Shown piece after piece: positions 1 through 64,000 of a DNA stretch of 64,000 nt. The translations under genes and the position numbers were made by a program. Origin of the DNA: Escherichia phage ukendt. The stretch lies in the sequence record NC_052661.1; one strand, written 5' to 3'. Below the pieces are notes generated by a model. The model was given only the letters and a program-made list of their open reading frames with translations, was not told where the DNA came from and did not search any database. Each line of letters opens with the position of its first letter. The stretch's first letter is position 1.

Positions 1-30
1 CGCTTTTAACAGTAATTTCTCTATGTATGA

Positions 31-360
31 TCACTTATCCTCCTCAAAATCTAAGAAAATAAAAATATTCACCTTTCCTTCAATCTCTTGTTCTAAAACA
101 AGATCGGCAAATTCTGCATAAGCTTTCTCTTCAACTTTTTCAATATGCTCTGCGGCATCTTTAAAAGGTGTATCCCCATCCACCTTTACTAATAAGAAAA
201 GAGATCGCATTTCGACGCTTTTACTGTTACGAGGAAGGAAATCTACAGCTTCAACAATTCTCCAACCCAAATAGCCAGGAGTTTTATGAATCTCCCCTAA
301 ATGCTTTTCTAAGATTTTACGACCCTCGTCGATAAGGGCTTGTTCTGTAGTAATTTCCAT
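31..360 (-). CDS. hypothetical acidic protein (109 aa)
   Basis: ORF with SD GAGGAGG upstream of ATG at 360; co-directional with early block; no motif recognised. Confidence 0.5.
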   Translation of the reverse strand: MEITTEQALIDEGRKILEKHLGEIHKTPGYLGWRIVEAVDFLPRNSKSVEMRSLFLLVKVDGDTPFKDAAEHIEKVEEKAYAEFADLVLEQEIEGKVNIFIFLDFEEDK

Positions 361-370
361 TCCTTCCTCC

Positions 371-961
371 TCAAATTATTAACGAAACCGCATGACTAAA
401 TTTTGGTTCAGATATAACCTCTGCTACAGTCACATATGTATCGTGCAGCCAAAAAGATTCTACTCTACAAACACAAATACCGTTGATAATGAAATCTACA
501 CAGGCTTTATTATTTTCGCACACTTGTTGTCTATAAACAACCCCTAAAGAGTCATAAAGTGATCTCACTGTTGCTACCATTTCATCTGTTTCATCTTCGT
601 GCGAAACAAAGAAAACGAATACAGACAAGTTGTTAGCGAAAGTACTGCTATTCTCTACTTCAACCGACTTACAAGGTAAAAAGGAGTAATATTTACCGTT
701 AGGTATCAATTTCGCCTCAACCTGGTTAAGTATGCTTTGAGATGGTTTTGTTACATAAAAAAGATTTTCTGTTGGGTTTTCAACATTACTCCTTACTATG
801 CAACGAGTGGGGTTCGAAGGATCAAAAACATGATCGAAATCGACACACACAGGTAAGTTAACAACTTTAAACTTTTTGCTAAGAATGCTTACTGCGGTAA
901 AAATCAAACCAGCGTTTATTTTGCCAGTGAAAGTTGAACGCATAACTACTCCTCGGATCAT
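371..961 (-). CDS. hypothetical protein (196 aa)
   Basis: long ORF, tight packing with neighbours; no motif recognised. Confidence 0.5.
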   Translation of the reverse strand: MIRGVVMRSTFTGKINAGLIFTAVSILSKKFKVVNLPVCVDFDHVFDPSNPTRCIVRSNVENPTENLFYVTKPSQSILNQVEAKLIPNGKYYSFLPCKSVEVENSSTFANNLSVFVFFVSHEDETDEMVATVRSLYDSLGVVYRQQVCENNKACVDFIINGICVCRVESFWLHDTYVTVAEVISEPKFSHAVSLII

Positions 962-1152
962 TCTACCAAAGAGAATTCCGCCTCTTCCAGGTAGATTACA
1001 GACCTTGTTGCATGATATTTAACGCTCCAGAAATTACCTTCGCGCCGTAAAAGTATCTCATTCACATCAAGATTGCTTAGAAAAACCATATAACTTAAAG
1101 CTTGTTGACGCGTTGAGAATTGTTTCTCTAAAAGTTCTTCTCCGCTCTGCAT
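958..1152 (-). CDS. hypothetical protein (64 aa)
   Basis: SD TAAGGAGGG before ATG; 4-nt overlap with downstream gene. Confidence 0.45.
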   Translation of the reverse strand: MQSGEELLEKQFSTRQQALSYMVFLSNLDVNEILLRREGNFWSVKYHATRSVIYLEEAEFSLVE

Positions 1153-1198
1153 AATCCCTCCTTAAAAATACTCCCTCCGAGAAGGGAGTATAAGTATA

Positions 1199-1402
1199 TC
1201 ACGTAGTTGTTATGTTGTCTTCTTGGATACCAGAATCCACTTCTGCAAACATATCTTCTGCACTGTAATTATTTCCAGTCCAGCGTGATAGAAGGATAGC
1301 ACCAATCTCTTTTGCATGAGATTCAGACTCCGCATAAACGTTAGTCCCAGTGTCACCTTTTTTCTTTTCATGTGCATAAATGCAGTAATAATTGTAAGCC
1401 AT
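1199..1402 (-). CDS. hypothetical protein (67 aa)
   Basis: ORF in early operon; start abuts stop of upstream ORF. Confidence 0.4.
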   Translation of the reverse strand: MAYNYYCIYAHEKKKGDTGTNVYAESESHAKEIGAILLSRWTGNNYSAEDMFAEVDSGIQEDNITTT

Positions 1403-1638
1403 TAGTCTTCCCAGTCATTGTCCTCGGTAGAGTGAACCAAAGCTCGCACGATGCCGCCATAGTCTACTGCTTGGTTTGCAGCATGTTCGGCATAAACTTC
1501 AATAGCTTTTTTGAAGAAAAGAGCAGTAGCTGCTTCAATATTATCCATTTCACCCTCTACATCAGTAGAAAGTGAAAGGTTGAGGCTTTCATCTACTTCA
1601 TCAAAATCAATAGCCACTGTCATAATTAGTTTACCCAT
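1402..1638 (-). CDS. hypothetical highly acidic protein (78 aa)
   Basis: ORF; D/E-rich composition. Confidence 0.45.
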   Translation of the reverse strand: MGKLIMTVAIDFDEVDESLNLSLSTDVEGEMDNIEAATALFFKKAIEVYAEHAANQAVDYGGIVRALVHSTEDNDWED

Positions 1639-1650
1639 AGTTCACACTCC

Positions 1651-2160
1651 TTAAACAAAATAAAATGGTTGAGAGAGGCCCAAACGATTCTTTGGGTCGT
1701 ATACATACCAAGCGTATGCTGTCTTATCTGTTCCACCTGCAACAAACGAAGGCCGTTCTGAAAGAACTATAAGGTTTGTCGGTGGATTCTTTTGATGGAA
1801 CTCTCGTCGTTTCTTTGACTCCAAGAAGCCCAACCGAAGAAGATAAATACAAACATCCGCCTCTTTTAAGCTCTTTTCCAAGAACTCCATTGCTAACTTA
1901 AATGGAGGGTTTGTGATTATAATGTCGGGACGATTTTCCCACTCGTGACTAAAATAATCCTTACCTTCTTCAAGTTCACAATATTCTGAACCTTCAGGAA
2001 AATGGCGATAAATCGCTTCAGCTTCACCTCTGCAAGGTTCTGCAAAAACCCAACCTTCTTCCTTTAGATTTTTGAAATCTATAACACTAAACAAACTATT
2101 GATTGCTTTTTGCGGTGTAGGATAATAATCGCTCGTTGGGCGATCATAATCTAATGCCAT
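1651..2160 (-). CDS. putative small DNA N6-adenine methyltransferase (phage Dam-like)
   Basis: motif IIITNPPF (NPPF/DPPY class) in a 169-aa protein; no clear FxGxG motif seen. Confidence 0.45.
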   Translation of the reverse strand: MALDYDRPTSDYYPTPQKAINSLFSVIDFKNLKEEGWVFAEPCRGEAEAIYRHFPEGSEYCELEEGKDYFSHEWENRPDIIITNPPFKLAMEFLEKSLKEADVCIYLLRLGFLESKKRREFHQKNPPTNLIVLSERPSFVAGGTDKTAYAWYVYDPKNRLGLSQPFYFV

Positions 2161-2578
2161 CTAAAATCTCCTCTTTTGTAATATTATCCAACTCTTTAAA
2201 AGATGAAATCTCGTTTAATAATCCTATTTGATCAGCCTCTAGAGGATAAGTGTTTTTATCTGTTTTTCTAGACAGAATATCCTCAACAAACTTATCAATA
2301 GCCAAAGAAGAATCATAAAATTTTAAAAGTTGGTAATCCATAGGAGATATTTTGTCATCTCTTAGAAATATTTCTAACATGTTTTCAGGAGTATCGTGGT
2401 TTAGTTTATGTTCACCAAAAATATTAACTTCGTAAACATCTTTGCCAAACCAACGTTTCTTCTTTTCAACAGTATAGGTTTTTGCCACCAGACCATCTAA
2501 ACAGTTTCTTGCCCTCTTACATGTTTGACGGTAAGAGTGGATAGCGCCTTCAACAAACTTAGCAGGAACTTGTAACAT
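2144..2578 (-). CDS. hypothetical protein (144 aa)
   Basis: ORF with SD; no motif. Confidence 0.5.
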   Translation of the reverse strand: MLQVPAKFVEGAIHSYRQTCKRARNCLDGLVAKTYTVEKKKRWFGKDVYEVNIFGEHKLNHDTPENMLEIFLRDDKISPMDYQLLKFYDSSLAIDKFVEDILSRKTDKNTYPLEADQIGLLNEISSFKELDNITKEEILDGIRL

Positions 2579-2623
2579 TATTAATCTCCTATGTTTAAGA
2601 AATGCCCCCGAAGGGGCAGTTTG

Positions 2624-3316
2624 TTAAATAGCGGTTCCTTCGAAATCCGCCACATTTACGAGATTAATATTTTCAGATTTAGAAGTCAAGTTGTTTTCTG
2701 CAACAGATTTTTCTTCAGTATCCGCCTCGTTACCTGCCACGTTACGAGGTTCTTCTTCACCGTAGGGATTACCGAATTTCAAAAGATTGATCAATTCTTC
2801 TTTGGAGAAGTTTTCTAAATCATCGTCTGTTAATTCAATAATCTCGTCTTGTTCTTCAACAAATGTTTCACCACCAGAAAAAGCATCTCGCTTTTTAGCT
2901 ACTTCCATAGCTTGTTCTGGTGTTGCCCCTGCGTCAAGAGCAGCTAAAGCAAAGTCTGACCCACTTCCTACTGCATAATATTCTTCATCAATCGGATATG
3001 CACGTGTTGGGTTGTTACCTTCGTGCAGGAAAATACGCCCGTCTGGATGAACAACAAGTGCAATAAACTCTTCATCTTCTTTATCTGGATCAGAGTGAAT
3101 CATCAAACCAGGGACAGCATCACGTGCTGCTTCGCACTGTAGATTTTGTTCAAACCATTGAAAGAAAGAAAGCACGGAGGTCAGACGACCAGCACCACCT
3201 ACAAGGTAATCTCCAATTTTTCGGACCTTTTTGAAATTAATAGAATCTACACGTCCACCAAAAGTTACCTTACCGTCACTCAAAATCTTATTTTTGGTTG
3301 CAATAATTGTCGTCAC
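2624..3316 (-). CDS. HslV-like (proteasome beta-type) Ntn-hydrolase peptidase with acidic C-terminal tail
   Basis: N-terminus MTTIIA (Thr right after Met), [32 protein letters not shown] resembles HslV NVKKVRRL...[30 protein letters not shown]; extra ~60 aa D/E-rich tail. Confidence 0.7.
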   Translation of the reverse strand: [230 protein letters not shown]

Positions 3317-3819
3317 TATTCTTCCTCCTCTGTTAATGTTTTAAGAACCGCTTTCCCGCCATTCACATATTTGCAGATGTATTCTATCGCACGTAGTGTC
3401 TCTTTGTCAACAAAAATTTGATCAGACGTTGCGAGCGGGTTATTAAGAAGATCACTACAATCACGAACAAGCAGTGCTTTCTTATTAAACAAATTACTTA
3501 AGAACAGTAACTTCGCCTCTTCTTCTGTTATGTGCAGAAGGCTAGGATCGGAGCCAGCTATTCCTATTATACAATCAAACAAGCTTTCTTTACTATCAGA
3601 AAGTTCTTGAAAATGGTTTAAAAGCCAATCTTCTCCTAGACACCAACATTTAAACATTTCCAGCTTATCTCGGAGGGTCATATTCTCTAAAGTAAGAGCA
3701 ATCTCTTTTTCAATATGGTTTACACAAATTTGACGAAATTCGTTAGGTTTTACGAGTCCCGTTTGATAGCACTCATCTATACCGCTTCTTCCGATAGCTA
3801 TTGTTGCTACACCCATCAA
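3316..3819 (-). CDS. hypothetical protein (167 aa)
   Basis: ORF; stop overlaps start of HslV-like gene. Confidence 0.5.
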   Translation of the reverse strand: MMGVATIAIGRSGIDECYQTGLVKPNEFRQICVNHIEKEIALTLENMTLRDKLEMFKCWCLGEDWLLNHFQELSDSKESLFDCIIGIAGSDPSLLHITEEEAKLLFLSNLFNKKALLVRDCSDLLNNPLATSDQIFVDKETLRAIEYICKYVNGGKAVLKTLTEEEE

Positions 3820-3851
3820 TCCTCCTTATAAATGGCTTCCCTGCCACGTTA

Positions 3852-4610
3852 TTAAATAAACACTTCAGTAATCAGTTTAGACAAACGTCCACGTTTATTA
3901 TCGTCCGTTGTCAGTTCAACATATCCAATAAAATCTACAATTGGCTCACGAACACCTTCTTCATTCTCTGGATATAAAAGTTCCAAAATTTGATGCAGAC
4001 CATTGCTACGTTTTTTAATTGCATATGTCTGGCGAACATCGCCTAATACAATAACATGCGTATTAATACCTGCACGTTCAATAAGAAGTTTAAGTGTTTC
4101 TGTTGACATAAGTTGTGCTTCGTCAATAATGACGATTGTATTATCCAGGGTAGCCCCCAACAAATAGTTAGGAATATTCAATTCGATCTTACCTGATCCA
4201 ATATCGTTTTCCAATTTGTTAGCTGTCATGAATTGCTGGAAAATACGTTTTGTAGATTCATAGTGTGCTGCTAGTTTATCTGTTTTATCCCCAGACAAGA
4301 AACCAATCTGGTCATCTCCGACTTCAGTAGGGTTCTTGATAAAAAGTAGTTTACGGAAGTCTCCTGAACGAAGCATCTGCAAAGCTTTCCATAAAGCAAC
4401 AGAGGTTTTACCAGTCCCTGCCGGAGCATTTACAACAGTCAGATCATTCCAAATCATGCTTTGAACAATCTTATTTTGGTCCCCTTCAGGCATAAATTCA
4501 TCTAAACGGTAATCGTCATTACCTACCGCTTTTGCTGCATAACGGCTTTCAATCTTTGCTGAATTAGCCAGTTTCTGCCGTTGTGTTTTAGCTGCGGTTT
4601 TATTTCCCAT
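3852..4610 (-). CDS. phoH: PhoH-like ATPase
   Basis: Walker A NAPAGTGKTSVAL and PhoH-like layout; start moved to internal ATG at 4610 (SD AAGGAG 8 nt upstream); the track's longer ORF to 4661 overlaps the lysozyme gene. Confidence 0.75.
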   Translation of the reverse strand: MGNKTAAKTQRQKLANSAKIESRYAAKAVGNDDYRLDEFMPEGDQNKIVQSMIWNDLTVVNAPAGTGKTSVALWKALQMLRSGDFRKLLFIKNPTEVGDDQIGFLSGDKTDKLAAHYESTKRIFQQFMTANKLENDIGSGKIELNIPNYLLGATLDNTIVIIDEAQLMSTETLKLLIERAGINTHVIVLGDVRQTYAIKKRSNGLHQILELLYPENEEGVREPIVDFIGYVELTTDDNKRGRLSKLITEVFI

Positions 4611-4628
4611 AGTAGCACTCCTTTTAGA

Positions 4629-4644
4629 AGGGGCCGAAGCCCCT
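4629..4644 (-). repeat. GC hairpin AGGGGC-UUCG-GCCCCU (UUCG tetraloop on transcript), copy 1
   Basis: identical 16-mer also at 10797..10812; lies between lysozyme stop and PhoH start. Confidence 0.6.
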
Positions 4645-4647
4645 TTA

Positions 4648-5148
4648 TTAGTTGTAAGCATCTAAAGTTCCAGAAGTCAGAACTTTAATTACTCGTTCAG
4701 CACGGTTTGGCGTCTGGCTATACCATCGGCTTTTACGCATGTTTTTACCTGCTTGAGTATAATATGCATTGCTGATTAAAGTCAAGCTATTTTTAAACCC
4801 TTCAGCACCTTTTAACCCCAACTGGAAAACCATGTTGATTATTCCCAATTTACGAGTATCACTCACCTTATCATAGATTGGTGATAAGATAGCACTGTTT
4901 TTTATGTCTCTCTTCACTTTTGCAACATCGTCAGCAAAGATTTGACGGGCTTCTTTTTCTGTGATAACTCCATTGGTCTTACGACCAAGGAGATTATCTA
5001 AGATTTGAATAGCCTTTGCTTTATCTTTTATTTTAGTCAGAAGGTGTCCTATGCCGACTGTCCAATAACCAAGATGATCTTGGTAAACAGTAAGCTTCAG
5101 TCCTTCATCGACTCGTAGCATATCAAACTCATCTACTACTTTAGCCAT
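4648..5148 (-). CDS. endolysin, T4 lysozyme family (GH24)
   Basis: MLRVDEGLKLTVYQDHLGYWTVGIGHLL...NMVFQLG...KSRWYSQTPNRAERV is collinear with T4 lysozyme ([28 protein letters not shown]...NMVFQMG...KSRWYNQTPNRAKRV). Confidence 0.85.
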   Translation of the reverse strand: MAKVVDEFDMLRVDEGLKLTVYQDHLGYWTVGIGHLLTKIKDKAKAIQILDNLLGRKTNGVITEKEARQIFADDVAKVKRDIKNSAILSPIYDKVSDTRKLGIINMVFQLGLKGAEGFKNSLTLISNAYYTQAGKNMRKSRWYSQTPNRAERVIKVLTSGTLDAYN

Positions 5149-5155
5149 TTACTTC

Positions 5156-5305
5156 CTATTCGTCGTCTCCTACTCCGTGATCCAACTCATTAAACAACAG
5201 ATGTTCTGGAGAAGTTTCACGTTTTGGTTTCGTTTTCTTTATGTTGGACTTCAGCTCATTTGCCAAAGCACGAGAAAAGATCTTACGTTTCTGTTTACTT
5301 TTCAT
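5156..5305 (-). CDS. small basic protein (49 aa)
   Basis: ORF below the track size cutoff; SD GGAG 8 nt before ATG; K/R-rich. Confidence 0.4.
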   Translation of the reverse strand: MKSKQKRKIFSRALANELKSNIKKTKPKRETSPEHLLFNELDHGVGDDE

Positions 5306-5310
5306 AATTG

Positions 5311-5571
5311 TTACTCCGCAATTTGAGCCATGAGATCACGCAGTTCGGTAAAACCGCCTACGTATGTTACCTCCCCGTTCACTTCAGACAGAATTTGTGG
5401 AAATGTGCGTGGAGGAACTCCGGTAAGATCAACAACTGTTTTAGTCATTGATTCTAAATCGTAGTCTTGGTCAAGACTTAAATATTCAAACTGTTTATTG
5501 CGCATGGTTAATAGTTGTTTTGACATTTCGCAAAATTGACAGTTAGGTTTACCAAAAATTACAAATTCCAT
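5311..5571 (-). CDS. glutaredoxin/NrdH-like redoxin
   Basis: N-terminal CxxC active site (GKPNCQFCE), 86 aa, adjacent to RNR genes. Confidence 0.65.
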   Translation of the reverse strand: MEFVIFGKPNCQFCEMSKQLLTMRNKQFEYLSLDQDYDLESMTKTVVDLTGVPPRTFPQILSEVNGEVTYVGGFTELRDLMAQIAE

Positions 5572-6413
5572 TACCTCTCCTTATTAAGTAATACTGCTAA
5601 AGACCGTTCAATACCTTTATTTAAATCTGATTTTGTAAGATAGTGACTGGTTACTAATTGTGACTTCACCGGACGTGCTGCTGGAGCATTATAGGTTGAA
5701 GCTGATACCGCCGATATCTTAACAGGTTCTGGCATCTGTGTCAAGATCTTTTCCGCAAACTCCGCCCAAGAAATAAGATGGCTTCCTGCAAAATGGTAAG
5801 TCTTAACAGACCTTGACCAACCTGTTTTTAATACTTCAAAAATAGCTTCTGCTAAATCTGGAGCATATGTTGGACAAGAGAACTGATCAGCAACAATAAT
5901 AAAATCACGTTGTCCATCATTATAGCGAGACAACATGGTTTTTAGAAAGTTATTTCCAAATTCGCTATATACCGAGGCTGTTCGAATAATATATGCATTT
6001 GGGTTAACTCCTCGCACCATTTTTTCACCAAGTTCTTTCGTATACCCATAATTGTTTATTGGGTTAGGTGTAGTATCTTCAAAAATAGGATGAGAATAAT
6101 TAAAAATATAGTCTGTAGAAATATGCACAAAATCAATTTTAAGTTTACTGCACACTGCTGCAATGTTTGCAGGGCCGTAGGCATTAACAGCCAAAGCAGT
6201 AGCAAAATCATGTTCTGCTTTATCTACAGCCGTATAAGCAGCGCAATTAATAACACCATCTACATAATCTTCAATAATAGCGTTGCGCACGGCTTCAAAA
6301 TTTGTAATATCTACACGTTCTTTAGGATAAATTAAAGATACGTTTGAAGGAGCCACTTTACGTAAAGCTTGTCCCAGTTGTCCATTACCACCCAATACCA
6401 GATATGTTAGCAT
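5571..6413 (-). CDS. rmlD: dTDP-4-dehydrorhamnose reductase (RmlD-like)
   Basis: Rossmann start [17 protein letters not shown], ~280 aa, last gene of rml operon. Confidence 0.75.
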   Translation of the reverse strand: MLTYLVLGGNGQLGQALRKVAPSNVSLIYPKERVDITNFEAVRNAIIEDYVDGVINCAAYTAVDKAEHDFATALAVNAYGPANIAAVCSKLKIDFVHISTDYIFNYSHPIFEDTTPNPINNYGYTKELGEKMVRGVNPNAYIIRTASVYSEFGNNFLKTMLSRYNDGQRDFIIVADQFSCPTYAPDLAEAIFEVLKTGWSRSVKTYHFAGSHLISWAEFAEKILTQMPEPVKISAVSASTYNAPAARPVKSQLVTSHYLTKSDLNKGIERSLAVLLNKER

Positions 6414-6973
6414 ACACCCTCACTACGTAGCTGTTGAAAAGACTTAGCCATTGCATCTTTTGTTGATAAGATAGGTTTAAAATCTTCGTCAAAAATCATA
6501 TCGAAGCCCCAATCAATCCCTATATCAGGATCATCCCAACGTAAACTTTGCTCGCTGGAAGGGTCGTATGGAGTTGTGCATTTGTATTCGAAGATAGCAT
6601 CCATACTCAAGACTATAAAGCCATGTGCCAAACCAGGTGGAAGCCAGAACTGTGTATGGTGTCGTGCACGAAGAACAACACCGTCCCAAGCACCGTAAGT
6701 TGGACTGTCTTTACGTAAGTCTACAGCGAAATCCAATACTTCACCACTTACACAACGAACAAGCTTGCCTTGTGGATTATTTGTTTGGAAGTGCATTCCT
6801 CGCAAAACACCGAAGTTTGATTTAGACATGTTATCTTGAACGAAAGTTTGTTTACCAATAATATCTTCGTATTTTTGTTCATTGTATGTTTCTAAAAAGA
6901 AACCACGATCATCTTTATAAACGTCTGGTTTGATAATTACCGCACCTTCGATTTTTGTTTTTTCTACTTTCAT
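6407..6973 (-). CDS. rmlC: dTDP-4-dehydrorhamnose 3,5-epimerase (RmlC-like cupin)
   Basis: [10 protein letters not shown]...GMHFQ...[11 protein letters not shown]...YGAWDGVVL epimerase signature; start set at internal ATG 6973 (SD GGAGAG; ATGA overlap with rmlA stop). Confidence 0.75.
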
Positions 6974-7848
6974 TTTCTCTCCGCTAATTTGAGTAGGTAT
7001 TGCCCGTACTCTGTTTTCTTCAGTGAGTTTCCATGGTACACCAAAGTCTCTAAAGAAATCCACCCTTTTTTGAAAGCAATTTCTTCCAGGCACGCAATCT
7101 TCAATCCTTGGCAGTTCTCAATAGTCTGCACGAATTGACCAGCTTCCATCAGACTGGCGTGTGTTCCTGTGTCAAGCCAAGTAAATCCTCGTCCGAGAAC
7201 TTCTACTTGTAACTTCCTGTCTTCGAGGTAGCTGCGATTGATATCTGTGATCTCCAGTTCTCCACGCGAGGAAGGGGTTACTTCTAGTGCGCGTTGAACA
7301 ACAGAATTATCATAGAAATACAAACCTGTGACAGCATAATCTGATTTAGGATTTTCAGGTTTCTCTTCAATAGAAATAGCTTGACGATTACTCCCAAATT
7401 CAACCACGCCGAATCGTTCAGGATCTTTCACCAAATACCCAAAGATACAAGCTCCGCCCCAAACATCTACCATCTCACTGGCATTAATCAGTAGTTTACC
7501 AAAGCTTTGTCCGAAGAATAGGTTGTCACCTAAAATAAGAGCAACAGAGTCTTCTCCGATAAAATCTTTACCGATGATGAAAGCCTCCGCAAGACCTCGT
7601 GGCTCGGATTGGATTGCGTAAGTGAGTTTTATCCCAAACATAGACCCATCTCCGAGAAGATACTTAAAGTCTTCCTGATCGCCTGGTGTGGTGATGATTA
7701 AGATATCTTTAATGTCAGCCAACATCAATACCGATAAAGGGTAGTAGATCATGGGTTTGTCATACACAGGGAGCAATTGCTTGCTCACACTGCGTGTTAC
7801 CGGATGAAGGCGGGTTCCACTTCCTCCCGCCAAAATAATACCTTTCAT
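6970..7848 (-). CDS. rmlA: glucose-1-phosphate thymidylyltransferase (RmlA)
   Basis: [18 protein letters not shown] nucleotidyltransferase signature, 292 aa. Confidence 0.85.
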
Positions 7849-7856
7849 AACCCTCC

Positions 7857-8849
7857 TTAAATCTTCTCACTCCACCATTGAGGGTTGTTTAAGTACCATT
7901 CAATCGTTGAGTAGAGATCTTGTTCAAATGTAGAGTTTGCACTCCAACCCAGTTCAGACTCTATTTTAGAAGGATTGATTTCATAACGCAAGTCATGTCC
8001 TTTACGATCTTCAACAAAAGTTATCAAGTTGGAAGAAGGGTAGGTTCCTGCTTCTGGATGTACAGCATCCATGTAGTCACAAACCATATAGATGATCTCC
8101 ATATTGGTTTTGGGATTACGTGTTCCAATATTATACGTTTGACCTGGTTCTCCACCTGTTGCCACTTGAAGAATAGCTCGCGCATGATCCTCCACAAAAA
8201 GCCAGTCTCGCACCTGATCGCCTTTACCATACACTGGAATCTTTTTATTCGTCAAGATACTTGTGATGATTTTTGGGATCAGCTTTTCTGGATGTTGATA
8301 AGGTCCAAAGTTATTGGAGCAGTTGGTTATCACAACAGGTAAGTCGTAGGTACGGTGCCAAGCTTTCACAAGATGGTCAGATGCTGCCTTAGACGCACTG
8401 TACGGGCTTGAAGGGGCATAAGCTGTCTCTTCGGTAAAAGGAACGCCAGAGTCTGCCATATCGCCGTACACTTCGTCTGTGGAGACGTGTACGAACATCT
8501 TCAGTTTATTCTTTGGGAGGAGCCTTGCAGCTTCCAATAAATTGTATGTACCAATAATATTGGAGTCGATGAAAGCTCGTGGATTCTTGATAGAATTATC
8601 CACATGACTCTCTGCCGCTAAGTGAATGATGAAATCGGGATTGCACTCTACTACTAAACTTTTGACCTGGGCTTCGTTTGCCAAATCTGTTATACTTAGT
8701 TTAGCGTGAGTGATATCGCCTACATTCTTAATGTCTGCTGCATAGCTCATCTTATCAACGACAAAAACTTCGTTATTGGGATCTTGACAAAGAGAGCGCA
8801 CCACGGCGCTCCCAATAAAACCAAGACCACCTGTTACCAGATAGCGCAT
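7857..8849 (-). CDS. rmlB: dTDP-glucose 4,6-dehydratase (RmlB)
   Basis: [21 protein letters not shown]-binding motif, SDR YxxxK (YSASKAAS), 330 aa. Confidence 0.85.
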
Positions 8850-8858
8850 ACGTTCTCC

Positions 8859-9185
8859 TTACCAGACGTTTTGTGATACTAACGTTTCAGTTTCAATATT
8901 ATACTTATTAAGTAGTTCAAAATAGACCTCATTTGCTTTTTTATTTAAGCTTGTGAGGTCTATGGCACAAGCACCACAACCGCTACACAGCTTGATACCG
9001 AAGACACAATCTTCAGGATCTGCATCATACCACGGGGAAATGTTTTCCAAGCCCAAACCTTCGCAGAGAAACCAATTAAAGTCCCCATCGAACTGGTCTT
9101 CGACTTGTGGATCGTCTCCAAATATTTCTTTCCATTTATCATATGGTGCACCCTGTAACATACGCCATTCGATATCAATACCCAT
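8859..9185 (-). CDS. hypothetical Cys-rich protein (108 aa)
   Basis: ORF; CSGCGAC cluster. Confidence 0.45.
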   Translation of the reverse strand: MGIDIEWRMLQGAPYDKWKEIFGDDPQVEDQFDGDFNWFLCEGLGLENISPWYDADPEDCVFGIKLCSGCGACAIDLTSLNKKANEVYFELLNKYNIETETLVSQNVW

Positions 9186-9339
9186 TTTTCATCTCCTCCT
9201 CTTCTTGAGCAGCTTTAATAATTGCTTCATAAATATCGTAAGCAATGCCTCCACAACATCTAGCTTCGAAAGCTATTGCTTCTGCAATGTGATCTGTTAA
9301 TTCTCGTGGAATGCGAACATACTCTTTTTCACTCTCCAT
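9175..9339 (-). CDS. small hypothetical protein (54 aa)
   Basis: hand-translated ORF MESEKEYVRIPRELTDH...; overlaps neighbours; below track cutoff. Confidence 0.3.
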   Translation of the reverse strand: MESEKEYVRIPRELTDHIAEAIAFEARCCGGIAYDIYEAIIKAAQEEEEMKNGY

Positions 9340-9481
9340 CTTCTACCTCCAACCCTTCTTTTTCAAAGATTACTACTCGTCCTTCACCATGACAATTCAG
9401 GCAAGGAAATGTTACCATAATCTCCACTTCCATTTGTCCAGTCCCACCACACACAGGACAAAAAATAAGTTTTTCAGCCAT
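9329..9481 (-). CDS. small zinc-ribbon protein (50 aa)
   Basis: hand-translated MAEKLIFCPVCGGTG...FPCLNCHGEG (CxxC...CxxC); TAATG overlap with upstream stop. Confidence 0.4.
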   Translation of the reverse strand: MAEKLIFCPVCGGTGQMEVEIMVTFPCLNCHGEGRVVIFEKEGLEVEDGE

Positions 9482-9690
9482 TATTCCTCCTTAATTATTT
9501 CAAACTTGGCAACACCATTTACAATAATATGACCACAAGACATAACTCCTAACCAAGGATCGCCGTTTTTCTTCAGGCGTTTACCGAATACATCACAAAA
9601 ACCATTCTTCATTTCGGAGGCTTCATAAGAAGCCCCTTTGTCAAAAACGTCTTTGAATGTGTCGATTATACCAACACATCTCAGAATCAT
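9481..9690 (-). CDS. hypothetical protein (69 aa)
   Basis: ORF directly downstream of nrdB. Confidence 0.45.
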   Translation of the reverse strand: MILRCVGIIDTFKDVFDKGASYEASEMKNGFCDVFGKRLKKNGDPWLGVMSCGHIIVNGVAKFEIIKEE

Positions 9691-10775
9691 TAGAAGTCAA
9701 GCTCCTCATCATCAGAAAGATCTTTGTTAGCTGAATTCAACTTGTAATTAGTTAACTGAATCTCTTGGGCTGCTGACTGAATCAAATCAGGATTCAACCA
9801 TTTTTCCATCCAAGCTAAAGGACTATGTTTAGGTGCTTTAAACTTGGCTTTCATTTTCAATCGACGATAAATAGGAGCAGCATTGAAATAAACCCACTGT
9901 TTAGACAATTCGGCGTTAAGACCTACAATAAAACGACCTTCACTAAACAGGTAGTCACACCACTGTTCCTCTTGTTCAACAACAGTGTCGAGGATCAAAG
10001 TCAACTCTTCAATATTGTCTTCGTAAATTTTACGCCAAATTGGGTCATGCATCAATGCATCAATTACAGCATAATCCATCTTAACATGCAAGATTTCATC
10101 TAGCATAATTTTCTGGATCAGTTTACAAGCCCCAACAAACAGTTGTTGTTCTGCCATAGCAAAAGTAGCAGAGAAGGAAGATATGAACTGAATACCTTCT
10201 AATCCAATCAGGGCTACCATCCCTTTAAGAATCAGCAATCGAAGTTCATCGTTAGCTTCAATCAATCCTAGAGCATACTTATGACCAGCTTCTTCCAACT
10301 GACCCATGATATCAGCAATGATACCCATACGATTGAAAATTTTATCATTAATCATAATCTGATTGATGACTTCAATTGGATCTGGAGTACATTGACGGAT
10401 TATTTCAGAATATGTTAACGCATGGAGAACTTCCATTTCACTCTGCTTCATCATCATAGCACAGGCTTCATTGTTACTCAAGAATGGAGAGAACAAAGTG
10501 ATGATTGATTTTGCAAGAGAATCATTTTCCCATTGGAACGATAAGTTTTTAATCATAACATCATAGTTGTTTTTAGAACAAGCTACGAAATCTTTACGTG
10601 TCTGATCCAGATTGACTTCATTCTCATCCCAATCTTGTGCTTTTTGAAGTTTGTAGAGTTTATGCATTTCTGGATAAGTTACGTTAACAGAATCAAAAAT
10701 CCCTAATTGTTCTCCTAAAAATACTGGATATTTTCCTGTTTTGTAAACTTCATTGTGTAAATTAATTGCTGCCAT
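9690..10775 (-). CDS. nrdB: ribonucleotide reductase class Ia small subunit
   Basis: 361 aa, immediately downstream of nrdA; typical size and helical composition. Confidence 0.85.
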   Translation of the reverse strand: MAAINLHNEVYKTGKYPVFLGEQLGIFDSVNVTYPEMHKLYKLQKAQDWDENEVNLDQTRKDFVACSKNNYDVMIKNLSFQWENDSLAKSIITLFSPFLSNNEACAMMMKQSEMEVLHALTYSEIIRQCTPDPIEVINQIMINDKIFNRMGIIADIMGQLEEAGHKYALGLIEANDELRLLILKGMVALIGLEGIQFISSFSATFAMAEQQLFVGACKLIQKIMLDEILHVKMDYAVIDALMHDPIWRKIYEDNIEELTLILDTVVEQEEQWCDYLFSEGRFIVGLNAELSKQWVYFNAAPIYRRLKMKAKFKAPKHSPLAWMEKWLNPDLIQSAAQEIQLTNYKLNSANKDLSDDEELDF

Positions 10776-10792
10776 TTAAAATTCTCCTCAAT

Positions 10793-10812
10793 AAAAAGGG
10801 GCCGAAGCCCCT
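10793..10812 (-). terminator. intrinsic terminator/attenuator between nrdA and nrdB (hairpin copy 2)
   Basis: minus-strand RNA AGGGGC-UUCG-GCCCCU followed by UUUUUA, then SD and nrdB ATG. Confidence 0.5.
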
Positions 10813-10819
10813 AGTTTCA

Positions 10820-13060
10820 TCACATCTTGCAAGCTTCACAACCACCATCAGAATCTTCTTGTGCTAAAGAATCTGCTGATTTTGTTCTACTATTAAGGTA
10901 ATACAATGACTTACCACCCAGTCTAGCAAAGTTCAAAATAAATTTCATCTCTTCTTTAACTGATAAACGTCCCCCTACCAATTTAGAATAATCTAACCAA
11001 GAATCACAAGAAATTCCTTGGTCCGTAAACTTGGTAAAGATACCATACATTTCTGCAAGATCTTTAGCCGGAGTATCCCAGGCGGACTGGTAAAACATTT
11101 TCAGTTTTTCATAGTCTGGAACAATAAATAATACACTACCTTTCTGACTTTGTTTATACATAATAGTATCACGAACAGGATACAGAGAGTTAGTAGTATT
11201 GCTTACCAAACTGCTGGACTCATTAGGTGCAATAGCAGCCAAGACACTGTTACGGATACCACCTTGTTCAATGATTTCAGCACGTAAGCCTTCCCAGTCC
11301 ATTTTAAGATCAAAATTACCGATACTGTCTACTGTTTTAGCATAAGTGTCAATTGGTAGCCAACCTTGAGGCCATTTGGTTTTATCGATCCATTCCGCAT
11401 TGCCTTTTTCCTTAGCCAGACGCAGAGAGGCTTTTGCCAACCAAAAGTAATGACGTTCTGCAAGTTCATGCATTAATTTTTTAGCATAAGCATCTGAATA
11501 ATTTACAAAATTACTTGCCAAGTAATGCGCTAAGTTTGTAATGCCTACACCAATAGATCTACGTGCTTTAGCAGTTATTTCGTTATGTTTAAATGGATAA
11601 TCCATTGTTTCAATAACGTTGTCAATTGTCAATACAGTGTAGTATGCAACATCCTCATATTCTTCAGGTAAGACACGACCAGCAACAATAGAAGATAAGA
11701 AGCATAAAGCCAATTCTTGATCTTCTGTATTCTCACCAGTAAAGAGATCCGGCATACTGTGGAAAGCTTTAGTTGGTAAGAAGATCTCTTGACACAGGTT
11801 TGATTGATACACCGTATCCAGGAAAGGTGTATGGTTGTTAACGTTGTCAGCAAAGAACATGTAAATACGTCCTGTTTCTGCACGTTGAACAATAATCTCT
11901 GTCAGAAGATCACGAGCCTTAACAAATTTTTTCTTAATGCGACGACGGCTTACTTTGTCATAAACTGCATCAAACTCTTCTTCACTTTTATACAAAGCTT
12001 CATAAAGTTCAGGAGCATCATCACAACTAACTAACATCCAGTCTTCGTTTTTTGCTGCTCGACGCAAGAACGAACGGTTAACAACAATAGAATAATCTAG
12101 TTTGTCTACTCGTTTATCTATAGGTGTTGTTGGATTCTTCAGTCGAATCAGATCGTCGAAGTCTGGTTCAAGTATGGTAAAGGTAACTGTAGCACTACCT
12201 CCACGGCTTGCTTGCTTCGAAGCTCCAACACTATCTTCCATCCATTTCAGATACGGAAGAAGACCACCATGAATAATACGATTATTCTTAACACCTTGAC
12301 CTGTGGCACGAGTTTGAAGATTAACACCAATACCTGCGTTATTCAACGTATACTCATGAGCTAAGTAATTAGCAATGGCTAAAGATTCTGCCGTATCGTC
12401 TGCACGGAATAAACAACAAGACGCACTTCCTTTGATTGGAGTTCGTAGAGTTGTCAGATACGGCGATGGCAGATTAATCTTAAGATCGCTAACATAAGTA
12501 TAAAGTTTTTTAATATCTTCTATACGGCGTTCTTTTGGTTGGATCTCCATAACCTTCATTGCGATACCAATGAAAAGAAACTGTGGAGACTCATGCACCA
12601 CATCGTTTACTGCATCTCGAATAAGATATTTATCTACCATCTGACGTAAAACAGAATAACCATAAGTTAGATTTTTATTATGCTTTACAATCTTACCGAT
12701 TTCTTTGATCTCTTCATCAGTATAATCCATTTTAGCCCAATGTCCACGTTCTACCATATCATGATAAAAGGTATTCAGTGAAGGGATACTGTGGTATCCC
12801 CCATGAGCCTGTTTGTAAATCATACCCAGAAGAAGCCTTCCTGCCATATCACTGTAAGCTTGTGTTTTCTTGTCAATACACGCTGCAATCATTGCTTTAT
12901 GCAGATCACGTGTAGACACACCGTCATAACACCGCTTCACAGCTTCTAATTCAATTTCAGACCAGTTTAGTTTACCTGCTGCAAATTCAGACCACTTGCG
13001 AAGTTTTTCTGGATTAAACTCCTCTGTCTTACCGTTAGATTTAGTTACAAAACGAATCAA
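10820..13060 (-). CDS. nrdA: ribonucleotide reductase class Ia large subunit
   Basis: 746 aa; N-terminal ATP-cone-like region; active-site SNLCQEI (NxCxE); C-terminal Cys pair CEACKM. Confidence 0.9.
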   Translation of the reverse strand: MIRFVTKSNGKTEEFNPEKLRKWSEFAAGKLNWSEIELEAVKRCYDGVSTRDLHKAMIAACIDKKTQAYSDMAGRLLLGMIYKQAHGGYHSIPSLNTFYHDMVERGHWAKMDYTDEEIKEIGKIVKHNKNLTYGYSVLRQMVDKYLIRDAVNDVVHESPQFLFIGIAMKVMEIQPKERRIEDIKKLYTYVSDLKINLPSPYLTTLRTPIKGSASCCLFRADDTAESLAIANYLAHEYTLNNAGIGVNLQTRATGQGVKNNRIIHGGLLPYLKWMEDSVGASKQASRGGSATVTFTILEPDFDDLIRLKNPTTPIDKRVDKLDYSIVVNRSFLRRAAKNEDWMLVSCDDAPELYEALYKSEEEFDAVYDKVSRRRIKKKFVKARDLLTEIIVQRAETGRIYMFFADNVNNHTPFLDTVYQSNLCQEIFLPTKAFHSMPDLFTGENTEDQELALCFLSSIVAGRVLPEEYEDVAYYTVLTIDNVIETMDYPFKHNEITAKARRSIGVGITNLAHYLASNFVNYSDAYAKKLMHELAERHYFWLAKASLRLAKEKGNAEWIDKTKWPQGWLPIDTYAKTVDSIGNFDLKMDWEGLRAEIIEQGGIRNSVLAAIAPNESSSLVSNTTNSLYPVRDTIMYKQSQKGSVLFIVPDYEKLKMFYQSAWDTPAKDLAEMYGIFTKFTDQGISCDSWLDYSKLVGGRLSVKEEMKFILNFARLGGKSLYYLNSRTKSADSLAQEDSDGGCEACKM

Positions 13061-13076
13061 CTTCTCCTCCCTATTA

Positions 13077-13331
13077 TTAATGCATATTCAAAACATCTAC
13101 ATCATAACCGAACTTCATTTCATTAAAAAGTCCATTAGCATATAGAAAACCTTCAAAATGAGTTATGTCATCAAACCCTTTTGCTTTTGCTCGACGGTCT
13201 GCTTCTTGTCTTTTAGGAGATAAACGTTTTGAAGTGTCTAGAATTACAGTTACATTACAACCAACAGTTTCATCAAAATAGACTTCGATTTCACAGCCTT
13301 CATATTTATTATCAGTCATTGTCCCTCTCAT
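13077..13331 (-). CDS. hypothetical protein (84 aa)
   Basis: ORF with start/stop overlap. Confidence 0.45.
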   Translation of the reverse strand: MRGTMTDNKYEGCEIEVYFDETVGCNVTVILDTSKRLSPKRQEADRRAKAKGFDDITHFEGFLYANGLFNEMKFGYDVDVLNMH

Positions 13332-13738
13332 TGATTAGTATCATCTGCTTTCGCAGGATCATAAGAGTTACCGAAATCATCCATCTTAATATGTGACGCA
13401 CCCCAACCTGTAAATTCTTCATCACCAAAATGAAAAATATCATTTTCTTGATAGATTCGTTTAAAACCACAATTAGGTGAAACAGGGAAAGTGAAAAGCG
13501 TTGTATTTGCAAACACTACTCGCTTATCGTTATTGCTTCGGATATTCACATTACGCTCAACAGAATAGTGTGAATCTTCAGCCATACCCAGCATTACAAG
13601 CGACGCTCTAATAACAGCATTTTGTTTCTCGTGTGGGATATTACCATTGTGTTTATTTGATTCTAGTTTCCAGATAGGGGTAGACATTACAGTAGACATG
13701 CTTACGGTAGCCCAAGTTGTAGTATTTACTAATGACAT
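13328..13738 (-). CDS. hypothetical protein (~136 aa)
   Basis: start set at internal ATG (SD AAGGAG); the track's GTG start at 13771 lies inside an upstream hairpin GGGAGGAGGTGAGTCCTCCC. Confidence 0.45.
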   Translation of the reverse strand: MSLVNTTTWATVSMSTVMSTPIWKLESNKHNGNIPHEKQNAVIRASLVMLGMAEDSHYSVERNVNIRSNNDKRVVFANTTLFTFPVSPNCGFKRIYQENDIFHFGDEEFTGWGASHIKMDDFGNSYDPAKADDTNQ

Positions 13739-13836
13739 ATTTTCTCCTTCATTTTGAATGGGAGGACTCACCTCCTCCCAGTATTGTGCTATATTATACT
13801 AAAACTAATACTAAAGTCAATAACTATTTAAACAGA

Positions 13837-14835
13837 TCACCATTTAGTATGATTTGTTAAAAGTTGACGATGTTGAATCCAGCCTTTGAAATTGCCAGAC
13901 CAAAACTTACCATTACGATCTACATGGGTAATACCTGGTTCCCAAGAGTTAAAATCCCAAGGAGCATTGATAAACAAATCTTCAAAACAGTTCTCTCCAT
14001 ATTGTTCGCATGTTTCTTGAATTGGAGTGGCTTGATGTTCAAACGGAGAAGCATGAACCTTGCGCCCAGTCAGCAAGCGACCATAGATATCTAAAGCTTT
14101 ATCTTTAGTTGCATTTAAACGACGATAGCTAACCTGTGCACAACATGAAGCTGAAATAGCTTTGGCTTCTTCCAAAGTAAGCACAACAACTTCTCCAGAT
14201 TCATCTTGAACGTAGTATCCACCAAAAACAAAATGATCGTCACCTTCTGTGCCAATATTATCGTAGAAATGGTCTACATAAGGTGTGTGCCATTGCCCTG
14301 GTTTCAGAACTTCTGGTGTAGATCCTTCATACTCTTTGTGCATCTCTTTAGCCAAAGCTTCGATAGTAGGATCGGCTTCTTTGTCATCACGTAGCCACCA
14401 GAAATTTTCATATTCTGTTGCTGTCAGAACTGTTTTAATTCGTTGGAAAGGTTCCAGAAGACGGTTTGCAACTTGTTTGTGGTACCCTGCCAAAGAGAAT
14501 TCTTCTGCAAAACGTGCTGCACTAAGCGCGGCAAGATCCCACCACTCTTGAGCAGTATAACCTGCATCAATAAGAGCGTCATGATCAACACCTTTATCCT
14601 GCATACCAGGTTGGTTAGCCCCAAAACGATAAGGACGAGCAGGTTGATTTCGCACCATTTCAATCAGTGTTTTAACAGGTATAGCACGGCTAGAAGCAGC
14701 ATTACGACTGAACAGGCGGTGAGTCATCAATTCTGAATGAATAATACGTGGATATTCTAGTTCAAAAGTTACAATCTCTTTTCCGTCTTCAGTGATGGAA
14801 TGCGCAATAATACTAGCCGAAATCTGTTTTGTCAT
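13837..14835 (-). CDS. ThyX-like flavin-dependent thymidylate synthase homologue (extended)
   Basis: MTHRLFSRNAASSR matches the ThyX (R)HRxxSxxxxSxR motif; 332 aa is ~80-100 aa longer than typical ThyX. Confidence 0.55.
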   Translation of the reverse strand: MTKQISASIIAHSITEDGKEIVTFELEYPRIIHSELMTHRLFSRNAASSRAIPVKTLIEMVRNQPARPYRFGANQPGMQDKGVDHDALIDAGYTAQEWWDLAALSAARFAEEFSLAGYHKQVANRLLEPFQRIKTVLTATEYENFWWLRDDKEADPTIEALAKEMHKEYEGSTPEVLKPGQWHTPYVDHFYDNIGTEGDDHFVFGGYYVQDESGEVVVLTLEEAKAISASCCAQVSYRRLNATKDKALDIYGRLLTGRKVHASPFEHQATPIQETCEQYGENCFEDLFINAPWDFNSWEPGITHVDRNGKFWSGNFKGWIQHRQLLTNHTKW

Positions 14836-14844
14836 TTTTTCTCC

Positions 14845-15453
14845 TTAGTTTTTAAAATTGTTCAAAGTGTTAAAAACATCCAAACATGTTAGCCACTGAT
14901 CTTCTAAACCTGTGATCACAACATTTGGTTTTTTCTTTAGTTCTTCTAGATGGTTATCTTTATAAGGCGTATTAAAATATATTTTAACCACTTCATCTGG
15001 AAAATATAGTAGGTTATCAGCCCTGTCATCTATTGCTATATCACAAGGCAATAAGTATTTTTCTTTCGTAGCAAAAAAGCCGTTACCAGATCCTTTGCTA
15101 AAATCAATCGTATCTAACGTTCTTAAAACATGCTTATGTTTAGAACTTAAGTGACCACCTTTTGTCACACTTGCGATCAAAAGATTGCTACCTTTCCTTG
15201 AAACATACTTTAAGAAATCTGGCATACCTGGAACAAAACCCATTGTATCATAGAGATGAGGATTATCCAGAAATCCGTAAGGATCTATATTGAACTCCTC
15301 CCTGAAACCAGGAAAGTAGTTGGTAAGATCATAGTCTGCATTTTTTGTGAATGTGTCTATCTTAACACCAAGTCCACTAATCTTATTCAACCATTCTAAC
15401 CAAGCAATATCTAATGGAGCCACAACTAAATCCCAATCACATACTATCTGCAT
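14845..15453 (-). CDS. HAD-superfamily phosphatase, probable 5'(3')-deoxyribonucleotidase
   Basis: N-terminal DxD nucleophile (VCDWDLV) and later IAIDDRADN (motif IV-like). Confidence 0.45.
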   Translation of the reverse strand: MQIVCDWDLVVAPLDIAWLEWLNKISGLGVKIDTFTKNADYDLTNYFPGFREEFNIDPYGFLDNPHLYDTMGFVPGMPDFLKYVSRKGSNLLIASVTKGGHLSSKHKHVLRTLDTIDFSKGSGNGFFATKEKYLLPCDIAIDDRADNLLYFPDEVVKIYFNTPYKDNHLEELKKKPNVVITGLEDQWLTCLDVFNTLNNFKN

Positions 15454-15489
15454 AAAACCTCCTCTCTCTTTTAGTATAGTTATCTTATA

Positions 15490-16065
15490 CTAACTTTCAA
15501 TTTCCTGCAATAGGATTTTGACTATTTGTTTACGGCGTTTTGCTACTGTGCTTTCAGGTTCTATTTTACGCTTCTTCAGCCACGCTTTATCTTTCTTAGC
15601 TCTACACAAAGCTATCGCTTCTTTTTCAGCTTTTGCTTCTTCAAAAGATATGTCTTGCTTGTCTGCATAAGCAAGAATAGAGTTGCACAATTTACAAACC
15701 ATTCGCAAATCTTCTTCTTTCACATAGATCAAACGGAAAACAAAAAGGGGAATATCCTCAAAACATTGAAGTTGTTTTGCTGCGTGAATATGATCCACTT
15801 GGAAGTCTTTCATTCCTCCTTTATGTCCACATATTTCGCACTCACAATTCCAAACTTGTTTTGGTTTTCCAGTTTTCTTGTCTATCATTACATTGCCGTC
15901 TTTATCTACACGATCAACTTTAAAACGCCTTGCATTGATAACCTTAATTTTATTAGGGTGTCTCATCCATGCTTTTCTAAAACATCCCCTAAGATAAGTA
16001 TAAAATTCAGCTTGTGTTTTCCAGGGTGTTCCTTCACCCCACATTATTTTTGGTTCACCTGCCAA
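15490..16065 (-). CDS. HNH endonuclease (free-standing, homing-type)
   Basis: CECEICGHK...VDHIHA...CKLCN (Cys/His HNH pattern); TTG start. Confidence 0.55.
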   Translation of the reverse strand: MAGEPKIMWGEGTPWKTQAEFYTYLRGCFRKAWMRHPNKIKVINARRFKVDRVDKDGNVMIDKKTGKPKQVWNCECEICGHKGGMKDFQVDHIHAAKQLQCFEDIPLFVFRLIYVKEEDLRMVCKLCNSILAYADKQDISFEEAKAEKEAIALCRAKKDKAWLKKRKIEPESTVAKRRKQIVKILLQEIES

Positions 16066-16111
16066 TATTGCTCACCTTTTTAGCTGTATATTCCCCTGGT
16101 GGGATATTATG

Positions 16112-16144
16112 TTTAAAAAACAAAAGGCGGTCTAACCCCGCCTT
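16112..16144 (-). terminator. intrinsic terminator (minus strand)
   Basis: 7-bp stem AAGGCGG/CCGCCTT, 7-nt loop, U-tract in transcript orientation. Confidence 0.5.
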
Positions 16145-16232
16145 GCACATTGTTTCTGGAATAGTCAAAGTTAGTAAAAGTTTATCACCTTTTCGGTTGA
16201 ATATTTTATAAACTTCTCCTGCTCCATATTGT

Positions 16233-16634
16233 TTAGTATTGCTCGCCACTAATACGTTCCTTAAGTTGTTTAATAGCTTCAACTGCATCTACATAAGAAG
16301 AGTTATACATGTGTTTCAGTGCCACTCGGATTAAAGGATCTTTTGTGAAGAAATCAATAAGAAGCATAGCTTGATCATGTTTAGCTGCATTTGTCATAGA
16401 TGGATAATTTTCACGAACCATATACGTGTTATTTTGCATAAGGGTTCTTTCTAGTTCAATACAATGAATAGCTTTATCTAGGTTAATCTGACGTTCACCT
16501 TTAATACGTGTTGCATATTTTGCCAATTTGCAAAAACAAGGTGTGCCACCAACCAAATAAGCTAGTTCAATAGGTTGCATTGCCATTTTTGTGTAGTGAT
16601 CACCGTCAACCTGATTATCAAAAGCATTAGACAT
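16233..16634 (-). CDS. hypothetical protein (133 aa)
   Basis: ORF; motifs GDHY, QPIEL; function unknown. Confidence 0.5.
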   Translation of the reverse strand: MSNAFDNQVDGDHYTKMAMQPIELAYLVGGTPCFCKLAKYATRIKGERQINLDKAIHCIELERTLMQNNTYMVRENYPSMTNAAKHDQAMLLIDFFTKDPLIRVALKHMYNSSYVDAVEAIKQLKERISGEQY

Positions 16635-16854
16635 AATTTTCCTCCTGAATTCCTACTGCGCCTTCTTCTGGGTAGTCTGTATAATAAGCTACCCTACCTT
16701 GATAGATAACATCACCATCATTATTGTAGATTGCTGTATCTTCTTGAATTGTTATTTCAACATCAAGTAAATCTGGGTCTTTCTCGATGGTATAGTTCAA
16801 ACCTAACATTTCAAACAGTTCGAAAATTTCGTTACCTGTTAATGTAATGCTCAT
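16627..16854 (-). CDS. hypothetical protein (75 aa)
   Basis: start set at ATG 16854 with SD AAGGAGG; the track's GTG start 16890 lies in the promoter region. Confidence 0.45.
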   Translation of the reverse strand: MSITLTGNEIFELFEMLGLNYTIEKDPDLLDVEITIQEDTAIYNNDGDVIYQGRVAYYTDYPEEGAVGIQEENYV

Positions 16855-16881
16855 ATTTCCTCCTTTTATTGTGGTTAGCAG

Positions 16882-16910
16882 AGTATACACTAATATAAAA
16901 TTTTTGTCAA
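16882..16910 (-). promoter_or_regulatory. sigma70-like promoter TTGACA-N17-TATACT (minus strand)
   Basis: read on reverse complement: aTTGACAaaaattttatattagtgTATACT. Confidence 0.45.
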
Positions 16911-16911
16911 T

Positions 16912-16934
16912 AAAAAAGGGAGCAATAAGCTCCC
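16912..16934 (-). terminator. intrinsic terminator (minus strand)
   Basis: hairpin GGGAGC-aataa-GCTCCC followed by U6 on minus-strand transcript. Confidence 0.55.
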
Positions 16935-16940
16935 TGATTA

Positions 16941-17900
16941 TTAGATTCCAATGATAGTTGCTGCTCGTTTATCCTTGGATCTGGTGTTTGCTCTACTACG
17001 TGACAAACCTCCGCAAGATTCACAACGAATGATATCGAAAGAACTTACCGCAGTGTGGTATTGTTTACCAGTAACAACGTGAACGTGATCACTGCCACAA
17101 CGAGAACAACGGACCTTCTCATCTGGGTAATAAGCGGATAAGTTAGGATGCTGCGGAATCCACGGAAGGATTTTCATATACAAATCACGGAGTGAAACAA
17201 CATCACCATCATTGTAAATCTGCATACGTTCAAAAGCATCACGATCACCTTCACAACATGCTTTCCATAAAGGGAACCCCTCGTTATCCAGTTTTTCACT
17301 TTCTGTTTCGAAATATGCTCCCATTTCTTTAAGGGAGTTGGAAGGAAGTGCAAATTGTTTCTTAGCTGCCTTCAATGTATCAACAACTACATAATTAGAA
17401 GGAGGAGCCATATCGTGATATGCAAATCGTTGGTTAATGTATGCACGGTCAAACTTATATCCGTTGTGTGCCACAACTACATCTGCCTCATTCAGAAGGT
17501 TCCAAAGATCTTGGCAAAGCTCCCAATCATCTGTATGATCAATATCAAAAAGAGGATAAGAAGACAAGTTCTTACCTTCTACCTCACCAGTATACAGGTC
17601 AGCAGAAGAGTAAGATAACAAATAACCCCTACGAATTACTTGATCTGGAGAAATGAAGGCTTTGAATCGACGGAAAGTATATGCAATCTCTGGTGCAGTT
17701 TCAACATCAATAATTTTAATAACTGGTTGTTTCTTTTTAACTGGCTCTTGTTTACTTGCTCCAAATCGTGCAAGGAAATCGTTCACTGTGCTTTTTCTTG
17801 TTGGACTACCTAAAACAATTGCTGCAATATTGCGAGAAGACATACCCTCTGCACTCATACTAAGGATATCTGCTTTCTGCTCTTCTGTTAATCTGCTCAC
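16941..17900 (-). CDS. DEDD-family 3'-5' exonuclease with N-terminal HTH and C-terminal zinc ribbon
   Basis: Exo I IIDVETAP, Exo II VVAHNGYKFD, Exo III YNDGDVVSLRDLY; N-terminal HTH-like LSMSAEGMSSRNIAAIV; CSRCGSDH...CESCGG. Confidence 0.55.
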   Translation of the reverse strand: MSRLTEEQKADILSMSAEGMSSRNIAAIVLGSPTRKSTVNDFLARFGASKQEPVKKKQPVIKIIDVETAPEIAYTFRRFKAFISPDQVIRRGYLLSYSSADLYTGEVEGKNLSSYPLFDIDHTDDWELCQDLWNLLNEADVVVAHNGYKFDRAYINQRFAYHDMAPPSNYVVVDTLKAAKKQFALPSNSLKEMGAYFETESEKLDNEGFPLWKACCEGDRDAFERMQIYNDGDVVSLRDLYMKILPWIPQHPNLSAYYPDEKVRCSRCGSDHVHVVTGKQYHTAVSSFDIIRCESCGGLSRSRANTRSKDKRAATIIGI

Positions 17901-18586
17901 TCTGCCTCCTGTTGCGAGATGTATGACTGAAGCATACTCTCAAATGTTGTATCGTCATTATCCCAGCGTTTCATGTATACCAACTGGAAAATTGTTTCTA
18001 TCCATTCATCTGTTGTCATATGGACTTCTTCTCCATCCCAAGAAGTAAAATTAACACCATCTGGGAACCATGAGTAGTAAGTATCTTTAACTGTTTGGAA
18101 AAGTTCTGCTTGAGTTTTACAAGCTGAAAGAAGATTAAAACAAGTAATATCTCCGAACTTAATATCAAAATCTTGATAAGGTCGGATACTATCTGTTTTA
18201 TCTCCCATTAGCATCTGATATGCTAACCAGTAACTGCCCCAACCTTTAACTTCTTTCTTTTTACCTTTATCTACGATCCATATATCGCCAATAGACTCGT
18301 CAATAAGAATTATATCTGGATTTTTAAATACTCCATCCTCTTTGTAGAAATTAAAAAGGATACTAGGAGTATGTAAACTATCTTTATCTATAGACACTAC
18401 GATATAAGAAAATTTACCCGTCCTTTTATAATCTTTATAACCTTGGAAACCATACTTCTCTAACTCATCATCAGCTTCTATTACAGTAACAACATCACCA
18501 TTGTGGAACTCCACAAGATAATCTTTGGTTTCTGAAAGCTGAAGTGGTTTGATATCTAATCGTTCAGATTTATATTCTACAGGCAT
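17897..18586 (-). CDS. hypothetical nuclease-like protein (229 aa from ATG; frame stays open a further 147 codons upstream)
   Basis: ORF from track; IDKDS, ILIDESIGD, LMGDKTDSI acidic motifs; see finding on the start-less extension. Confidence 0.5.
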   Translation of the reverse strand: MPVEYKSERLDIKPLQLSETKDYLVEFHNGDVVTVIEADDELEKYGFQGYKDYKRTGKFSYIVVSIDKDSLHTPSILFNFYKEDGVFKNPDIILIDESIGDIWIVDKGKKKEVKGWGSYWLAYQMLMGDKTDSIRPYQDFDIKFGDITCFNLLSACKTQAELFQTVKDTYYSWFPDGVNFTSWDGEEVHMTTDEWIETIFQLVYMKRWDNDDTTFESMLQSYISQQEAE

Positions 18587-19027
18587 TTTGAAGGCGTGTC
18601 TGAAAGTTTTTCCTACGCCAATAACTCCGCAATATTTTTCTAAACGTAGATGTTTTAGAATACCTAAGACTTTTGTTTTAGCTGCTTGGAAGGTGTGTCC
18701 GATATCTTCTGGCGGGTATTGCTTATCAATGATTTCGAACTCTTCCTTTGTGAAGGGACGTTTGTTTTTGGAGGCTCTTTCTGCATTTGTATCTCCTAGC
18801 CAACCTCCAATTTTAGTCTTGCTTTTACCCCAAAACTCTGTCTTATTTTTAAATTCCTTTTGAGCACCTGAAGGGATGTGCTTCGCAATGATTGTTCTTT
18901 TCTCTAATGCAGACGCTGCTTGGAAAGCGATCTGATCATAATCAATTGCAGCTATTGTTTCTTCGTTGACATATAAATGAAGATCTTCAGGTTTAATTAA
19001 AATATAACCGCTAATATTTCCCCCTAA
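18587..19027 (-). other. in-frame open extension (147 codons) with no ATG/GTG/TTG
   Basis: hand translation LGGNISGYILIKPEDLHLYVNEETIAAIDYDQ...YCGVIGVGKTFRHAFK runs without a stop into the ATG at 18586; bounded upstream by the in-frame TAA of ORF 19028..19237. Confidence 0.5.
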
Positions 19028-19237
19028 TTATTCATCGTCATCCTCTGTTGAGAATGTTTTAGTATACGGACATTGACGACTTTTCGGGATTGCTATAACT
19101 TCATCTTGGTTAGCGTTAGAATAGTAACAATATTTTGTATTGCCATTAACTTCAGAATCAGACAAGATTAAAGTAATTTGACCTGCTGCTACTGTGAAAC
19201 TAAAAGCTAAAAGAATGACTGTTAGAATCTTTTTCAT
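19028..19237 (-). CDS. small secreted/lipoprotein-like protein (69 aa)
   Basis: signal-peptide-like MKKILTVILLAFSFTVAAGQ; SD GGAGG; directly downstream of a terminator. Confidence 0.55.
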   Translation of the reverse strand: MKKILTVILLAFSFTVAAGQITLILSDSEVNGNTKYCYYSNANQDEVIAIPKSRQCPYTKTFSTEDDDE

Positions 19238-19247
19238 AACGCCTCCT

Positions 19248-19276
19248 AAAAAGCCTACCTCATTAAGTAGGTAGGC
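19248..19276 (-). terminator. intrinsic terminator (minus strand)
   Basis: 8-bp stem GCCTACCT/AGGTAGGC, 8-nt loop, followed by UUUUUA on minus-strand transcript. Confidence 0.55.
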
Positions 19277-19309
19277 ATAGTATCATAACTAATCCCGCAA
19301 GTCAAGAAC

Positions 19310-20188
19310 TTATTTAAGGATTGTTGCTTTGGTTAAATCTTCCATCAGACCTCGAATCTCATTGAAGCACAGAAGGACTGAAGCTTCAATACTGCCTTCT
19401 TCGTCTGCAAAATATTTCGGAAAACGTAGTTTAGAAAGTTTAAACTCTTTATCCACTACAAAATCTACAACACCGTCATATTCAAGACCGATTGCAACAA
19501 CATCTTTACCATCTTCTTTTAGTTCGACAGCTTTAGACTCGTATAGGGATTCTTTACTCCAAACAACAACGCCCTCGCTATCCTCCATTTTGATATAATT
19601 TCCTAGAGTAATACGATCTGCTTCGTGATTCTCCAGCAATTCACCAAAACCTTTTACAATAGCTTCTTCGTGCACACTAAAACCTACCGAAGGGAAAGTC
19701 CCCAGAACGGAACGGAGGAAAGAAGTAATCTCTTCTGCAACCTTTTTACTTCCATTAAGAACATAAAGAAGATTCGTAGTTTTATCCAAGACAACATAGT
19801 TAAAGAAATCTTCAGGTTCTGTTTCAGGCAATAGTGCAAATTCAATATCTTCTTTCATTGCTTTGACTACTTCTTTATCGACATAAAACTCTTTACCCTC
19901 GCTCTCCATATCCTGACGCATTTCTTCTAGACGTTCATTCAGAATACGTTTAACTTTCTTTTTATCTACCTTCTTCACAGATTGACCTACATTAAGCAGT
20001 TCAAGATCTGAAAACTCTTTTACAAATTTGGAGTCATCTTCGAAACGAACAAGACCGATAGTGTGTGACTGGGAGCCTTCTGCTGTTACAAATTCCAGAG
20101 GAATATCTGTAATGTTGTTAAGGGATGCTACAGAAGCATTGTCACCAACAACCATAGGCAGAGCGGATTTAAAAGATTTTACAAACAT
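19310..20188 (-). CDS. hypothetical protein (292 aa), possibly RdgC-like
   Basis: ORF; weak overall resemblance to recombination-associated RdgC; not verified. Confidence 0.45.
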   Translation of the reverse strand: MFVKSFKSALPMVVGDNASVASLNNITDIPLEFVTAEGSQSHTIGLVRFEDDSKFVKEFSDLELLNVGQSVKKVDKKKVKRILNERLEEMRQDMESEGKEFYVDKEVVKAMKEDIEFALLPETEPEDFFNYVVLDKTTNLLYVLNGSKKVAEEITSFLRSVLGTFPSVGFSVHEEAIVKGFGELLENHEADRITLGNYIKMEDSEGVVVWSKESLYESKAVELKEDGKDVVAIGLEYDGVVDFVVDKEFKLSKLRFPKYFADEEGSIEASVLLCFNEIRGLMEDLTKATILK

Positions 20189-20244
20189 GTTTCCTCCTAT
20201 TTAATACATCTCACATTACCGCCCGTAAAGGGCGGCTTACAACA

Positions 20245-20970
20245 TTACTTGTTAATAATACCTGCAATATTAGGTTTGACAAAGGTCGATGGTTTCATGA
20301 TCTTACCTTTATCATCAAAGAACACATACACTTTCTGTTTTTCATTATAAACAGCATGAACACCAGTGTATGCCCCTTCTGGACGATTGGCATTTCGTTC
20401 TTCAATTGCAGCGCATTCTTGTGCAATGGCTGAATCGATATCCGAAGTTTTCCAAGTTTTCAGCAACTGTTGTTTAGTTGGATACTTGGAATCATTACTT
20501 TTCAATACCTCTTTAATAACTTTCTTTTCTGGATATTTTGAACGGATTAGAGTGTCACGAGACATACGCATAATACCAGCAGCCATTAGTGCCATTTGAA
20601 CTGGCTCTGTAAATGTTTGTTCCAAAGCATCAAAATCAGTATACACAGTTGGAGTAAAAACATCGCCTACAGCATAGTCCAAGAAATTCATCGTATGTTC
20701 TTCACCAAAGAACATGTAAGTCAGATAACTGGATACTACAAAAATATCTGCTGCTGCGTCCAAGAGTTCTACATGATCGTTTACTTTCGCGGCTGTTTCA
20801 TACTCTTTAAGTTCTTCACGAACGAATCCGATTTGGGACATAAATAGCTCTTGAGTGAATTCAGGTTGTTCACCACCTCGTGCTTTGGCATTCCAATCAA
20901 TCACGTGCTTTGCTGCATTTTTGAAAAATTCAGTATCGAATTTAATATCTTTAAAAAAATTCTCGATCAT
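20245..20970 (-). CDS. MazG-like nucleoside triphosphate pyrophosphohydrolase domain protein
   Basis: REELKEYETAAK...VELLDAAADIFVV resembles the MazG ExxE...ExxD motif. Confidence 0.45.
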   Translation of the reverse strand: MIENFFKDIKFDTEFFKNAAKHVIDWNAKARGGEQPEFTQELFMSQIGFVREELKEYETAAKVNDHVELLDAAADIFVVSSYLTYMFFGEEHTMNFLDYAVGDVFTPTVYTDFDALEQTFTEPVQMALMAAGIMRMSRDTLIRSKYPEKKVIKEVLKSNDSKYPTKQQLLKTWKTSDIDSAIAQECAAIEERNANRPEGAYTGVHAVYNEKQKVYVFFDDKGKIMKPSTFVKPNIAGIINK

Positions 20971-20979
20971 TATAACTCC

Positions 20980-21162
20980 TTATTTAAAATAGCTTTCTAG
21001 AAAGTTGCTAATATTTACTACAGTCTCACCCATGTAAATTCCTGCGAAACCGAAAACAAGCATACGTGGAATATTGAAATACCATTTATCCGCTGGAAAA
21101 GATGCCAGAATTACAATAGCAATTGCTATCAGCATCATAAGAATTGTTGCTAAAATTATCAT
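20980..21162 (-). CDS. small membrane protein (60 aa)
   Basis: start at internal ATG with SD GGAGG; ATGA overlap with upstream ORF; two hydrophobic segments. Confidence 0.4.
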   Translation of the reverse strand: MIILATILMMLIAIAIVILASFPADKWYFNIPRMLVFGFAGIYMGETVVNISNFLESYFK

Positions 21163-21353
21163 AAAAATGCCTCCAGGTATTTTGAACAATGATAAGCTAA
21201 GAAACAAGAAACTACCGCATACCCAACTCCAGACATACATGAATCAATCACAACACATACGGTTCTTTTCTTTGAATTCTTAGGAAAGTTTTCCGAAGCA
21301 TTCATACAATAAAAAGAAAGCACACTGAAAACAATTAAAATGGCTAAGAACAT
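21159..21353 (-). CDS. small membrane protein (64 aa)
   Basis: hydrophobic N-terminus MFLAILIVFSVLSFY. Confidence 0.4.
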   Translation of the reverse strand: MFLAILIVFSVLSFYCMNASENFPKNSKKRTVCVVIDSCMSGVGYAVVSCFLAYHCSKYLEAFL

Positions 21354-21362
21354 TTTTCCTCC

Positions 21363-22490
21363 TTACTCTGCTGGTTCCCAAGTGCCTGGGATCATTTCTC
21401 GAATACGAACACCAACAGGTTTTGTTGGAATACCTTCATCTGAAAATTCTTCATACTCTATTTCAACGAACTGATTAATCAAGGTAGAAGCATTCTCTGC
21501 TTTACGATAATTGATAGTCTCATGAGCATCTTTACGCATTAAGAATTCGACTACTTTACCATTTTCCATCTCACCTGTCAACACTCCATCACCATTTTTA
21601 TCACTTTTTGAATTTGTTACTTTAACTTCAAGGGTGTGGCGAGGCTTACGTTTAATAACGTCATAAGAACGTTTATCAAATTCGTAAACTCCGTTAGCAT
21701 TACGATATACTACACCTTCAGCTTTCTCAAGTAAAGCTTTTTCATAGAAAGCATCAAACTGTTCTTGGTTTTCAATATACTCTGTATGAACTACGCAAAT
21801 AAGCTCGTCAAGACCATAATCTTCAACTACTGCCTTAAGAGCAGCAAGAACATCAACACGTTTTTCAAACGGTAGATCTGGAACTGGAATATCATATACG
21901 TAATAATTCAGCAAAGGTGTATTTGCATTATGCTTCTTCCAGGCACTGTTAATTTGTTGCAGACTAAGGACACCTAACCCAGCAAACACTTCACCATCAA
22001 GAGGATGACCAACAACTTCACTAATAAAGTTTGGAATACCTTTCCAATGAGGTGGCAGGTTATACACTTCCCCAGCTTTTGATAAACACTCTCCTTTCAT
22101 GTTAATCATAGAACGTAACCCGTTCAGTTTGTATTGTGCATAACCAGGGAACACAACCCTTTCAGGATAATCTTTATAATCCTGGCATTTCATTGGTGTG
22201 GAAGGAACATGGTTTTCAGCTTCTTCTTTTGTTTTATAATAGCCATTCTTTAACTGTTTTGTCCATTTGGCAAAAGCTTCAAGTTCAGCTTGTTCTTCCG
22301 GTGTTGTTTCATTGGAACGACCAATGTTTTTTGCTTCTGCTGTATAAGATTTTTCTGTGATTTTTCCACCTACTCTTCCATGAGCTACAGTAACAACTGC
22401 ACCATCTGTATACACTGTCCACTGTTTAAGTTTTCCTTTTGAATCTTTACCATACAGCGTTTGATTTGTTTGTTGCATCAGTCCTCCCAT
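21363..22490 (-). CDS. ATP-dependent polynucleotide ligase (covalent nucleotidyltransferase; RNA- or DNA-ligase)
   Basis: motif I YKLNGLR (KxNG), motif III LDGEVF, motif IV EGVVYR, motif V DVIKRK; 375 aa. Confidence 0.6.
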   Translation of the reverse strand: MGGLMQQTNQTLYGKDSKGKLKQWTVYTDGAVVTVAHGRVGGKITEKSYTAEAKNIGRSNETTPEEQAELEAFAKWTKQLKNGYYKTKEEAENHVPSTPMKCQDYKDYPERVVFPGYAQYKLNGLRSMINMKGECLSKAGEVYNLPPHWKGIPNFISEVVGHPLDGEVFAGLGVLSLQQINSAWKKHNANTPLLNYYVYDIPVPDLPFEKRVDVLAALKAVVEDYGLDELICVVHTEYIENQEQFDAFYEKALLEKAEGVVYRNANGVYEFDKRSYDVIKRKPRHTLEVKVTNSKSDKNGDGVLTGEMENGKVVEFLMRKDAHETINYRKAENASTLINQFVEIEYEEFSDEGIPTKPVGVRIREMIPGTWEPAE

Positions 22491-22699
22491 TTAAAAACTG
22501 AAATTTTCAATCTATTACACACTTCATCCAAATCTGCGTCGAGTAACGTTGTAGATGTTGCCAATATGTAATCAATGCTTGTGAAACCTTGTCCTTTGGC
22601 ATAGTCAAGCATATCTTCATACATATCTTCAAGATCACCGTCATCAAAAGTAGCTAGAAAATCCTCGTCTCCGCTACGAACATAAAATGCAGTACTCAT
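22478..22699 (-). CDS. hypothetical highly acidic protein (73 aa)
   Basis: ORF; D/E-rich. Confidence 0.45.
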   Translation of the reverse strand: MSTAFYVRSGDEDFLATFDDGDLEDMYEDMLDYAKGQGFTSIDYILATSTTLLDADLDEVCNRLKISVFKWED

Positions 22700-22887
22700 T
22701 CTTCTTCATCCCAAGATTCAAAAGCACAACAATCATCGGTTTCTATAATACCAACACGTCCGCAGGTATTGCAAGTGATTTTATCCCCGTAGAATAAATA
22801 ATTTTTATCACCCTCTGTGTTTACAGTTATGTCATTACTACCACAAGGGCAAGTCAGCCAACCAACAACAACGATATCTTTTTTCAT
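22696..22887 (-). CDS. small zinc-ribbon protein (63 aa)
   Basis: CPCG...CNTCG Cys pairs. Confidence 0.45.
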   Translation of the reverse strand: MKKDIVVVGWLTCPCGSNDITVNTEGDKNYLFYGDKITCNTCGRVGIIETDDCCAFESWDEEE

Positions 22888-22896
22888 AATCCCTCC

Positions 22897-23223
22897 TTAA
22901 GCGTTAAGTTCGTTGTTGAGTTCGTAAATCTCTTCTTGAAGAGCATCAATCTCTTCCTCCAAACGGGAGATCTCTTCTCTTAGATATACCATTTCGGATT
23001 CTTTCTCTTCTAATTCATTTTCAAATTTTACTTTATTAGCCTCATTTTCATAATGCAGTTCAGCGTAATCATCACGCATTTGTTCAATAAGATGAATCAG
23101 AGACAAGATATAATTGTCTCCCGTTTCATCACGCCACTCTTCACCGTGACGGAGAACGGTAATTCGTCCAGTATCTTCATCTAAAATTGTCTCATATTTA
23201 CGATCATCTGTATAAATCTGCAT
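22897..23223 (-). CDS. coiled-coil protein (108 aa)
   Basis: heptad-like EEISRLEEEIDALQEEIYELNNE. Confidence 0.45.
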   Translation of the reverse strand: MQIYTDDRKYETILDEDTGRITVLRHGEEWRDETGDNYILSLIHLIEQMRDDYAELHYENEANKVKFENELEEKESEMVYLREEISRLEEEIDALQEEIYELNNELNA

Positions 23224-23232
23224 TATTTCTCC

Positions 23233-23637
23233 TTATTGAAGTTTAAGTGAACCACGAAGACGTTTCTCTTGCTGATCACGGATATATTGTGGAACCTCGT
23301 GAATTGAATCATTACCGTGCCTATTTTCAACAACTAAAGAGATAACTTGATAACCAAACTCTTCAGCAAGAGCTAGATAAGGTTTAAGTTCTTTCTCTGT
23401 GGTTGAAGTATTAGAAACAATAATCTTGTTAAGATTAGATGCCATAGCATCACGAACAATACCCTGACACCATGCGTGTGCTTTACCTACATTTTCTGGC
23501 TTCCAATCGTAAACACCACTCTCTGTGTAATGATATTGATCTGCCTCACAGATAGGCCAATAACCTTCAGAAATAATTTCTGCTACTGTAGATTTACCAG
23601 CACCTGAAACGCCACGTAAAATGATAAGTTGTTTCAT
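23233..23637 (-). CDS. polynucleotide 5'-kinase (Pnk-type P-loop kinase domain)
   Basis: P-loop GVSGAGKST; KIIVSNTSTTEKE parallels T4 Pnkp kinase VIISDTNLNPERR; TAATG overlap with ligase stop. Confidence 0.65.
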   Translation of the reverse strand: MKQLIILRGVSGAGKSTVAEIISEGYWPICEADQYHYTESGVYDWKPENVGKAHAWCQGIVRDAMASNLNKIIVSNTSTTEKELKPYLALAEEFGYQVISLVVENRHGNDSIHEVPQYIRDQQEKRLRGSLKLQ

Positions 23638-24570
23638 TTATCCTCCAAAAAAGTTTTCGATTTTTTCACGTCGCTCTTGCTGATTTAAAGCAGCCCATTG
23701 AATCTTCGTAAAATTATTTCGAATCCATTCTAACAAAGCGTAATATTCTTCGTCAACCATTTGTTTGGCATTTTTTGGATTATCCCAAATCAGATCCCAC
23801 TTTTTATCTCCACCGCGCATAAGAAACTTCTTAGTAAGATAGTGTGGTGATTTAATTTTTAAAAGTAAGTTGAACGGATAGTTTGTTTCACGAACTACAA
23901 ACCCTTCGTGTTTACAATGTTTAGACATTTCAACAACATCTGAAAACTTAACCATTGGATGAACTTCAGGACGCTTAAATTTGGTGACAGAAGCAATTCC
24001 ATCAAGAGCACCTTCAGGTAACATAAAACTTGTCCCATCAGGATTTTGAATTCTGGCACCAATTAAGTATGCACCTGGTTCTTCTTCGACAATATGCGGA
24101 TCAGAAGGATCACAGATTTCAAAAAGGAAAGTTGCTTTTGCGCTCTCTGTCCATTTGATGAAATGTTCTATGTCATCACACTCTGAAACAATATGATTCT
24201 TTGCAATACTTGCAAAATCTGATTCAAGGCTTCCTGTTGTCGATACAATAAGTTGACCTTTATATACACCTACAGAGGCCATAAAACCATTTACTTTACG
24301 AACCACATCTACAAGTTCATCCGCTGGTAGATCTGTGCCATTCTCAAAACGATTAAAAATCTTAGTGAAAGGCCAAATAACAACATTGTCATCAGCATCA
24401 ACAACGATTCCGCGACATTCTAGAAGACGAGAATCAATGCTCCATAAGTTATCCCAGAAAACTTTGTTCTTATACTTAAGAACAGATAGACCAGAATACT
24501 CTCCTTCTTTATATGTTTTCTTATGAACTAAACCTTTTTCAACCAAATCGTCGCAATTAAATTTAGTCAC
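23638..24570 (-). CDS. RNA ligase, Rnl1 family
   Basis: LLECRGIVVDADDN vs T4 Rnl1 ALECRGIMFEMDGE; motif I RKVNGFMASV vs TKEDGSLVST; PFTKIFN vs PMEKFFN; GTG start. Confidence 0.75.
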   Translation of the reverse strand: MTKFNCDDLVEKGLVHKKTYKEGEYSGLSVLKYKNKVFWDNLWSIDSRLLECRGIVVDADDNVVIWPFTKIFNRFENGTDLPADELVDVVRKVNGFMASVGVYKGQLIVSTTGSLESDFASIAKNHIVSECDDIEHFIKWTESAKATFLFEICDPSDPHIVEEEPGAYLIGARIQNPDGTSFMLPEGALDGIASVTKFKRPEVHPMVKFSDVVEMSKHCKHEGFVVRETNYPFNLLLKIKSPHYLTKKFLMRGGDKKWDLIWDNPKNAKQMVDEEYYALLEWIRNNFTKIQWAALNQQERREKIENFFGG

Positions 24571-24571
24571 A

Positions 24572-25123
24572 TTACTCTCCTTTGATTATTTTGTGATGGT
24601 CTACAGTCACGATATCTCGTTTACTCATCATAGAAATTATCTCATCAAAATGCAAGATTTTTCCGTGTGCATCCCAACCCACATCTAACATTTTACCATA
24701 AGCTTCATCAGGGAAAGATCCGTGGGAATGCCCATGTAGCATGATTGATCCACGACCTTGTTTATTCCAGGAGGCAATAGGGTAATGACTTAAGACGAAG
24801 AACAGCTTCTGGTATTTCACTTCGTCATAATACACCACTTCGCCATACTCTGCAAGCACTTCTCGGTGTTTGCTGTAGTCATGGTTCCCAACACAGTAGG
24901 TGATATCTCCTTGGAGACGGGAAGCAATTTTACGGGTATCTTCTTCAGTTCCGAAACAGAAGTCGCCCAAATGCCACATCTTAACACCAGGAGTAGTAGC
25001 ACATTTGTTCCATGCTTCGATCAAGGCTTCTGTCATGTGGTCCATATCTTCCCACGGACGATATTCAGGAGCAAACTCTCGAATACGTTTATGCATAAAA
25101 TGCAAATCGCTTGTAATAAACAT
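24572..25123 (-). CDS. calcineurin-like metallophosphoesterase (candidate RNA 2',3'-phosphoesterase)
   Basis: SDLHF (DxH), LGDF (GD), GNHDY (GNHD), LHGHSHG; 183 aa; separated from ligase stop by 1 nt. Confidence 0.7.
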   Translation of the reverse strand: MFITSDLHFMHKRIREFAPEYRPWEDMDHMTEALIEAWNKCATTPGVKMWHLGDFCFGTEEDTRKIASRLQGDITYCVGNHDYSKHREVLAEYGEVVYYDEVKYQKLFFVLSHYPIASWNKQGRGSIMLHGHSHGSFPDEAYGKMLDVGWDAHGKILHFDEIISMMSKRDIVTVDHHKIIKGE

Positions 25124-25479
25124 TAGTATAATCCCTCGCTAAATAATTCATGATCGTGACCATTACGCTCATGGTCGATCTGGTCAGCATTTTCCGCGAT
25201 GATGTAAGCATCCGCACGACTCCACCAATTGTAATACTGATCGATAAAGCCTTGATTATCTGGTGTGCACAAAGTTTTGTTGATTACACCTGCTTCTTTC
25301 AACACGTTTAACTGTGCATATAGTACAGGATTTGCATGTCGAACACAAGGAATAATTAACTCTTCACCATTATTCAAAATATACTTATTTGCAGCACAGA
25401 CGATAACACGTTGCGCATAATGACCCTCACCCATCCAGGTAAGAGGTTGGTAACAAATATTGTTTTCAATACCACTCAT
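25123..25479 (-). CDS. hypothetical protein (118 aa)
   Basis: ORF with SD GAGGAGGA. Confidence 0.5.
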   Translation of the reverse strand: MSGIENNICYQPLTWMGEGHYAQRVIVCAANKYILNNGEELIIPCVRHANPVLYAQLNVLKEAGVINKTLCTPDNQGFIDQYYNWWSRADAYIIAENADQIDHERNGHDHELFSEGLY

Positions 25480-25485
25480 TGTTTC

Positions 25486-25629
25486 CTAATCCTCCTCTCT
25501 TAAGTTATCCTCGAAAAAACTAGTGTCTGGAAGTAAAAGATCATTACTTGTGTCGGGCCAATCCTCTTCTTCTCGGTAGATAAAGTAACCTTCGTCCTCT
25601 TCTTGTTCCGACCAAACCGAATGATGCAT
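25486..25629 (-). CDS. small acidic protein (47 aa)
   Basis: hand-translated MHHSVWSEQEEDEGYF...; SD AAGGAGAG. Confidence 0.35.
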   Translation of the reverse strand: MHHSVWSEQEEDEGYFIYREEEDWPDTSNDLLLPDTSFFEDNLREED

Positions 25630-25638
25630 GTTCTCTCC

Positions 25639-25995
25639 TTAATAGTGCACACGAATCATTTTAATACCATAACGCAGCATGGATTCTTTTGCAAGCATGA
25701 ATTTATCCCCAGCGGCGGGATTAGAAGTATGCACGAAAATGGTAGGTGAACCAAAGCAAGGTTTACCAAACGCCAAAAGTTCTTCCAGGCGCAGGAAAAC
25801 ATCATACCCATCTTGGTCAGAATCTTCACCCAAATCGTTGTCAAAATGCCACTCGTCTACAAAACGATAACCCTTCTGCACCTCGTTCATGTAGCGAGAG
25901 GCAAGAAGTTCCTGTGATGTTTTAAACCAGATTGCATCTGGACAACCATAATCTTTTGGATCACGTAAATCATCAAGCCAAATAATAGTACCCAT
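25639..25995 (-). CDS. hypothetical alpha/beta-type protein (118 aa)
   Basis: N-terminus MGTIIWLDDLRDP; sits next to the RNA-repair cassette; family not confirmed. Confidence 0.5.
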   Translation of the reverse strand: MGTIIWLDDLRDPKDYGCPDAIWFKTSQELLASRYMNEVQKGYRFVDEWHFDNDLGEDSDQDGYDVFLRLEELLAFGKPCFGSPTIFVHTSNPAAGDKFMLAKESMLRYGIKMIRVHY

Positions 25996-26005
25996 ATAAC
26001 CTCCT

Positions 26006-26476
26006 CTAAGCTGGCATGATTAAAAAAGAACTCTCCACTTCAAAATGCCAATCATCTACAAGCCCTGATTCCCAATCCTTCTCTTCATGGAAAGAGCAAA
26101 TCCAACGGTACATACCTGGCGGTGTATTCTCAACATCTTCTGGCAACCCATAATCCAAAGCTGTCTTACCGTTCTCGGTAAAACCAGGATGGAGATTAGG
26201 AGCTTTCAGTACAGAAACCATACCTCCAACATCTACAGCCACGATCCACTCTGTCATGTATGGGCTGTCATATTGAGGCTCATCAGAACCTACCTCAACA
26301 GCCTCTGTGCGTAAGATGATAATAGCCTGCTCTGTGATTGGGGCTTTGACAATATACCCGTGATCCTCAAAAAGATCGATAACCTCGAACTCATCGCCGT
26401 TTTCGATACCATAGCTCTTATTCAAAGAGATAAACTTCGGGTTATCATCGTAAGCTTTAGTTACTTTAATTTTCAT
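26006..26476 (-). CDS. hypothetical protein (156 aa)
   Basis: ORF in early block. Confidence 0.5.
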   Translation of the reverse strand: MKIKVTKAYDDNPKFISLNKSYGIENGDEFEVIDLFEDHGYIVKAPITEQAIIILRTEAVEVGSDEPQYDSPYMTEWIVAVDVGGMVSVLKAPNLHPGFTENGKTALDYGLPEDVENTPPGMYRWICSFHEEKDWESGLVDDWHFEVESSFLIMPA

Positions 26477-26697
26477 TTTTCCTCCTTCACTTTAACCTCA
26501 AATTCTACAGGCTTACCCTCAATGTAAAAACACTGATACTCTGCCTTATCATCCTCATCACGAGGCCAAGTTACCAAGGAGTTATAGCAATCTTCTGGTG
26601 CTTTGAAGATGGTTTTAGTCTCCACAGTAACATTCCCATTAAGTGTTGCCAATACCACCCACCCAGCTACAGGGATCATAGTGCCTCCACTTTCCAC
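26473..26697 (-). CDS. hypothetical protein (74 aa)
   Basis: ORF; 4-nt overlap. Confidence 0.4.
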   Translation of the reverse strand: MESGGTMIPVAGWVVLATLNGNVTVETKTIFKAPEDCYNSLVTWPRDEDDKAEYQCFYIEGKPVEFEVKVKEEK

Positions 26698-26858
26698 GTT
26701 TTACCCTTATCAACCAAGGTCTTTGCTACAGCATACTCCTTCCCATTAACAATGAAATAATAAACTATAAAAGATTTTCCGATTGTTACTGTCTTAGTAA
26801 CCTCTACGCGTTTAACACCTTGCATGTATTTCGCCTTACCGGAATAAAGTAAAATCAT
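26676..26858 (-). CDS. hypothetical protein (60 aa)
   Basis: ORF; overlaps neighbours. Confidence 0.35.
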   Translation of the reverse strand: MILLYSGKAKYMQGVKRVEVTKTVTIGKSFIVYYFIVNGKEYAVAKTLVDKGKTWKVEAL

Positions 26859-27136
26859 TTTGCATTCCTCTTATTATTGATAACATCCATAGCAGTATAT
26901 GGTTTATTAGTGCCATGATACTCCAGAATCATTGGAGAGCCTTCTTGCACTACTTCAAAAATACCATAAACAGAACTTTCAGCAAATACCATTTGCTTCG
27001 TGCCTTCATCGTTTACAACGAGAGAAAACTTCTTGCCTGTCCCGTTGAGGATCTCGTATTTCTTGCCAGCAGTGAATAATCCAGAGTACCACTCGTTATC
27101 TGTTGCTTTTACACACTTCAGGAAAGTCTTGATCAT
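26855..27136 (-). CDS. hypothetical protein (93 aa)
   Basis: ORF. Confidence 0.45.
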   Translation of the reverse strand: MIKTFLKCVKATDNEWYSGLFTAGKKYEILNGTGKKFSLVVNDEGTKQMVFAESSVYGIFEVVQEGSPMILEYHGTNKPYTAMDVINNKRNAK

Positions 27137-27486
27137 TTCTTTTTGCTCCTCTTTTTAGATTTCTCATACAAACCTAACACAGCCGCCTCTTTTGCACAAG
27201 TAGGAACTGAAGTCATTCCTCTTCGTTTTGCTTCTGGTAGTTGCAAAGTCCATATTCCCCACCAATAAATTTGGTCTGCCGTGAGTGGTTCAGCCATTGG
27301 ATCTGCCTCCTGCTCCTCAAGACGTTGCAACGCTTCTTCAATCTTCTCGATTGGTGTGTCAAAGACGAATGCCTCCGTATCAAATTTATCTTTCTTAGGA
27401 ACTGATTTGGCTACTTTGAGAACCTCGTTTTTCGGTTTCTTAGTAACGTTCTTTGGCTTTGATAACTTCTTCGGTGTTTTCGCCAC
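27133..27486 (-). CDS. lysine-rich putative nucleic-acid-binding protein (117 aa)
   Basis: K-rich N- and C-termini (MAKTPKKLSKPKNVTKKPK...KKRSKKK). Confidence 0.45.
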   Translation of the reverse strand: MAKTPKKLSKPKNVTKKPKNEVLKVAKSVPKKDKFDTEAFVFDTPIEKIEEALQRLEEQEADPMAEPLTADQIYWWGIWTLQLPEAKRRGMTSVPTCAKEAAVLGLYEKSKKRSKKK

Positions 27487-27679
27487 TTACTACCTCCATA
27501 CGATCTAAAAAGTCATTCACAAATCTCCAGTAACGTTGACCTGTTCTAAGATCTTCATAGATAACCACAGGATCAAACACTTTAGATATTCCGGCAGGTT
27601 TTGGAAATTCCACTACCGTATATAAACCACCTTTTGCTACACAAGAATAGGTTACGCCTGTAATTGGATAGTTGCTCAT
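27440..27679 (-). CDS. hypothetical protein (79 aa)
   Basis: ORF. Confidence 0.4.
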   Translation of the reverse strand: MSNYPITGVTYSCVAKGGLYTVVEFPKPAGISKVFDPVVIYEDLRTGQRYWRFVNDFLDRMEVVSGENTEEVIKAKERY

Positions 27680-27870
27680 TTCTTTACGTACTCCATGATT
27701 GGGGTATGGTCGCCAGTAAGTGTAACACGGCTGTAGGACACATCTTGTGTCTTCAGTGTATCAATCCACTCTAAGAAGTGTTCTTTCGCTTCTGTGTAGT
27801 TCTGTGTGCCTTTAACAACGTGTATACCATCTAGAGTTACACGGAATACCATTTGAATAACGTCTTTCAT
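27676..27870 (-). CDS. hypothetical protein (64 aa)
   Basis: ORF. Confidence 0.4.
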   Translation of the reverse strand: MKDVIQMVFRVTLDGIHVVKGTQNYTEAKEHFLEWIDTLKTQDVSYSRVTLTGDHTPIMEYVKK

Positions 27871-27983
27871 TTCTTACCTCCTTTGTTGTCAAAATAACTT
27901 ACCAGAACATCGTGAACCACACACATGGCAAAAATCAGAACAATTGTTGTCAGGACTGGATTCTCACTAATTAGTGCTATCAT
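27867..27983 (-). CDS. small membrane protein (38 aa)
   Basis: internal ATG with SD GGAGGTGG; single hydrophobic helix; the longer track ORF would overlap the upstream gene by ~100 nt. Confidence 0.3.
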   Translation of the reverse strand: MIALISENPVLTTIVLIFAMCVVHDVLVSYFDNKGGKK

Positions 27984-28290
27984 CTTTAACCACCTCCAAT
28001 TGCCTTTCGAGTTTGACTTTGTTTGAGAACTGATAATGACACAACTTACATTGCATGTCAACAATCTGATCGTGATTTAACCCTACAATTTTAACTTCCT
28101 TTGCACCATCCCATTCCAAATACTCAAAGCCATCCAAATGATTACTCTTGTCCAACAGGAATGCTATCTGCTGCCATTCAATCTGAATATCATTTAAATG
28201 ATATGCTGCACAGAAGATATCCTCATAGTAAAAGACGACCATTGTCATTGCTTCGTCCAGTACAACTACCTCTTGTCTTGTAAATCTCAT
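27967..28290 (-). CDS. hypothetical protein (107 aa), first gene of minus-strand block
   Basis: SD GGAGG before ATG at 28290. Confidence 0.45.
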   Translation of the reverse strand: MRFTRQEVVVLDEAMTMVVFYYEDIFCAAYHLNDIQIEWQQIAFLLDKSNHLDGFEYLEWDGAKEVKIVGLNHDQIVDMQCKLCHYQFSNKVKLERQLEVVKDDSTN

Positions 28291-28334
28291 TCTAGCCTCC
28301 TAAACGCGTCTCTGACGCACTTTTTATATATAAG

Positions 28335-28363
28335 ATGATAAATCACCTTACCTAGTAAGTAAA
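28335..28363 (-). promoter_or_regulatory. candidate early promoter TTTACT-N17-TATCAT (minus strand)
   Basis: read on reverse complement upstream of the 28290 start; a small hairpin (GCGTC-TCT-GACGC, ~28306..28318) lies in the 5'UTR. Confidence 0.35.
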
Positions 28364-28542
28364 CTTGCTCTACGAGCCTCTTATGAAGCTTATGTTATAG
28401 GCTATACTATTGCTACCTGTTTAAGCAAGGTTTTTGCACACAGAAAATAATTTTTAATAAAACTCTTGACTTTTGTGTTCGAAGTATGCTACCCTAGAAA
28501 TCTATTAACGAGCGAAGCGAGTTAAGGTTTTAGGTTGTTGAT

Positions 28543-28656
28543 GTAGTACTCTGTACTCAAGTACTGTACTCCGTACTAGATTAATAATTATTAAATATTA
28601 ATAATAAATAATTATTAGATCTAACAAACAGGTACAGTGTATCAGAACTGGTACGT
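28543..28656. repeat. GTAC(T) direct-repeat cluster flanking a 40-bp A/T-only tract (candidate origin or regulatory hub)
   Basis: five GTACT copies in tagtactctgtactcaagtactgtactccgtactag, then a pure A/T tract, then further GTAC motifs (ggtacagtg...ggtacgtacag). Confidence 0.5.
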
Positions 28657-28711
28657 ACAGATCAACTTCTATCAATTAAAAAATAAAATAATAAATTATT
28701 ATAAATAATAC

Positions 28712-28740
28712 TTGATCTATAGATCAGTATGAAGTATAGT
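28712..28740 (+). promoter_or_regulatory. promoter TTGATC-N17-TATAGT overlapping the palindrome GATCTATAGATC
   Basis: ttgatctatagatcagtatgaagTATAGT; perfect 12-bp palindrome with two GATC sites at 28714..28725. Confidence 0.45.
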
Positions 28741-28772
28741 ACGGAACATCTTAACAAGAATGGAGGTGTGCA

Positions 28773-28958
28773 ATGATTAGTGAGAATCCGTGCAAATGGC
28801 ATCATGTGCCTATTAAAGATTGTATGTCTTGTAATCCACGTTCTATTTATAACATTGCATCTTATGATGATGACAATGTGTTAGACGATGATGAAGGCTG
28901 GGAGGATTTAGATTGGACTGGTTATGAAACCAAAAAGGATAAAATTATTCCTAGTTGA
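28773..28958 (+). CDS. hypothetical Cys-containing protein (61 aa)
   Basis: SD GGAGG before ATG; first plus-strand gene. Confidence 0.5.
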   Translation: MISENPCKWHHVPIKDCMSCNPRSIYNIASYDDDNVLDDDEGWEDLDWTGYETKKDKIIPS

Positions 28959-28995
28959 CTTAAGATATCCTTCGTGCTAAACTAGAAATGAGGAG

Positions 28996-29247
28996 ATGCC
29001 GATCACTCCCCATTTGGGGTTCGAAGGATATATGCAAAATAGCTTTTATTTTAGGTGCCGTGCTTGTAATAGGCATTTGACAAACCACTCCAGACGTGAT
29101 AAAAATGGAGTCATCAAGGAATCAGACCTCTGTTCTATTTGCACAGGTTTGGCTTTTGATGATAGTCCCGAAAGGGTTTATCAGCATCAATGTATAACAG
29201 ACGTTCTCGTGTCAAACTTGGTAGAGGACGAACAACTAACAGATTAG
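28996..29247 (+). CDS. small zinc-finger protein
   Basis: CRACNRH...CSIC; start ambiguous (28996 or ATG 29032 with SD AAGGA). Confidence 0.45.
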   Translation: MPITPHLGFEGYMQNSFYFRCRACNRHLTNHSRRDKNGVIKESDLCSICTGLAFDDSPERVYQHQCITDVLVSNLVEDEQLTD

Positions 29248-29255
29248 GAGGAACA

Positions 29256-29504
29256 ATGTCTCTATTAGAAAAACACGTGTTTGAAGATGGTAACGGCAAT
29301 GCAGTTTTTCTTTTCCATCCAGAAAAATACACATCTGAAAACAATGGTACAACTTCTATTGTAATCACTAAAGATGTTAAAGTTATTGATTTCTTGGCTC
29401 TGATGCGAGAGATGGATCTTGAAATTAATACTTTTAACGCAGAAGCTTTGGTTGTTGCTCTTCTGGAAAAGAAAGATAGTGAAGAAGTAGCAGAATATGC
29501 TTAA
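29256..29504 (+). CDS. hypothetical protein (82 aa)
   Basis: start at internal ATG with SD AGGAGG (track ORF begins earlier at 29190). Confidence 0.5.
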   Translation: MSLLEKHVFEDGNGNAVFLFHPEKYTSENNGTTSIVITKDVKVIDFLALMREMDLEINTFNAEALVVALLEKKDSEEVAEYA

Positions 29505-29511
29505 ATAACTA

Positions 29512-29541
29512 TTGACAAACGTATCCTTCATATGTTAGGAT
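29512..29541 (+). promoter_or_regulatory. promoter TTGACA-N18-TAGGAT with extended TG
   Basis: ctaTTGACAaacgtatccttcatatgtTAGGAT; upstream of the tRNA array leader. Confidence 0.4.
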
Positions 29542-29751
29542 ACGTTCATCAAGTGTGGTAACAGGGTCGTTGACTTTTGTTAAGAGAGGCTTGCACTGCG
29601 GATAGTGTTAGAGACTACTTCTTCAGAGGTTAGCTACCAAAGAGGAAAAGGAATAGTCTCGGCTCAAGAACTTTTACGCTGAAAGTTGGGCTTGGTCTTA
29701 GAGAATGTAGCGGTTCTCTACAATCGTCAGCGTCTCTGTTACCACATTTAT

Positions 29752-29826
29752 GGCCCTGTAGCTCAATGGGAGAGCTGTCGGCTCATAACCGATAGGTAGC
29801 TGGATCGAAACCAGCCAGGGCCACCA
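29752..29826 (+). tRNA. tRNA-Met/Ile2 (anticodon CAT)
   Basis: manual cloverleaf: acceptor GGCCCTG/CAGGGCC, D-stem GCTC/GAGC, anticodon loop CTCATAA, encoded CCA; acceptor resembles tRNA-Ile2. Confidence 0.75.
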
Positions 29827-29828
29827 AC

Positions 29829-29903
29829 GTCTTTATGGTGTAATGGATAGCACAGGAGTCTTCTAAACTCTTAGTCAAGGTTCGATTCCTTGTAAAGACA
29901 CCA
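29829..29903 (+). tRNA. tRNA-Arg (anticodon TCT)
   Basis: acceptor GTCTTTA/TAAAGAC, anticodon loop CTTCTAA, T-arm CAAGG-TTCGATT-CCTTG, CCA. Confidence 0.75.
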
Positions 29904-30099
29904 GAACATTTTAACATGAATTAGCTCAAGTGATTTGAACCCACTACTGATCATGGTGGCAGAGAATGAGGTAAGTATGTCAGACATTATAAACAAAGGC
30001 CACGGTTATATTAGAAGACATAAATGCTCGAAGAGCACCGTTCGCTGAGAACGGGGGTTGGTGGAGTCACCATTCATGGTAAAATGTTTTAAAAAACTA

Positions 30100-30128
30100 T
30101 TGACAACTAACACTATTTTATGTTAGAT
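30100..30128 (+). promoter_or_regulatory. promoter TTGACA-N18-TAGATT with extended TG
   Basis: ctaTTGACAactaacactattttatgtTAGATT; upstream of the tRNA-Ser genes. Confidence 0.45.
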
Positions 30129-30137
30129 TATAAGCAT

Positions 30138-30228
30138 GGAAGGGCAAATCGACGTGGCGACGAAAACGGTCTTGAAAACCGCCGAGCTTGAAAGAGCCTT
30201 GGGAGTTCGACTCTCCCTCCTTCCGCCA
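30138..30228 (+). tRNA. tRNA-Ser (anticodon TGA), class II
   Basis: anticodon arm ACGGT-CTTGAAA-ACCGC and long variable arm as in E. coli tRNA-Ser(UGA); 3' end TCCTTCC-G-CCA; D-region irregular. Confidence 0.6.
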
Positions 30229-30232
30229 GATT

Positions 30233-30318
30233 GGTAGATTGGTGAAATGGTAGCCACGACAGTTTGCTAAACTGTAGTCGGAAACGGCGTGTAGGTTCGA
30301 GTCCTACATCTACCGCCA
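30233..30318 (+). tRNA. tRNA-Ser (anticodon GCT), class II
   Basis: acceptor GGTAGAT/ATCTACC, anticodon arm ACAGT-TTGCTAA-ACTGT, long variable arm, G73, CCA. Confidence 0.75.
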
Positions 30319-30448
30319 AGTTCTTTTTAATGTAGCTTACTTTAGCAGAGTAAATCTTCGGCAAGTGGCGGTAACCACTTTACCGATACCTCATAGTTAG
30401 TGGTGTGAACACTGGCTATTTTAAAAAGAATTTAAATATTAGTATTTA

Positions 30449-30536
30449 GGTGAGTTAATTCCGTAGGGGTAGCGGGGCAGACTGTAAATCTGTTATCATT
30501 GCGATTCGGGTGGTTCGACTCCATCACTCACCACCA
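30449..30536 (+). tRNA. tRNA-Tyr (anticodon GTA), class II
   Basis: acceptor GGTGAGT/ACTCACC, anticodon arm GCAGA-CTGTAAA-TCTGT (as E. coli tRNA-Tyr), long variable arm, A73, CCA. Confidence 0.7.
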
Positions 30537-30542
30537 AATTAA

Positions 30543-30628
30543 GATGAGTTGGCTGAATGGTTTAAGCGGCGGACTGTTAATCCGTGTTCGAAAGAACAAT
30601 ATAGGTTCGAATCCTATACTCATCGCCA
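30543..30628 (+). tRNA. class-II (Ser-type) tRNA with anticodon GTT (Asn codons)
   Basis: acceptor GATGAGT/ACTCATC, 3-bp D-stem GCT/AGC, anticodon arm GCGGA-CTGTTAA-TCCGT, 15-nt variable hairpin GTTC-GAAA-GAAC, T-arm ATAGG-TTCGAAT-CCTAT, G73, CCA. Confidence 0.6.
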
Positions 30629-30635
30629 GAATTAT

Positions 30636-30712
30636 GGACTTGTAGAGTTAAGGTAAACCCCCAGTCGCCAATAGGCTTCTGGAATTGCAGGTATCGAATC
30701 CTGCCGAGTCCC
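30636..30712 (+). pseudogene. degenerate tRNA-like element
   Basis: acceptor-like GGACTTG/CGAGTCC and T-arm-like GCAGG-TATCGAAT-CCTGC, but no canonical anticodon arm and no CCA. Confidence 0.25.
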
Positions 30713-30718
30713 AGCATT

Positions 30719-30793
30719 GCTCCTATAGTATAATGGCTATTACAACGGTTTTGTAATCCGTGGATCTCTGTTCGATTCAGTGTGGGAGCACCA
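30719..30793 (+). tRNA. tRNA-Thr (anticodon TGT)
   Basis: acceptor GCTCCTA/TGGGAGC, anticodon loop TTTGTAA, T-loop TTCGATT, CCA; T.T mismatches in anticodon and T stems. Confidence 0.5.
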
Positions 30794-31065
30794 ACACAAC
30801 ATTAAGAGCACTGTGATTGATCGTCGTATCCTGTGCACAAGGTCTGCTCGAAAGACAGTGTTCTTAGTATTGTGTTGATCACAAAAAGAGTCACCCGAAA
30901 CTTGACCGGAGTAGGGTTGGATGGGGCAAAATGAGAAGCGGCTCTCCCATCGACAGCAACGAAGAATAATATTTGACTTTGGTTTTGTATTATTTAAGTT
31001 AGCTTACCGAACGTAGGGCTAGTCACCCAACGGGATACTCGTCACTGTCCCAATCAATAAAAGTC

Positions 31066-31095
31066 TTGACAACAAATAGTAAAATGTAGTATAGT
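31066..31095 (+). promoter_or_regulatory. promoter TTGACA-N18-TATAGT
   Basis: cTTGACAacaaatagtaaaatgtagTATAGT, ~12 nt before tRNA-Gly. Confidence 0.45.
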
Positions 31096-31106
31096 AAAGA
31101 TATAGG

Positions 31107-31180
31107 GCGTTCTTGGTGTAGCGGTAGCATTCCGTCCTTCCAAGTCGGCGGCACGAGTTCGATCCTCGTAGAACGCTCCA
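31107..31180 (+). tRNA. tRNA-Gly (anticodon TCC)
   Basis: acceptor GCGTTCT/AGAACGC, anticodon loop CTTCCAA, T-arm ACGAG-TTCGATC-CTCGT, CCA. Confidence 0.6.
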
Positions 31181-31277
31181 AATTATTTAATAAAGGGTTG
31201 CCAGAAAACTTTCTCTTTTACTCATGGTTTTCTCCTTCTCTCACACTTCTTCTGGTTGCCCTTCATTAAATGATTTT

Positions 31278-31353
31278 TGGTTTGTAGTGTAGTCCGGTAG
31301 CACACGACACTTTGACTGTCGTAGGTTTGGTTCAAATCCAGACAGACCAGCCA
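31278..31353 (+). tRNA. tRNA-Gln (anticodon TTG)
   Basis: U1-A72 acceptor TGGTTTG/CAGACCA (as in E. coli tRNA-Gln), anticodon arm CGACA-CTTTGAC-TGTCG, G73, CCA. Confidence 0.7.
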
Positions 31354-31358
31354 TATAA

Positions 31359-31435
31359 CGGAATTTAGCTCAGTTTGGTAGAGTGTACGCTTTGGGAGCG
31401 TATTGTCGCAGGTTCGAATCCTGCAATTCCGACCA
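31359..31435 (+). tRNA. tRNA-Pro (anticodon TGG)
   Basis: acceptor CGGAATT/AATTCCG, D-arm TAGCTCAGTTTGGTAGAG, anticodon arm TACGC-TTTGGGA-GCGTA, T-arm GCAGG-TTCGAAT-CCTGC, CCA. Confidence 0.8.
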
Positions 31436-31441
31436 ATTAAA

Positions 31442-31515
31442 TGTTTCGTAGTTCAATGGTAGAACCCACGACTGATAATCGTGAGACACAAGTTCGATTC
31501 TTGTCGAAACAACCA
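31442..31515 (+). tRNA. tRNA-Ile (anticodon GAT)
   Basis: acceptor TGTTTCG/CGAAACA, anticodon arm CACGA-CTGATAA-TCGTG, T-arm ACAAG-TTCGATT-CTTGT, CCA. Confidence 0.75.
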
Positions 31516-31517
31516 GT

Positions 31518-31587
31518 TTCCCGTTAGACTTACAGGATAAGAGTTCCACAGCTTATTGTGATGCTGGTTCGAATCCAGCACGGGATA
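31518..31587 (+). pseudogene. degenerate tRNA-like element
   Basis: good T-arm GCTGG-TTCGAAT-CCAGC and D-arm-like region, but short aberrant anticodon arm, 1-72 mismatch and no CCA. Confidence 0.25.
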
Positions 31588-31593
31588 CATAAT

Positions 31594-31672
31594 AGCGGGA
31601 TAGAGGAGTCTGGTCGTCCTCGCCAGTTTCATATGCTGGAGATCATTGGTTCAAATCCGATTCCCGCCTCCA
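31594..31672 (+). tRNA. tRNA-Met (anticodon CAT), 1-72 mismatched
   Basis: acceptor AGCGGGA/TCCCGCC (A1.C72), D-stem GAGG/CCTC, anticodon arm CCAGT-TTCATAT-GCTGG, T-loop TTCAAAT, CCA. Confidence 0.6.
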
Positions 31673-31787
31673 AATATCGCTTGCCAGCGGTATCTTTGAA
31701 GACCTTGCCTGGTTCCTTCTAAGATGGAGGGGTGCGACTCCTTAACGCACAATTATAATAAAGCATTTCAAATTAACAGTATTTATT

Positions 31788-31810
31788 AGCCTCCTTATTG
31801 GAGGCTTTTT
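31788..31810 (+). terminator. intrinsic terminator closing the tRNA array
   Basis: AGCCTCC-ttatt-GGAGGCT followed by TTTTT. Confidence 0.7.
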
Positions 31811-31829
31811 GCTATCTATTGAATAAAAC

Positions 31830-31858
31830 TTGACTTATTATTTTTTATATGTTAAGAT
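31830..31858 (+). promoter_or_regulatory. promoter TTGACT-N17-TAAGAT
   Basis: TTGACTtattattttttatatgtTAAGAT, ~20 nt before SD of gene 31880. Confidence 0.5.
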
Positions 31859-31879
31859 AAAGTTTAGGAGGATTTTATT

Positions 31880-32176
31880 ATGCCTAAACTAAAACGTGGT
31901 CGTGGAAGACCAACAGCCGAAATGCAACAGATCTACGCAATGGATGCGGCGCAAGCAAGTGTAAAAGAATTATTTGCAGAGCATTATTTAGAAGCTATGC
32001 GATATATTGTTGAACTTGTTAATGATAAGGATGCAGCAAAACCTCTCCGCTTCCAAGCAGCTAAAGCTATTAAAGAGCAAGTAGAAGAATGGTTAGAAGA
32101 ACATTATGAAGCTATGGAAGAAGAAACCCCTGCCGTGCAGAATACAGATGACGTTCCTAAAAAGATCGTAATCTAA
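31880..32176 (+). CDS. putative DNA-binding protein with AT-hook-like RGRGRP (small-terminase candidate)
   Basis: SD AGGAGGA; N-terminal KLKRGRGRPTAE; monocistronic between terminators. Confidence 0.5.
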   Translation: MPKLKRGRGRPTAEMQQIYAMDAAQASVKELFAEHYLEAMRYIVELVNDKDAAKPLRFQAAKAIKEQVEEWLEEHYEAMEEETPAVQNTDDVPKKIVI

Positions 32177-32225
32177 TCCCTCTCCTCTCTTGGGGCTTTG
32201 CCCCTCCTCCTTGTTATTTTTAACA

Positions 32226-32254
32226 CCCCTCTCCGAAAGGTTAGGGGCTTTTTT
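32226..32254 (+). terminator. intrinsic terminator
   Basis: CCCCT...AGGGG hairpin followed by CTTTTTTATTTTT; a smaller GGGGC-ttt-GCCCC hairpin precedes it at ~32192..32204. Confidence 0.45.
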
Positions 32255-32265
32255 ATTTTTAATGC

Positions 32266-32295
32266 TTGCAATTGTATATCATTTTGTGATAAGAT
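32266..32295 (+). promoter_or_regulatory. promoter TTGCAA-N18-TAAGAT with extended TG
   Basis: TTGCAAttgtatatcattttgtgaTAAGAT. Confidence 0.4.
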
Positions 32296-32316
32296 CAGAT
32301 ATGAGGAGGATAAAAT

Positions 32317-32487
32317 ATGCGCAATTTTGTAGTTAAAAATGATTTTAACCGTTCTTCTTATCATAAAGATAAAAAGAATGATTACACACGGGTTTGGAAC
32401 TTGGAGGAAGAACTTTATGATGACAGAGAAGACTTGGGAAGAGATCCTAGCGGAGGCTCAACCAATGGAAGTGAAGAAGATAGTTAA
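32317..32487 (+). CDS. small charged protein (56 aa), uncertain
   Basis: ATG with SD GAGGAGGA; overlaps the alternative ORF 32417..32554 in another frame. Confidence 0.3.
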   Translation: MRNFVVKNDFNRSSYHKDKKNDYTRVWNLEEELYDDREDLGRDPSGGSTNGSEEDS

Positions 32488-32554
32488 CAACGCCCCTTCT
32501 CTTCCTAAAATAAAATTTTATGAGGAAGTAGAAGATAATGAATCTAAAGACTAA
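32417..32554 (+). CDS. small protein (45 aa), uncertain
   Basis: ATG with SD GGAGGAAG; same frame as track ORF 32339..32554. Confidence 0.3.
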   Translation: MMTEKTWEEILAEAQPMEVKKIVNNAPSLPKIKFYEEVEDNESKD

Positions 32555-32930
32555 AACTGTATTAAGTTTTGTTTTAATTGTTGTTCTTATTCTTGCCGGA
32601 ATGTTTGCTTATAACAAGATACGTGAGTCTGGCTACAAAGATGGTGTTGCCTATCAAACGCAAGTATATCAAGCAGCCCAAGCAAAAGCAAAACAAGATT
32701 TCGATGTTCTTCAAAAAAGAGCGGATGAAGAAAGAGCATTATTAAATACTCAAATAAACAACTTGTCTAAAAACAATGCACAATTAAAAGCAGATTTAGA
32801 GAAGAAGAAACAAACGATCAATGAGGATACAACGAATTATGCAAAAACTAATTCTGGCAGTATGTCTTGCTTTGCCCCTAATGATGACGGGTTGTTCATC
32901 ATCAACAAAAGTTTCCCCAGTTCTTATTGA
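32538..32930 (+). CDS. i-spanin (Rz-like inner-membrane spanin)
   Basis: N-terminal TM VLSFVLIVVLILAGMFAY then coiled-coil periplasmic domain; o-spanin gene overlaps in another frame. Confidence 0.6.
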   Translation: MNLKTKTVLSFVLIVVLILAGMFAYNKIRESGYKDGVAYQTQVYQAAQAKAKQDFDVLQKRADEERALLNTQINNLSKNNAQLKADLEKKKQTINEDTTNYAKTNSGSMSCFAPNDDGLFIINKSFPSSY

Positions 32931-33165
32931 TGAGTGTAAGGCCGTAGCAATAGAAAAGGTTAAAGGTCCAGATTCGGACTTGATGGATAAAGTATCGACA
33001 CCTGTGCCATACACTAAAAATCAAATTGCAAAAGGGGTTAGTAGATCTGAAGTTGTCAACAACCAAACTCAAAACAATGCTCTTTGGGAGCAAGATAGAC
33101 GAAAGGTTTTAGGTTTACAAGCATATATTAAAACACTGCAAGAAAAAGGTATTATTGCTGAATAA
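32821..33165 (+). CDS. o-spanin (Rz1-like outer-membrane lipoprotein)
   Basis: signal peptide plus lipobox LALPLMMTGC; starts inside the i-spanin gene and extends beyond it; start may be the ATG at 32839. Confidence 0.6.
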   Translation: MRIQRIMQKLILAVCLALPLMMTGCSSSTKVSPVLIDECKAVAIEKVKGPDSDLMDKVSTPVPYTKNQIAKGVSRSEVVNNQTQNNALWEQDRRKVLGLQAYIKTLQEKGIIAE

Positions 33166-33174
33166 GGAGGGAAT

Positions 33175-35250
33175 GTGGCAAAGAAAAAGGCAGCAGGTAG
33201 TTTAGCTGGAGTAGATATTGAAGTAAAGGCTCAACCAGGTAAACAGACTCTTGCAATGGATTTAATGCCAGAAGTTATGATTTATGGTGGTGCCGCTGGA
33301 TGTGTTTCTGCTGAAACGGAATATCTTACAAAAGATGGTTGGAGACAGATTAGTGAATATTCGGGAGAAGATATTTACCAATACAACCCTAAGAATAAGC
33401 GTTTAGAATTGGTAACACCTTACTTTGTAGAATACGATTTAAATGGAGATAATCTATACAGAATAACAAATGGTGTAGGATTGTTCCAAGAACTTAGTAT
33501 GGAACACCGTTTTGTATTCTATAAGAAAAAGAAATCAAAGAAACATTTCGAGATTCTTGTAGGAGATCTTATTGCATTACAGCAAATAGGAAAACCCCTG
33601 CAAGGTTATGTAGAAAATCCATTCGGTAAACGTGTTCCTTTTAACATACCTGGTAAAAAGAGCACTTACTTAAAAATACACGAGGTTATTTCAACAGATG
33701 ATAAGAAATATTGTTTTGAGACTCCAAGCAGCTATATTGTCTTTAGACGTGGCGATCACTGCTTCGTTACTGGGAATAGCGGCAAGTCTCGTCTGCTATT
33801 GCTGAAAGCTTTAAAATACGCCTACAAAGACCCTTTGTTTGGTGGAATACTTTTCCGTAAGAACACCACTGCTCACCGTAAACCAGGTGGTCTGTTTACA
33901 GAAGCAAAACGTTTGTATCTTCCTTTACAACCGCACGTAAAAGAAAGTACAATGGATATCATTTTTGAAGCCACTGGCGGTGGAACCCTCAAATTTGACC
34001 ATTTGGAAAACGATAACGTAACCGCAGAAACAAACCATCAGGGTACACAGTATTCAATGGTAGGTTTTGACGAGTTAACCCACTTCACACAGTATGAAAT
34101 GCTCTATCTTCTGGGACGTATGCGTTCAGAATCAGAAACAAGCTTCATGTTGTGCACATGTAACCCCGATGCAGATAGTTGGGTTTTGAATTGGGTACTA
34201 CCTTATCTCGATGAGGGCGGTTATCCTAGAGAAGATATGTGTGGTAAACAAAAATATTTCATCATTGTTAACGATGAACCTGTTTTTGCTGACACACCTG
34301 AAGAACTGAAAGAAAAATATCCAGAAAACTGTTTCATGGAAAACCCTAATACAGGGGAGACAGTTATTATTGAACCACAAACTTTCGTATTTATCGGTGG
34401 GACAATATTTGATAACCCAGAATTGATTAGGCTTAACCCTAATTATTTAGCACAGCTTAAATCACAAACAGCAATCAAAAGAGCACAACTCTTGGACGGC
34501 TGTTGGTTTGCACGTATACAGAAAGAGTCTTTCTTCCAACGTGAATGGTTGCATAAGATATCTTATAAAGATGTTCCTAATAATCTTAAACTAATGCGAG
34601 CATGGGATAAAGCTGTTTCAGTTCCTACAGAAACTTATCGTTATCCAGACTATACAACATCTGTCAAAATGGGTAAAGACCAAGATGGTAATATCTACAT
34701 CTTTGGTGACTATGATTATGATGCTGTGGATGAGAAAAGTAAAATTTTCGGAAGGTTTCGAAGATTACCTGGGGAAAGGGATAACCTGATTCTAAATCAA
34801 TGTAAGATTGATGGACCAGAAGTTACAGTAGTTCTTCCTAAAGACCCATCTGGTGCTGGGACAATAGAATATACAGAGTCTGCAAAGAAACTTATTCTAG
34901 AGGGTTTTGTTGTTAAACCGGATGCTATGCCAGGTAACAAGAAAAAGCTTCAGCGTTTTATGCCTTTTAGTAGTGCGTGTCAAAACGGTTTTGTTTATAT
35001 TGTTGAAGATTCTTTCCCTAATGTGGAAACTTTAACCCACTTTTATAAAGAATTGGAATCTTTCAATGGTGAAAGATCTACAGCCACTATTAAAGATGAC
35101 ATTCCCGATGCTGCTGCTTCTTGTTTCAATACTCTGTCAAAAGAGAATACTTTCAAAGCAGTAGCTATCCCTGCAACAACAAATGCTCCTACAGGATACA
35201 GTAGAATGAACAGCGGATTTCACCAACCGTATAGTGTCCGTAAAAGATAA
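33175..35250 (+). CDS. terL: terminase large subunit (intein-containing precursor)
   Basis: GTG start with SD; N-extein ...IYGGAAG and C-extein SGKSRLL... rebuild Walker A GAAGSGKS; 691-aa precursor directly upstream of portal. Confidence 0.8.
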   Translation: MAKKKAAGSLAGVDIEVKAQPGKQTLAMDLMPEVMIYGGAAGCVSAETEYLTKDGWRQISEYSGEDIYQYNPKNKRLELVTPYFVEYDLNGDNLYRITNGVGLFQELSMEHRFVFYKKKKSKKHFEILVGDLIALQQIGKPLQGYVENPFGKRVPFNIPGKKSTYLKIHEVISTDDKKYCFETPSSYIVFRRGDHCFVTGNSGKSRLLLLKALKYAYKDPLFGGILFRKNTTAHRKPGGLFTEAKRLYLPLQPHVKESTMDIIFEATGGGTLKFDHLENDNVTAETNHQGTQYSMVGFDELTHFTQYEMLYLLGRMRSESETSFMLCTCNPDADSWVLNWVLPYLDEGGYPREDMCGKQKYFIIVNDEPVFADTPEELKEKYPENCFMENPNTGETVIIEPQTFVFIGGTIFDNPELIRLNPNYLAQLKSQTAIKRAQLLDGCWFARIQKESFFQREWLHKISYKDVPNNLKLMRAWDKAVSVPTETYRYPDYTTSVKMGKDQDGNIYIFGDYDYDAVDEKSKIFGRFRRLPGERDNLILNQCKIDGPEVTVVLPKDPSGAGTIEYTESAKKLILEGFVVKPDAMPGNKKKLQRFMPFSSACQNGFVYIVEDSFPNVETLTHFYKELESFNGERSTATIKDDIPDAAASCFNTLSKENTFKAVAIPATTNAPTGYSRMNSGFHQPYSVRKR
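33301..33777 (+). mobile_element. mini-intein (159 aa) in the terminase Walker A motif
   Basis: starts CVSAETEYLTKDGW (block A: Cys1, ...ET.YLT.DG), ends ...HCFVTGN followed by +1 Ser; removal restores the P-loop; no homing-endonuclease domain. Confidence 0.65.
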
Positions 35251-35253
35251 TTG

Positions 35254-35282
35254 TTGACAAAAGTCACTTTAAAGTGTATTAT
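35254..35282 (+). promoter_or_regulatory. promoter TTGACA-N17-TATTAT with extended TG
   Basis: gtTTGACAaaagtcactttaaagtgTATTAT after terL stop. Confidence 0.45.
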
Positions 35283-35351
35283 AACTAGATAGGTGAGGTT
35301 GTATATAATACAGCCTTGCCTTAACGATTTTATACCTGACTGGAGGAACAA

Positions 35352-36917
35352 GTGTCAACAGGAAAAAGAACGTACACTAAAAAGTCAGAATACTGGGACA
35401 AAGGTGCTGCAAATAAAGCTGCTCTCTCTCCAACAAAAGAGGCAGAGAAAGAGAAAACGTTACTCCTGTCACCTGAAATAGGAACGATCGGATTAAACTC
35501 AATCAAAGCATTTACGAATTTCATGCAACCTTATGAGACTCGTTTCCCAGAATGTATTCGCACTTTTAAAGAGATGGGTGAAGACCCTGATGTAGCTACT
35601 GCTCTTGACGCTACATATATCTTTGTAGATAGAGCATTCTTTGATTTCAAGATAAAATACAATGTAAACTCGGCAAAGTCAAGAAAAGCTGCTAAGTTTA
35701 TTGATTACATGTTACGCAATATGCAAGCCCCTCTACGTCAATATGTTAGATCACTTTTGACATATAAGCAATATGGTTTTGCATTCGCAGAGAAAGTTTA
35801 TGAGTTGGATGAAGATCCTAAAAGTCCTTACTTTGGGTATTGGCGATTGACCAAACTGGCTTTTAGACCACAAGACACTCTTCACATGGCTCAACCTTTT
35901 ACATATTCGGCAGACGGACGTTCTATTCTATCTGTTAACCAGAATATCACCAATACGATGTTAGCTCCAGGTAATACAACTTTAGAAACTGGTATTAAAG
36001 AAATTCCTTTCAGTAAAGTTTTATTTGTTGGTAGTAACATTACAGAGAATAACCCACTAGGAGTTAGTCCGCTTTTAGCTGTATATCGTAGCTGGCGTGA
36101 AAAATCTCTTATTCAGGAATTTGAGGTTATTGGGGTATCTAAAGATTTAGGTGGTATGCCAGTTCTTAAGGTTCCAAGTGACATTCTAAACAGAGCATCT
36201 TTAGATCCTGCTGGGGATGAAGCACAATCTCTTCGAGTTCTCCAAGCCAACATCGCTAACCTGCACTCTGGTGAGCAAGCCTACATGGTATTGCCTTCAG
36301 ACGTTTATGAAGGCACAGTGATGCGTCAATACGATCTTGTATTCCAAGGTGTTGATGGCACGGGTAAACAGTTTGACACTCAAGCACTAATCAAACAACG
36401 CAAGCTAGATATTTATAACCGCTTTGGTGCGGGTGTGTTGATTATGGGTGATGGTGATGCAGGAAGTTTTGCGCTTTCTGACAACAAACAAACACTATTG
36501 TCTCATTTTATTGAGCGAGATGTAGATATTGTTGTAGAAGCTATAAACTCTCAACTGATCCCTCAAACACTACGACTAAACAATATCTTCCTTTCTGATG
36601 AAGATATGCCTAAGTTTGTCAGTGGTGAAATGGGTGATCCTGATATTGAAGTAAATGCTAAAGCTATTCAGCAGTTGGTAGCCTCTGGTGCAATACCTTT
36701 AACACCAGAAGTTATTAACGAGTTCCTTGAAAAAATTGGTTTTGAATATCGTATCCCTGACGATATTGTTGCCAATAAAGAGAAATTCTTTGAATTCATG
36801 GATAACTACATGCCTGACAAAACTTCACGATCAGGAGATGGTTTAGCTACAGCGGGAACTGGAACGTCTGATACTGTTTCTGCTTTAGATCCTTCAGCAC
36901 AAAACCTGTCGAATTAA
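35352..36917 (+). CDS. portal protein (putative)
   Basis: 521 aa, GTG start with SD GGAGGA, directly after terL; assigned by position and size. Confidence 0.55.
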   Translation: MSTGKRTYTKKSEYWDKGAANKAALSPTKEAEKEKTLLLSPEIGTIGLNSIKAFTNFMQPYETRFPECIRTFKEMGEDPDVATALDATYIFVDRAFFDFKIKYNVNSAKSRKAAKFIDYMLRNMQAPLRQYVRSLLTYKQYGFAFAEKVYELDEDPKSPYFGYWRLTKLAFRPQDTLHMAQPFTYSADGRSILSVNQNITNTMLAPGNTTLETGIKEIPFSKVLFVGSNITENNPLGVSPLLAVYRSWREKSLIQEFEVIGVSKDLGGMPVLKVPSDILNRASLDPAGDEAQSLRVLQANIANLHSGEQAYMVLPSDVYEGTVMRQYDLVFQGVDGTGKQFDTQALIKQRKLDIYNRFGAGVLIMGDGDAGSFALSDNKQTLLSHFIERDVDIVVEAINSQLIPQTLRLNNIFLSDEDMPKFVSGEMGDPDIEVNAKAIQQLVASGAIPLTPEVINEFLEKIGFEYRIPDDIVANKEKFFEFMDNYMPDKTSRSGDGLATAGTGTSDTVSALDPSAQNLSN

Positions 36918-36945
36918 AAATATTTAATATTTTTTAATTTTTCTA

Positions 36946-36974
36946 TTGACAAAACAACAAATATCCTGTAGACT
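36946..36974 (+). promoter_or_regulatory. promoter TTGACA-N17-TAGACT
   Basis: ctaTTGACAaaacaacaaatatcctgTAGACT. Confidence 0.45.
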
Positions 36975-37010
36975 AAGATTTATGGGATATCTGTTTTTAA
37001 GAGGTTTCAA

Positions 37011-37490
37011 ATGGAACTCAATAAAGATACACTGTGGGAACTCTTCAAAACCTTCGCTGGTTTTAAAGAGAATTCTGAATCCCAACAAGATTCTATACCA
37101 TCTCAAAAACCTGAAACTCTAGTCAAACAAAATAAATTTGATGAAGAAAAGATGCAGGTTATTGAGGTCTTGTATTGTCCACCTGAAGAAGACGATCTCC
37201 ACGGAGAGCGCATGTCTGATTTGGAAATCAGGAAGATGGTTGACAACTTCAATGAGAATATTACCAATATTAGTGGTAATCTTGGTCACATGAAGAACAC
37301 CGATAAGTTTTCTCCAATTAAAGCTTGGGTAAATGAAGTCGATTGTTACATTGGTGACGAACTCGTTGTGGAAGGAACTCCCCTCGTTAAAATCCAATTC
37401 AACGACCCTGAATTATATCAAGCTCGTAAAGACGGCGTTCTTAAAGGTTTGAGTATAGGCGCAATGGGCGTTAAAGTCAAGAAGGACTAA
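37011..37490 (+). CDS. head morphogenesis protein (possible prohead protease)
   Basis: 159 aa between portal and scaffold; no catalytic motif confirmed. Confidence 0.35.
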   Translation: MELNKDTLWELFKTFAGFKENSESQQDSIPSQKPETLVKQNKFDEEKMQVIEVLYCPPEEDDLHGERMSDLEIRKMVDNFNENITNISGNLGHMKNTDKFSPIKAWVNEVDCYIGDELVVEGTPLVKIQFNDPELYQARKDGVLKGLSIGAMGVKVKKD

Positions 37491-37492
37491 TC

Positions 37493-38608
37493 GTGGCAAA
37501 TACATATTTAACTAACGTAGACTTTTCTGGAAAAGCTACGGAAGAGTCACTAGGTGCTCATATTGCTTACACTTTTGATTTTCAAGGTGGAGCGGCATCT
37601 GGTTATAATACCCCCCTTTTATTTAAGTCAGACGGATCTCCAGACATAACTTTTGAAAAGTTAGAAGCTCTCACTAAAATGGGAGAAGATGTTACAGAGT
37701 TACGTAAAAGCTATATTCAACAAGTGATGGATCGCATTTCTGAAAAAGTGCGTGAAAAATTTGAAGCTGGTTGGGATTGGGTTTACGTTATTGATGCTGA
37801 CTTCGATGCGAACGTTGCAATTTTCTGTTCAGATAACGGTATGTTCTCTGTTGGCTTTAAAGTTGACGGACTGAATATTGAAGTTGAAGAGGTTGCTAAA
37901 CCTGTTGTTCGTGTTACTGATTATCAAGTTGTTGATGGTGATGTAATGATCTCCATTGATTTCTTTGAGGACGTTTTAGACGATGCTTTGAGTAATCTCG
38001 TTAAGAGTTCCTTGAAACAAAGTCAAGTTAAAGATTATTTAGTGAAAGCTCACGCTAAAGCTAATACAAACTCTGTGGATGCAGAGGCTAACCCCGCAGG
38101 TGATAAATCTGCAAACACAACTGGAATCAATAAAGGAGAAACCCCTTTGGAAAATATCAACAAAGAAGAATTCCTGAAATCTGCTGAATTCCAAGAACTG
38201 ATGAAAGCACAAATCGCTGAAGCTGTAGAAAAAGCAGCCGCAGATGCACGTGCAGCCGCAGAACTTGAAGCACAGGAAAAAATCGCTAAGGCAGAACAGG
38301 AAGCAGAAGAACTTCGTAAAGCTGAACAAGCTCGTATCGAAGAAGAATATACAACTGTTGTTAAATCCTATTCTTTCGTAGAAGAAGACAAAGTTGAAGC
38401 TCTCGTTAAATATCTGGTAGACAATAAAGATATCGCTGAAACTATCGTCAAAGCATTCGAAAAAGCACGTGCAGAAGTGGACGCAGTTAAGAAAGAATTT
38501 GGAACAGAACGTGGTGTTGACGTGATCAATACTCAACCTGTAGCTAAATCTTCTTCTGAACTGATTAGTCAGAAAGCTGCTGAACTTAAAAAAGCCCAGA
38601 AACAATAA
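37493..38608 (+). CDS. scaffolding protein (putative)
   Basis: GTG start; Ala/Glu-rich coiled-coil region AAADARAAAELEAQEKIAKAEQEAEELRKAEQARIEEE; position before decoration/capsid genes. Confidence 0.5.
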   Translation: MANTYLTNVDFSGKATEESLGAHIAYTFDFQGGAASGYNTPLLFKSDGSPDITFEKLEALTKMGEDVTELRKSYIQQVMDRISEKVREKFEAGWDWVYVIDADFDANVAIFCSDNGMFSVGFKVDGLNIEVEEVAKPVVRVTDYQVVDGDVMISIDFFEDVLDDALSNLVKSSLKQSQVKDYLVKAHAKANTNSVDAEANPAGDKSANTTGINKGETPLENINKEEFLKSAEFQELMKAQIAEAVEKAAADARAAAELEAQEKIAKAEQEAEELRKAEQARIEEEYTTVVKSYSFVEEDKVEALVKYLVDNKDIAETIVKAFEKARAEVDAVKKEFGTERGVDVINTQPVAKSSSELISQKAAELKKAQKQ

Positions 38609-38627
38609 TCTTAGGAGATTAAATTAA

Positions 38628-39026
38628 ATGGCTAAAGGAATTACTTTATCTAACTCTCGCCAGGAATTCGGACACCTGGTTCTGGGTGGAGTGTTTAGCT
38701 CTGACCTTGGACACTGTGTACGTGAAGTTAACCTGGTTAAAACAGCAACCATGAAAATTGGTTCTATCCTGAAAGCTGACAACACTGAAGCTGCTAAAGC
38801 TGAAGCTGCCGATGCTGCTAAAGTTCTGATTTGGACTGATGCTCTGTTCGGTATTGACGATGTAGCAGTAGGTGACACTTTCACCGCAGTTGTTGGCGTA
38901 CGTGATCTTACTCTGAACCGCTTTGCAGTATACTACAAAGATGGCTCCCTGGTAGATGACGCTGGCGTAGCAGCACTGGAAACACATGATCTGAAACTGA
39001 CCGAAAAAGTCGTTTTCACTTCTTAA
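38628..39026 (+). CDS. head decoration protein (lambda gpD-like)
   Basis: 132 aa just upstream of capsid gene; VLIWTDALFGIDDVAVGDTFTAVV resembles gpD from memory; host-optimal codons (ctg, cgt, ggt). Confidence 0.5.
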   Translation: MAKGITLSNSRQEFGHLVLGGVFSSDLGHCVREVNLVKTATMKIGSILKADNTEAAKAEAADAAKVLIWTDALFGIDDVAVGDTFTAVVGVRDLTLNRFAVYYKDGSLVDDAGVAALETHDLKLTEKVVFTS

Positions 39027-39047
39027 TTTTAATAGGAGATTAATATA

Positions 39048-40049
39048 ATGCCAGCAGTAATTTTAGATCAGGTTGTAGATTTCAGCCCTATGATCGAACT
39101 TCAGGATTCCCCTGATACACTGATTGCCAGCCTGAATCTGTTCAGTGTTGACTATCATTCAACTACCGCTATTGAAATCGGTAAAGAAAAAGCTGAAGAT
39201 GCTCTGATCTCCGCTCGTGAGCGTGGTGGTGAGCGTAACTTCCTGACCATGAAAAATCCAGAACTGAAAGCGTTCCGCATTCCGTTCTTCCCTCTGGATA
39301 AAAACATCAAAGCTCAAGATATTCAATCTTTCCGTAGCTTTGCAATGGCAGGAATCAATGACTCTCTGCGCACAGACGCTGAAGTTGTTAACCGCTATAT
39401 GTCCCAGATTCTGCGTGATGTAGCAAAAACCAAAGAAAAAATCTTTGCAGAAGCAGTTATGGGTCGTGCCTATAACGGCGTAGGTGGTGCAGCTAACTCT
39501 GCATACAACTGGTATACCGAATGGGGTGCTACCCAGAAATCTGTTGCTGTAGACTTTGCTTCTACCACTGTTTCTCCAGCAGCCACTATCGAACAAGAAG
39601 CTCGTGCTTACATCATCGATACTAAACAAGATGGCTCTACCGCTACCCGTATCGTAGCTCTGTGCTCTCGTGAATTTTTCGCATCTCTGGTTAACTCTCC
39701 ATTTGTTCGCCAGGCGTATCAGTATTTCCAGGGAACTCCTAACCTTCTGCGTGACCGCCTTAGCGGTAACATGGATGTTCAGGTGTTCGAATGGAACGGT
39801 GTAACTTACATTGAAGATATCCACGGTAACATCCCTGCTGGTGAAGCATATGTTCTGCCTATGGGTATCGAAGGTATGTTCCAGGCGCACTACGCTCCTG
39901 CGGATACTCCAGAACTGGCTAACACCCAGGCTCGTGAACTGTATACCTTCATGATCAGCCAGCACCGCACTATTCAGCTTCAGTCTGAATTCTCGCTGCT
40001 CGCAGTTAACACCCGTCCAGAACTGGTAGTTAAACTGACTACGGCTTAA
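39048..40049 (+). CDS. major capsid protein (lambda gpE-like)
   Basis: 333 aa, host-optimal codon usage, followed by a terminator; C-terminal LANTQARELYTFMISQ resembles lambda gpE LGNTQARGLRTYGCIQ (from memory). Confidence 0.7.
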   Translation: MPAVILDQVVDFSPMIELQDSPDTLIASLNLFSVDYHSTTAIEIGKEKAEDALISARERGGERNFLTMKNPELKAFRIPFFPLDKNIKAQDIQSFRSFAMAGINDSLRTDAEVVNRYMSQILRDVAKTKEKIFAEAVMGRAYNGVGGAANSAYNWYTEWGATQKSVAVDFASTTVSPAATIEQEARAYIIDTKQDGSTATRIVALCSREFFASLVNSPFVRQAYQYFQGTPNLLRDRLSGNMDVQVFEWNGVTYIEDIHGNIPAGEAYVLPMGIEGMFQAHYAPADTPELANTQARELYTFMISQHRTIQLQSEFSLLAVNTRPELVVKLTTA

Positions 40050-40069
40050 TAGAACTCTGTTAAGATTAG

Positions 40070-40097
40070 AGGCTCGTCCGTGATGGGCGAGCCTTTT
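40070..40097 (+). terminator. intrinsic terminator after capsid gene
   Basis: AGGCTCGTCC-gtgat-GGGCGAGCCT followed by TTTTCTGTTT. Confidence 0.55.
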
Positions 40098-40133
40098 CTG
40101 TTTACAATAAGAGTTTACAACGAGGAGATTGAT

Positions 40134-40478
40134 ATGTCAAACCCAGAATTGAAACGTTACTTTAGTTATCACGAAATGATTCGTGATTTCGAATCGCTTT
40201 CACCACTGATCGATGCTGATAAAACATTAGTATCTGCGCCACCAATGTCTTTCTATCTGAAAGATGGTCGTATTGCATTAGGTGGAAACTTCATTCACTT
40301 CCTCACGCGTTTGAGAGAAGAAACAGGTATTCTTGTGCATCCTTTTGCAAGTGAAGAACACATGGGTTACTATCTTGTAAGTTACGAAGACTATGCACCT
40401 GTAAAAATCAAAGAAGAAGTTTTAAAAGTAGAAGCGGTAGACACTCCAGCTAAAAAACGTTCCCTTCGTAAAAAATAA
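40134..40478 (+). CDS. hypothetical head/neck protein (115 aa)
   Basis: start at ATG with SD GAGGAG; the track's upstream ATG lies inside the terminator hairpin. Confidence 0.45.
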   Translation: MSNPELKRYFSYHEMIRDFESLSPLIDADKTLVSAPPMSFYLKDGRIALGGNFIHFLTRLREETGILVHPFASEEHMGYYLVSYEDYAPVKIKEEVLKVEAVDTPAKKRSLRKK

Positions 40479-40487
40479 GGTGGGCTT

Positions 40488-41036
40488 ATGCTGAATGCGG
40501 TAGAGTTGGCACCACTGATCCGAATTCTTGTTTATAACCCTTCTCAAGAAGTATTGCCAGATGTGATGCTGATTCAGATCATCCAAACTTGGATTGATAT
40601 TATAGGGAATGAAGATAAGGATAAGTGTGCAGTATTGTGGAACAGCTTGATTTCTGTTTTAGAGTATTTATGGAACAACGATGTTCTTAACAACAGTACT
40701 CAAACAGGAGGAGCTATGTCCCGCAGAGAAAAGATGGGTGAAGTCGAAGTTGAAGTTAAATTTAACAACGGTCAAGTCACTTATAAATCTCCGTGGGAAG
40801 ATATCTATCATAACTATTTAAATGGTCTTATGGTGATCCCTGGGTGCACGGCAGGACGAGGAGCAACCAGCAAAGTTCTTATTGGCGGTGTGGATGCTCG
40901 TGAGATTGATCGAGTAAACAGCGATCCTAACTCTGTAAATGGTCTTGGTAATGTTGCAAGTGTTGATCGTAATACACGCAACGTTAATTATTTGCGAAAT
41001 TATGGACCTGTTTCTTTTTATCGTAGGGACAAATAA
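40488..41036 (+). CDS. putative head-tail connector/neck protein
   Basis: 182 aa, position between head and tail modules. Confidence 0.4.
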   Translation: MLNAVELAPLIRILVYNPSQEVLPDVMLIQIIQTWIDIIGNEDKDKCAVLWNSLISVLEYLWNNDVLNNSTQTGGAMSRREKMGEVEVEVKFNNGQVTYKSPWEDIYHNYLNGLMVIPGCTAGRGATSKVLIGGVDAREIDRVNSDPNSVNGLGNVASVDRNTRNVNYLRNYGPVSFYRRDK

Positions 41037-41524
41037 TGGAAAGTGAGATCTTACCAGGTGACGATACAGATTGGGAAACCATTATCAAAAAGATGATGGA
41101 CCTTGAACAAGTTCAAATCGAAGCTGGTTTTTTAACAAACAAAAGGCATCCTGAATCAGATCTCACTATTCCTGCAATAGCAGCTATTCAACAATATGGT
41201 AATGAAACAAATAACATACCTGCTCGCCCTTTTATAACAGATGGTGCTGTTATCTCACAGAACGATATCGCTAAAAAGATGAAGCAGGTTTTTTCAAATT
41301 ACCTAATGAACAATGTTGGGTTGGCTGTTTTTGAGCCTATAGCGAGAGCCTCTAGAGAAGGAATAGCTCAAGCGATTGCAATGCAACGTTATCGTCCTTT
41401 ATCTCCTGTGACAATTAAGATACGACAAGATAAAGGCAACTATTCTAATCATATCTTAATAGATACGGCATATATGATAAATGCAATCGAAACAAAAATC
41501 ACAAAAAGCAAGTCTAAAAAATAA
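41036..41524 (+). CDS. putative head completion/neck protein
   Basis: 162 aa, ATGA overlap with upstream gene. Confidence 0.4.
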   Translation: MESEILPGDDTDWETIIKKMMDLEQVQIEAGFLTNKRHPESDLTIPAIAAIQQYGNETNNIPARPFITDGAVISQNDIAKKMKQVFSNYLMNNVGLAVFEPIARASREGIAQAIAMQRYRPLSPVTIKIRQDKGNYSNHILIDTAYMINAIETKITKSKSKK

Positions 41525-41525
41525 C

Positions 41526-41554
41526 TTGCATAAACTTTGTTTTTGATGTATACT
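41526..41554 (+). promoter_or_regulatory. promoter TTGCAT-N17-TATACT
   Basis: cTTGCATaaactttgtttttgatgTATACT; overlaps the track's TTG start at 41537, favouring the GTG start at 41570. Confidence 0.5.
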
Positions 41555-41569
41555 AAAAAGGAGATACAA

Positions 41570-41986
41570 GTGTTACTAGATCAATTTACTCTCCTTGATC
41601 TAACTGAATACCAAGGTCGTAGACGAGTCTACAAAGAGGCAGTTGATTCAGTTATTGCTAACTTAGACAGTAGTGTAGAGTATGAACCATTTACTATTGA
41701 AGCAGCAAGCTTACAACCGATATCTGGTAAAACACTGAATGCACTACCTGAAGGTTACAGATCTAAGGCTCAATATAGTTTCTGGACTAAAACAGAAATG
41801 AAGGGGTTACAACAAGGAACAGAACAGTTATCAGATCAGATATTGATAGATGGTAAATGGTATTCTGTTTATTCCCTTAAGGATTGGACCAGAACATCTT
41901 TCTTAGTCCATCATCACTGTGTTGCAATATTAGACGATCAAAACAACTCCTGGTCTTATGGAACAGAAGGAGGAAACTTTGGCTAA
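41570..41986 (+). CDS. hypothetical neck/tail protein
   Basis: GTG start with SD AAGGAG downstream of promoter. Confidence 0.4.
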   Translation: MLLDQFTLLDLTEYQGRRRVYKEAVDSVIANLDSSVEYEPFTIEAASLQPISGKTLNALPEGYRSKAQYSFWTKTEMKGLQQGTEQLSDQILIDGKWYSVYSLKDWTRTSFLVHHHCVAILDDQNNSWSYGTEGGNFG

Positions 41987-42617
41987 TATTTACCAACAAA
42001 TAGAAGCATACGAAAATGCCATCTACTTAAATATAGGTGGCTTCCTTCAAGAATTAGTGGGGTTGCCAGTCTATGTTATGGATAAGCCATTCATTAAACC
42101 GGATACTCCTTACCTAGCACTACGTATTATCACTTCCAGCGATTCTGGAGGTTGGTCTTACCGAAGCTCTATTCAAAATGATATGTATTCCTACGAGATG
42201 GATAATACCTACGAGATTGAACTTGTAGCCTATCGTGGAAGACCTACTACTTTGATGAGCTATGTTCTGGCTGCTCTCCGTGGTGCAGAGGAATTAAAAT
42301 ACAAACATCTCTATTCTAAAGGTCTTGGTTTTTTAGGAGCCTCCAATATAGCTCAAGCCAATACAATTGTAGACGGAGATAAGACTGAATTAAGAGCGCG
42401 TATGGTTATGACGTTCAACACTCGTATGAGTATTGAAGATATTGCTACTACACCAATAGAAGCAATCAACATGCACATCCGTTCATTCAGAGATAGTTAC
42501 AATGATCCTATCCCTTTAGATTTAATTCTAAACAGGGTTTATGCAATTACTTTGGTTCCAGGCGAATACTCGTCAGTTAATCAAAATGGATCATTATTTA
42601 ACAACCCTACCGAATAA
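41958..42617 (+). CDS. putative tail completion/terminator protein
   Basis: position just upstream of sheath; start may be TTG 41979 (SD AAGGAGG) rather than ATG 41958. Confidence 0.4.
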   Translation: MEQKEETLANIYQQIEAYENAIYLNIGGFLQELVGLPVYVMDKPFIKPDTPYLALRIITSSDSGGWSYRSSIQNDMYSYEMDNTYEIELVAYRGRPTTLMSYVLAALRGAEELKYKHLYSKGLGFLGASNIAQANTIVDGDKTELRARMVMTFNTRMSIEDIATTPIEAINMHIRSFRDSYNDPIPLDLILNRVYAITLVPGEYSSVNQNGSLFNNPTE

Positions 42618-42651
42618 ACTCATTGGAATTAAGTTTCTAACAGGAGCATAA

Positions 42652-44025
42652 ATGGCAACTTTTCGTGAAAAGGTAGCAACCGTAACTTTACTGTATGGTG
42701 CTACATCAATTCGTGAAACCCAGTTCGATATTCCCCTGATCCTTACAGGTCAGAACGTAACTGGCGAAGCGATTCAATATTACTCTTCTTCCGATGCACT
42801 TTTGGAAGCAGGTTATGGATTAAATGATCCAGCGTATATTATGGCAGTCAAACTGTTTAACGGTTTGTTCCCACCAGATCAAGTTATGGTTGGTAAGCGT
42901 GAAGTTACAAACTTTACTCTAACTCCAATCGTAGAAGATAGTACAACTTACACAATTACCATCAAAAATGGTACCAAGAAAAAAGAATTTAAATTCATTG
43001 CTGATGACACTGCAACTGCACAAGAGATTGTAGTTGGTCTGACTGAAATGATCAATGCAGATCTTGTTTATGGCCCACTGTTTACAGTAGCTAACAACGG
43101 CGCTGCAATGACTTTCACTCCAGTAGAAGGTAAGTTTGGTTCTATTGACAGCACAGGTTTCACTCAAGAAACTGTCTATGCTAATGCTATTACGGAAGAT
43201 ATCGCTGCTCTGCATGATATTGATAGTAGCTGGTTCTGGACCCTTTCAGATTCCCATGAAACAGAAGATGTTCTAGCTTTGGCTGCATGGGTAGAAGAGA
43301 ATGATAAAGTTTACTTCTTCTCTAGCTCTGAACCTGGAATTAAAACGAAAGCAGAAGATAACGTTCTGGAACGACTGAATGACCTCGGTTATAATAACAC
43401 TTGCTTTGCTTTGTGGATGACTGATGCAGATTCTGTATTCCCAGAAGCAGCAGTTGTTGGTGCAATCTGTTCTCGTCAACCTGGTTTAACTACTCTTCAC
43501 GGTAAAACACTGGTAGGTGTAGAGATCGAGAAACTGGATCAGACTTCGGAAAACAATATTGTTCAACAGAACGGTAACATCTATCGTAAAGAGCATGGAA
43601 CTCTGTTCTATCGTGATGGATTGATGGTTAGCGGTTTCTTTGTTGACTATGTTGTTCATGCTTTGTGGTTTAAAGCTCGCACAGAAGAATCACTGTTTAC
43701 ACTGTTTAAACAACAGTCTATGCTGGGTGGTGGTGTTCGTGCTACTTCAAACGGTCTAGCTTTGATTCGACAAGCTGTTCTGGCTAACCCGATCCAAGTA
43801 GGTATCCTCAACGGTTCCATCGCTAATGAAGTTGTTACTTCTGAAGAGACTGGTTTGCGTGTCGATCTGAAACCTATTGTTTATATTCCTTCTCGTGCCG
43901 ATATGACCGATGCGCAAATCAATGCTCGTCTGGTTGATGGGATGAAGATTGAATATGTTTACGCTGGCTTCTTCCATTACGTTAAAGTTCAGGTCAACGT
44001 CCTGACTAACCGTACTGCAAACTAA
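42652..44025 (+). CDS. tail sheath protein
   Basis: 457 aa directly upstream of 159-aa tube gene; sheath-tube-chaperone-tape-measure order. Confidence 0.7.
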   Translation: MATFREKVATVTLLYGATSIRETQFDIPLILTGQNVTGEAIQYYSSSDALLEAGYGLNDPAYIMAVKLFNGLFPPDQVMVGKREVTNFTLTPIVEDSTTYTITIKNGTKKKEFKFIADDTATAQEIVVGLTEMINADLVYGPLFTVANNGAAMTFTPVEGKFGSIDSTGFTQETVYANAITEDIAALHDIDSSWFWTLSDSHETEDVLALAAWVEENDKVYFFSSSEPGIKTKAEDNVLERLNDLGYNNTCFALWMTDADSVFPEAAVVGAICSRQPGLTTLHGKTLVGVEIEKLDQTSENNIVQQNGNIYRKEHGTLFYRDGLMVSGFFVDYVVHALWFKARTEESLFTLFKQQSMLGGGVRATSNGLALIRQAVLANPIQVGILNGSIANEVVTSEETGLRVDLKPIVYIPSRADMTDAQINARLVDGMKIEYVYAGFFHYVKVQVNVLTNRTAN

Positions 44026-44071
44026 TACGGCGGGGGTTAAGCCCCCGTTATCAAAATAAAGAGGATCTATA

Positions 44072-44551
44072 ATGGATAAAATGCTTACTGGCGTAATGGC
44101 CTACGACCCATCTCAAGTTATCCTTTCATTAGGTGGTTGGGAACCGTGGGGTTTTGCGGCTGATACTAAAATCGTTATTGCTAAATCTAACGATATTATC
44201 AACCCTTATTCAGGGACTGATGGGGACGTTTCATTAGCTTTGAGTCGTAACCGTTTGGGAACACTCACAATGTCTTTGCAACGCACATCTCCAGCTAACG
44301 AAGTACTTGCAACATATGCACAAACAATGTATTCTACTCGTCAAGTAGCATTCAGTGTTTACTTGGAAGACCCACGTGGCTATTACATTAGCACGATTGG
44401 ATGGATTCAAAGTCAGCCTGAAGATACTATTGGCGAAATGATTACAGAGAACCAATGGGTTATTGGTCTTAAAGATGCAAGCCTTCTGCGTAATGAAGTT
44501 GGTGTAGGTTTGAGCACCCTTAACTCAATCTCTGCTCTGACAATTCAATAA
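44072..44551 (+). CDS. tail tube protein
   Basis: 159 aa after sheath, followed by a strong terminator. Confidence 0.6.
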   Translation: MDKMLTGVMAYDPSQVILSLGGWEPWGFAADTKIVIAKSNDIINPYSGTDGDVSLALSRNRLGTLTMSLQRTSPANEVLATYAQTMYSTRQVAFSVYLEDPRGYYISTIGWIQSQPEDTIGEMITENQWVIGLKDASLLRNEVGVGLSTLNSISALTIQ

Positions 44552-44557
44552 TAAATA

Positions 44558-44578
44558 AAGGGCAGAAATGCCCTTTTT
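44558..44578 (+). terminator. intrinsic terminator after tube gene
   Basis: AAGGGCA-gaaa-TGCCCTT followed by TTTTT. Confidence 0.65.
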
Positions 44579-44596
44579 ATCATTAGAGAGGAAAAT

Positions 44597-45079
44597 ATGT
44601 CACAAGAACAAGATAACACAATTCAAAAATATGCTCGACCAGAAGAAGTAGTTGAGATTCCATTAGATGGAAACAGATCTGTTACTTTCCGTATTATGAA
44701 ATGGAGTCCATCTAAAGTGTTCGACAGGATTCCAGAATTAGGTAGTGTTCTGGTTGTTCCTATGACTATGTATAGCACAGCAACAATGTCCGCAGACGAA
44801 GACCTTGAGTCACGTATTGCTATGGCACTGATCCAACTTTTTGCAGGTTTGGAAGAAAAGAATTTAACTGTCTTTTTGCGTAAAATTTTAGATGAGGTTT
44901 ATACCCAAGACGGTTATAACGTTGCAGAAAATTTTGATGAATTATTTATGGCTCACCCAGAACTAGTGTTAGATCTTACTGCTAAAGTTCTGGAGGTAAA
45001 CTACGGCCCTTTTTTCAAACGAGGTTTCGGAAAACTGTTCACACAGCTTCAGGCGATGACGAGTTTAGCAGCAAATTAA
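44597..45079 (+). CDS. tail assembly chaperone (putative)
   Basis: 160 aa immediately upstream of tape measure gene. Confidence 0.45.
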   Translation: MSQEQDNTIQKYARPEEVVEIPLDGNRSVTFRIMKWSPSKVFDRIPELGSVLVVPMTMYSTATMSADEDLESRIAMALIQLFAGLEEKNLTVFLRKILDEVYTQDGYNVAENFDELFMAHPELVLDLTAKVLEVNYGPFFKRGFGKLFTQLQAMTSLAAN

Positions 45080-45126
45080 CACCTGCGATTGAACATGCTA
45101 TCGACACAGCAACGAAAACCCTTACT

Positions 45127-45345
45127 TTGAAGTGGTATGAGGTTATTCTTTGCAAAGTCGTTAAAGATACCTCGGAAACACTGAAAACATTAGATAACTA
45201 CGGTGTAGATTATCTTTTAAAACTATATGAGTATTTAACATACGAAGAGTATGTTGAAGCCATGTATGTTAAAGACACTTCAATAAAGAGAAAACATCAA
45301 AACCAGACAAATAAAATGTCAGATTTGTTTAAGAAACTTGTTTAA
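45127..45345 (+). CDS. possible second chaperone ORF / frameshift extension
   Basis: -1 frame relative to 44597..45079, open from 45070; TTG start without SD; no canonical slippery heptamer found. Confidence 0.3.
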   Translation: MKWYEVILCKVVKDTSETLKTLDNYGVDYLLKLYEYLTYEEYVEAMYVKDTSIKRKHQNQTNKMSDLFKKLV

Positions 45346-45365
45346 TCCAACACGAGGAACATACT

Positions 45366-47354
45366 TTGTTAGAAATTAACGCCTCCAGAATTAGTAACGT
45401 GGTTACGTTTAAGGTGGACAAGAACAGTCTCAAGGAAGCAAAAGATGCCGTGTTGAGTGTTCAGAAGTTTGCAAATAAAATGCAACCCACTATGAACATG
45501 ACCAAGTTTAGACAACAAATGAAAGAGATTGAACGTGAACTTAAGAAAGCTCAAACTCAAAGCCAAAAACCTATGCGAGCACCTACTCCCGCTGGAGCGG
45601 GTGCTCCTGTAGGTGGTTCTGGTAGACCTAGAACTCCTAAAACCCCACAAGGTAGAGAAGAAGAAAAAGCTCGTAAAGCGGCTGAACGCGAAGCTAAAGC
45701 AGCAGCACGTAGGGAAGACTTAGGTAATCTTCGTTTACAGAACTTTAACTATCGAGCAAGAGCATTTAGTAAAGCCAGTCCTGGAGCTATGCAAGAAGCT
45801 AGAGACGTTATGGGTAAAGCTGTAGAGCAATACAAAAAAGGTGAAATAACTCTTCAACGTATGAACCAAGCTCTTGCTCACCAGTTAGATGCTTTACGCA
45901 GATCTCATCGTGAAAAGAATGCTGAAATAGAAGATGAGGTTCGCGGTCGTCGCCGTATTCGTAGAGAGCTAGAAGCAGAAGCTAAAATGCGTATACGTAT
46001 GCGAAATCGTGAACTTAGGGATATAGAACGAAATCGTAAGCGTGAATTGGCACAACAAAAACGTGATCGTGATCGTAGATATGGACAACTAAAAGAAGGT
46101 GCAGCAGGTCTTAATCCACGCATGATTGCATCCTCTTTGATTGGTGCTGGGCTGTTTGCAGGTGGTTCTGTAGTTGGTAACACGTTGATGAATACTAACG
46201 AAAGAATTAAACTTGTAAGCCGTGGTGCTGAAAACGTTCAGACAAACGCCAACGCTATTTTGGCAATGACAGCTTGGGGTGAACAGAACGGTGTAGACTC
46301 TGCAAATATTATTAAATCAATAGATAATATTAAAGACGTTCGTGAACGTCTTGGTAATACAGTTTTAGCTGCAAAGTGGAATGAGAAAGAAGGGAAGTGG
46401 AAAGGCGGTGATAATGGCATAACTGACATTATGAACTTGTTTGGATGGAATCCAGAACAGCTTAAACCTTTACAGAACGATCCTTTAGCTTTTATTCAGG
46501 CTACTGTTAATGAAGGTGAGCGTCGAGGTATGAACTCTGCTCAAATAGGGCGACTTCTTGAAAACCTTGGTGATGACCTTATGCACTACCAACGTATGTT
46601 TAGTAAAAACGGCGAAGGGTATAATGAAGTATTGAAAATGCTTCAAAGAACAGGTGCAACATTAACTCAAGAACAAATAGATGCTTCTAAAGAGTTTACT
46701 CGTTTTGCTGCAACAGTTCAGCTTGTAGGTCAAGGTATGCAGAACCACTTCTTAGAGGGTTTTGTGAAAGCCTTACCTAAAGATGATTCTTGGTTGGATA
46801 ACGTTAAAGTGCTAGATCAGTTTGCCAAAGATTTAGGTGAAGAACTCGGTAAGACAACAGTTCAATTAGGAGGTTTTGCTAAAGAATTGGGAGATGGTTT
46901 CGGATCTTTTACCAATTGGCTTAAAGAAACATTCCCAGATACATTCGGAGACAACACAGATCCTAATAAATCTATGGCACAAAAAGCATACGAGGCAACG
47001 CAAAGTGGAGACAGCAATCCTGTAGCAGATTGGTTGTACAATTTAACAGGTATTGATACACAAGACATTGGTCGTATGTGGAGAGGAGAACAAACAAGGA
47101 CACGTGCTTTTGGATTTGGTAATCCTCTTGAAGATTTACGTGAATCAGCCTACACACCTAACGTAAGTTTGGCTCGTAATCAACCTGTTGTTGAGAATAC
47201 GGTAGCAATACCAAGTGATCTTATCAAAGTTACGATCAGCCCTTCTTCAGAGTTTGGAAATATTCTTGATGCAAGAATTCAAAATAGCGGAAATAGCATT
47301 TTCCAACGTTTGTCTCTTTCAACTCTAAGTGGACAATCTAACACTGGTGGTTAA
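45366..47354 (+). CDS. tail tape measure protein
   Basis: 662 aa, TTG start; highly charged helical region (RRRIRRELEAEAKMRIRMRNRELRDIERNRKRELAQQKRDRDRR), Gly-rich segments; position after chaperones. Confidence 0.65.
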   Translation: MLEINASRISNVVTFKVDKNSLKEAKDAVLSVQKFANKMQPTMNMTKFRQQMKEIERELKKAQTQSQKPMRAPTPAGAGAPVGGSGRPRTPKTPQGREEEKARKAAEREAKAAARREDLGNLRLQNFNYRARAFSKASPGAMQEARDVMGKAVEQYKKGEITLQRMNQALAHQLDALRRSHREKNAEIEDEVRGRRRIRRELEAEAKMRIRMRNRELRDIERNRKRELAQQKRDRDRRYGQLKEGAAGLNPRMIASSLIGAGLFAGGSVVGNTLMNTNERIKLVSRGAENVQTNANAILAMTAWGEQNGVDSANIIKSIDNIKDVRERLGNTVLAAKWNEKEGKWKGGDNGITDIMNLFGWNPEQLKPLQNDPLAFIQATVNEGERRGMNSAQIGRLLENLGDDLMHYQRMFSKNGEGYNEVLKMLQRTGATLTQEQIDASKEFTRFAATVQLVGQGMQNHFLEGFVKALPKDDSWLDNVKVLDQFAKDLGEELGKTTVQLGGFAKELGDGFGSFTNWLKETFPDTFGDNTDPNKSMAQKAYEATQSGDSNPVADWLYNLTGIDTQDIGRMWRGEQTRTRAFGFGNPLEDLRESAYTPNVSLARNQPVVENTVAIPSDLIKVTISPSSEFGNILDARIQNSGNSIFQRLSLSTLSGQSNTGG

Positions 47355-47361
47355 TAAAATA

Positions 47362-47383
47362 CCTCGCTTCGGCGGGGTTTTTT
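47362..47383 (+). terminator. intrinsic terminator after tape measure gene
   Basis: CCTCGC-ttcg-GCGGGG (UUCG tetraloop) followed by TTTTTT. Confidence 0.7.
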
Positions 47384-47391
47384 CGTTTCCC

Positions 47392-47421
47392 TTGACACGA
47401 AGTTTCTATATGTGTTACAAT
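47392..47421 (+). promoter_or_regulatory. promoter TTGACA-N18-TACAAT
   Basis: cTTGACAcgaagtttctatatgtgtTACAAT before baseplate genes. Confidence 0.5.
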
Positions 47422-47480
47422 AATCAATATGGGAAGATCTTGCATCTTCCTTTTGGCATTATCATTACTACGAGGTTATC

Positions 47481-48182
47481 ATGGCAGCAATGACTCCACA
47501 ACAGTCGGTGAGAGCCGTCTATAAGGCAGAACAGGAAATCAACTCTACCGAGAATAAAAATACCTCGGCATCTACTGTAAAGGGTGATAATGGTTTCTGC
47601 ATTTTAGCAAGTGTTTATAATAGTTCAAGTGATCAATACATTCAAAACTTTAAAGCAATTACTTTCGATTCAGTCCCTGAAATAGGTGTAACTCGTGAGG
47701 CAGATGTTACAAGTTTTCCAGTAGAATCAGGATCGGATGTAAGTGACCACGTTCAAATAAAAAACAACAGATTTAAACTTTCAGGTATAATTACCGAAAC
47801 ACCAATTCGGCTTATGCGAGATCAATTATACAGTGCAGGTGTAAATGGTGCAAGGATTTCTCAAGCAATAGAATATCTAGATCAAATATTTGAGTCAAGA
47901 CAACCAATAGTTCTTTTGACAGAACACAGAACTTTTGAAAATGTTATTCTCAAAGGTTATTCGTATGATTATAAATCTGAATTTGCTATGCAATTTGATT
48001 TAGAGTTTGAACAAATCCGTCTCGTTTCTAAGGCCACTACTAATGCTATTGCTGTAAAAACAGCACCAAATAAATCGACGGGTGGTGATGTGAAAGGTCA
48101 AGTTGCTTCGAATGGTCCTAAGTCAGATATTACAGTAAGAACGGCTGAAGCTACTAATACCCCAACAAACAACGGAGGTTAA
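47481..48182 (+). CDS. putative tail/baseplate assembly protein
   Basis: 233 aa, first gene of baseplate operon. Confidence 0.4.
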   Translation: MAAMTPQQSVRAVYKAEQEINSTENKNTSASTVKGDNGFCILASVYNSSSDQYIQNFKAITFDSVPEIGVTREADVTSFPVESGSDVSDHVQIKNNRFKLSGIITETPIRLMRDQLYSAGVNGARISQAIEYLDQIFESRQPIVLLTEHRTFENVILKGYSYDYKSEFAMQFDLEFEQIRLVSKATTNAIAVKTAPNKSTGGDVKGQVASNGPKSDITVRTAEATNTPTNNGG

Positions 48183-48184
48183 TA

Positions 48185-48598
48185 GTGACAACTTATTCTA
48201 AAACAACAAGGTCTACAAGTAATACAGGCTACAGTGCAGTTTATCTAGAGGACCATTCTACTTATTTTGCATGGTACCTGAAAACTGAAGAGTATCCTGA
48301 TCAAACATATACAGTTACATTGGATGGAGTTGATTATGACATTCGTTTAAGGTGGAACACTAGGGACGAGTCTTGGCAATGTCAGATTGGATTATCTGGA
48401 GATGATCCAAGTATAAGTTTCAAAGTTACAAATGGTTTAGATCTTCTTAAACCTTATAAATATCTTGAAAGTGTGCCAGATGGTCAATTGTATATAGTAG
48501 ATACAGTTAAGATTAATGGTCGTCCTGGGTATACAACTACAGGTCGAGATAAACGTTTTGTATTGGTTTATATTGATAACAAACCTAATCAGGCGTAA
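48185..48598 (+). CDS. putative baseplate protein
   Basis: 137 aa, GTG start. Confidence 0.4.
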   Translation: MTTYSKTTRSTSNTGYSAVYLEDHSTYFAWYLKTEEYPDQTYTVTLDGVDYDIRLRWNTRDESWQCQIGLSGDDPSISFKVTNGLDLLKPYKYLESVPDGQLYIVDTVKINGRPGYTTTGRDKRFVLVYIDNKPNQA

Positions 48599-48607
48599 GG
48601 AGATAAT

Positions 48608-49618
48608 ATGGCAGAAAGAGAGTATACAAAAGCTCCTGCCCCTAATTTAAACAGGGCATACAAATTATTAATTGGTTCTGCCACAAACACAATACAGAAG
48701 AGAACTAAGAACTCGGCATTTAAATCTACAGTAGATTTGGATACCAAGTTAGGAACAACAGAAAAATCCTCTTCTAATTTGTATTTGTTGCAAGACCATC
48801 AAATAACCTTCAGTATTAAGAAAGATAATAACAAAGATCCTAACCAAGCAGAGATTGTAGTTTATAACCTTTCGGATGATACTGTTAACTATATAAACCG
48901 TGGTATCCGAAATAACTTGGCTGTTGCTTTAGCGGTAGGATACGAAGGTGAAGAGTTGGTTATGGTCTTCAAAGGAACTATCCAGTGGGTTAGTGATACT
49001 TTTGACTCGGTAGACAGGAAAACCACTTTACACTGTTTGGATGGCGGTATTAACATTGCAGAAGCAAGAACAAGCCGCAGTTATCCAAAAGGAACTAAAA
49101 TCAAACGTGTTGTGACAGATTTGGTAAAGGATTTAGGAACTACAGAAGGTAATATACACGTAGATAATGATCAAACCTTATCCTCAGCAACAGCTATGTG
49201 TGGAAACACTTCACATTACCTAGAACATATTTGTAAAAGTATTGATCACAATGTGTCAATACAAGATGGATCTGTTTATGTCACTCCTCGTTCACAAATG
49301 TCTAGTGCACGTAGCGCCTACATTAGCCCTGAAACTGGTCTGATAGGAAGTCCAGAACCATTCCACAACGATATAAAACCTACTAAAAAAGTTACCAAGT
49401 CATCTAAGAAGGCAAAGAAACCTACAGATGGTGTTAAATTCAAATGCCAAATGAATGGTGCAATATTACCAGAAAAAACAATCTGGTTAAAAAGCCGAGA
49501 TTATGATGGTCCATTTAAAGTTGTTTCTGTTTCTCACAATGGTGATAAAGAGGGTAAAGAGTGGGTTACTGAGGTGGAGTGTGTATCCGTGTCTGAAATA
49601 ATGACTAAGGAGAAATAA
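48608..49618 (+). CDS. putative baseplate hub protein
   Basis: 336 aa directly upstream of spike gene. Confidence 0.45.
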   Translation: MAEREYTKAPAPNLNRAYKLLIGSATNTIQKRTKNSAFKSTVDLDTKLGTTEKSSSNLYLLQDHQITFSIKKDNNKDPNQAEIVVYNLSDDTVNYINRGIRNNLAVALAVGYEGEELVMVFKGTIQWVSDTFDSVDRKTTLHCLDGGINIAEARTSRSYPKGTKIKRVVTDLVKDLGTTEGNIHVDNDQTLSSATAMCGNTSHYLEHICKSIDHNVSIQDGSVYVTPRSQMSSARSAYISPETGLIGSPEPFHNDIKPTKKVTKSSKKAKKPTDGVKFKCQMNGAILPEKTIWLKSRDYDGPFKVVSVSHNGDKEGKEWVTEVECVSVSEIMTKEK

Positions 49619-50352
49619 TGGATGCATTGAATTTTGTCACAGCAATGCGTGGCTTAATGACAGAACAATTAGCAGAAGTCCATACAGCCTTGCCAGTCCG
49701 TGTGACTGGCGTTAATTATGGTGCTAAAACTGTCACTTTAGAATCTATTGTTAAAAACACACGATCTAGTGAAGATGAAATAGATTATCCTACTTTTGAA
49801 GATGTTCCTTTTATGGTTAATGGTGGGGGGACAGGAAGAATCTCATTCCCTATTAAAGCTGGTGATTTAGGAACTGTTATATTTTCTGAAAGAGATCCTT
49901 CTAATGCACTGCAAACTAGTGGAGAAACCTCTTCATCATCCACTTTTATGCAGCCTTGTGGATTATACCCTATTTGTTTTATTCCCAAAATAGCTACAGG
50001 AACAGATTCAACAGAAGCTGTAGATTCTGAAAAGGTAGTTATTTCTAATAACAAAAACACGTACGCTTCTTTCGACCCTACAGGTAATATTTCAATATGG
50101 AATAGTCAAGGGATGAAAATAGATATTACTACCTCTGGTATTACTATTACAGATGGCACAGGGACTTTGGATCTAAAAGGTGGTAATTTAACTTTCAAAG
50201 GCGGCGTAGCAGATATTAATGGTCTTAAAATAGATCAGAACGGTTTGATGACAGATGGTAATGGCATCGGATTCCATACTCACACACACACGGTTCGTAA
50301 CATTCAGAGCGGTAGCTCAAGTGCCGAGTCCTTAAAACCAACAGGAGCCTAA
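49618..50352 (+). CDS. baseplate central spike (gpV-like) with C-terminal HxHxHxH apex
   Basis: 244 aa; C-terminal GIGFHTHTHTVRNIQSG (metal-binding His repeat typical of spike tips). Confidence 0.6.
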   Translation: MDALNFVTAMRGLMTEQLAEVHTALPVRVTGVNYGAKTVTLESIVKNTRSSEDEIDYPTFEDVPFMVNGGGTGRISFPIKAGDLGTVIFSERDPSNALQTSGETSSSSTFMQPCGLYPICFIPKIATGTDSTEAVDSEKVVISNNKNTYASFDPTGNISIWNSQGMKIDITTSGITITDGTGTLDLKGGNLTFKGGVADINGLKIDQNGLMTDGNGIGFHTHTHTVRNIQSGSSSAESLKPTGA

Positions 50353-50353
50353 C

Positions 50354-50980
50354 ATGGGAATCCCTTTTGACTTAAAGCTTGGACCAAACAACGACCTCAT
50401 CATGGACGATGGGGATTTGGTCCTCACCACAACCAGAACAGAAATTGCAGCACAAACTCTTGGGATAACTCTGAACACGTATCGTGGAGAGTGGTTTTTA
50501 AATACTAACTTCGGTGTTCCTTACTTACAAGAGATTATTGGTGTTGCTAGAAAGAAAGATATTGTAGACAGAATATTTTTAGCGGAGATTGCCAAAAACG
50601 TTTACATAGATACAATAAACAGTTATAAATCTGCTTATGACATGGATCAACGTTATTACTCAATGACAGTTATGGTGACAGTTGGAGCAGATACAGTAAC
50701 ATCCGTATTCAATACTCAACCTTCTGAAGAGTTTATTTACCCTGAAGCTGGTGAAGACAATGCAGCGATCATTTGTGAAGCTTACAGTATTGTTGAGAAT
50801 TCGAATAGACTTTATCGCTTTATCAACTTTGTTGGTTTGCCACGTGATACCTACTCTACTTGGTGGAATGAATGGTCTACAGAGTCAGCAGGGGAAAGAA
50901 TCATGGTTAACGAAAAAGGTGATGCATTAGCTACAAACAATAATTTCGGTATAACAGCTATGACAGGAGTAGAAGAATAA
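50354..50980 (+). CDS. baseplate wedge protein (gp25/GpW-like domain, extended)
   Basis: N-terminal GDLVLTTTRTEIAAQTLGITLNTYRGEWFLNTNFGVP resembles gp25/W family. Confidence 0.55.
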   Translation: MGIPFDLKLGPNNDLIMDDGDLVLTTTRTEIAAQTLGITLNTYRGEWFLNTNFGVPYLQEIIGVARKKDIVDRIFLAEIAKNVYIDTINSYKSAYDMDQRYYSMTVMVTVGADTVTSVFNTQPSEEFIYPEAGEDNAAIICEAYSIVENSNRLYRFINFVGLPRDTYSTWWNEWSTESAGERIMVNEKGDALATNNNFGITAMTGVEE

Positions 50981-51453
50981 TGGCAGATTTAACTACGATC
51001 AAAGTTTCTGATCTTACACAAACAACCTCTGTATCTGATACAGATTTCTTTGTAACAGATCAGGCTGGAATAACAAAGAAGACTTCTTTGAAAGTGCTGT
51101 TGAGTGGTGCAGGGGTAACTAGAAACCGTTTAAATGCACGGGGAACAGTAACTAGCACCTTGGCATTAGATATTAGTTCAGCAGAATATTTTTCGGCAAC
51201 CTTATCTTCTGCAACGTGCACAATTAGTTTTACTAATATTCCAGTAGCAACGAATGCAGTTTTAAACTTTACTTTATCTTTGCGTCAAGGAAGTGGCGCA
51301 AATAAAGTCGTATGGCCTTCTTCTGTAAAATGGAGTTTTGGTCGTTCCCCAGTTTTGAGTTATCGTCAAGGTGCAACAGACACTTTTGAATTTATCAGTT
51401 ATGATAATGGTGCAACTTGGACAGGTAGCTTAGTTTTAGCAGGAGTTATTTAA
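50980..51453 (+). CDS. hypothetical tail protein (157 aa)
   Basis: ATGA overlap; Ser/Thr-rich beta-type composition. Confidence 0.4.
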   Translation: MADLTTIKVSDLTQTTSVSDTDFFVTDQAGITKKTSLKVLLSGAGVTRNRLNARGTVTSTLALDISSAEYFSATLSSATCTISFTNIPVATNAVLNFTLSLRQGSGANKVVWPSSVKWSFGRSPVLSYRQGATDTFEFISYDNGATWTGSLVLAGVI

Positions 51454-54329
51454 TGTCAAGAGTTAAGCACAATATTGACAACACGTTTCAGTTGATTGAA
51501 GGGTTGGTTCAGTTTTTGGAAAGAAATACTGGGCTTACCATAGATCCTACGGTTCAGCATTACATTATCAACCCACAAAACGTATTGGCGAACAACAGAC
51601 ACTTTATTAACTGGACAGCGCAGGAAGGGCAACCAAACGGTGACGCTACTACCGAAGGTCAATCTGTGCTTATCACTGGTTTTGCTTATGCATATTTGGC
51701 TACAGGGGATAAAAAATATCTTGAATCTGCCGAGAAGTATTGGCAAGCCTATATAGATCACTTCTTCGGGGGCCAACCTATTCCTGATCCTCCGGCTAAG
51801 TATCGTCCCAACTGGATCATCAATGGTAAAGAACCACGTTTAGCACATTACCCTCTCACAGATGATGGGTATCCTACGCACGGTGGGTTCAAAGGTAGCA
51901 TGATGACTTGGATTAACGGAAGGACTGTTATTCCTAAAGGTGCACCGCATTGGGGGGAATACTTAGATAAAGCTTGGTTTGCTTTCAATGGCAATCTTGG
52001 TTGGAACTCCGTTAACGCAACAGTTTATGCAACTAATCCAGATGGTTCAACCAACTGGAAAGAATATGGAGATCAGTGGGACGTTGAATGGATTATAGAT
52101 CGTCTAGGACGTAAAGTTGATTGGGATGGTAACATTTTATCTACAGGTCACAGCTTCGCAGAATATGGAACAGTGCAACTTAAAAATGCTTCTGTGAACG
52201 GTGATTATAAATTCAACTACGCTACATGCAACCCTGTAGAACACGGTGGATATCTGCTTAAGCGTAATGAGATGTGGCATAACCGTCCTGTAAACGTTCC
52301 GGTAGAGTTAGGTTATCAAGATAATGCTTCCGATGCTGAAACGTGGTGGTGTGATGCAAACTACTTGATGTATCAGATCACAGGAGAGAGAAAATACTGG
52401 CTTTGCTGGCAATCTTCTTTATTGTTGTGTCAAGACTACTCAAACATCGATATGTTTGATAAATTCTTCCGTAGATCTACGACAGCAATAATTCCTTTTA
52501 CAGATGGTATCTCTTATGATTACTCATACCCATCTACAGCAATACCTAAATATTCTCGTGACGAATTAGGATACACAGTAATTCGCCAAGATGTTGCAGC
52601 ACAAACAACTCTAGAACAACAGGCAGTTTGGTTCAGAGTGGATCAGAATTCAAAACTGCGTATTGAGTTTCAAGGTGTAGATGATGCAGGGGAAGGTGTT
52701 CTTTTCCGTCCAGAGTTAGAATTAAGCAAGACTAAGAGTGAAACAGACACAGTGACATATCGTTGTGGCTTACCTCTTGGTGCAGCTAATATGACTAAGA
52801 TGGATATACCTTTATCTAGTTTTATGCGCACTGAACCTCCTGGAGGTGGTGTATATATTATTGCTGAACCTAGAATAATTGTTGACTGGGGAAGCAATAC
52901 TGTGGTACAATATAAATATGCAACTGGTATTGCTGGGACAAATAGTGATCAGATAGTTTCTGCTAATATGGATTCAGATGGTGGTTTTACTATTGGATTT
53001 TGGTTAACACCAACTAAAACAGCTAATTTAAAATCTATTACGTATCGTTCATATGCAGATGATTTTAACATCACTATTACGGATTCCGCAGGTTGGAGAT
53101 GGTGGGCCATGTTAGAAAAAACAAATTCTGCATGGGTTACTAAAGCTTTAAGTCCTGCTGATTTCAAATTAAGCACTTGGCAACCTAATCACAATGACAC
53201 AGAGACAAAACCTTCGTCAATAAACCTGACTACTGTTGATCAGATCAACATTGCATTGGATTCTGAACCTGCAAATGGCTTGACAGGGGCAATCGACTTT
53301 TATTGCGTTAACGATATCCCATCTTTGTATTCTTCAGCCGCTGGCGATGATTACACAATGTATTTCAGGGTTACAGTTTCATCTGAAAATCCTTATACAG
53401 CAAAACTTGGAGATTGTACAATACTGGACTACAAACTTGACAGTTTGAATTATACTCCAGGAATCATTCCATTTTCCAATATTAGTGATCCTAACACAGC
53501 ATTATATGACGGTTGGCGTGGTATTCCTTACCCAGGTTATCAATACCCATCCTTATATTGTTTTAAAGGGAGAGATATTGACTGGGTTCGTATGAACAAC
53601 AGTATAGACTTTTTATATGATTCCCAAATGTGGTTTTATAATAAGTTTGCCCCTGTGATGCCTGGGCCAATGGCACAAGCTTATGTTTGGGATCGTTGGG
53701 ATGCTCATAAATACGGAAACAAGAATGAGTTCACAATGTATCATTGGAACGATAAAGCTTGGGATGGTTATGAAGCACGAGCATTCTTCTGTGCGTGTCA
53801 TACAGTATACGAACTGAAGCAACGAGGAGCAGAAGTTCCTGAAAAACTTTTAACAGTTTGTAAAAACTGGATCAATTATCTGAAGTGGTTCCAAGATAAC
53901 AACGAAGGAAGAACACCAACAATATTTTATCCCAACGGAGAAGTGGCTGCGCCTGTAGATGACTTTACAAGTCACATGTCTGCGCTCTTTATGGCGGGAT
54001 GTGCTATAATGGGGATGGCTGGATATGATTCAGAAATTCCTAACATTAAAATAGTAGCAGATCGCTGTTTTGAACTTATTCAGGAAAATTATATTGTTCT
54101 TGGTCCTAATCACGTTATGAATGGTTGTTGGAGTGCTGCTCCTAGACCAGACAGTGATAACGGAGTCTTCTTTGGCTTCCACGCCGGAGAGTTGTTACGT
54201 GGTTTTGGGTTGTATGCCTTATACAAAAAACTTAATCCCCAAAATGCATTACCTGTTTTGGATTCGAGCAATATTCCTGCACTTACTGTTTTGACAATGG
54301 CAAACATTAGTGTGGACGTTACCGAGTAA
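51453..54329 (+). CDS. large tail-associated protein (958 aa), possible glycoside-hydrolase-like
   Basis: Trp/Tyr-rich; QSVLITGFAYAYLATGDKKYLESAEKYWQ resembles alpha/alpha-toroid enzymes; unverified. Confidence 0.45.
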   Translation: MSRVKHNIDNTFQLIEGLVQFLERNTGLTIDPTVQHYIINPQNVLANNRHFINWTAQEGQPNGDATTEGQSVLITGFAYAYLATGDKKYLESAEKYWQAYIDHFFGGQPIPDPPAKYRPNWIINGKEPRLAHYPLTDDGYPTHGGFKGSMMTWINGRTVIPKGAPHWGEYLDKAWFAFNGNLGWNSVNATVYATNPDGSTNWKEYGDQWDVEWIIDRLGRKVDWDGNILSTGHSFAEYGTVQLKNASVNGDYKFNYATCNPVEHGGYLLKRNEMWHNRPVNVPVELGYQDNASDAETWWCDANYLMYQITGERKYWLCWQSSLLLCQDYSNIDMFDKFFRRSTTAIIPFTDGISYDYSYPSTAIPKYSRDELGYTVIRQDVAAQTTLEQQAVWFRVDQNSKLRIEFQGVDDAGEGVLFRPELELSKTKSETDTVTYRCGLPLGAANMTKMDIPLSSFMRTEPPGGGVYIIAEPRIIVDWGSNTVVQYKYATGIAGTNSDQIVSANMDSDGGFTIGFWLTPTKTANLKSITYRSYADDFNITITDSAGWRWWAMLEKTNSAWVTKALSPADFKLSTWQPNHNDTETKPSSINLTTVDQINIALDSEPANGLTGAIDFYCVNDIPSLYSSAAGDDYTMYFRVTVSSENPYTAKLGDCTILDYKLDSLNYTPGIIPFSNISDPNTALYDGWRGIPYPGYQYPSLYCFKGRDIDWVRMNNSIDFLYDSQMWFYNKFAPVMPGPMAQAYVWDRWDAHKYGNKNEFTMYHWNDKAWDGYEARAFFCACHTVYELKQRGAEVPEKLLTVCKNWINYLKWFQDNNEGRTPTIFYPNGEVAAPVDDFTSHMSALFMAGCAIMGMAGYDSEIPNIKIVADRCFELIQENYIVLGPNHVMNGCWSAAPRPDSDNGVFFGFHAGELLRGFGLYALYKKLNPQNALPVLDSSNIPALTVLTMANISVDVTE

Positions 54330-54337
54330 GGGGTAAA

Positions 54338-56491
54338 ATGAAACAAGCTATATTTACTGTCACGCGAGACAAGAGAGTAAATGCGAGTTCATTTAACTAC
54401 ACGACTGTTGACGGAACAGCAGTCGCTGGTAGAGATTATATTGCAAAATCGGGAACACTTGTGTTCCCTGATGATGCTGATTCTGCTACCATTGTGGTTG
54501 AAGTATTTGAACGACCAAAGAACTCAATAGATCTTAACTTCTCCCTCCAAGTTTCAGGGATTAGTCAAAATAATATGATGGTTGAAACAATCATCAATTG
54601 TATTATAACTACTATCCAAGAAAATACCACTCCAATAACTTGGACTACAAAAGACGTTAAAATGTTCTCTCCTATGTATTGGACAATAGATTCTCAAGCA
54701 ACGGAAAGTTGTTCTATTGTATCTCATGGAGACTCTTTTACTGCAAGATTTGTAAACAGAACAACAGCAGGTTTGGCAGGGGTTATCTGGAGCACAGTTG
54801 ACAAATATGACCATAAAGGTGTTGGGTATTTACCCCACACAGATTTAAGTTCAGAGAAACTTTGGTTTAAAATGGAAATTAGTCAAAACATGCCAGGTTT
54901 TAAAGAAGAACCTTTGGTGCCGACTTTGACTGTAACTCTCCTGGATAAAAGTGTTCATTATGTCAGTTTAGGATTCTACGCTTCAGATATTTCAGAAGAT
55001 GGTAAAACAGCTACAATCAAGTTAGATTTTGGTAATATCTTTTCTGGCCCTAATAATGATATTCCTTTGGATATGAGTGCTGTAGATAATATTTTCTTCT
55101 CTTTGATTACAGCAAGGTATGAAGAAATAGAAGAGATTGTACCTATTGCCAGTCTAGAGGCTTGGTTTACTTTCACTCTTCTTGAACCTACTTCTGGTTA
55201 CAGTATGATGAAAGTCAGCAACCTTGTCCAGCCTGAACATGATATTCGCATGTGCACATCTTATGATGATATGTATAACCTGACTCCAGAGAGAGTTATT
55301 TATAATACATATGCACTAGGTTATCGTGGAATGATTAACCATTATAACGGAATGTCTCACTATTATGAGTTCTCATGGAACGGAACATCTTGGGCTTTAA
55401 ATAGATCTGTTTTCCTGAATCCGGCTACAGAAGCTTGGCTTAACAGTTTCCATTCTATAGCTAATGAAAATGGCTACACAATAATGAACTCTTTGAGTTT
55501 TGAGTTGATGAGCACAGTTTGTCCTGTTGAATGGGTCCAGCATGATTGGAACGATGCTCTTGCAGCAACAGGGTATAAGCCTCCTAGTTACGTGTTGTCT
55601 CCAACTATTGACGAAGGCATGGAATATTTGCAAAATGTTATTAACAAAATAGCATCTATTTCTCAAGCTAATAACATTCCAGTCGTCATTCAAATTGGTG
55701 AACCTTGGTGGTGGTATAATACAGCAAGTAAAATGCCTTGTATATATGATTACACTACCAAACTGGCATTCAATACAGAAACAGGCTTATTTGCACAAGA
55801 TGCAGGAACAATAGATAATTATAAAACAGGAACGCCATTTGACGAATACTATGCATTTCTGTCTCGTAAACTAGGGTTAAGAGTTACAAAGTTTGCAACA
55901 GACACCAGAGCAACTTATCCTGGAGCTAAAGTAACATTGCTTCCGTTCTTACCATCAATTATCGGCAACGGTTTGATGGAGAAAGTTAACTTTCCGTCTG
56001 ATTACTACATTCCTGAAGCTTTTGATTTTTATTGTTCAGAATGTTACGACTGGCTTCTGGAAGGTAAAATGATGAAAGCATTCGATGCAATTACCATACC
56101 ACATGAAAAATTAGGTTTTGAATATTCTGATATTCACTATCTTTCGGGTTTTGTTCCAGATGCTACTCTTGCACCTTTGTATGGCTTCGATCCTGAATCA
56201 AACTACCGCACGTATCTTTGGAAAATGATTATAGGTAATATAGTGTTGAACGCCAATAAGTTTGACGGACTTACACAATATATATGGGCCTATCCTCAAA
56301 TAATGCATGATTCTATCACGGTAGTTAATTCTCAATCCCAAGTTTTCTATATGGGTAACGTGCCTTTGAACGTCTATTTACAGGATATCACTCTTAAACA
56401 GGCAAATGTTGAGATTGCCACCATAAGTGGAATTACATTAGCCACTAAATCTGGAGAAGATTTAGTAACAACACAAAAATTTTATATATAG
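54338..56491 (+). CDS. large tail-associated protein with N-terminal Calx-beta-like domain (717 aa)
   Basis: FTVTRD...SSFNYTTVDGTAVAGRDYIAKSGTLVFPDDADSATIVVEV matches Calx-beta pattern (T.DGTA.AG.DY....GTL.F). Confidence 0.5.
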   Translation: MKQAIFTVTRDKRVNASSFNYTTVDGTAVAGRDYIAKSGTLVFPDDADSATIVVEVFERPKNSIDLNFSLQVSGISQNNMMVETIINCIITTIQENTTPITWTTKDVKMFSPMYWTIDSQATESCSIVSHGDSFTARFVNRTTAGLAGVIWSTVDKYDHKGVGYLPHTDLSSEKLWFKMEISQNMPGFKEEPLVPTLTVTLLDKSVHYVSLGFYASDISEDGKTATIKLDFGNIFSGPNNDIPLDMSAVDNIFFSLITARYEEIEEIVPIASLEAWFTFTLLEPTSGYSMMKVSNLVQPEHDIRMCTSYDDMYNLTPERVIYNTYALGYRGMINHYNGMSHYYEFSWNGTSWALNRSVFLNPATEAWLNSFHSIANENGYTIMNSLSFELMSTVCPVEWVQHDWNDALAATGYKPPSYVLSPTIDEGMEYLQNVINKIASISQANNIPVVIQIGEPWWWYNTASKMPCIYDYTTKLAFNTETGLFAQDAGTIDNYKTGTPFDEYYAFLSRKLGLRVTKFATDTRATYPGAKVTLLPFLPSIIGNGLMEKVNFPSDYYIPEAFDFYCSECYDWLLEGKMMKAFDAITIPHEKLGFEYSDIHYLSGFVPDATLAPLYGFDPESNYRTYLWKMIIGNIVLNANKFDGLTQYIWAYPQIMHDSITVVNSQSQVFYMGNVPLNVYLQDITLKQANVEIATISGITLATKSGEDLVTTQKFYI

Positions 56492-56499
56492 GAGTAAAA

Positions 56500-58914
56500 A
56501 TGTCAACTACAATTACTAATTTACCCGAAACATCAAAAGTTAATGGTTCAGATTACCTGGTTTTAGATCAACCTGATAAAACTGTTAAAAGCACAGTTTC
56601 CAACTTTCTTGCTGACACTGGGGTGGTTTTAGCCACCCAGTTGAAAGATACAGATGGAGCAGATTTAATACAATCCTCAAATGGTAATACTGTTCAGGAA
56701 GAGTTGAATAACAATCTTCTTAATGATCGTGAACAGTGGCGTCGTAGTCTTGCTGAAGCAGGGCTAACACTGGTAAGCGGTAGCTTTGAGGAAGGCGCTA
56801 CAGTAAATAGTAAAACGGATGCTGTTTGGCACATTTCTGTTGGACAGTGTTATACATGGCATGGCGCTTTCCCTAAAACTGTTCCTGCTGACTCAACCCC
56901 TACATCAACCGGTGGTGTTGGTCCTAGTGCGTGGGTTAGTGTTGGTGATGCGAGTTTGCGGTCAATAGCTCAATATAGAGCCAATAACATCGAAGCGTTA
57001 AAATCATTGCCGCTTGCAGTTGGAGACATTGTTAATATTGCTGGATATTATGATGTTTTTGATGGAGCGCAGCATTACCGAGTGATTAGTGATGCAGATG
57101 ATGGAACAGGAGTTCAGCTCAATAATGGTTTATGGGCAAATATTATCATTAATGGCGATGCTTGTGTTGATTGGTTCGGGGCTAAAGGTGACGGTGTAGC
57201 TGATGATTGGTGGGCTATCAATAAAGCCATTAATGCTTCAATTTCTACCGCTTATCAGGGCGGTTGGTGGGAAACGTCAAGTAGAAACCCTAAATTTAAG
57301 GTGCATCTCAGTCGCCGCTCTTATCGTATTACTCGGCAAATACTACTACCTCCTTACATAGAGTTTTATGGTATGGGTTCGCGCTGGTATTTTTCTGGTG
57401 ATAATAATTCTCGCTTAATCCCTGATTTTGATAATCCGTTGCAATTCGCTGTGAAATCTGCTAGCTATATTGTTGAAACCGGTGAACTAGCACCTGAGGG
57501 GTGGTATTCTGGGGTGGTTTGGGTTGACCCAAAAAAACTAACGACTTGTCATGGTATTAAAACTTATGGATATAGCATCGAACCAACAAAACAAATTTTA
57601 GGCGGTATAAGACTGATAGCGAGCCCAATTTCTCATGTATATGATATATTCATAACAAATGTTGATTTTGGAGTTTTACTGAATTGTTCATGGGTGAGTA
57701 AGGTTGACGTTAAAACTCATCATAATAAATGTGGGGTTATGTCTAGTCATGATGGTAATAACACTCACGTGGATGGTTATTTTACAGGGACAGAAATCAA
57801 ACCGCTTGATGGTAATCCTTACCTCAACCCAATAGAGTCTTTAGACCCTACAACAGGGCTCCAAGACAAATCTATATCTGACCCAGACAGTAAAATAGGT
57901 GTGATTTTTTATTGGTCACAGGGGTCAACAAGTACGAATATGACGTGTGAGGGTAACACTATTTCGTTGGCTGTGGCTAAGGGTGGTGCTGATGTAAGGT
58001 GTTTATACTCAGAACGTAATTCAGATTGTACATTTACTGGGTACAGTTCACTAGTTACAATTGGTGAAATAACTGGCATTGGTGACGGTGGAACTTTTGA
58101 GCTTGGTGTAAATAATACTATTTCGTTAGACAAAGACACTCAGTATGGTGTCGCTAAACGATTTAAGTACGTGAGCGAGTGGGGTAATAAGATGTTTATG
58201 CCCTCTAGCTGGAAAGAATACACCAAAGGTTGTTTAGTTAAAGGATTTGATTATAGCGAAATTTTTGTAGATGCGATAAATGGAGATGACACTAATGTTG
58301 GTTCCAGTCTTTACCCTGTGAAAACTTTGGAGAGAGCTCTAACGCTTGTGAATTCAGTGTATACTACATCTAACTTGCTAAGCTCAGTGCCGAGGGATAG
58401 AGTAATAAAGTTAGTAGGCTCAGCAACATACTATCCAGACGGACAGCATAGGTTCATAGGTGGATCGTTGACAATTACAAAAGCTGATAACTCACGACCG
58501 ATTGTTAATTTATCAAAACCAATCCGAATTAACGACACATCTCTAGTATTTGAGGAAGTAAATTTAGTGCGACCAACAGATGACCACGGGAATGGTGAGA
58601 ATGGCGCAATTTTCCTTGAGGATGGGAGTAATGAAGTCAGATTGAAAAACTGTGATCTAAGTCTACAAAAATTCAGCTTCTTATATCCTACTTGGGGTTT
58701 TGCTGGAATATGTACCTTGGTGTTACACGGGGTTAGTGTTACTGGTGATTCAACAACAAGAATGATACAAACAGCTGATGGATATCATGATTTGCACTTG
58801 TTTAATGTAATTAGCTACGAGACAACTTACACTGGAGGAATAGAGTCAAGACTAGATAAAGGCTATGATATACCAGCAGATAGACGTGGTCATATATTGG
58901 GTGTATCAATATAA
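56500..58914 (+). CDS. tailspike/depolymerase with pectate-lyase-like beta-helix
   Basis: DACVDWFGAKGDGVADDWWAINKAINAS (FGAKGDG.TDD hallmark); N-terminal anchor-like MSTTITNLPETSKVNGSDYLVL; 804 aa. Confidence 0.6.
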   Translation: MSTTITNLPETSKVNGSDYLVLDQPDKTVKSTVSNFLADTGVVLATQLKDTDGADLIQSSNGNTVQEELNNNLLNDREQWRRSLAEAGLTLVSGSFEEGATVNSKTDAVWHISVGQCYTWHGAFPKTVPADSTPTSTGGVGPSAWVSVGDASLRSIAQYRANNIEALKSLPLAVGDIVNIAGYYDVFDGAQHYRVISDADDGTGVQLNNGLWANIIINGDACVDWFGAKGDGVADDWWAINKAINASISTAYQGGWWETSSRNPKFKVHLSRRSYRITRQILLPPYIEFYGMGSRWYFSGDNNSRLIPDFDNPLQFAVKSASYIVETGELAPEGWYSGVVWVDPKKLTTCHGIKTYGYSIEPTKQILGGIRLIASPISHVYDIFITNVDFGVLLNCSWVSKVDVKTHHNKCGVMSSHDGNNTHVDGYFTGTEIKPLDGNPYLNPIESLDPTTGLQDKSISDPDSKIGVIFYWSQGSTSTNMTCEGNTISLAVAKGGADVRCLYSERNSDCTFTGYSSLVTIGEITGIGDGGTFELGVNNTISLDKDTQYGVAKRFKYVSEWGNKMFMPSSWKEYTKGCLVKGFDYSEIFVDAINGDDTNVGSSLYPVKTLERALTLVNSVYTTSNLLSSVPRDRVIKLVGSATYYPDGQHRFIGGSLTITKADNSRPIVNLSKPIRINDTSLVFEEVNLVRPTDDHGNGENGAIFLEDGSNEVRLKNCDLSLQKFSFLYPTWGFAGICTLVLHGVSVTGDSTTRMIQTADGYHDLHLFNVISYETTYTGGIESRLDKGYDIPADRRGHILGVSI

Positions 58915-58936
58915 ATAATTGATATTATGCTTCATG

Positions 58937-58969
58937 GTAATTGTGGGTGAATCACTCACAATTACTTTT
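58937..58969 (+). terminator. intrinsic terminator after tailspike gene
   Basis: 9-bp stem GTAATTGTG/CACAATTAC, 11-nt loop, followed by TTTT. Confidence 0.55.
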
Positions 58970-59494
58970 AGGTACTACAGTTGATAATTCAGATTGATAC
59001 ATTGGATTAGCAGGTGCGTGTACTACTAGCACTTGAATTTTGATACATAAATCCGGCACCCTCCCTCACCCTCAACGCGCCCAATTGCCTCCATAGGAGG
59101 CTCATTACCTCCTTGTGGGCTTTGTTGTAGGCATGATTGCTGTTCAATATTTTAGGCACTAACCAGCCGACATTGTTGATGGAAATATAAACGTAAACAA
59201 CAATGCATATAACTCAGTTGTTGTGGCACTAAATTCTTACGTAGGTTATAGGTTGTTGTAAAACAAAACCCCGACTCGGCGGAGAATTATAAAGGTACTA
59301 TCATGGACTTCATTACGATTCAAACAAACTATGTCCTGCAAGCGCATGTCATCGCCATGTGATAAAATGATGAAAACATATCGTAGCAGGGTTAATCTTG
59401 TCTTTAGTTACTATCGTACTAACTCAAAGTGTTGTCACTACCACTGCAAGCCCCCTCCAAAGAGGGGCTTACTTAGAAAAACAAAGAGGTTTAT

Positions 59495-59803
59495 ATGAAC
59501 GAATTATTCTCACAAGGTGGTAAGGGTTCAACAGGAATCCTAACCAACAAGCAAGCAGTAGCCCGTCACTTTGGGGTTAAACAATCTGAGGTTGTTTACT
59601 TCTCAGTAGGTGCTCTGCTTACAGGTTACAAAGTCATCTATGACAAAGTGTCACAGAGGGCTTACTCATTACCTGCTGATATTGCCCCAGGTACTACTGC
59701 CATTAGTCTTAGTGCTGCTGTACTTGTGCATTCAGCGGGTTCTGTAGACCTTGGGGAATTAGCTATATCTCGTGATTTAAAAAGTAATGAGAACGCACTA
59801 TGA
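59495..59803 (+). CDS. hypothetical protein (102 aa)
   Basis: SD AAGAGG; preceded by GC hairpin at ~59450..59468. Confidence 0.45.
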   Translation: MNELFSQGGKGSTGILTNKQAVARHFGVKQSEVVYFSVGALLTGYKVIYDKVSQRAYSLPADIAPGTTAISLSAAVLVHSAGSVDLGELAISRDLKSNENAL

Positions 59804-60042
59804 GAAAATTTTTAATAGGTATGTTCTGTACATATCCTGATAATAAAGTCAGTTCTACTAAAGTCTGGAACGCTGTAGGCATGTCGGTTATGACAGGCAT
59901 GTTTATCTTTTTAGGAATAGAAAAAGAAATTCCTGAATGGATGGGTTGGGCTTTTGTTTTCATGATAACTCCTTCTCGCCTCATGAAAAATCTTATTGAT
60001 TTACGCTGGGGCAGATCACAATCTACCAAAGAGGATGACTAA
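59800..60042 (+). CDS. small membrane protein (80 aa)
   Basis: two hydrophobic segments and a charged C-terminus; ATGA overlaps on both sides. Confidence 0.4.
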   Translation: MRKFLIGMFCTYPDNKVSSTKVWNAVGMSVMTGMFIFLGIEKEIPEWMGWAFVFMITPSRLMKNLIDLRWGRSQSTKEDD

Positions 60043-61529
60043 TGGACGAATATGGTTTGACAGATGCGGGATTTGTAATCCCGACTTTTGACGATGTTTT
60101 AAACAACTACATGACAGCAGTAAAAAACACATTTGGTGCAGATGCAGCCACTTCGGAAGATACTGTGATCGGACAACTGTTTAGAATAATTGCATACACA
60201 GATTACACATTGTGGGAAGGTATGCAAGGGGTTTATAATACTCAAACACTGGATGGTGCAGAAGGTATTTATCTTGACGAAATCTTTTCTAAACGTGGTT
60301 TCTATCGAGCAGGGGCAGCAGCAAGTACAGGTTATGCCTATGTTAAGAGTAATAACAAAGCAGCTTGGACTTATGAGTTAGGCACAGATATTTACTTCAA
60401 CTCTGATAGTGATATGAACTACTATGTTAGCACACCAACTATGTTGAATGCTAAGATTGCAGCTTATCAAATTTCTCGTGCTAATGCAACTGCTACAGGT
60501 GTTCCAAATATTACTTTTTATGCACAAAGTGCGATAGATGGAGGACTAAACAGTAAAACACTTGCACCTGGTTCTTCTACATTTATAACCGATCTTGAAA
60601 CTTTTATCAAGGCGAATTTAACAGAAGCTGATCGTAGTCTTGTATTTTCTGATTCAGGTAACTTATCAATTGGTTTTACTTCTTTAACCAGTGATACTCC
60701 AGTGGGGCTGGTAACTCCTATTAAATTTTATGCTAGTGTTCCGGTTGGAACCAAGTGGAGTGAGATTCCGGTAGTTGCAGCAGAGAAAGGATACAATCCT
60801 GTTGGTGTGGAGTCTATTACAGGGATATCTTCTACCTTTACAGGTTATCTTGACAGTGGTAACTTTTATTCATTTTCTCCTGGTCGGGATGTTGAGACAG
60901 ACGCAGAATTCCGCTCTCGTTTCAATGACAACGTTGATGAAGCTAACGCAGGGACACGAGCAGCTATTGTGAAAGCTCTGTTACTTACAGATGGTGTTAC
61001 TAAGGTGAAGATTTATGATAACCCTACATTACATGATCAAGAACACGCTCCAGCTATGACTTTCCAGACTATAGTTTATGGTGGCAGTGCAGAAGAAATT
61101 GCAAATGTTATCTATAAAACCAAACCAATCAACACTTTGACACACGGAACAACAAACATAACTGTTACAACGGAAGACGGAGGACAAGAAATTATTCGTT
61201 TTTCTCCTGGTGCTTCTGCTACATATTCCGTAAAACTTGTTTATCAAACTGTCAACGGAACAACTTTAAGTGGAACAGAAAAACAAAACATTGTAGAAGC
61301 TTTACAAAACCTGCAAGCTTACTTTGAATTAGGTTCTTCAGTAACGAACGATCAAATCAAAGGTGTTATTTATGCAGCACTTGCTTTTGGACGCTTGACT
61401 TCTCTTCGTGTTTATGTTAAACTTAATACTGAGGATGACAGTAAATATACAGAGAATAATATAGTTCCTGCTTATAATGTTGTCCCTTCTTTTGACCTTG
61501 ATAACATTTCTTACGAGTATGGAGTGTAA
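60042..61529 (+). CDS. baseplate protein J-like
   Basis: 495 aa; N-terminal region DEIFSKRGFYRAGAAASTGYAY is J-like; followed by I-like, fibre and Tfa genes. Confidence 0.6.
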   Translation: MDEYGLTDAGFVIPTFDDVLNNYMTAVKNTFGADAATSEDTVIGQLFRIIAYTDYTLWEGMQGVYNTQTLDGAEGIYLDEIFSKRGFYRAGAAASTGYAYVKSNNKAAWTYELGTDIYFNSDSDMNYYVSTPTMLNAKIAAYQISRANATATGVPNITFYAQSAIDGGLNSKTLAPGSSTFITDLETFIKANLTEADRSLVFSDSGNLSIGFTSLTSDTPVGLVTPIKFYASVPVGTKWSEIPVVAAEKGYNPVGVESITGISSTFTGYLDSGNFYSFSPGRDVETDAEFRSRFNDNVDEANAGTRAAIVKALLLTDGVTKVKIYDNPTLHDQEHAPAMTFQTIVYGGSAEEIANVIYKTKPINTLTHGTTNITVTTEDGGQEIIRFSPGASATYSVKLVYQTVNGTTLSGTEKQNIVEALQNLQAYFELGSSVTNDQIKGVIYAALAFGRLTSLRVYVKLNTEDDSKYTENNIVPAYNVVPSFDLDNISYEYGV

Positions 61530-61531
61530 AA

Positions 61532-62161
61532 ATGGCAGTGAGTGTTGACCATGTAACAACTTGGGCCAGTATCAATGAAGACGTTAAAAACCTTCTGATT
61601 GAAGATTTTAAATCTTCTCCTAACATTGTCAAGCTCCTCTACATCGTATCCAGTGAAAAGCAAAAGATAGATCAGGCAATGATCTATCTTGCTAAACACC
61701 GCTTGATCTCCACAGCCACAGGCAAATACCTAGATATTTTAGGAGAAGAAATGGGGATTGAACGTAATGGCTCTGATGATGAAGAGTATAGAACAATATT
61801 AAAAATCAGGGCTTACCGCGTAGCCTCATCGGGGACTCGTGGTGACATAATTGATATCTTCGCCCGTTTCACAGGGACAGAGCGTGAAACGCTTAATACT
61901 TATGTAGGTTTGAATAAAACCTTTGACGTGTTTTTCTACAACCTGTGTCTTCAATCTGATCAAGCTTTAGAGCAGTTACTAAGTGTTTTCCCTATTATTA
62001 GTAGCTACCGTCTTGGAGCAAAAGCAGGATCAGCTTTTGGTTTTAGTTCTTATTATGCTACCAAACCGCCTCATGGTATTGGTGGTTTAGGTTCCCTGTA
62101 CATGGAATCTACTGGGGATGAAACAGGACGCATGTGTACGCTTCTCAAGCAAATAGATTAA
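61532..62161 (+). CDS. baseplate/tail protein I-like
   Basis: 209 aa downstream of J-like gene. Confidence 0.45.
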   Translation: MAVSVDHVTTWASINEDVKNLLIEDFKSSPNIVKLLYIVSSEKQKIDQAMIYLAKHRLISTATGKYLDILGEEMGIERNGSDDEEYRTILKIRAYRVASSGTRGDIIDIFARFTGTERETLNTYVGLNKTFDVFFYNLCLQSDQALEQLLSVFPIISSYRLGAKAGSAFGFSSYYATKPPHGIGGLGSLYMESTGDETGRMCTLLKQID

Positions 62162-62170
62162 GGAGTTTAA

Positions 62171-63202
62171 ATGGCGAAGCCAATATATTATCCTGACTGG
62201 GCTACACAAACTGTAACGCTCCCAGGAACTTTAAACACAAACAAAATTAGACCTAAAGAAACTATCCGCACAGTCGGTATGGACTATGGTCAGATCATGA
62301 CTTGCGAAGAAATGAACTGGATTCTTAATAATATCGGTTTGTGGATTCGTTATTTGGTTGATGATTTTATTCCTACTTTGCCTGATACTTACTTGCCTTT
62401 AGTGGGAACTAAGATTACAATGGCTGGTGATGCTACTGGTGAGGCTACTTGGAATGGTAATAAAGAAGTTATTTTATCTATACAAGTTCAAGATAACAGC
62501 CATAATCACTTATCGGCAAACATTACAGACGCTACTAGTTCAATAGTAAAACCAAATGTATTGGTAAAACGTGATGCAGGTGGTGCTATTTACGGTGGTG
62601 ATATTTATGTTAATGGCACTTCCACAACAGATCCTGCAACCCTGTTCTTCAAAAACTTTGCAGGACAAACAAATGGTGAGATTTCTGCCGAGTATCAAAC
62701 CGGAGGCCAGCTTTACATCTATCGTAGAAATCCTAGCACAGGTGGCGTTGCGGCTGGCGTTCGTTTATATGATGCTGGTTATGTTCTAATTGACAATCCA
62801 AGATCGAATAGTGGACAAGATACTTCAAACGGAAACGCTTTGGTCCGCTTAGATTATTTGAACTCTCGTTTAAGCTCTCTTCAAAATACATTACAAACAA
62901 ACATTAACAGTGTTCAAAATAATTTGAATAATGTTAATAGCAATTTAAATTCTCGTATTGATAATTTGCAAAACAGCTTACAAAGTCAGATAAACTCGCT
63001 TCAAAGTCAAGTGAATGCACGTGTAACGGCAGTTCGTATTAATGGACGTATTCAGTTAGGTGTATCAGAATCCCCTTACTATGCTGGTCACGTTATGACT
63101 GGTTGGGCTTTCGGTGATAAGAAAGAACTTCGTGGTGCTTCTTATTGGTCTGGTCCATTGCAGTACTATGTAAATGGTAGATGGGTAACAGTAAGCTACT
63201 AA
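62171..63202 (+). CDS. tail fibre protein
   Basis: 343 aa; repetitive N/S/Q-rich coiled coil NSVQNNLNNVNSNLNSRIDNLQNSLQSQINSLQSQVNAR. Confidence 0.55.
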   Translation: MAKPIYYPDWATQTVTLPGTLNTNKIRPKETIRTVGMDYGQIMTCEEMNWILNNIGLWIRYLVDDFIPTLPDTYLPLVGTKITMAGDATGEATWNGNKEVILSIQVQDNSHNHLSANITDATSSIVKPNVLVKRDAGGAIYGGDIYVNGTSTTDPATLFFKNFAGQTNGEISAEYQTGGQLYIYRRNPSTGGVAAGVRLYDAGYVLIDNPRSNSGQDTSNGNALVRLDYLNSRLSSLQNTLQTNINSVQNNLNNVNSNLNSRIDNLQNSLQSQINSLQSQVNARVTAVRINGRIQLGVSESPYYAGHVMTGWAFGDKKELRGASYWSGPLQYYVNGRWVTVSY

Positions 63203-63217
63203 GTAGGAGAATAAATA

Positions 63218-63757
63218 ATGAATATTGTTTACGATGGTTTTGAACTATATACTCCAGAACCTAATGAAGAGACGCTCTTTTTAATTGGTTTAGGGGTAGG
63301 ATTTTTAAGAGATTCCTCTGGCAGGGATTGGTATGATTTATCGAAAGAGTTAGATGCTAAGTATCCTGATGCATATTTTGTTAGTTTAAATACTGATAAC
63401 TTAGTCTTAGGTGTAGGGGAAGATGCAGTAGGATTATTCCCCCACAATATGCGTGTTGTTGTTACAGATAACGTTCCAAAAGGTATGGCTGAATACCCAA
63501 GACAATGGAGATATAATGGAACAACTTTTGAAAAACATAACACTTGGACGCAAGAAGATGTGGATACTACACTAGAGACAGAATTGACGTGGGCTGGAAA
63601 CCAAATAGGTGCTTTGACAGATTTGCAAGAGTTACAAGGTTTGTCAGAGGAACAAGAAAAATGGTTAAAAGCTGTTAAGTTATATCGAGCATCTTTAGTT
63701 TTGTTAGATCTGAAAGACTTGAACAACATTCAATGGCCCGATAGACCTACTCAGTAA
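63218..63757 (+). CDS. tail fibre assembly chaperone (Tfa-like)
   Basis: 179 aa immediately after fibre gene. Confidence 0.55.
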   Translation: MNIVYDGFELYTPEPNEETLFLIGLGVGFLRDSSGRDWYDLSKELDAKYPDAYFVSLNTDNLVLGVGEDAVGLFPHNMRVVVTDNVPKGMAEYPRQWRYNGTTFEKHNTWTQEDVDTTLETELTWAGNQIGALTDLQELQGLSEEQEKWLKAVKLYRASLVLLDLKDLNNIQWPDRPTQ

Positions 63758-63767
63758 GGGATACAGT

Positions 63768-64000
63768 ATGGAATTTCAAGAAGCATGGGGACTTGCCAAG
63801 GATGCAATCATCCCTTTAATCGGAGTCATCTGGTTCTTTTTCAAACAAAAAATGGATAAATTCGGCTCTGATCTTGAGGAAATGGAGGAGAAAAGTCGAG
63901 AGCTAGAGAAGAAGTTGGTCTTTGTTGAATCAACTTATGCAACTAAAGCCGAACTTACCCAGATGCTAAATCAAATTAACTCTACATTAATGGCAAATAA
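63768..64000 (+). CDS. membrane-anchored coiled-coil protein (partial, runs off window)
   Basis: SD AAGGGA; N-terminal TM AIIPLIGVIWFFF then coiled coil; no stop before window end. Confidence 0.4.
   Translation, partial: MEFQEAWGLAKDAIIPLIGVIWFFFKQKMDKFGSDLEEMEEKSRELEKKLVFVESTYATKAELTQMLNQINSTLMAN

What the first reader, a model, noticed from the sequence alone, without database searches (positions are those of the whole stretch)
23233..25123. Split three-gene RNA-repair cassette: metallophosphoesterase, Rnl1-type RNA ligase, Pnk-type 5'-kinase
Three consecutive minus-strand ORFs with TAATG or 1-nt junctions encode a calcineurin-like metallophosphoesterase (DxH, GD, GNHD, GH.H), an Rnl1-family RNA ligase (ECRGIV, motif I RKVNG, collinear with T4 Rnl1 over ~100 aa) and a P-loop kinase resembling the T4 Pnkp kinase domain (GAGKST; IIVSNTSTT vs VIISDTNLN). 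T4 couples kinase to a HAD-type phosphatase in one Pnkp polypeptide; here the end-healing activities are separate proteins and the phosphatase is a binuclear metallophosphoesterase, as in bacterial Pnkp/Hen1 systems. With the nearby second KxNG ligase (21363..22490) and the 12-tRNA array, this looks like a counter-defence module against host anticodon nucleases, in an architecture I do not recognise as a described phage system.
Basis: partly seen in the sequence, partly recalled or inferred. Interest (0 to 1): 0.8.

Follow-up and report, generated by a model that had tools for sequence, protein, structure and literature searches.

The report
Phage three-gene RNA repair cassette
Three adjacent genes of this E. 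coli phage encode a phosphoesterase, an RNA ligase and an RNA 5'-kinase that together most likely mend tRNAs cut by bacterial defence nucleases; the cassette is real and widespread, but its kind has already been predicted in the literature and none of its enzymes has been tested.

Summary
Window 23233-25123 (minus strand) carries three tightly packed genes. They encode a binuclear metallophosphoesterase (MPE), an Rnl1/Trl1-type ATP-dependent RNA ligase and a stand-alone polynucleotide 5'-kinase. All catalytic motifs are invariant across homologues.

The window is a Phapecoctavirus (phAPEC8-like E. coli myophage).

- **Kinase-ligase core:** in 80 diverse viral contigs carrying a ligase relative, the kinase lies within 7 kb in 74. 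Gene order is shuffled, and in 11 contigs kinase and ligase are fused into one protein.
- **MPE link is looser:** the MPE lies near the ligase in 65 of those 80 contigs. However, about half of MPE relatives occur without ligase or kinase.
- **Natural deletion:** a few sister phages keep the MPE but have lost ligase and kinase together.

The best reading is a split "heal-and-seal" RNA repair pathway acting against tRNA-cutting host nucleases.

- The MPE belongs to the uncharacterised aq_1665/COG4186 clade, not the lambda-phosphatase/CthPnkp clade.
- The "second ligase" is the phage's ATP-dependent DNA ligase.
- The architecture is not undescribed. Iyer et al. 2022 reported it for rV5/Mydo phages, and GenBank records already name the genes.

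No biochemical work on these proteins was found. Modest interest.

The parts
24572..25123 (-). Binuclear metallophosphoesterase (183 aa) of the aq_1665/COG4186 clade. Proposed 3'-end healing enzyme (2',3'-cyclic phosphodiesterase / 3'-phosphatase).
   Evidence: phrog_547 8.8e-56. Pfam Metallophos_2 3.4e-5, below the gathering score. All MPE metal-binding motifs are invariant in 36 homologues. The profile hits PDB 1xm7 at 7e-23 and nothing else. It lies within 7 kb of the ligase in 65/80 ligase-seeded viral contigs.
23638..24570 (-). ATP-dependent RNA ligase (310 aa, GTG start) of the Rnl1/Trl1 structural clade, with a short helical C-terminal region.
   Evidence: Pfam PF09511 3.8e-15, 56.8 bits against a cutoff of 28.3, covering model positions 1-227 of 227. 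The profile hits T4 Rnl1 2c5u at 1.2e-10. AF2 pLDDT is 92. Foldseek top hits are Trl1-LIG and T4 Rnl1, with TM up to 0.68. Motifs I, III, IV and V are invariant.
23233..23637 (-). Stand-alone polynucleotide 5'-OH kinase (134 aa), T4 Pnk / CthPnk type, with no fused phosphatase.
   Evidence: Pfam AAA_33 2.7e-10; phrog_505 (polynucleotide kinase) 7.9e-8. Profile hits in the PDB: Pnkp1 4xrp 1.8e-7, T4 Pnk 1ly1 6.6e-5 over the full length, CthPnk 5e-4. AF2 pLDDT is 93.5, and the top 23 Foldseek hits are all CthPnk or T4 Pnk, TM 0.69-0.79. It lies near the ligase in 74/80 contigs and is fused to it in 11.
25639..25995 (-). cREC (cyclic-phosphate processing receiver) domain protein, 118 aa. A probable accessory of the cassette in this phage lineage.
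   Evidence: Pfam PF20274 cREC_REC 3.4e-13. It was found in only 13 of the 83 sequences in the ligase set, namely rV5-like and phAPEC8-like phages. Its function is predicted, not tested (PMC7824862, PMC9503650).
25123..25479 (-). 118-aa protein of unknown function, translationally coupled (TAATG) to the MPE. Membership in the cassette is doubtful.
   Evidence: phrog_839 4.1e-47. It belongs to a widespread ~95-aa domain family (302 representatives) with the motif RH...QGFxDQxGxF..R..A..IA...GQ...ELFSExLY. No Pfam, NCBIfam or PDB relative was found. It is present in only 6 of the 83 sequences.

Best explanation
This is a split, three-protein 'heal-and-seal' RNA repair pathway of a phAPEC8-like phage.

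Proposed steps:
1. Host metal-independent ribonucleases cut tRNA anticodon loops or other RNAs, leaving 2',3'-cyclic phosphate and 5'-OH ends. Candidates are PrrC/RloC-type anticodon nucleases, colicin-like tRNases and HEPN effectors.
2. The MPE opens and removes the cyclic or 3' phosphate to give a 3'-OH. The nearby cREC protein may help.
3. The 134-aa kinase transfers a phosphate from an NTP to the 5'-OH, using P-loop K15 and Asp33 as the likely general base.
4. The ligase is adenylylated on Lys92, activates the 5'-phosphate and seals the break.

Kinase and ligase form the obligate core. The MPE is a frequent but separable partner.

What is shown: the gene structure, the family and fold of each protein, intact catalytic residues, conserved linkage, and the fusions. 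What is inferred: the substrates, the order of steps, the role of the MPE on RNA ends, and the counter-defence role.
For: - **Ligase.** It passes the Pfam RNA_lig_T4_1 threshold over the full model. Its profile aligns with T4 Rnl1 at 1.2e-10, matching R54, K75, F77, K99, G102, E159, E227, G228, K240 and K242 to invariant residues. The model's best structural matches are Trl1-LIG and T4 Rnl1.
- **Kinase.** Its best PDB profile hits and its top 23 Foldseek hits are all polynucleotide kinases of RNA repair systems.
- **MPE.** It keeps all dinuclear-metal motifs. MPE-superfamily enzymes (CthPnkp, lambda phosphatase) are known to heal 2',3'-cyclic and 3'-phosphate RNA ends (PMC2190708).
- **Linkage.** Of 80 IMG/VR contigs with ligase relatives (39-87% identity), 74 carry the kinase and 65 the MPE within 7 kb. 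Gene orders are PLK 42, KLP 17, LPK 3 and KPL 1. In 60 of 61 trios all three genes run in the same direction. The median K-L gap is 10 nt.
- **Fusions.** Eleven contigs encode a single kinase-ligase protein of 421-432 aa.
- **Kinase follows the RNA ligase.** In MPE-seeded loci the kinase is present in 29/42 with the RNA ligase and 1/38 without it.
- **Natural variants.** Sister phages (phiWec179/181/186, PsgM04F) have lost ligase and kinase together, while the DNA ligase and the MPE stay. This is the behaviour expected of a dispensable accessory counter-defence module.
- **Genomic setting.** In other phages the cassette sits beside genes resembling an NAD+ reconstitution pathway, Sir2, Macro, MazG and cREC genes, many of them known or predicted counter-defence functions.
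- **Literature.** The same reading was reached independently in PMC9503650, PMC7824862 and PMC12846349.
Against: - No enzyme of this cassette has been assayed, and no paper with biochemistry was found in five literature searches.
- The MPE clade (aq_1665/COG4186) has no known substrate.
- 38 of 80 MPE-seeded loci lack ligase and kinase, and sister phages keep the MPE after losing both. The MPE must therefore have a role that does not need them.
- The ligase is not an equivalog of T4 RnlA: NCBIfam 24 bits against a cutoff of 242. It lacks most of the T4 C-terminal tRNA-specificity domain, so tRNA is not a demonstrated substrate.
- The kinase has His36 where T4 Pnk has Arg38, and Asn76 where T4 has Asp85.
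- Stephanstirmvirinae remain sensitive to at least one tRNA-nicking defence, retron Eco2 (PMC12916289).
- The loci in the synteny counts are phylogenetically related, so the counts overstate independence.
Confidence: 0.7

Rival explanations
1. Only kinase and ligase form the repair module. On this view the MPE is a neighbour with another job, such as hydrolysing nucleotide or cyclic-nucleotide signals or acting on DNA or protein. The 3' ends would be healed by something else (cREC, a host enzyme) or would not need healing.
For: - 38/80 MPE-seeded loci have no ligase or kinase.
- phiWec179-type phages and L087 keep cREC and the MPE after losing ligase and kinase.
- The K-L fusion contigs have no MPE within 7 kb.
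- The P-L median gap (222 nt) is larger than the K-L gap (10 nt).
- The clade is functionally uncharacterised.
Against: - The MPE lies within 7 kb of the ligase in 65/80 contigs, down to 39% ligase identity.
- It is co-directional with ligase and kinase in 60/61 trios, and its position has been rearranged relative to them (PLK, KLP, LPK, KPL).
- It abuts the ligase (gap of 50 nt or less) in 21 contigs.
- A ligase of this type needs a 3'-OH, and the stand-alone kinase has no phosphatase domain, so a 3'-healing activity is otherwise missing.
Confidence: 0.2
2. A Trl1-like, NAD+-linked pathway as proposed by Iyer et al. In this scheme cREC opens the cyclic phosphate to a 2'-phosphate, the ligase seals 3'-OH,2'-PO4 / 5'-PO4 ends, and a phage sirtuin removes the 2'-phosphate in a KptA-like manner. 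The MPE would process ADP-ribose cyclic phosphate or other by-products.
For: - cREC sits 516 nt upstream of the MPE.
- Foldseek's best ligase matches include fungal Trl1-LIG.
- Sir2 genes lie beside the cassette in 11 loci.
- Phapecoctaviruses do encode a Sir2 homologue.
- The model is published (PMC9503650).
Against: - There is no Sir2 in the 64-kb window. In a sister genome it lies in an unrelated block of hypothetical genes.
- cREC occurs in 13/83 and Sir2 in 11/83 ligase loci, against 68/83 for the MPE.
- cREC and sirtuin activities on RNA ends are themselves untested predictions.
Confidence: 0.15
3. A DNA end-processing module. On this view the kinase and MPE clean 5'-OH/3'-phosphate DNA breaks for the neighbouring ATP-dependent DNA ligase, as PNKP does in DNA repair.
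For: - A DNA ligase lies within 7 kb in 43/80 ligase-seeded loci.
- The cassette is embedded among DNA-metabolism genes: RdgC, exonucleases, ribonucleotide reductase, ThyX.
- T4 Pnk and CthPnk structures are solved with DNA oligonucleotides bound (entries listed).
- The MPE shows a very weak resemblance to the ligase-associated PdeM (16.5 bits against a cutoff of 150).
Against: - The kinase tracks the RNA ligase, not the DNA ligase. It is fused to the RNA ligase in 11 contigs and is deleted together with it in phiWec179-type phages, where the DNA ligase stays.
- MPE-only loci rarely have a DNA ligase (6/38).
- The PdeM score is far below threshold.
Confidence: 0.06
4. The ligase homologue serves mainly as a tail-fibre attachment factor, the second activity of T4 gp63. 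That is why many records call it 'RNA ligase and tail fiber protein attachment catalyst'.
For: Only annotation transfer from T4 gp63 through phrog_562.
Against: - All nucleotidyl-transferase residues are invariant across homologues at 50-86% identity.
- The gene sits in the early/replication block on the strand opposite to the structural genes.
- It is fused or coupled to a polynucleotide kinase.
- It is dispensable in viable sister phages.
Confidence: 0.03

Closest known systems
Phage T4 Pnkp (PseT) + Rnl1 (gp63) tRNA repair pathway against the PrrC anticodon nuclease
   Same: The logic is the same: 3' healing, 5' phosphorylation, then ATP-dependent sealing. The ligase shares the Rnl1 fold and catalytic residues. 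The kinase shares the T4 Pnk kinase fold, P-loop and catalytic Asp. Both modules are dispensable accessory genes.
   Different: In T4 the kinase is fused to a HAD (DxDxT) phosphatase. Here the kinase stands alone and the candidate phosphatase is a separate MPE. The ligase is 310 aa rather than 374 aa, with only about 65 aa after motif V, and it is not an NCBIfam equivalog of RnlA. In T4 the two genes are not adjacent (my recollection, not checked here); here all three abut.
Clostridium thermocellum Pnkp/Hen1 and Capnocytophaga Pnkp1-Rnl-Hen1 bacterial RNA repair systems
   Same: Both combine kinase, MPE-superfamily phosphatase and ligase chemistry. Pnkp1 (4xrp) is the best PDB profile hit of the kinase, and CthPnk is its best structural match.
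   Different: CthPnkp carries all three activities in one polypeptide, with an Rnl4-type ligase and a lambda-phosphatase-type MPE. Here there are three proteins, an Rnl1/Trl1-type ligase and an aq_1665-type MPE with no detectable profile match to lambda-phosphatase-type enzymes. No Hen1 methyltransferase was seen among the recurrent neighbours.
Sirtuin-associated RNA repair neighbourhood of phage rV5 / Proteus phage Mydo (Iyer, Burroughs, Aravind 2022, PMC9503650, section 3.7.3)
   Same: The gene families are the same: T4-like tRNA ligase, cREC, nucleotide kinase, MazG pyrophosphatase and a calcineurin-like phosphoesterase. All five are present in the window between 20245 and 25995. The rV5-like loci L005-L009 are direct relatives.
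   Different: The defining sirtuin is not linked here: none in the window, and it lies elsewhere in a sister genome. Here the three core genes abut with 0-1 nt spacers, whereas in rV5-like loci they are separated by 330-1000 nt of other genes. The MPE, called 'occasional' in that paper, is the most frequent partner after the kinase in my sample.
Fungal/plant tRNA ligase Trl1 (LIG-KIN-CPD)
   Same: Trl1-LIG is among the best structural matches of the ligase. The kinase-ligase fusions found in metagenomic phage contigs echo the Trl1 fusion of ligase and kinase.
   Different: Trl1 has the order ligase-kinase-2H phosphodiesterase and needs a 2'-phosphate. Here the fusion order is kinase-ligase, there is no 2H domain, and the 3' end chemistry is unknown.

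Membership tests
Rnl1 / RNA_lig_T4_1 (PF09511) ATP-dependent RNA ligases | Pfam PF09511 match above the gathering score, covering the whole nucleotidyltransferase domain | tested here: met
   56.8 bits against a cutoff of 28.3, E 3.8e-15, model positions 1-227 of 227.
Rnl1 / RNA_lig_T4_1 (PF09511) ATP-dependent RNA ligases | Covalent nucleotidyltransferase motifs I (KxxG), III, IV and V, plus the N-terminal Arg, Lys and Phe that are essential in T4 Rnl1 | tested here: met
   K92-x-N94-G95, E151, E222-G223, K238-x-K240, R53, K70 and F72 are invariant or nearly invariant in 30 homologues and align with T4 K99, E159, E227/G228, K240/K242, R54, K75 and F77. The list of essential T4 residues is recalled from the Shuman-laboratory mutagenesis literature and was not re-read here. 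T4 K119 aligns with an invariant Thr.
Rnl1 / RNA_lig_T4_1 (PF09511) ATP-dependent RNA ligases | Fold closest to T4 Rnl1 / Trl1-LIG rather than to the Rnl2, Rnl3 or Rnl5 clades or to DNA ligases | tested here: met
   AF2 model pLDDT 92. Foldseek E-values: Trl1-LIG and T4 Rnl1 4e-13 to 2e-11, Rnl3 about 1e-9, Rnl2 about 5e-7, Rnl5 about 1e-5.
T4 RnlA equivalog (TIGR02308), i.e. the tRNA-specific Rnl1 proper | Full-length equivalence, including the C-terminal tRNA-specificity domain (T4 residues ~255-374) | tested here: not met
   NCBIfam score of 24 bits against a cutoff of 242, and only residues 43-166 match. The profile alignment with 2c5u ends at query 239 / T4 249. Only about 65 helical residues follow motif V.
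Polynucleotide 5'-OH kinase (T4 Pnk / CthPnk type P-loop kinases) | P-loop GxxGxGK(S/T), plus the catalytic Asp general base about 20 residues downstream | tested here: met
   G9-x-x-G12-x-G14-K15-S16 and A32-D33 are invariant. D33 aligns with T4 Asp35 in the 1ly1 alignment.
Polynucleotide 5'-OH kinase (T4 Pnk / CthPnk type P-loop kinases) | Closest solved relatives, by sequence profile and by fold, are polynucleotide kinases rather than nucleotide or sugar kinases | tested here: met
   Profile hits: Pnkp1 1.8e-7, T4 Pnk 6.6e-5 (full length), CthPnk 5e-4, ahead of gluconate, adenylate and NR kinases. Foldseek ranks 1-23 are all CthPnk or T4 Pnk, TM 0.69-0.79.
Polynucleotide 5'-OH kinase (T4 Pnk / CthPnk type P-loop kinases) | T4 substrate-binding residues Arg38 and Asp85, and the lid arginines | tested here: inconclusive
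   His36 (at least 90% conserved) replaces Arg38, and Asn76 (invariant) replaces Asp85. T77 matches T86. Invariant R106 lies in the lid region, but its equivalence to R122 or R126 is ambiguous. The roles of the T4 residues are recalled, not re-read.
T4-type bifunctional Pnkp | Kinase fused to a HAD (DxDxT) 3'-phosphatase domain | tested here: not met
   The protein is 134 aa and is kinase domain only. The same point is made for the Pakpunavirus orthologue in PMC12846349.
Lambda-phosphatase / CthPnkp-type end-healing metallophosphoesterase | Dinuclear MPE motifs DxH, GD, GNH(D/E), H, GHxH | tested here: met
   D6-x-H8, G53-D54, G79-N80-H81-D82, H113 and G131-H132-x-H134 are invariant in 36 homologues.
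Lambda-phosphatase / CthPnkp-type end-healing metallophosphoesterase | Detectable sequence-profile relationship to lambda phosphatase or to the CthPnkp phosphatase domain | tested here: not met
   A profile of 36 homologues against all PDB sequences at E up to 1 finds aq_1665 (1xm7, 7e-23), then only marginal hits to GpdQ-type and COG0622 enzymes. No lambda-phosphatase-type chain is listed. That a CthPnkp phosphatase-domain structure exists in the PDB is my recollection.
Lambda-phosphatase / CthPnkp-type end-healing metallophosphoesterase | 2',3'-cyclic phosphodiesterase and 3'-phosphomonoesterase activity on RNA ends | not testable with these tools
   This needs purified protein.
rV5/Mydo sirtuin-centred RNA repair neighbourhood (Iyer et al. 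2022) | Co-located T4-like ligase, cREC, nucleotide kinase and MazG, with or without a calcineurin-like phosphoesterase | tested here: met
   All five lie between 20245 and 25995 on one strand.
rV5/Mydo sirtuin-centred RNA repair neighbourhood (Iyer et al. 2022) | Sirtuin gene in the same neighbourhood | tested here: not met
   tblastn of an rV5-type Sir2 against the window gives no hit at E up to 10. The Phapecoctavirus Sir2 lies in a block of hypothetical genes that contains none of the cassette genes.

The most novel reading that the evidence does not exclude
The aq_1665/COG4186 metallophosphoesterase clade has a crystal structure but no known function. In this reading it is the 3'-end healing enzyme of a phage RNA repair pathway. 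That pathway is built from a mobile two-gene (sometimes fused) kinase-ligase unit that plugs in next to the MPE. This would give the MPE clade its first function and define a third phage solution to 3' healing, beside the HAD and HD phosphatases (the HD case is recalled, not checked here). The natural ligase/kinase-minus phages would provide ready-made controls.
Probability: 0.5. Interest if true: 0.45.

Novelty: new member of a known kind. Interest (0 to 1): 0.3.

Why it matters
tRNA-cutting defences are a fast-growing class of bacterial immunity. Examples are PrrC, RloC, retron effectors, PARIS, Cas13 and OLD-family enzymes. Phage answers to them are known experimentally almost only from T4 (repair) and from tRNA replacement.

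- **Scale.** The adjacent kinase-ligase pair occurs in at least 466 of 50,697 sequenced phage genomes, across Escherichia, Pseudomonas, Vibrio, Klebsiella, Acinetobacter and Aeromonas phages. These include therapy candidates.
- **Practical value.** If the cassette works as predicted, it helps explain host range on strains carrying such defences.
- **Enzymology.** It would assign a function to an orphan metallophosphoesterase clade.
- **Limit.** The concept is not new. The gain would be biochemical confirmation and a clean modular example.

Tried and rejected
- **Single-sequence PDB searches.** These found nothing useful for the ligase (no hit at E up to 1) or the kinase (only P-loop noise). 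Profiles of homologues were needed.
- **Looking for a sirtuin in the window.** I scanned 20 further ORFs with Pfam and ran tblastn. None was found.
- **Promoter scan.** It was uninformative: 36 sites against 32.5 expected. Only the terminator after RdgC at 19253-19276 stands out.
- **Burroughs & Aravind 2016 NAR paper on RNA repair systems.** I tried to read it but it is not held, so what it says about this cassette is unchecked.
- **The 118-aa neighbour.** I tested whether it is part of the cassette. It has no Pfam, NCBIfam or PDB relative, its fusions carry no known domain, and it co-occurs in only 6 of 83 sequences. It is therefore left as a side observation.
- **MPE and DNA ligase.** I considered that the MPE is linked to the DNA ligase (PdeM-like). 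I rejected this on score (16.5 against 150 bits) and on co-occurrence (6/38).
- **Second 'KxNG ligase'.** I rejected the idea that it is an RNA ligase (PF01068, phrog_114, NCBIfam DNA ligase models).


Full report
**What the window is.**
The region is 99.3% identical to Escherichia phage Mt1B1_P17. It is 95-99% identical to about fifty other phAPEC8-like myophages (Phapecoctavirus, Stephanstirmvirinae). The finding lies in a long minus-strand block of early and DNA-metabolism genes. That block runs from a divergent region near 28.3 kb down to a strong terminator at 19253-19276. A plus-strand tRNA array follows at 29.7-31.7 kb.

**Check of the observation.**
- The three ORFs are at the stated coordinates.
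- The DNA shows TAA-T-GTG between the MPE and the ligase, and TAA-ATG between the ligase and the kinase.
- The TAATG overlap joins the upstream 118-aa ORF to the MPE.
- Each start has a GGAG-type ribosome-binding site, and the homologues share the same N-termini.
They are invariant in alignments of 30-36 homologues at 36-89% identity.

- ORF 21363-22490 is an ATP-dependent DNA ligase (PF01068, phrog_114, NCBIfam DNA ligase models).
- ARAGORN finds ten tRNAs. Rfam adds a tRNA-Tyr(GUA) above threshold and a Ser(UGA)-like element below it.

**The ligase.**
- It passes Pfam RNA_lig_T4_1 over the full model.
- No single-sequence PDB hit appeared. A 30-sequence profile, however, aligns residues 48-239 with T4 Rnl1 at 1.2e-10.
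- That alignment places Lys92, Glu151, Glu222-Gly223 and Lys238/Lys240 on T4 motifs I, III, IV and V. It places Arg53, Lys70 and Phe72 on the T4 N-terminal essentials.
- The AlphaFold model (pLDDT 92) is closest to fungal Trl1-LIG and T4 Rnl1. It is clearly further from the Rnl3, Rnl2 and Rnl5 clades and from DNA ligases.
- It is not a T4 RnlA equivalog (24 bits against a cutoff of 242). Only a short helical tail stands where T4 has its tRNA-specificity domain. Substrate choice is therefore open.

**The kinase.**
- At 134 aa it is a bare P-loop kinase.
- The profile's best PDB hits are Pnkp1 of the Pnkp1-Rnl-Hen1 repair complex, fungal kinases solved with GDP, T4 Pnk (full length) and CthPnk.
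- The top 23 Foldseek hits of the model (pLDDT 93.5) are all CthPnk or T4 Pnk, with TM 0.69-0.79.
- The catalytic Asp is conserved (D33). Two T4 substrate contacts are replaced: Arg38 by His36, and Asp85 by Asn76.

**The MPE.**
- All dinuclear metal motifs are invariant.
- Its only solved relative by profile is Aquifex aq_1665 (1xm7, 7e-23), a protein with a solved structure and no assigned function. Nothing of the lambda-phosphatase/CthPnkp type is found.
- The comparison with bacterial Pnkp/Hen1 therefore holds only at superfamily level.
- MPE enzymes can heal cyclic and 3'-phosphate RNA ends (PMC2190708). This clade has never been tested.

**Are the three genes one system?**
I fetched 80 IMG/VR contigs encoding ligase relatives (39-87% identity) and searched them with profiles of the three proteins.
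- The kinase is within 7 kb in 74 contigs and the MPE in 65.
- Gene orders are PLK 42, KLP 17, LPK 3 and KPL 1. In 60 of 61 trios all three genes run in the same direction.
- The K-L median gap is 10 nt. In 11 contigs kinase and ligase are one 421-432-aa protein, with a full kinase domain followed by the ligase from its residue ~22.

The reverse test, 80 contigs seeded with the MPE, gives an asymmetric picture.
- 42 have the ligase and 29 of those have the kinase.
- 38 have the MPE alone. Only one of these has a kinase and six have a DNA ligase.
- These loci are related to one another, so the Fisher value (1.6e-10 for kinase with ligase) is only indicative.

Sister phages give a natural experiment. 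In contig L084 the flanks are syntenic at about 80% identity: cREC, the 118-aa gene and the MPE on one side, the coiled-coil gene and the DNA ligase on the other. Ligase and kinase, however, are replaced by one unrelated 112-aa gene. The same arrangement is present at 92-95% identity in the isolates phiWec179/181/186 and PsgM04F. L087 also lacks both genes.

Conclusions from the linkage data:
- Kinase and ligase are an obligate pair and a dispensable accessory unit.
- The kinase belongs with the RNA ligase, not the DNA ligase.
- The MPE is a frequent partner that can also stand alone.

**Context.**
- In this window cREC (PF20274, 3.4e-13) lies 516 nt upstream of the MPE. A MazG-like pyrophosphatase lies 2.3 kb downstream of the kinase.
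- In other phages the cassette sits next to PRPP-synthetase-like and NAMPT-like genes (34 and 33 loci), which resemble an NAD+ reconstitution pair. It also sits next to Sir2 (11 loci), Macro and dCMP deaminase genes.

**Mechanism.**
The best-supported model is a T4-like heal-and-seal route:
1. The MPE, perhaps with cREC, removes the 2',3'-cyclic or 3' phosphate.
2. The kinase phosphorylates the 5'-OH.
3. The ligase seals the break through a Lys92-AMP intermediate.

Shown: gene structure, families, folds, catalytic residues, linkage and fusion. Inferred: RNA (tRNA) as the substrate, the MPE's role, and the counter-defence function.

Rivals, with my weights, are not all mutually exclusive:
- The MPE is only a neighbour (0.2).
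- A Trl1-like NAD+/sirtuin route as in Iyer et al. (0.15).
- DNA end processing (0.06).
- Tail-fibre attachment (0.03).

**Comparison with what is known.**
- The concept is that of T4 Pnkp/Rnl1 and of bacterial Pnkp/Hen1.
- The specific gene neighbourhood was described computationally for rV5 and Mydo phages (PMC9503650, section 3.7.3). [quoted passage not shown]
- The jumbo-phage survey notes calcineurin-like phosphatases as occasional 3'-healing candidates (PMC7824862).
- GenBank MK373788 names the three genes.
- The phage Adele paper reads the kinase-ligase pair as tRNA repair and remarks on the missing phosphatase (PMC12846349). In Pakpunavirus-like contigs the MPE lies about 930 nt upstream of the ligase.
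- This window differs from the rV5 type in that no sirtuin is linked and the three genes abut one another.
- I found no biochemical study of any of these proteins.

**Verdict.**
This is a real, conserved and ordinary-in-kind phage RNA repair cassette. It is a new member of a known and already predicted kind. The modestly novel residue has two parts. One is the likely assignment of the orphan aq_1665-type MPE clade to RNA 3'-end healing. The other is the modular, gain-and-loss behaviour of the kinase-ligase unit. Interest 0.3.

Noticed in passing
window 25123-25479 (-): A 118-aa protein overlapping the MPE start (TAATG). It belongs to a widespread ~95-aa domain family with the motif IVCAAN...RH...QGFxDQxGxFxxRxxAxxIAxxxGQ...ELFSExLY. 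The family has 302 representatives at 50% clustering, and some members are C-terminal domains of 200-430-aa proteins. No Pfam, NCBIfam or PDB relative was found. Some records call it 'anti-restriction nuclease' without visible basis.
   Followed up: partly
L084 7558-7896 (+); the same arrangement in phiWec179/181/186 and PsgM04F: In a few sister phages the ligase and kinase genes are replaced by a single unrelated 112-aa ORF that contains an HEAIH (HExxH-like) motif. The flanking genes stay syntenic. This is a natural ligase/kinase-minus variant.
   Followed up: partly
L051, L052, L055, L057-L060, L063, L065-L067 (e.g. L055 6536-7834): Metagenomic viral contigs encode a single kinase-ligase fusion protein of 421-432 aa and have no MPE within 7 kb. 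No isolated phage in the 50,697-genome collection has the fused form; all matches there are in two pieces.
   Followed up: partly
e.g. L051 6121-6975 and L073 9476-11164: In 33-34 of the ligase-seeded contigs the cassette lies next to a PRPP-synthetase-like gene and a NAMPT/NAPRTase-like gene. These resemble a phage NAD+ reconstitution pair. A Macro domain or a Sir2 gene is sometimes nearby.
   Followed up: no
window 30449-30533 and 30138-30224 (+): Two long-variable-arm tRNA-like genes that ARAGORN misses. The first is a tRNA-Tyr(GUA) at 39 bits, above the Rfam threshold. The second is a Ser(UGA)-like element that scores only with the tRNA-Sec model, at 37 bits and below threshold.
   Followed up: partly
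window 5571-8849 (-): The phage carries RmlD-, RmlA- and RmlB-like genes (dTDP-sugar / rhamnose pathway; Pfam E-values 1e-73 to 1e-80). This suggests phage-encoded sugar-nucleotide synthesis.
   Followed up: no
window 31759-31813 (+): A weak RyhB-like Rfam match just after the tRNA array (29 bits against a gathering score of 55, E 0.016). It is probably chance.
   Followed up: no
public records matched: Near-identical Phapecoctavirus sequences are deposited under the names Campylobacter, Acinetobacter, Pseudomonas and Serratia phage. These host labels may be errors or contamination.
   Followed up: no
window 24572-25123 (-): The MPE has a very weak match to NCBIfam PdeM, the 'ligase-associated DNA damage response' phosphoesterase (16.5 bits against a cutoff of 150). 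This is far below membership. It is worth remembering because an ATP-dependent DNA ligase lies 2 kb away.
   Followed up: partly

What the first reader, a model, noticed from the sequence alone, without database searches (positions are those of the whole stretch)
25123..28290. Early block of ~14 small ORFs, several strongly acidic, as host-takeover or anti-defence candidates
Immediately downstream of the divergent promoter region lie many 40-160-aa ORFs with overlapping junctions and no recognisable enzyme motifs. Some are D/E-rich (25486..25629 here; also 22478..22699, 1402..1638 and 31..360 elsewhere on the minus strand), which is the composition of DNA-mimic anti-restriction proteins, and one is lysine-rich (27133..27486). 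ORF 25639..25995 (MGTIIWLDDLRDP...) abuts the RNA-repair cassette and may belong functionally with it.
Basis: inference. Interest (0 to 1): 0.4.

Follow-up and report, generated by a model that had tools for sequence, protein, structure and literature searches.

The report
Small-gene block heading phage RNA-repair operon
This stretch of an E. coli phage holds twelve real small genes; the one with an informative family match (cREC) belongs with the adjacent tRNA-repair genes, a gene neighbourhood already described by comparative genomics in related phages, and nothing supports the DNA-mimic idea, so the finding is largely ordinary.

Summary
The window is a Phapecoctavirus (phAPEC8-like E. coli myovirus, 98-99% identical to published genomes). 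Region 25123-28290 holds 12 minus-strand genes of 38-156 aa, not ~14. All have Shine-Dalgarno sites and a PHROG family, and ten are under clear purifying selection. Seven of the eleven internal junctions overlap.

Only ORF B (47 aa, 36% D/E) is a real acidic outlier. The phage proteome is acidic overall (median pI 5.1).

"No recognisable enzyme motifs" is wrong. ORF C (25639-25995) is a cREC domain (Pfam PF20274, 50.5 bits) with its diagnostic aspartates intact. It lies one to two genes from a calcineurin-like phosphoesterase, an Rnl1-type RNA ligase and a P-loop kinase.

ORF A is the T4 Arn.3/T4_Y16D family, whose "anti-restriction nuclease" label is name creep. Its model is confident, it has no known fold neighbour, and its function is unknown. 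ORF D is an SH3-like barrel plus DUF8046. ORF H is a conserved basic protein. The other eight are lineage-restricted unknowns.

No evidence supports DNA mimicry, and early timing is untested. Verdict: a real, mostly ordinary block; a new member of a known kind.

The parts
27967..28290 (-). ORF L, 107 aa, first gene of the block; unknown function (phrog_14390)
   Evidence: AGGAGG SD. PHROG hit 2e-60. dN/dS 0.27 against L007. 43-58% identical in JLBYU50 and L007. No Pfam or PDB match.
27867..27983 (-). ORF K, 38 aa, hydrophobic (GRAVY 0.92), probable single-pass membrane peptide; the weakest gene call of the twelve
   Evidence: GGAGG SD, ATG start and annotation in ESCO13. phrog_26968. dN/dS 0.44 over 33 codons. 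Absent from JLBYU50.
27676..27870 (-). ORF J, 64 aa, unknown function
   Evidence: phrog_15683. dN/dS 0.09. ATGA-type 4-nt overlaps on both sides.
27440..27679 (-). ORF I, 79 aa, unknown function; weak, sub-threshold DUF1653 resemblance
   Evidence: PF07866 E=0.1, 13.4 bits against a cut-off of 23.5. phrog_12584. dN/dS 0.13-0.20.
27133..27486 (-). ORF H, 117 aa, basic protein (pI 9.6) with conserved lysine-rich N and C tails and a conserved core. Found across rV5/phAPEC8-type phages upstream of the repair genes. Inferred nucleic-acid binder.
   Evidence: GTG start confirmed by the conserved MAKTPKK N-terminus. 61 homologous clusters, the larger contigs carrying them about 130-155 kb, none with a Pfam family. 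66% identical in Mydo and R7, one gene or none from the phosphoesterase. dN/dS 0.05.
26855..27136 (-). ORF G, 93 aa, unknown function
   Evidence: phrog_10169. dN/dS 0.13. No significant PDB match.
26676..26858 (-). ORF F, 60 aa, basic (pI 9.8), unknown function
   Evidence: phrog_15376. dN/dS 0.05-0.09.
26473..26679 (-). ORF E, 68 aa, unknown function. The ATG at 26679 is the likely start; the longer GTG form runs to 26697.
   Evidence: GGAGG lies upstream of the ATG. phrog_15821 matches from residue 8 of the long form. dN/dS 0.06. Absent from JLBYU50.
26006..26476 (-). ORF D, 156 aa, acidic (19% D/E). N-terminal SH3-like beta-barrel (about residues 1-60) plus a C-terminal DUF8046 domain (about residues 60-155). 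Unknown function.
25639..25995 (-). ORF C, 118 aa, cREC (cyclic-phosphate processing receiver-like) domain protein. Predicted metal-independent 2',3'-cyclic phosphodiesterase of the RNA-repair cassette.
   Evidence: PF20274, 50.5 bits against a cut-off of 27. Invariant D8, D9, D52-N-D54-L-G and H89-T-S-N in 9 divergent phage sequences. 342 phage records carry a homologue. Lies within one to two genes of an RNA ligase in JLBYU50, Mydo, R7 and rV5. Literature.
25486..25629 (-). ORF B, 47 aa, the only strongly acidic protein of the block (36% D/E, net -15). Unknown function.
   Evidence: Composition. phrog_18323. 78% identical in JLBYU50 with pN 0.115 against pS 0.77. The same slot in L007 holds a diverged 44-aa protein that is still acidic.
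25123..25479 (-). ORF A, 118 aa, member of the T4 Arn.3 / Pfam T4_Y16D family. Unknown function, with enzyme-like invariant polar residues.
24572..25123 (-). Calcineurin-like metallophosphoesterase, 183 aa (neighbour; RNA end-healing phosphatase candidate)
   Evidence: Metallophos_2 at 24.3 bits, just below the cut-off of 27. phrog_547 'phosphoesterase' 9e-56. The canonical DxH, GD, GNHD and GHxH motifs are visible in the translation.
23638..24570 (-). Rnl1-type RNA ligase, 310 aa (neighbour)
   Evidence: PF09511 RNA_lig_T4_1, 56.8 bits against a cut-off of 28.3.
23233..23637 (-). P-loop kinase, 134 aa; candidate 5'-OH polynucleotide kinase (neighbour)
   Evidence: PF13671 AAA_33, 41.1 bits against a cut-off of 27. 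Weak phrog_505 'polynucleotide kinase' hit, 8e-8. No PDB sequence match.
28335..28363 (-). Candidate sigma-70-type promoter for the block (TTTACT-17-TATCAT) with a conserved AGGTAAGGTGATT element
   Evidence: 9 of 12 consensus matches. Conserved in ESCO13, L007 and JLBYU50. Unique in the window. Function not shown.
28306..28318 (-). Conserved hairpin (GCGTC-AGA-GACGC on the minus strand) in the 5' leader of ORF L
   Evidence: Flagged by the terminator scan on the plus strand. Conserved in ESCO13 and L007. Role unknown.

Best explanation
The block is the promoter-proximal part of one long, tightly packed leftward operon of a Phapecoctavirus. It contains twelve real small genes.

Its three promoter-distal genes (C, B, A) are contiguous with an RNA 'heal-and-seal' cassette. 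At least C works with that cassette.

Proposed mechanism:
1. A host anticodon nuclease cuts a tRNA, leaving a 2',3'-cyclic phosphate and a 5'-OH.
2. cREC (ORF C) opens the cyclic phosphate without metal, using its Rec-like aspartates.
3. The calcineurin-like phosphoesterase removes the resulting phosphate.
4. The P-loop kinase phosphorylates the 5'-OH.
5. The Rnl1-type ligase seals the break.

Shown here: gene reality, family memberships, intact motifs and conserved linkage. Inferred: every enzymatic step, the substrate, and early timing.

The other nine to eleven genes are lineage-restricted accessory proteins with no assignable function:
- A is in the T4 Arn.3/T4_Y16D family, of unknown function.
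- D is an SH3-like barrel plus DUF8046.
- H is a conserved basic protein and probably binds nucleic acid.
- B is a small acidic peptide.
- K is a membrane peptide.

The block is therefore anti-defence only in the sense of RNA repair, not DNA mimicry.
For: GENES ARE REAL
- SD-like sequence on 12 of 12.
- PHROG family for 12 of 12.
- dN/dS 0.05-0.27 for 10 of 12.

ONE TRANSCRIPTION UNIT IS PLAUSIBLE
- All gaps are 10 nt or less and seven junctions overlap.
- No minus-strand terminator-like site lies between 28290 and 23233.

cREC
- PF20274 at 50.5 bits against a cut-off of 27.
- D8, D9, DNDLG and HTSN are invariant across 9 sequences down to 32% identity.

NEIGHBOURS
- RNA_lig_T4_1 at 56.8 bits, AAA_33 at 41.1 bits, and a phosphoesterase with all calcineurin-like motifs.

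LINKAGE OF cREC TO THE LIGASE, KINASE AND PHOSPHOESTERASE IS KEPT DESPITE REARRANGEMENT
- JLBYU50, Mydo, R7 and rV5.
- In T5-like phage PR1, cREC sits inside the tRNA gene cluster.

LITERATURE
- PMC7824862 and PMC9503650 section 3.7.3 describe this neighbourhood for 'phage V5' and 'Mydo' and predict cyclic-phosphate opening.

PROMOTERS
- The homologous operons in Mydo and R7 carry near-consensus extended sigma-70 promoters. This fits host-polymerase, early-type transcription.
Against: - cREC activity has never been measured. The authors themselves call it experimentally uncharacterised, and nothing later was found.
- From my own knowledge: the metallophosphoesterase domain of Clostridium thermocellum Pnkp opens 2',3'-cyclic phosphates by itself, so cREC may be redundant for RNA healing and may act on another substrate.
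- The kinase has no detectable similarity to solved polynucleotide kinases.
- The window's own candidate promoter is weak at 9 of 12, and promoter-like hits are at chance level.
- No expression data exist for this phage group.
- Nothing ties A or B to repair apart from position. In T4, Ackermannviridae and six metagenomic or jumbo-phage contexts, the A family is not next to repair genes.
Confidence: 0.6

Rival explanations
1. The acidic small proteins (B, and perhaps D) are DNA mimics that block restriction enzymes or other DNA-binding defence or housekeeping proteins, and the block as a whole is a host-takeover module.
For: - B has 36% D/E and net charge -15 over 47 aa, the extreme of 72 gene-like ORFs in the window.
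- Its slot keeps small size and acidity in JLBYU50 and L007 while the sequence drifts.
- D is 19% D/E.
- From my own knowledge: very small acidic DNA mimics exist, such as T7 gp5.9 (52 aa) and phi29 p56 (56 aa), so size alone does not exclude the idea.
- The block sits at the head of an operon next to the main intergenic region.
Against: - The case rests on composition only. The phage proteome is acidic overall, with median pI 5.1 and 43% of ORFs below pI 5.
- No match to any anti-restriction family in Pfam, PHROGs or NCBIfam, and none to PADLOC defence models.
- D's model is an SH3-like barrel plus a beta domain and returned no DNA-mimic protein among its PDB matches.
- The 'anti-restriction nuclease' label on A is name creep from the T4 locus name.
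Confidence: 0.12
2. cREC acts not on RNA ends but on NAD-derived small molecules. Candidates are ADP-ribose 1''-2'' cyclic phosphate, made when a phage sirtuin or KptA-type enzyme removes a 2'-phosphate, or host immune signalling nucleotides. It would then be a clean-up or counter-signalling enzyme.
For: - Iyer et al. propose this as an alternative and note cREC-Nudix fusions.
- The near-identical genome DIJ07P1 encodes a Sir2 (PF02146, 80.9 bits) that is 56% identical to Mydo's cassette Sir2.
- A MazG-type pyrophosphatase lies about 2.3 kb downstream of the kinase in the window.
- From my own knowledge: a calcineurin-like phosphoesterase could heal RNA ends alone, which would leave cREC free for another substrate.
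Against: - In this phage type the Sir2 is about 30 kb from cREC, while cREC stays beside the ligase, kinase and phosphoesterase.
- The genome has no NAMPT or PRPP synthetase.
- In PR1, cREC sits among tRNA genes with no sirtuin in the 8-kb stretch examined.
- There is no biochemical data either way.
Confidence: 0.2
3. Apart from C, the block has no coherent function. It is a mosaic accumulation zone of independently acquired small accessory genes, each with its own unrelated role, that merely share a promoter.
For: - D, E and K are missing from Justusliebigvirus JLBYU50, while F-J, L and A-C are kept.
- Mydo and R7 share only H and C with the block.
- The A family shows varied contexts elsewhere.
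- There is a sharp recombination patch inside C.
- Nine of the twelve have no Pfam family even in the newest release.
Against: - This is compatible with the best explanation rather than opposed to it.
- H and C keep their place relative to the repair genes across subfamilies, which argues for some functional coupling.
Confidence: 0.5

Closest known systems
Sirtuin-centred phage RNA-repair neighbourhood, type 2 of Iyer, Burroughs, Anand, de Souza & Aravind 2022 (PMC9503650, section 3.7.3), prototyped by Escherichia phage V5 and Proteus phage Mydo
   Same: It contains a T4-like RNA ligase, a cREC protein, a small nucleotide kinase, a calcineurin-like phosphoesterase and a MazG-type pyrophosphatase, all on one strand within about 6 kb. 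ORF C is 59% identical to Mydo's cREC.
   Different: - No sirtuin lies in the neighbourhood. In the near-identical genome DIJ07P1 the Sir2 is about 30 kb away.
- Gene order differs. Here cREC is separated from the ligase by B, A and the phosphoesterase, whereas in Mydo, R7 and rV5 it directly follows the ligase.
- A T4_Y16D gene and a 47-aa acidic gene are inserted here. Mydo's 118-aa gene in a similar place is unrelated.
T4 Pnkp + Rnl1 tRNA repair pathway, which counters the PrrC anticodon nuclease (established knowledge)
   Same: It has an Rnl1-family ligase (PF09511) together with 5'-kinase and 3'-end-healing functions encoded side by side. tRNA genes lie nearby on the other arm.
   Different: - Healing is split over three separate small proteins (kinase, calcineurin-like phosphoesterase, cREC) instead of one bifunctional Pnkp.
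- From my own knowledge: T4 Pnkp's phosphatase domain is of the HAD type, unlike the calcineurin-like enzyme here.
- No activity has been tested here.
T4 Arn.3 (Pfam PF26092 T4_Y16D)
   Same: ORF A aligns over 112 residues at 45% identity with the T4 arn.3 product and shares all invariant motifs of the family.
   Different: - ORF A lacks the ~40-residue N-terminal extension of the 152-aa T4 protein.
- In T4 the gene lies in the arn.4-arn transcript near motA and asiA, not next to RNA-repair genes.
- Function is unknown in both.
DNA-mimic anti-restriction proteins (Ocr, ArdA, Arn; T7 gp5.9 as a small example) (own knowledge)
   Same: ORF B shares only the high negative charge density.
   Different: No sequence-family match was found, and no structure could be predicted for B. 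At 47 aa, B is shorter than any mimic I know of.

Membership tests
cREC (Pfam PF20274, cyclic-phosphate processing receiver domain) - ORF C | Sequence match to the family profile above the curated cut-off | tested here: met
   50.5 bits against a gathering score of 27, E=3.4e-13, covering profile positions 2-83 of 88. The precomputed index also labels the homologue cREC_REC.
cREC - ORF C | Conserved Rec-like acidic active site (the two aspartates that Iyer et al. describe) | tested here: met
   D8-D9 and D52-N-D54-L-G, plus H89-T-S-N, are invariant in 9 phage sequences down to 32% identity.
cREC - ORF C | Occurs with RNA-repair or ADPr-processing genes and never with a histidine kinase | tested here: met
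   It lies one to two genes from a phosphoesterase, an RNA ligase and a kinase here. The same holds in JLBYU50, Mydo, R7 and rV5. No histidine kinase appears in any of these loci.
cREC - ORF C | Rec-like (flavodoxin-type) three-dimensional fold | not tested
cREC - ORF C | Cyclic phosphodiesterase activity | not testable with these tools
   The activity is a prediction in the literature and has never been assayed.
Sirtuin-centred RNA-repair neighbourhood, type 2 (Iyer et al. 2022) | T4-like tRNA ligase, cREC and nucleotide kinase encoded together | tested here: met
   PF09511, PF20274 and PF13671 all lie within 23233-25995.
Sirtuin-centred RNA-repair neighbourhood, type 2 (Iyer et al. 2022) | MazG-superfamily pyrophosphatase in the neighbourhood | tested here: met
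   20245-20970 matches PRA-PH (PF01503) at 28.2 bits against a cut-off of 21.3. The ESCO13 record annotates it as nucleotide pyrophosphohydrolase. That PF01503 belongs to the MazG superfamily is my own knowledge.
Sirtuin-centred RNA-repair neighbourhood, type 2 (Iyer et al. 2022) | A sirtuin gene coupled to the repair genes (the feature that centres the system) | tested here: not met
   tblastn with three phage Sir2 proteins finds nothing in the 64-kb window. In the near-identical genome DIJ07P1 a Sir2 (PF02146, 80.9 bits) lies about 30 kb from the cassette.
T4_Y16D / Arn.3 (PF26092) - ORF A | Sequence homology to T4 Arn.3 and presence of the family's motifs | tested here: met
   tblastn gives 45% identity, E=2e-20, over the arn.3 CDS. 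All 120 listed homologues carry PF26092. The motifs VCAAN, RH, QGFIDQ and ELFSExLY are present. The local Pfam copy lacks this model.
Arn-type anti-restriction protein (the label 'anti-restriction nuclease' given to ORF A in some records) | Homology to T4 Arn itself | tested here: not met
   The tblastn match in T4 falls on arn.3 (162172-162630), not on arn (161312-161590). The functions of arn.1 to arn.4 are stated to be unknown.
DNA-mimic anti-restriction proteins (Ocr/ArdA type) - ORFs B and D | Sequence or fold similarity to a known mimic, with surface charge arrayed like a DNA backbone | tested here: not met
   No family hit for B or D in Pfam, PHROGs (functional category), NCBIfam or PADLOC. 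D's model is an SH3-like barrel plus a beta domain. B's structure was not predicted.
DUF8046 (PF26219) - ORF D | Sequence match to the family | tested here: met
   All 67 homologues carry precomputed PF26219, and the identical protein is labelled DUF8046. 94 representative clusters align to residues ~60-153.

The most novel reading that the evidence does not exclude
The Arn.3/T4_Y16D family (ORF A) may be an uncharacterised enzyme with a fold not yet represented in the PDB. It is found in more than 1,500 sequenced phages, including T4. It would act on nucleic-acid ends or nucleotide-derived molecules as part of counter-defence. In phAPEC8-type phages it would have been recruited between the phosphoesterase and cREC as an extra step of tRNA healing.
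Probability: 0.12. Interest if true: 0.6.

Novelty: new member of a known kind. Interest (0 to 1): 0.28.

Why it matters
tRNA-cleaving defence systems are a major barrier to phages, and phage repair cassettes are the counter-move. The cREC domain is a purely computational prediction that nobody has assayed. This well-behaved 118-aa stand-alone version comes from an easily grown E. coli phage, sits next to a ligase, a kinase and a phosphoesterase, and would make a convenient test case.

Separately, the work clears up a misleading database label. 'Anti-restriction nuclease' on Arn.3-family proteins has no basis. It also flags Arn.3/T4_Y16D as a very widespread phage protein with a confident model and no known fold relative.

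Otherwise the block is what most phage genomes show at the head of an early-type operon: small lineage-specific genes of unknown function.

Tried and rejected
- PADLOC and NCBIfam scans of ten block ORFs each (all but J and K) found nothing usable.
- Single-sequence PDB searches for A, C, D, G, H, I, L and the kinase found nothing significant.
- Profile-against-PDB searches for the A and D families found nothing.
- BFVD for A returned only uncharacterised family members, plus marginal hits (E about 0.03) to 'large polyvalent protein associated domains' that I do not trust.
- AFDB50 was unavailable.
- I considered that ORF A might be the 'distinct sirtuin' of the published cassette. I rejected this because the real Sir2 was found elsewhere in the genome and A has none of the Sir2 profile.
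- I considered that Mydo's 118-aa gene after the phosphoesterase was an A homologue. It is not.
- I looked for a recurrent gene partner of T4_Y16D in six remote contexts and found none.
- I searched for a repeated phage promoter motif, but the conserved element is unique in the window.
- Rfam found no RNA family inside the block.
- Literature searches for transcriptomes of this phage group and for cREC experiments found none.

Full report
IDENTITY OF THE WINDOW

A 6-kb query around the finding matches 125 phage records. The best is Escherichia phage Mt1B1_P17 at 98.9% over its full length. All close hits with a taxonomy line are Stephanstirmvirinae, genus Phapecoctavirus: phAPEC8-like E. coli myoviruses of about 150 kb.

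The window's minus-strand arm (1-28290) carries replication, nucleotide-metabolism and repair genes. After a 480-bp intergenic region, the plus-strand arm carries small ORFs and then 10-12 tRNA genes. Terminase, portal, capsid and tail genes follow.

CHECKING THE OBSERVATION

The ORF chain is real but has twelve members, not about fourteen. I call them L to A in the direction of transcription:

- L: 27967-28290
- K: 27867-27983
- J: 27676-27870
- I: 27440-27679
- H: 27133-27486
- G: 26855-27136
- F: 26676-26858
- E: 26473-26679
- D: 26006-26476
- C: 25639-25995
- B: 25486-25629
- A: 25123-25479

These correspond to ESCO13 gp129-gp118.

Evidence that they are genes:

- Each has a Shine-Dalgarno-like sequence.
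- Each matches a PHROG family.
- Against a 77-93% identical IMG/VR relative (L007) and a Justusliebigvirus (JLBYU50), dN/dS is 0.05-0.27 for ten of them.
- The exceptions are the 38-aa K (0.44 over 33 codons) and B against L007, where the slot holds a strongly diverged protein. Against JLBYU50, B shows pN 0.115 and pS 0.77.

Seven of the eleven internal junctions overlap, by 4, 4, 4, 4, 47, 4 and 17 nt. The remaining gaps are 6-10 nt. No minus-strand terminator-like site lies between 28290 and the end of the kinase gene at 23233. So 'many small ORFs with overlapping junctions' is confirmed.

The compositional claim is only partly confirmed. I compared the block with 72 gene-like ORFs of the window, which have median pI 5.1 and 43% below pI 5.

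- B is the single extreme outlier: 36% D/E, net charge -15 over 47 residues.
- D, at 19% D/E, sits at the upper quartile.
- A, C, E and L are ordinary.
- H is indeed basic: 22% K+R, pI 9.6.

The statement that the block has 'no recognisable enzyme motifs' is wrong.

ORF C IS A cREC DOMAIN PROTEIN

C matches Pfam PF20274 (cREC_REC, 'cyclic-phosphate processing receiver domain') at 50.5 bits against a cut-off of 27.

I aligned it with eight other phage homologues. They range from 79% identity (ESCO13) to 32% (the 440-kb Salicola phage SCTP-2). Invariant residues are W6, D8, D9, R11, P13, K25, D52-N-D54-L-G, G63, E71, H89-T-S-N, A95 and A102. The invariant aspartates match the two-aspartate, Rec-like active site described for this family (PMC9503650).

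Immediately downstream of C, after B and A, come three repair-type genes:

- A calcineurin-like phosphoesterase (24572-25123). It scores 24.3 bits on Metallophos_2, just under the cut-off, and 9e-56 on phrog_547. The DxH, GD, GNHD and GHxH motifs are visible in the translation.
- An Rnl1-family RNA ligase (23638-24570; PF09511, 56.8 bits).
- A 134-aa P-loop kinase (23233-23637; AAA_33, 41.1 bits; weak polynucleotide-kinase PHROG hit).

A MazG-type pyrophosphatase lies at 20245-20970.

The linkage is conserved despite rearrangement:

- JLBYU50 has cREC, B, A, phosphoesterase, ligase, kinase.
- Mydo and R7 have phosphoesterase, one or two other genes, ligase, cREC, kinase, Sir2, DNA ligase.
- rV5 has ligase, cREC, Sir2, with the kinase and phosphoesterase divergent.
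- The T5-like phage PR1 has cREC inside its tRNA gene cluster.

Aravind's group described exactly this neighbourhood for 'Escherichia phage V5' and 'Proteus phage Mydo'. They predict that cREC opens 2',3'-cyclic phosphates on RNA, or 1''-2'' cyclic ADPr phosphate, and they say it is experimentally uncharacterised (PMC7824862, PMC9503650). I found no later experimental work.

HOW THIS PHAGE DIFFERS FROM THE PUBLISHED CASSETTE

The sirtuin that centres the published system is not in the neighbourhood. tblastn with three phage Sir2 proteins finds nothing in the 64-kb window.

In the near-identical complete genome DIJ07P1 (94-98.5% identical to the window in the aligned segments), a Sir2 lies about 7 kb beyond the window's left edge. 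It scores 80.9 bits on PF02146 and is 56% identical to Mydo's. That places it roughly 30 kb from the cassette, among genes without recognisable repair domains. The same genome has no NAMPT or PRPP synthetase.

The cassette here also carries two genes that Mydo, R7 and rV5 lack at this position: A and B.

ORF A

A is 45% identical to the T4 arn.3 product and has homologues in 1,524 phage records, including Tevenvirinae, Ackermannviridae and jumbo phages. All database homologues carry Pfam PF26092, 'T4_Y16D'. That model is newer than the local Pfam copy.

Some records label it 'anti-restriction nuclease'. That is name creep from the T4 locus name, because the match is to arn.3 and not to arn. 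A June 2026 preprint states that the functions of arn.1 to arn.4 are unknown.

What can be said about the family:

- It has enzyme-like invariant residues: V27, A29, A30, R47, H48, Q76, G77, F78, R88, L112, S114 and Y118 are invariant. C28, I79, D80, A91, Q100, F113, E115 and L117 are nearly so.
- AlphaFold gives a confident alpha/beta model (pLDDT 93.8, pTM 0.84).
- A profile search of PDB sequences finds nothing.
- All significant BFVD matches are uncharacterised family members.

In T4, two Ackermannviridae and six metagenomic or jumbo-phage contexts, the family has no recurrent partner. There is only a loose nucleotide-metabolism flavour: dUTPase/DCD, NT5C, polyphosphate kinase, PhoH, and MazG/NADAR. 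I therefore do not claim that A works in RNA repair. Its position here is specific to Stephanstirmvirinae.

THE OTHER ORFS

H is the only other block gene conserved beyond the subfamily. It is 66% identical in Mydo and R7, where it lies one gene or none upstream of the phosphoesterase. Its 61 homologous clusters come from phage contigs, the larger of them about 130-155 kb, and have no Pfam family. The conserved MAKTPKK N-terminus validates the GTG start. Both termini are lysine-rich. I infer nucleic-acid binding, but nothing more.

For the rest:

- I has a sub-threshold DUF1653 resemblance.
- K is a hydrophobic 38-aa peptide.
- E, F, G, J and L have no informative match.

With the newest precomputed Pfam, only A, C and D of the twelve have any family. 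PADLOC has no match for the ten block ORFs scanned, which left out J and K.

TIMING AND PROMOTER

Sigma-70-like matches in 22000-30000 are at chance level: 26 found against 22.4 +/- 4.3 expected.

Upstream of L there is a TTTACT-17-TATCAT candidate (28363-28335). It has a conserved AGGTAAGGTGATT element shared with ESCO13, L007 and JLBYU50 and unique in the window. A conserved hairpin sits in the leader.

In Mydo and R7 the homologous operon has near-consensus extended sigma-70 promoters. That fits host-polymerase transcription early in infection. I found no transcriptome for this phage group.

MECHANISM I COMMIT TO (confidence about 0.6)

The block heads one tightly coupled leftward operon. 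Its distal part, together with the next three genes, is a split 'heal-and-seal' tRNA repair pathway:

1. cREC opens the 2',3'-cyclic phosphate left by a metal-independent anticodon nuclease.
2. The calcineurin-like enzyme removes the phosphate.
3. The kinase phosphorylates the 5'-OH.
4. The Rnl1-type ligase seals the nick.

Shown here: gene reality, family membership, intact motifs and conserved linkage. Inferred: all activities, the substrates and the timing.

The main caveat comes from my own knowledge. A metallophosphoesterase of the Clostridium thermocellum Pnkp type can open cyclic phosphates alone. cREC may therefore act on ADPr>P or another cyclic phosphate instead (rival 2, about 0.2).

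The DNA-mimic reading survives only as a composition-based possibility for B (about 0.12).

Much of the block is probably a mosaic of independent accessory genes. This view does not conflict with the mechanism above.

NOVELTY AND INTEREST

- The cREC-ligase-kinase-phosphoesterase neighbourhood is published for sister lineages. This is a new member, with the sirtuin dislocated and two extra genes inserted.
- The rest is the usual set of small hypothetical phage genes.
- The one open lead is the Arn.3/T4_Y16D family: very widespread, confidently modelled, with no known fold relative and no function.
- Overall interest is low to moderate (0.28).

Noticed in passing
window 25800-25999: Against ESCO13 the region 23000-29000 is 95-100% identical in every 100-nt window, except a sharply bounded ~200-bp patch at 65-66% identity. 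The patch covers codons ~1-65 of cREC. At the protein level the window's version of this half looks closer to Mydo and JLBYU50, so it is probably a recombination or gene-conversion patch inside the gene.
   Followed up: partly
window 28538-28725: The divergent intergenic region holds five GTACT motifs at 7-8 nt spacing (about 28538-28580). They are followed by extremely AT-rich palindromic stretches at 28580-28620 and 28687-28725. This could be a regulator-binding or origin-like element.
   Followed up: no
window 28306-28318: A GC-rich hairpin (GCGTC-AGA-GACGC on the minus strand) lies just upstream of ORF L's ribosome-binding site. It is conserved in ESCO13 and L007. On the plus strand it reads as a terminator-like hairpin followed by a T-run.
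   Followed up: partly
Records annotate it variously as 'hol-like chemotaxis' or 'DNA polymerase I', which look like annotation artefacts.
   Followed up: partly
L025 5188-6003 (DIJ07P1 103188-104003), outside the window: A Sir2-family gene (PF02146, 80.9 bits; 56% identical to Mydo's cassette Sir2) lies about 7 kb beyond the window's left edge in a near-identical genome, unlinked from the RNA-repair genes. That genome lacks the NAMPT and PRPP-synthetase genes found next to the block in JLBYU50 and Mydo.
   Followed up: partly
window 30138-30224 and 30449-30533: Rfam finds two further tRNA-like sequences that ARAGORN did not report. One scores 39 bits, above the tRNA cut-off. The other is a long-arm type scoring 37 bits on the tRNA-Sec model, below that cut-off. 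There is also a weak sub-threshold RyhB-like hit at 31759-31813.
   Followed up: no
L016 3983-4339 (Providencia phage PR1): In this T5-like phage the cREC gene sits in the middle of the tRNA gene cluster, with no ligase in the 8 kb examined. This is an independent hint that cREC is tied to tRNA biology.
   Followed up: no
L012 1-7000 (metagenomic phage contig): A DUF8046 gene (ORF D's family) lies directly upstream of a DNA ligase and a MazG gene, with T4_Y16D and NADAR genes a few kb further on. The same families therefore recur together in an unrelated phage.
   Followed up: no
window 28033-28061: The best sigma-70-like match in the block (TTGACA-17-CATTAT with an upstream TG; 10 of 12) lies inside ORF L, immediately upstream of ORF K, on the minus strand. 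It could be an internal promoter, but promoter-like hits are at chance frequency overall.
   Followed up: no
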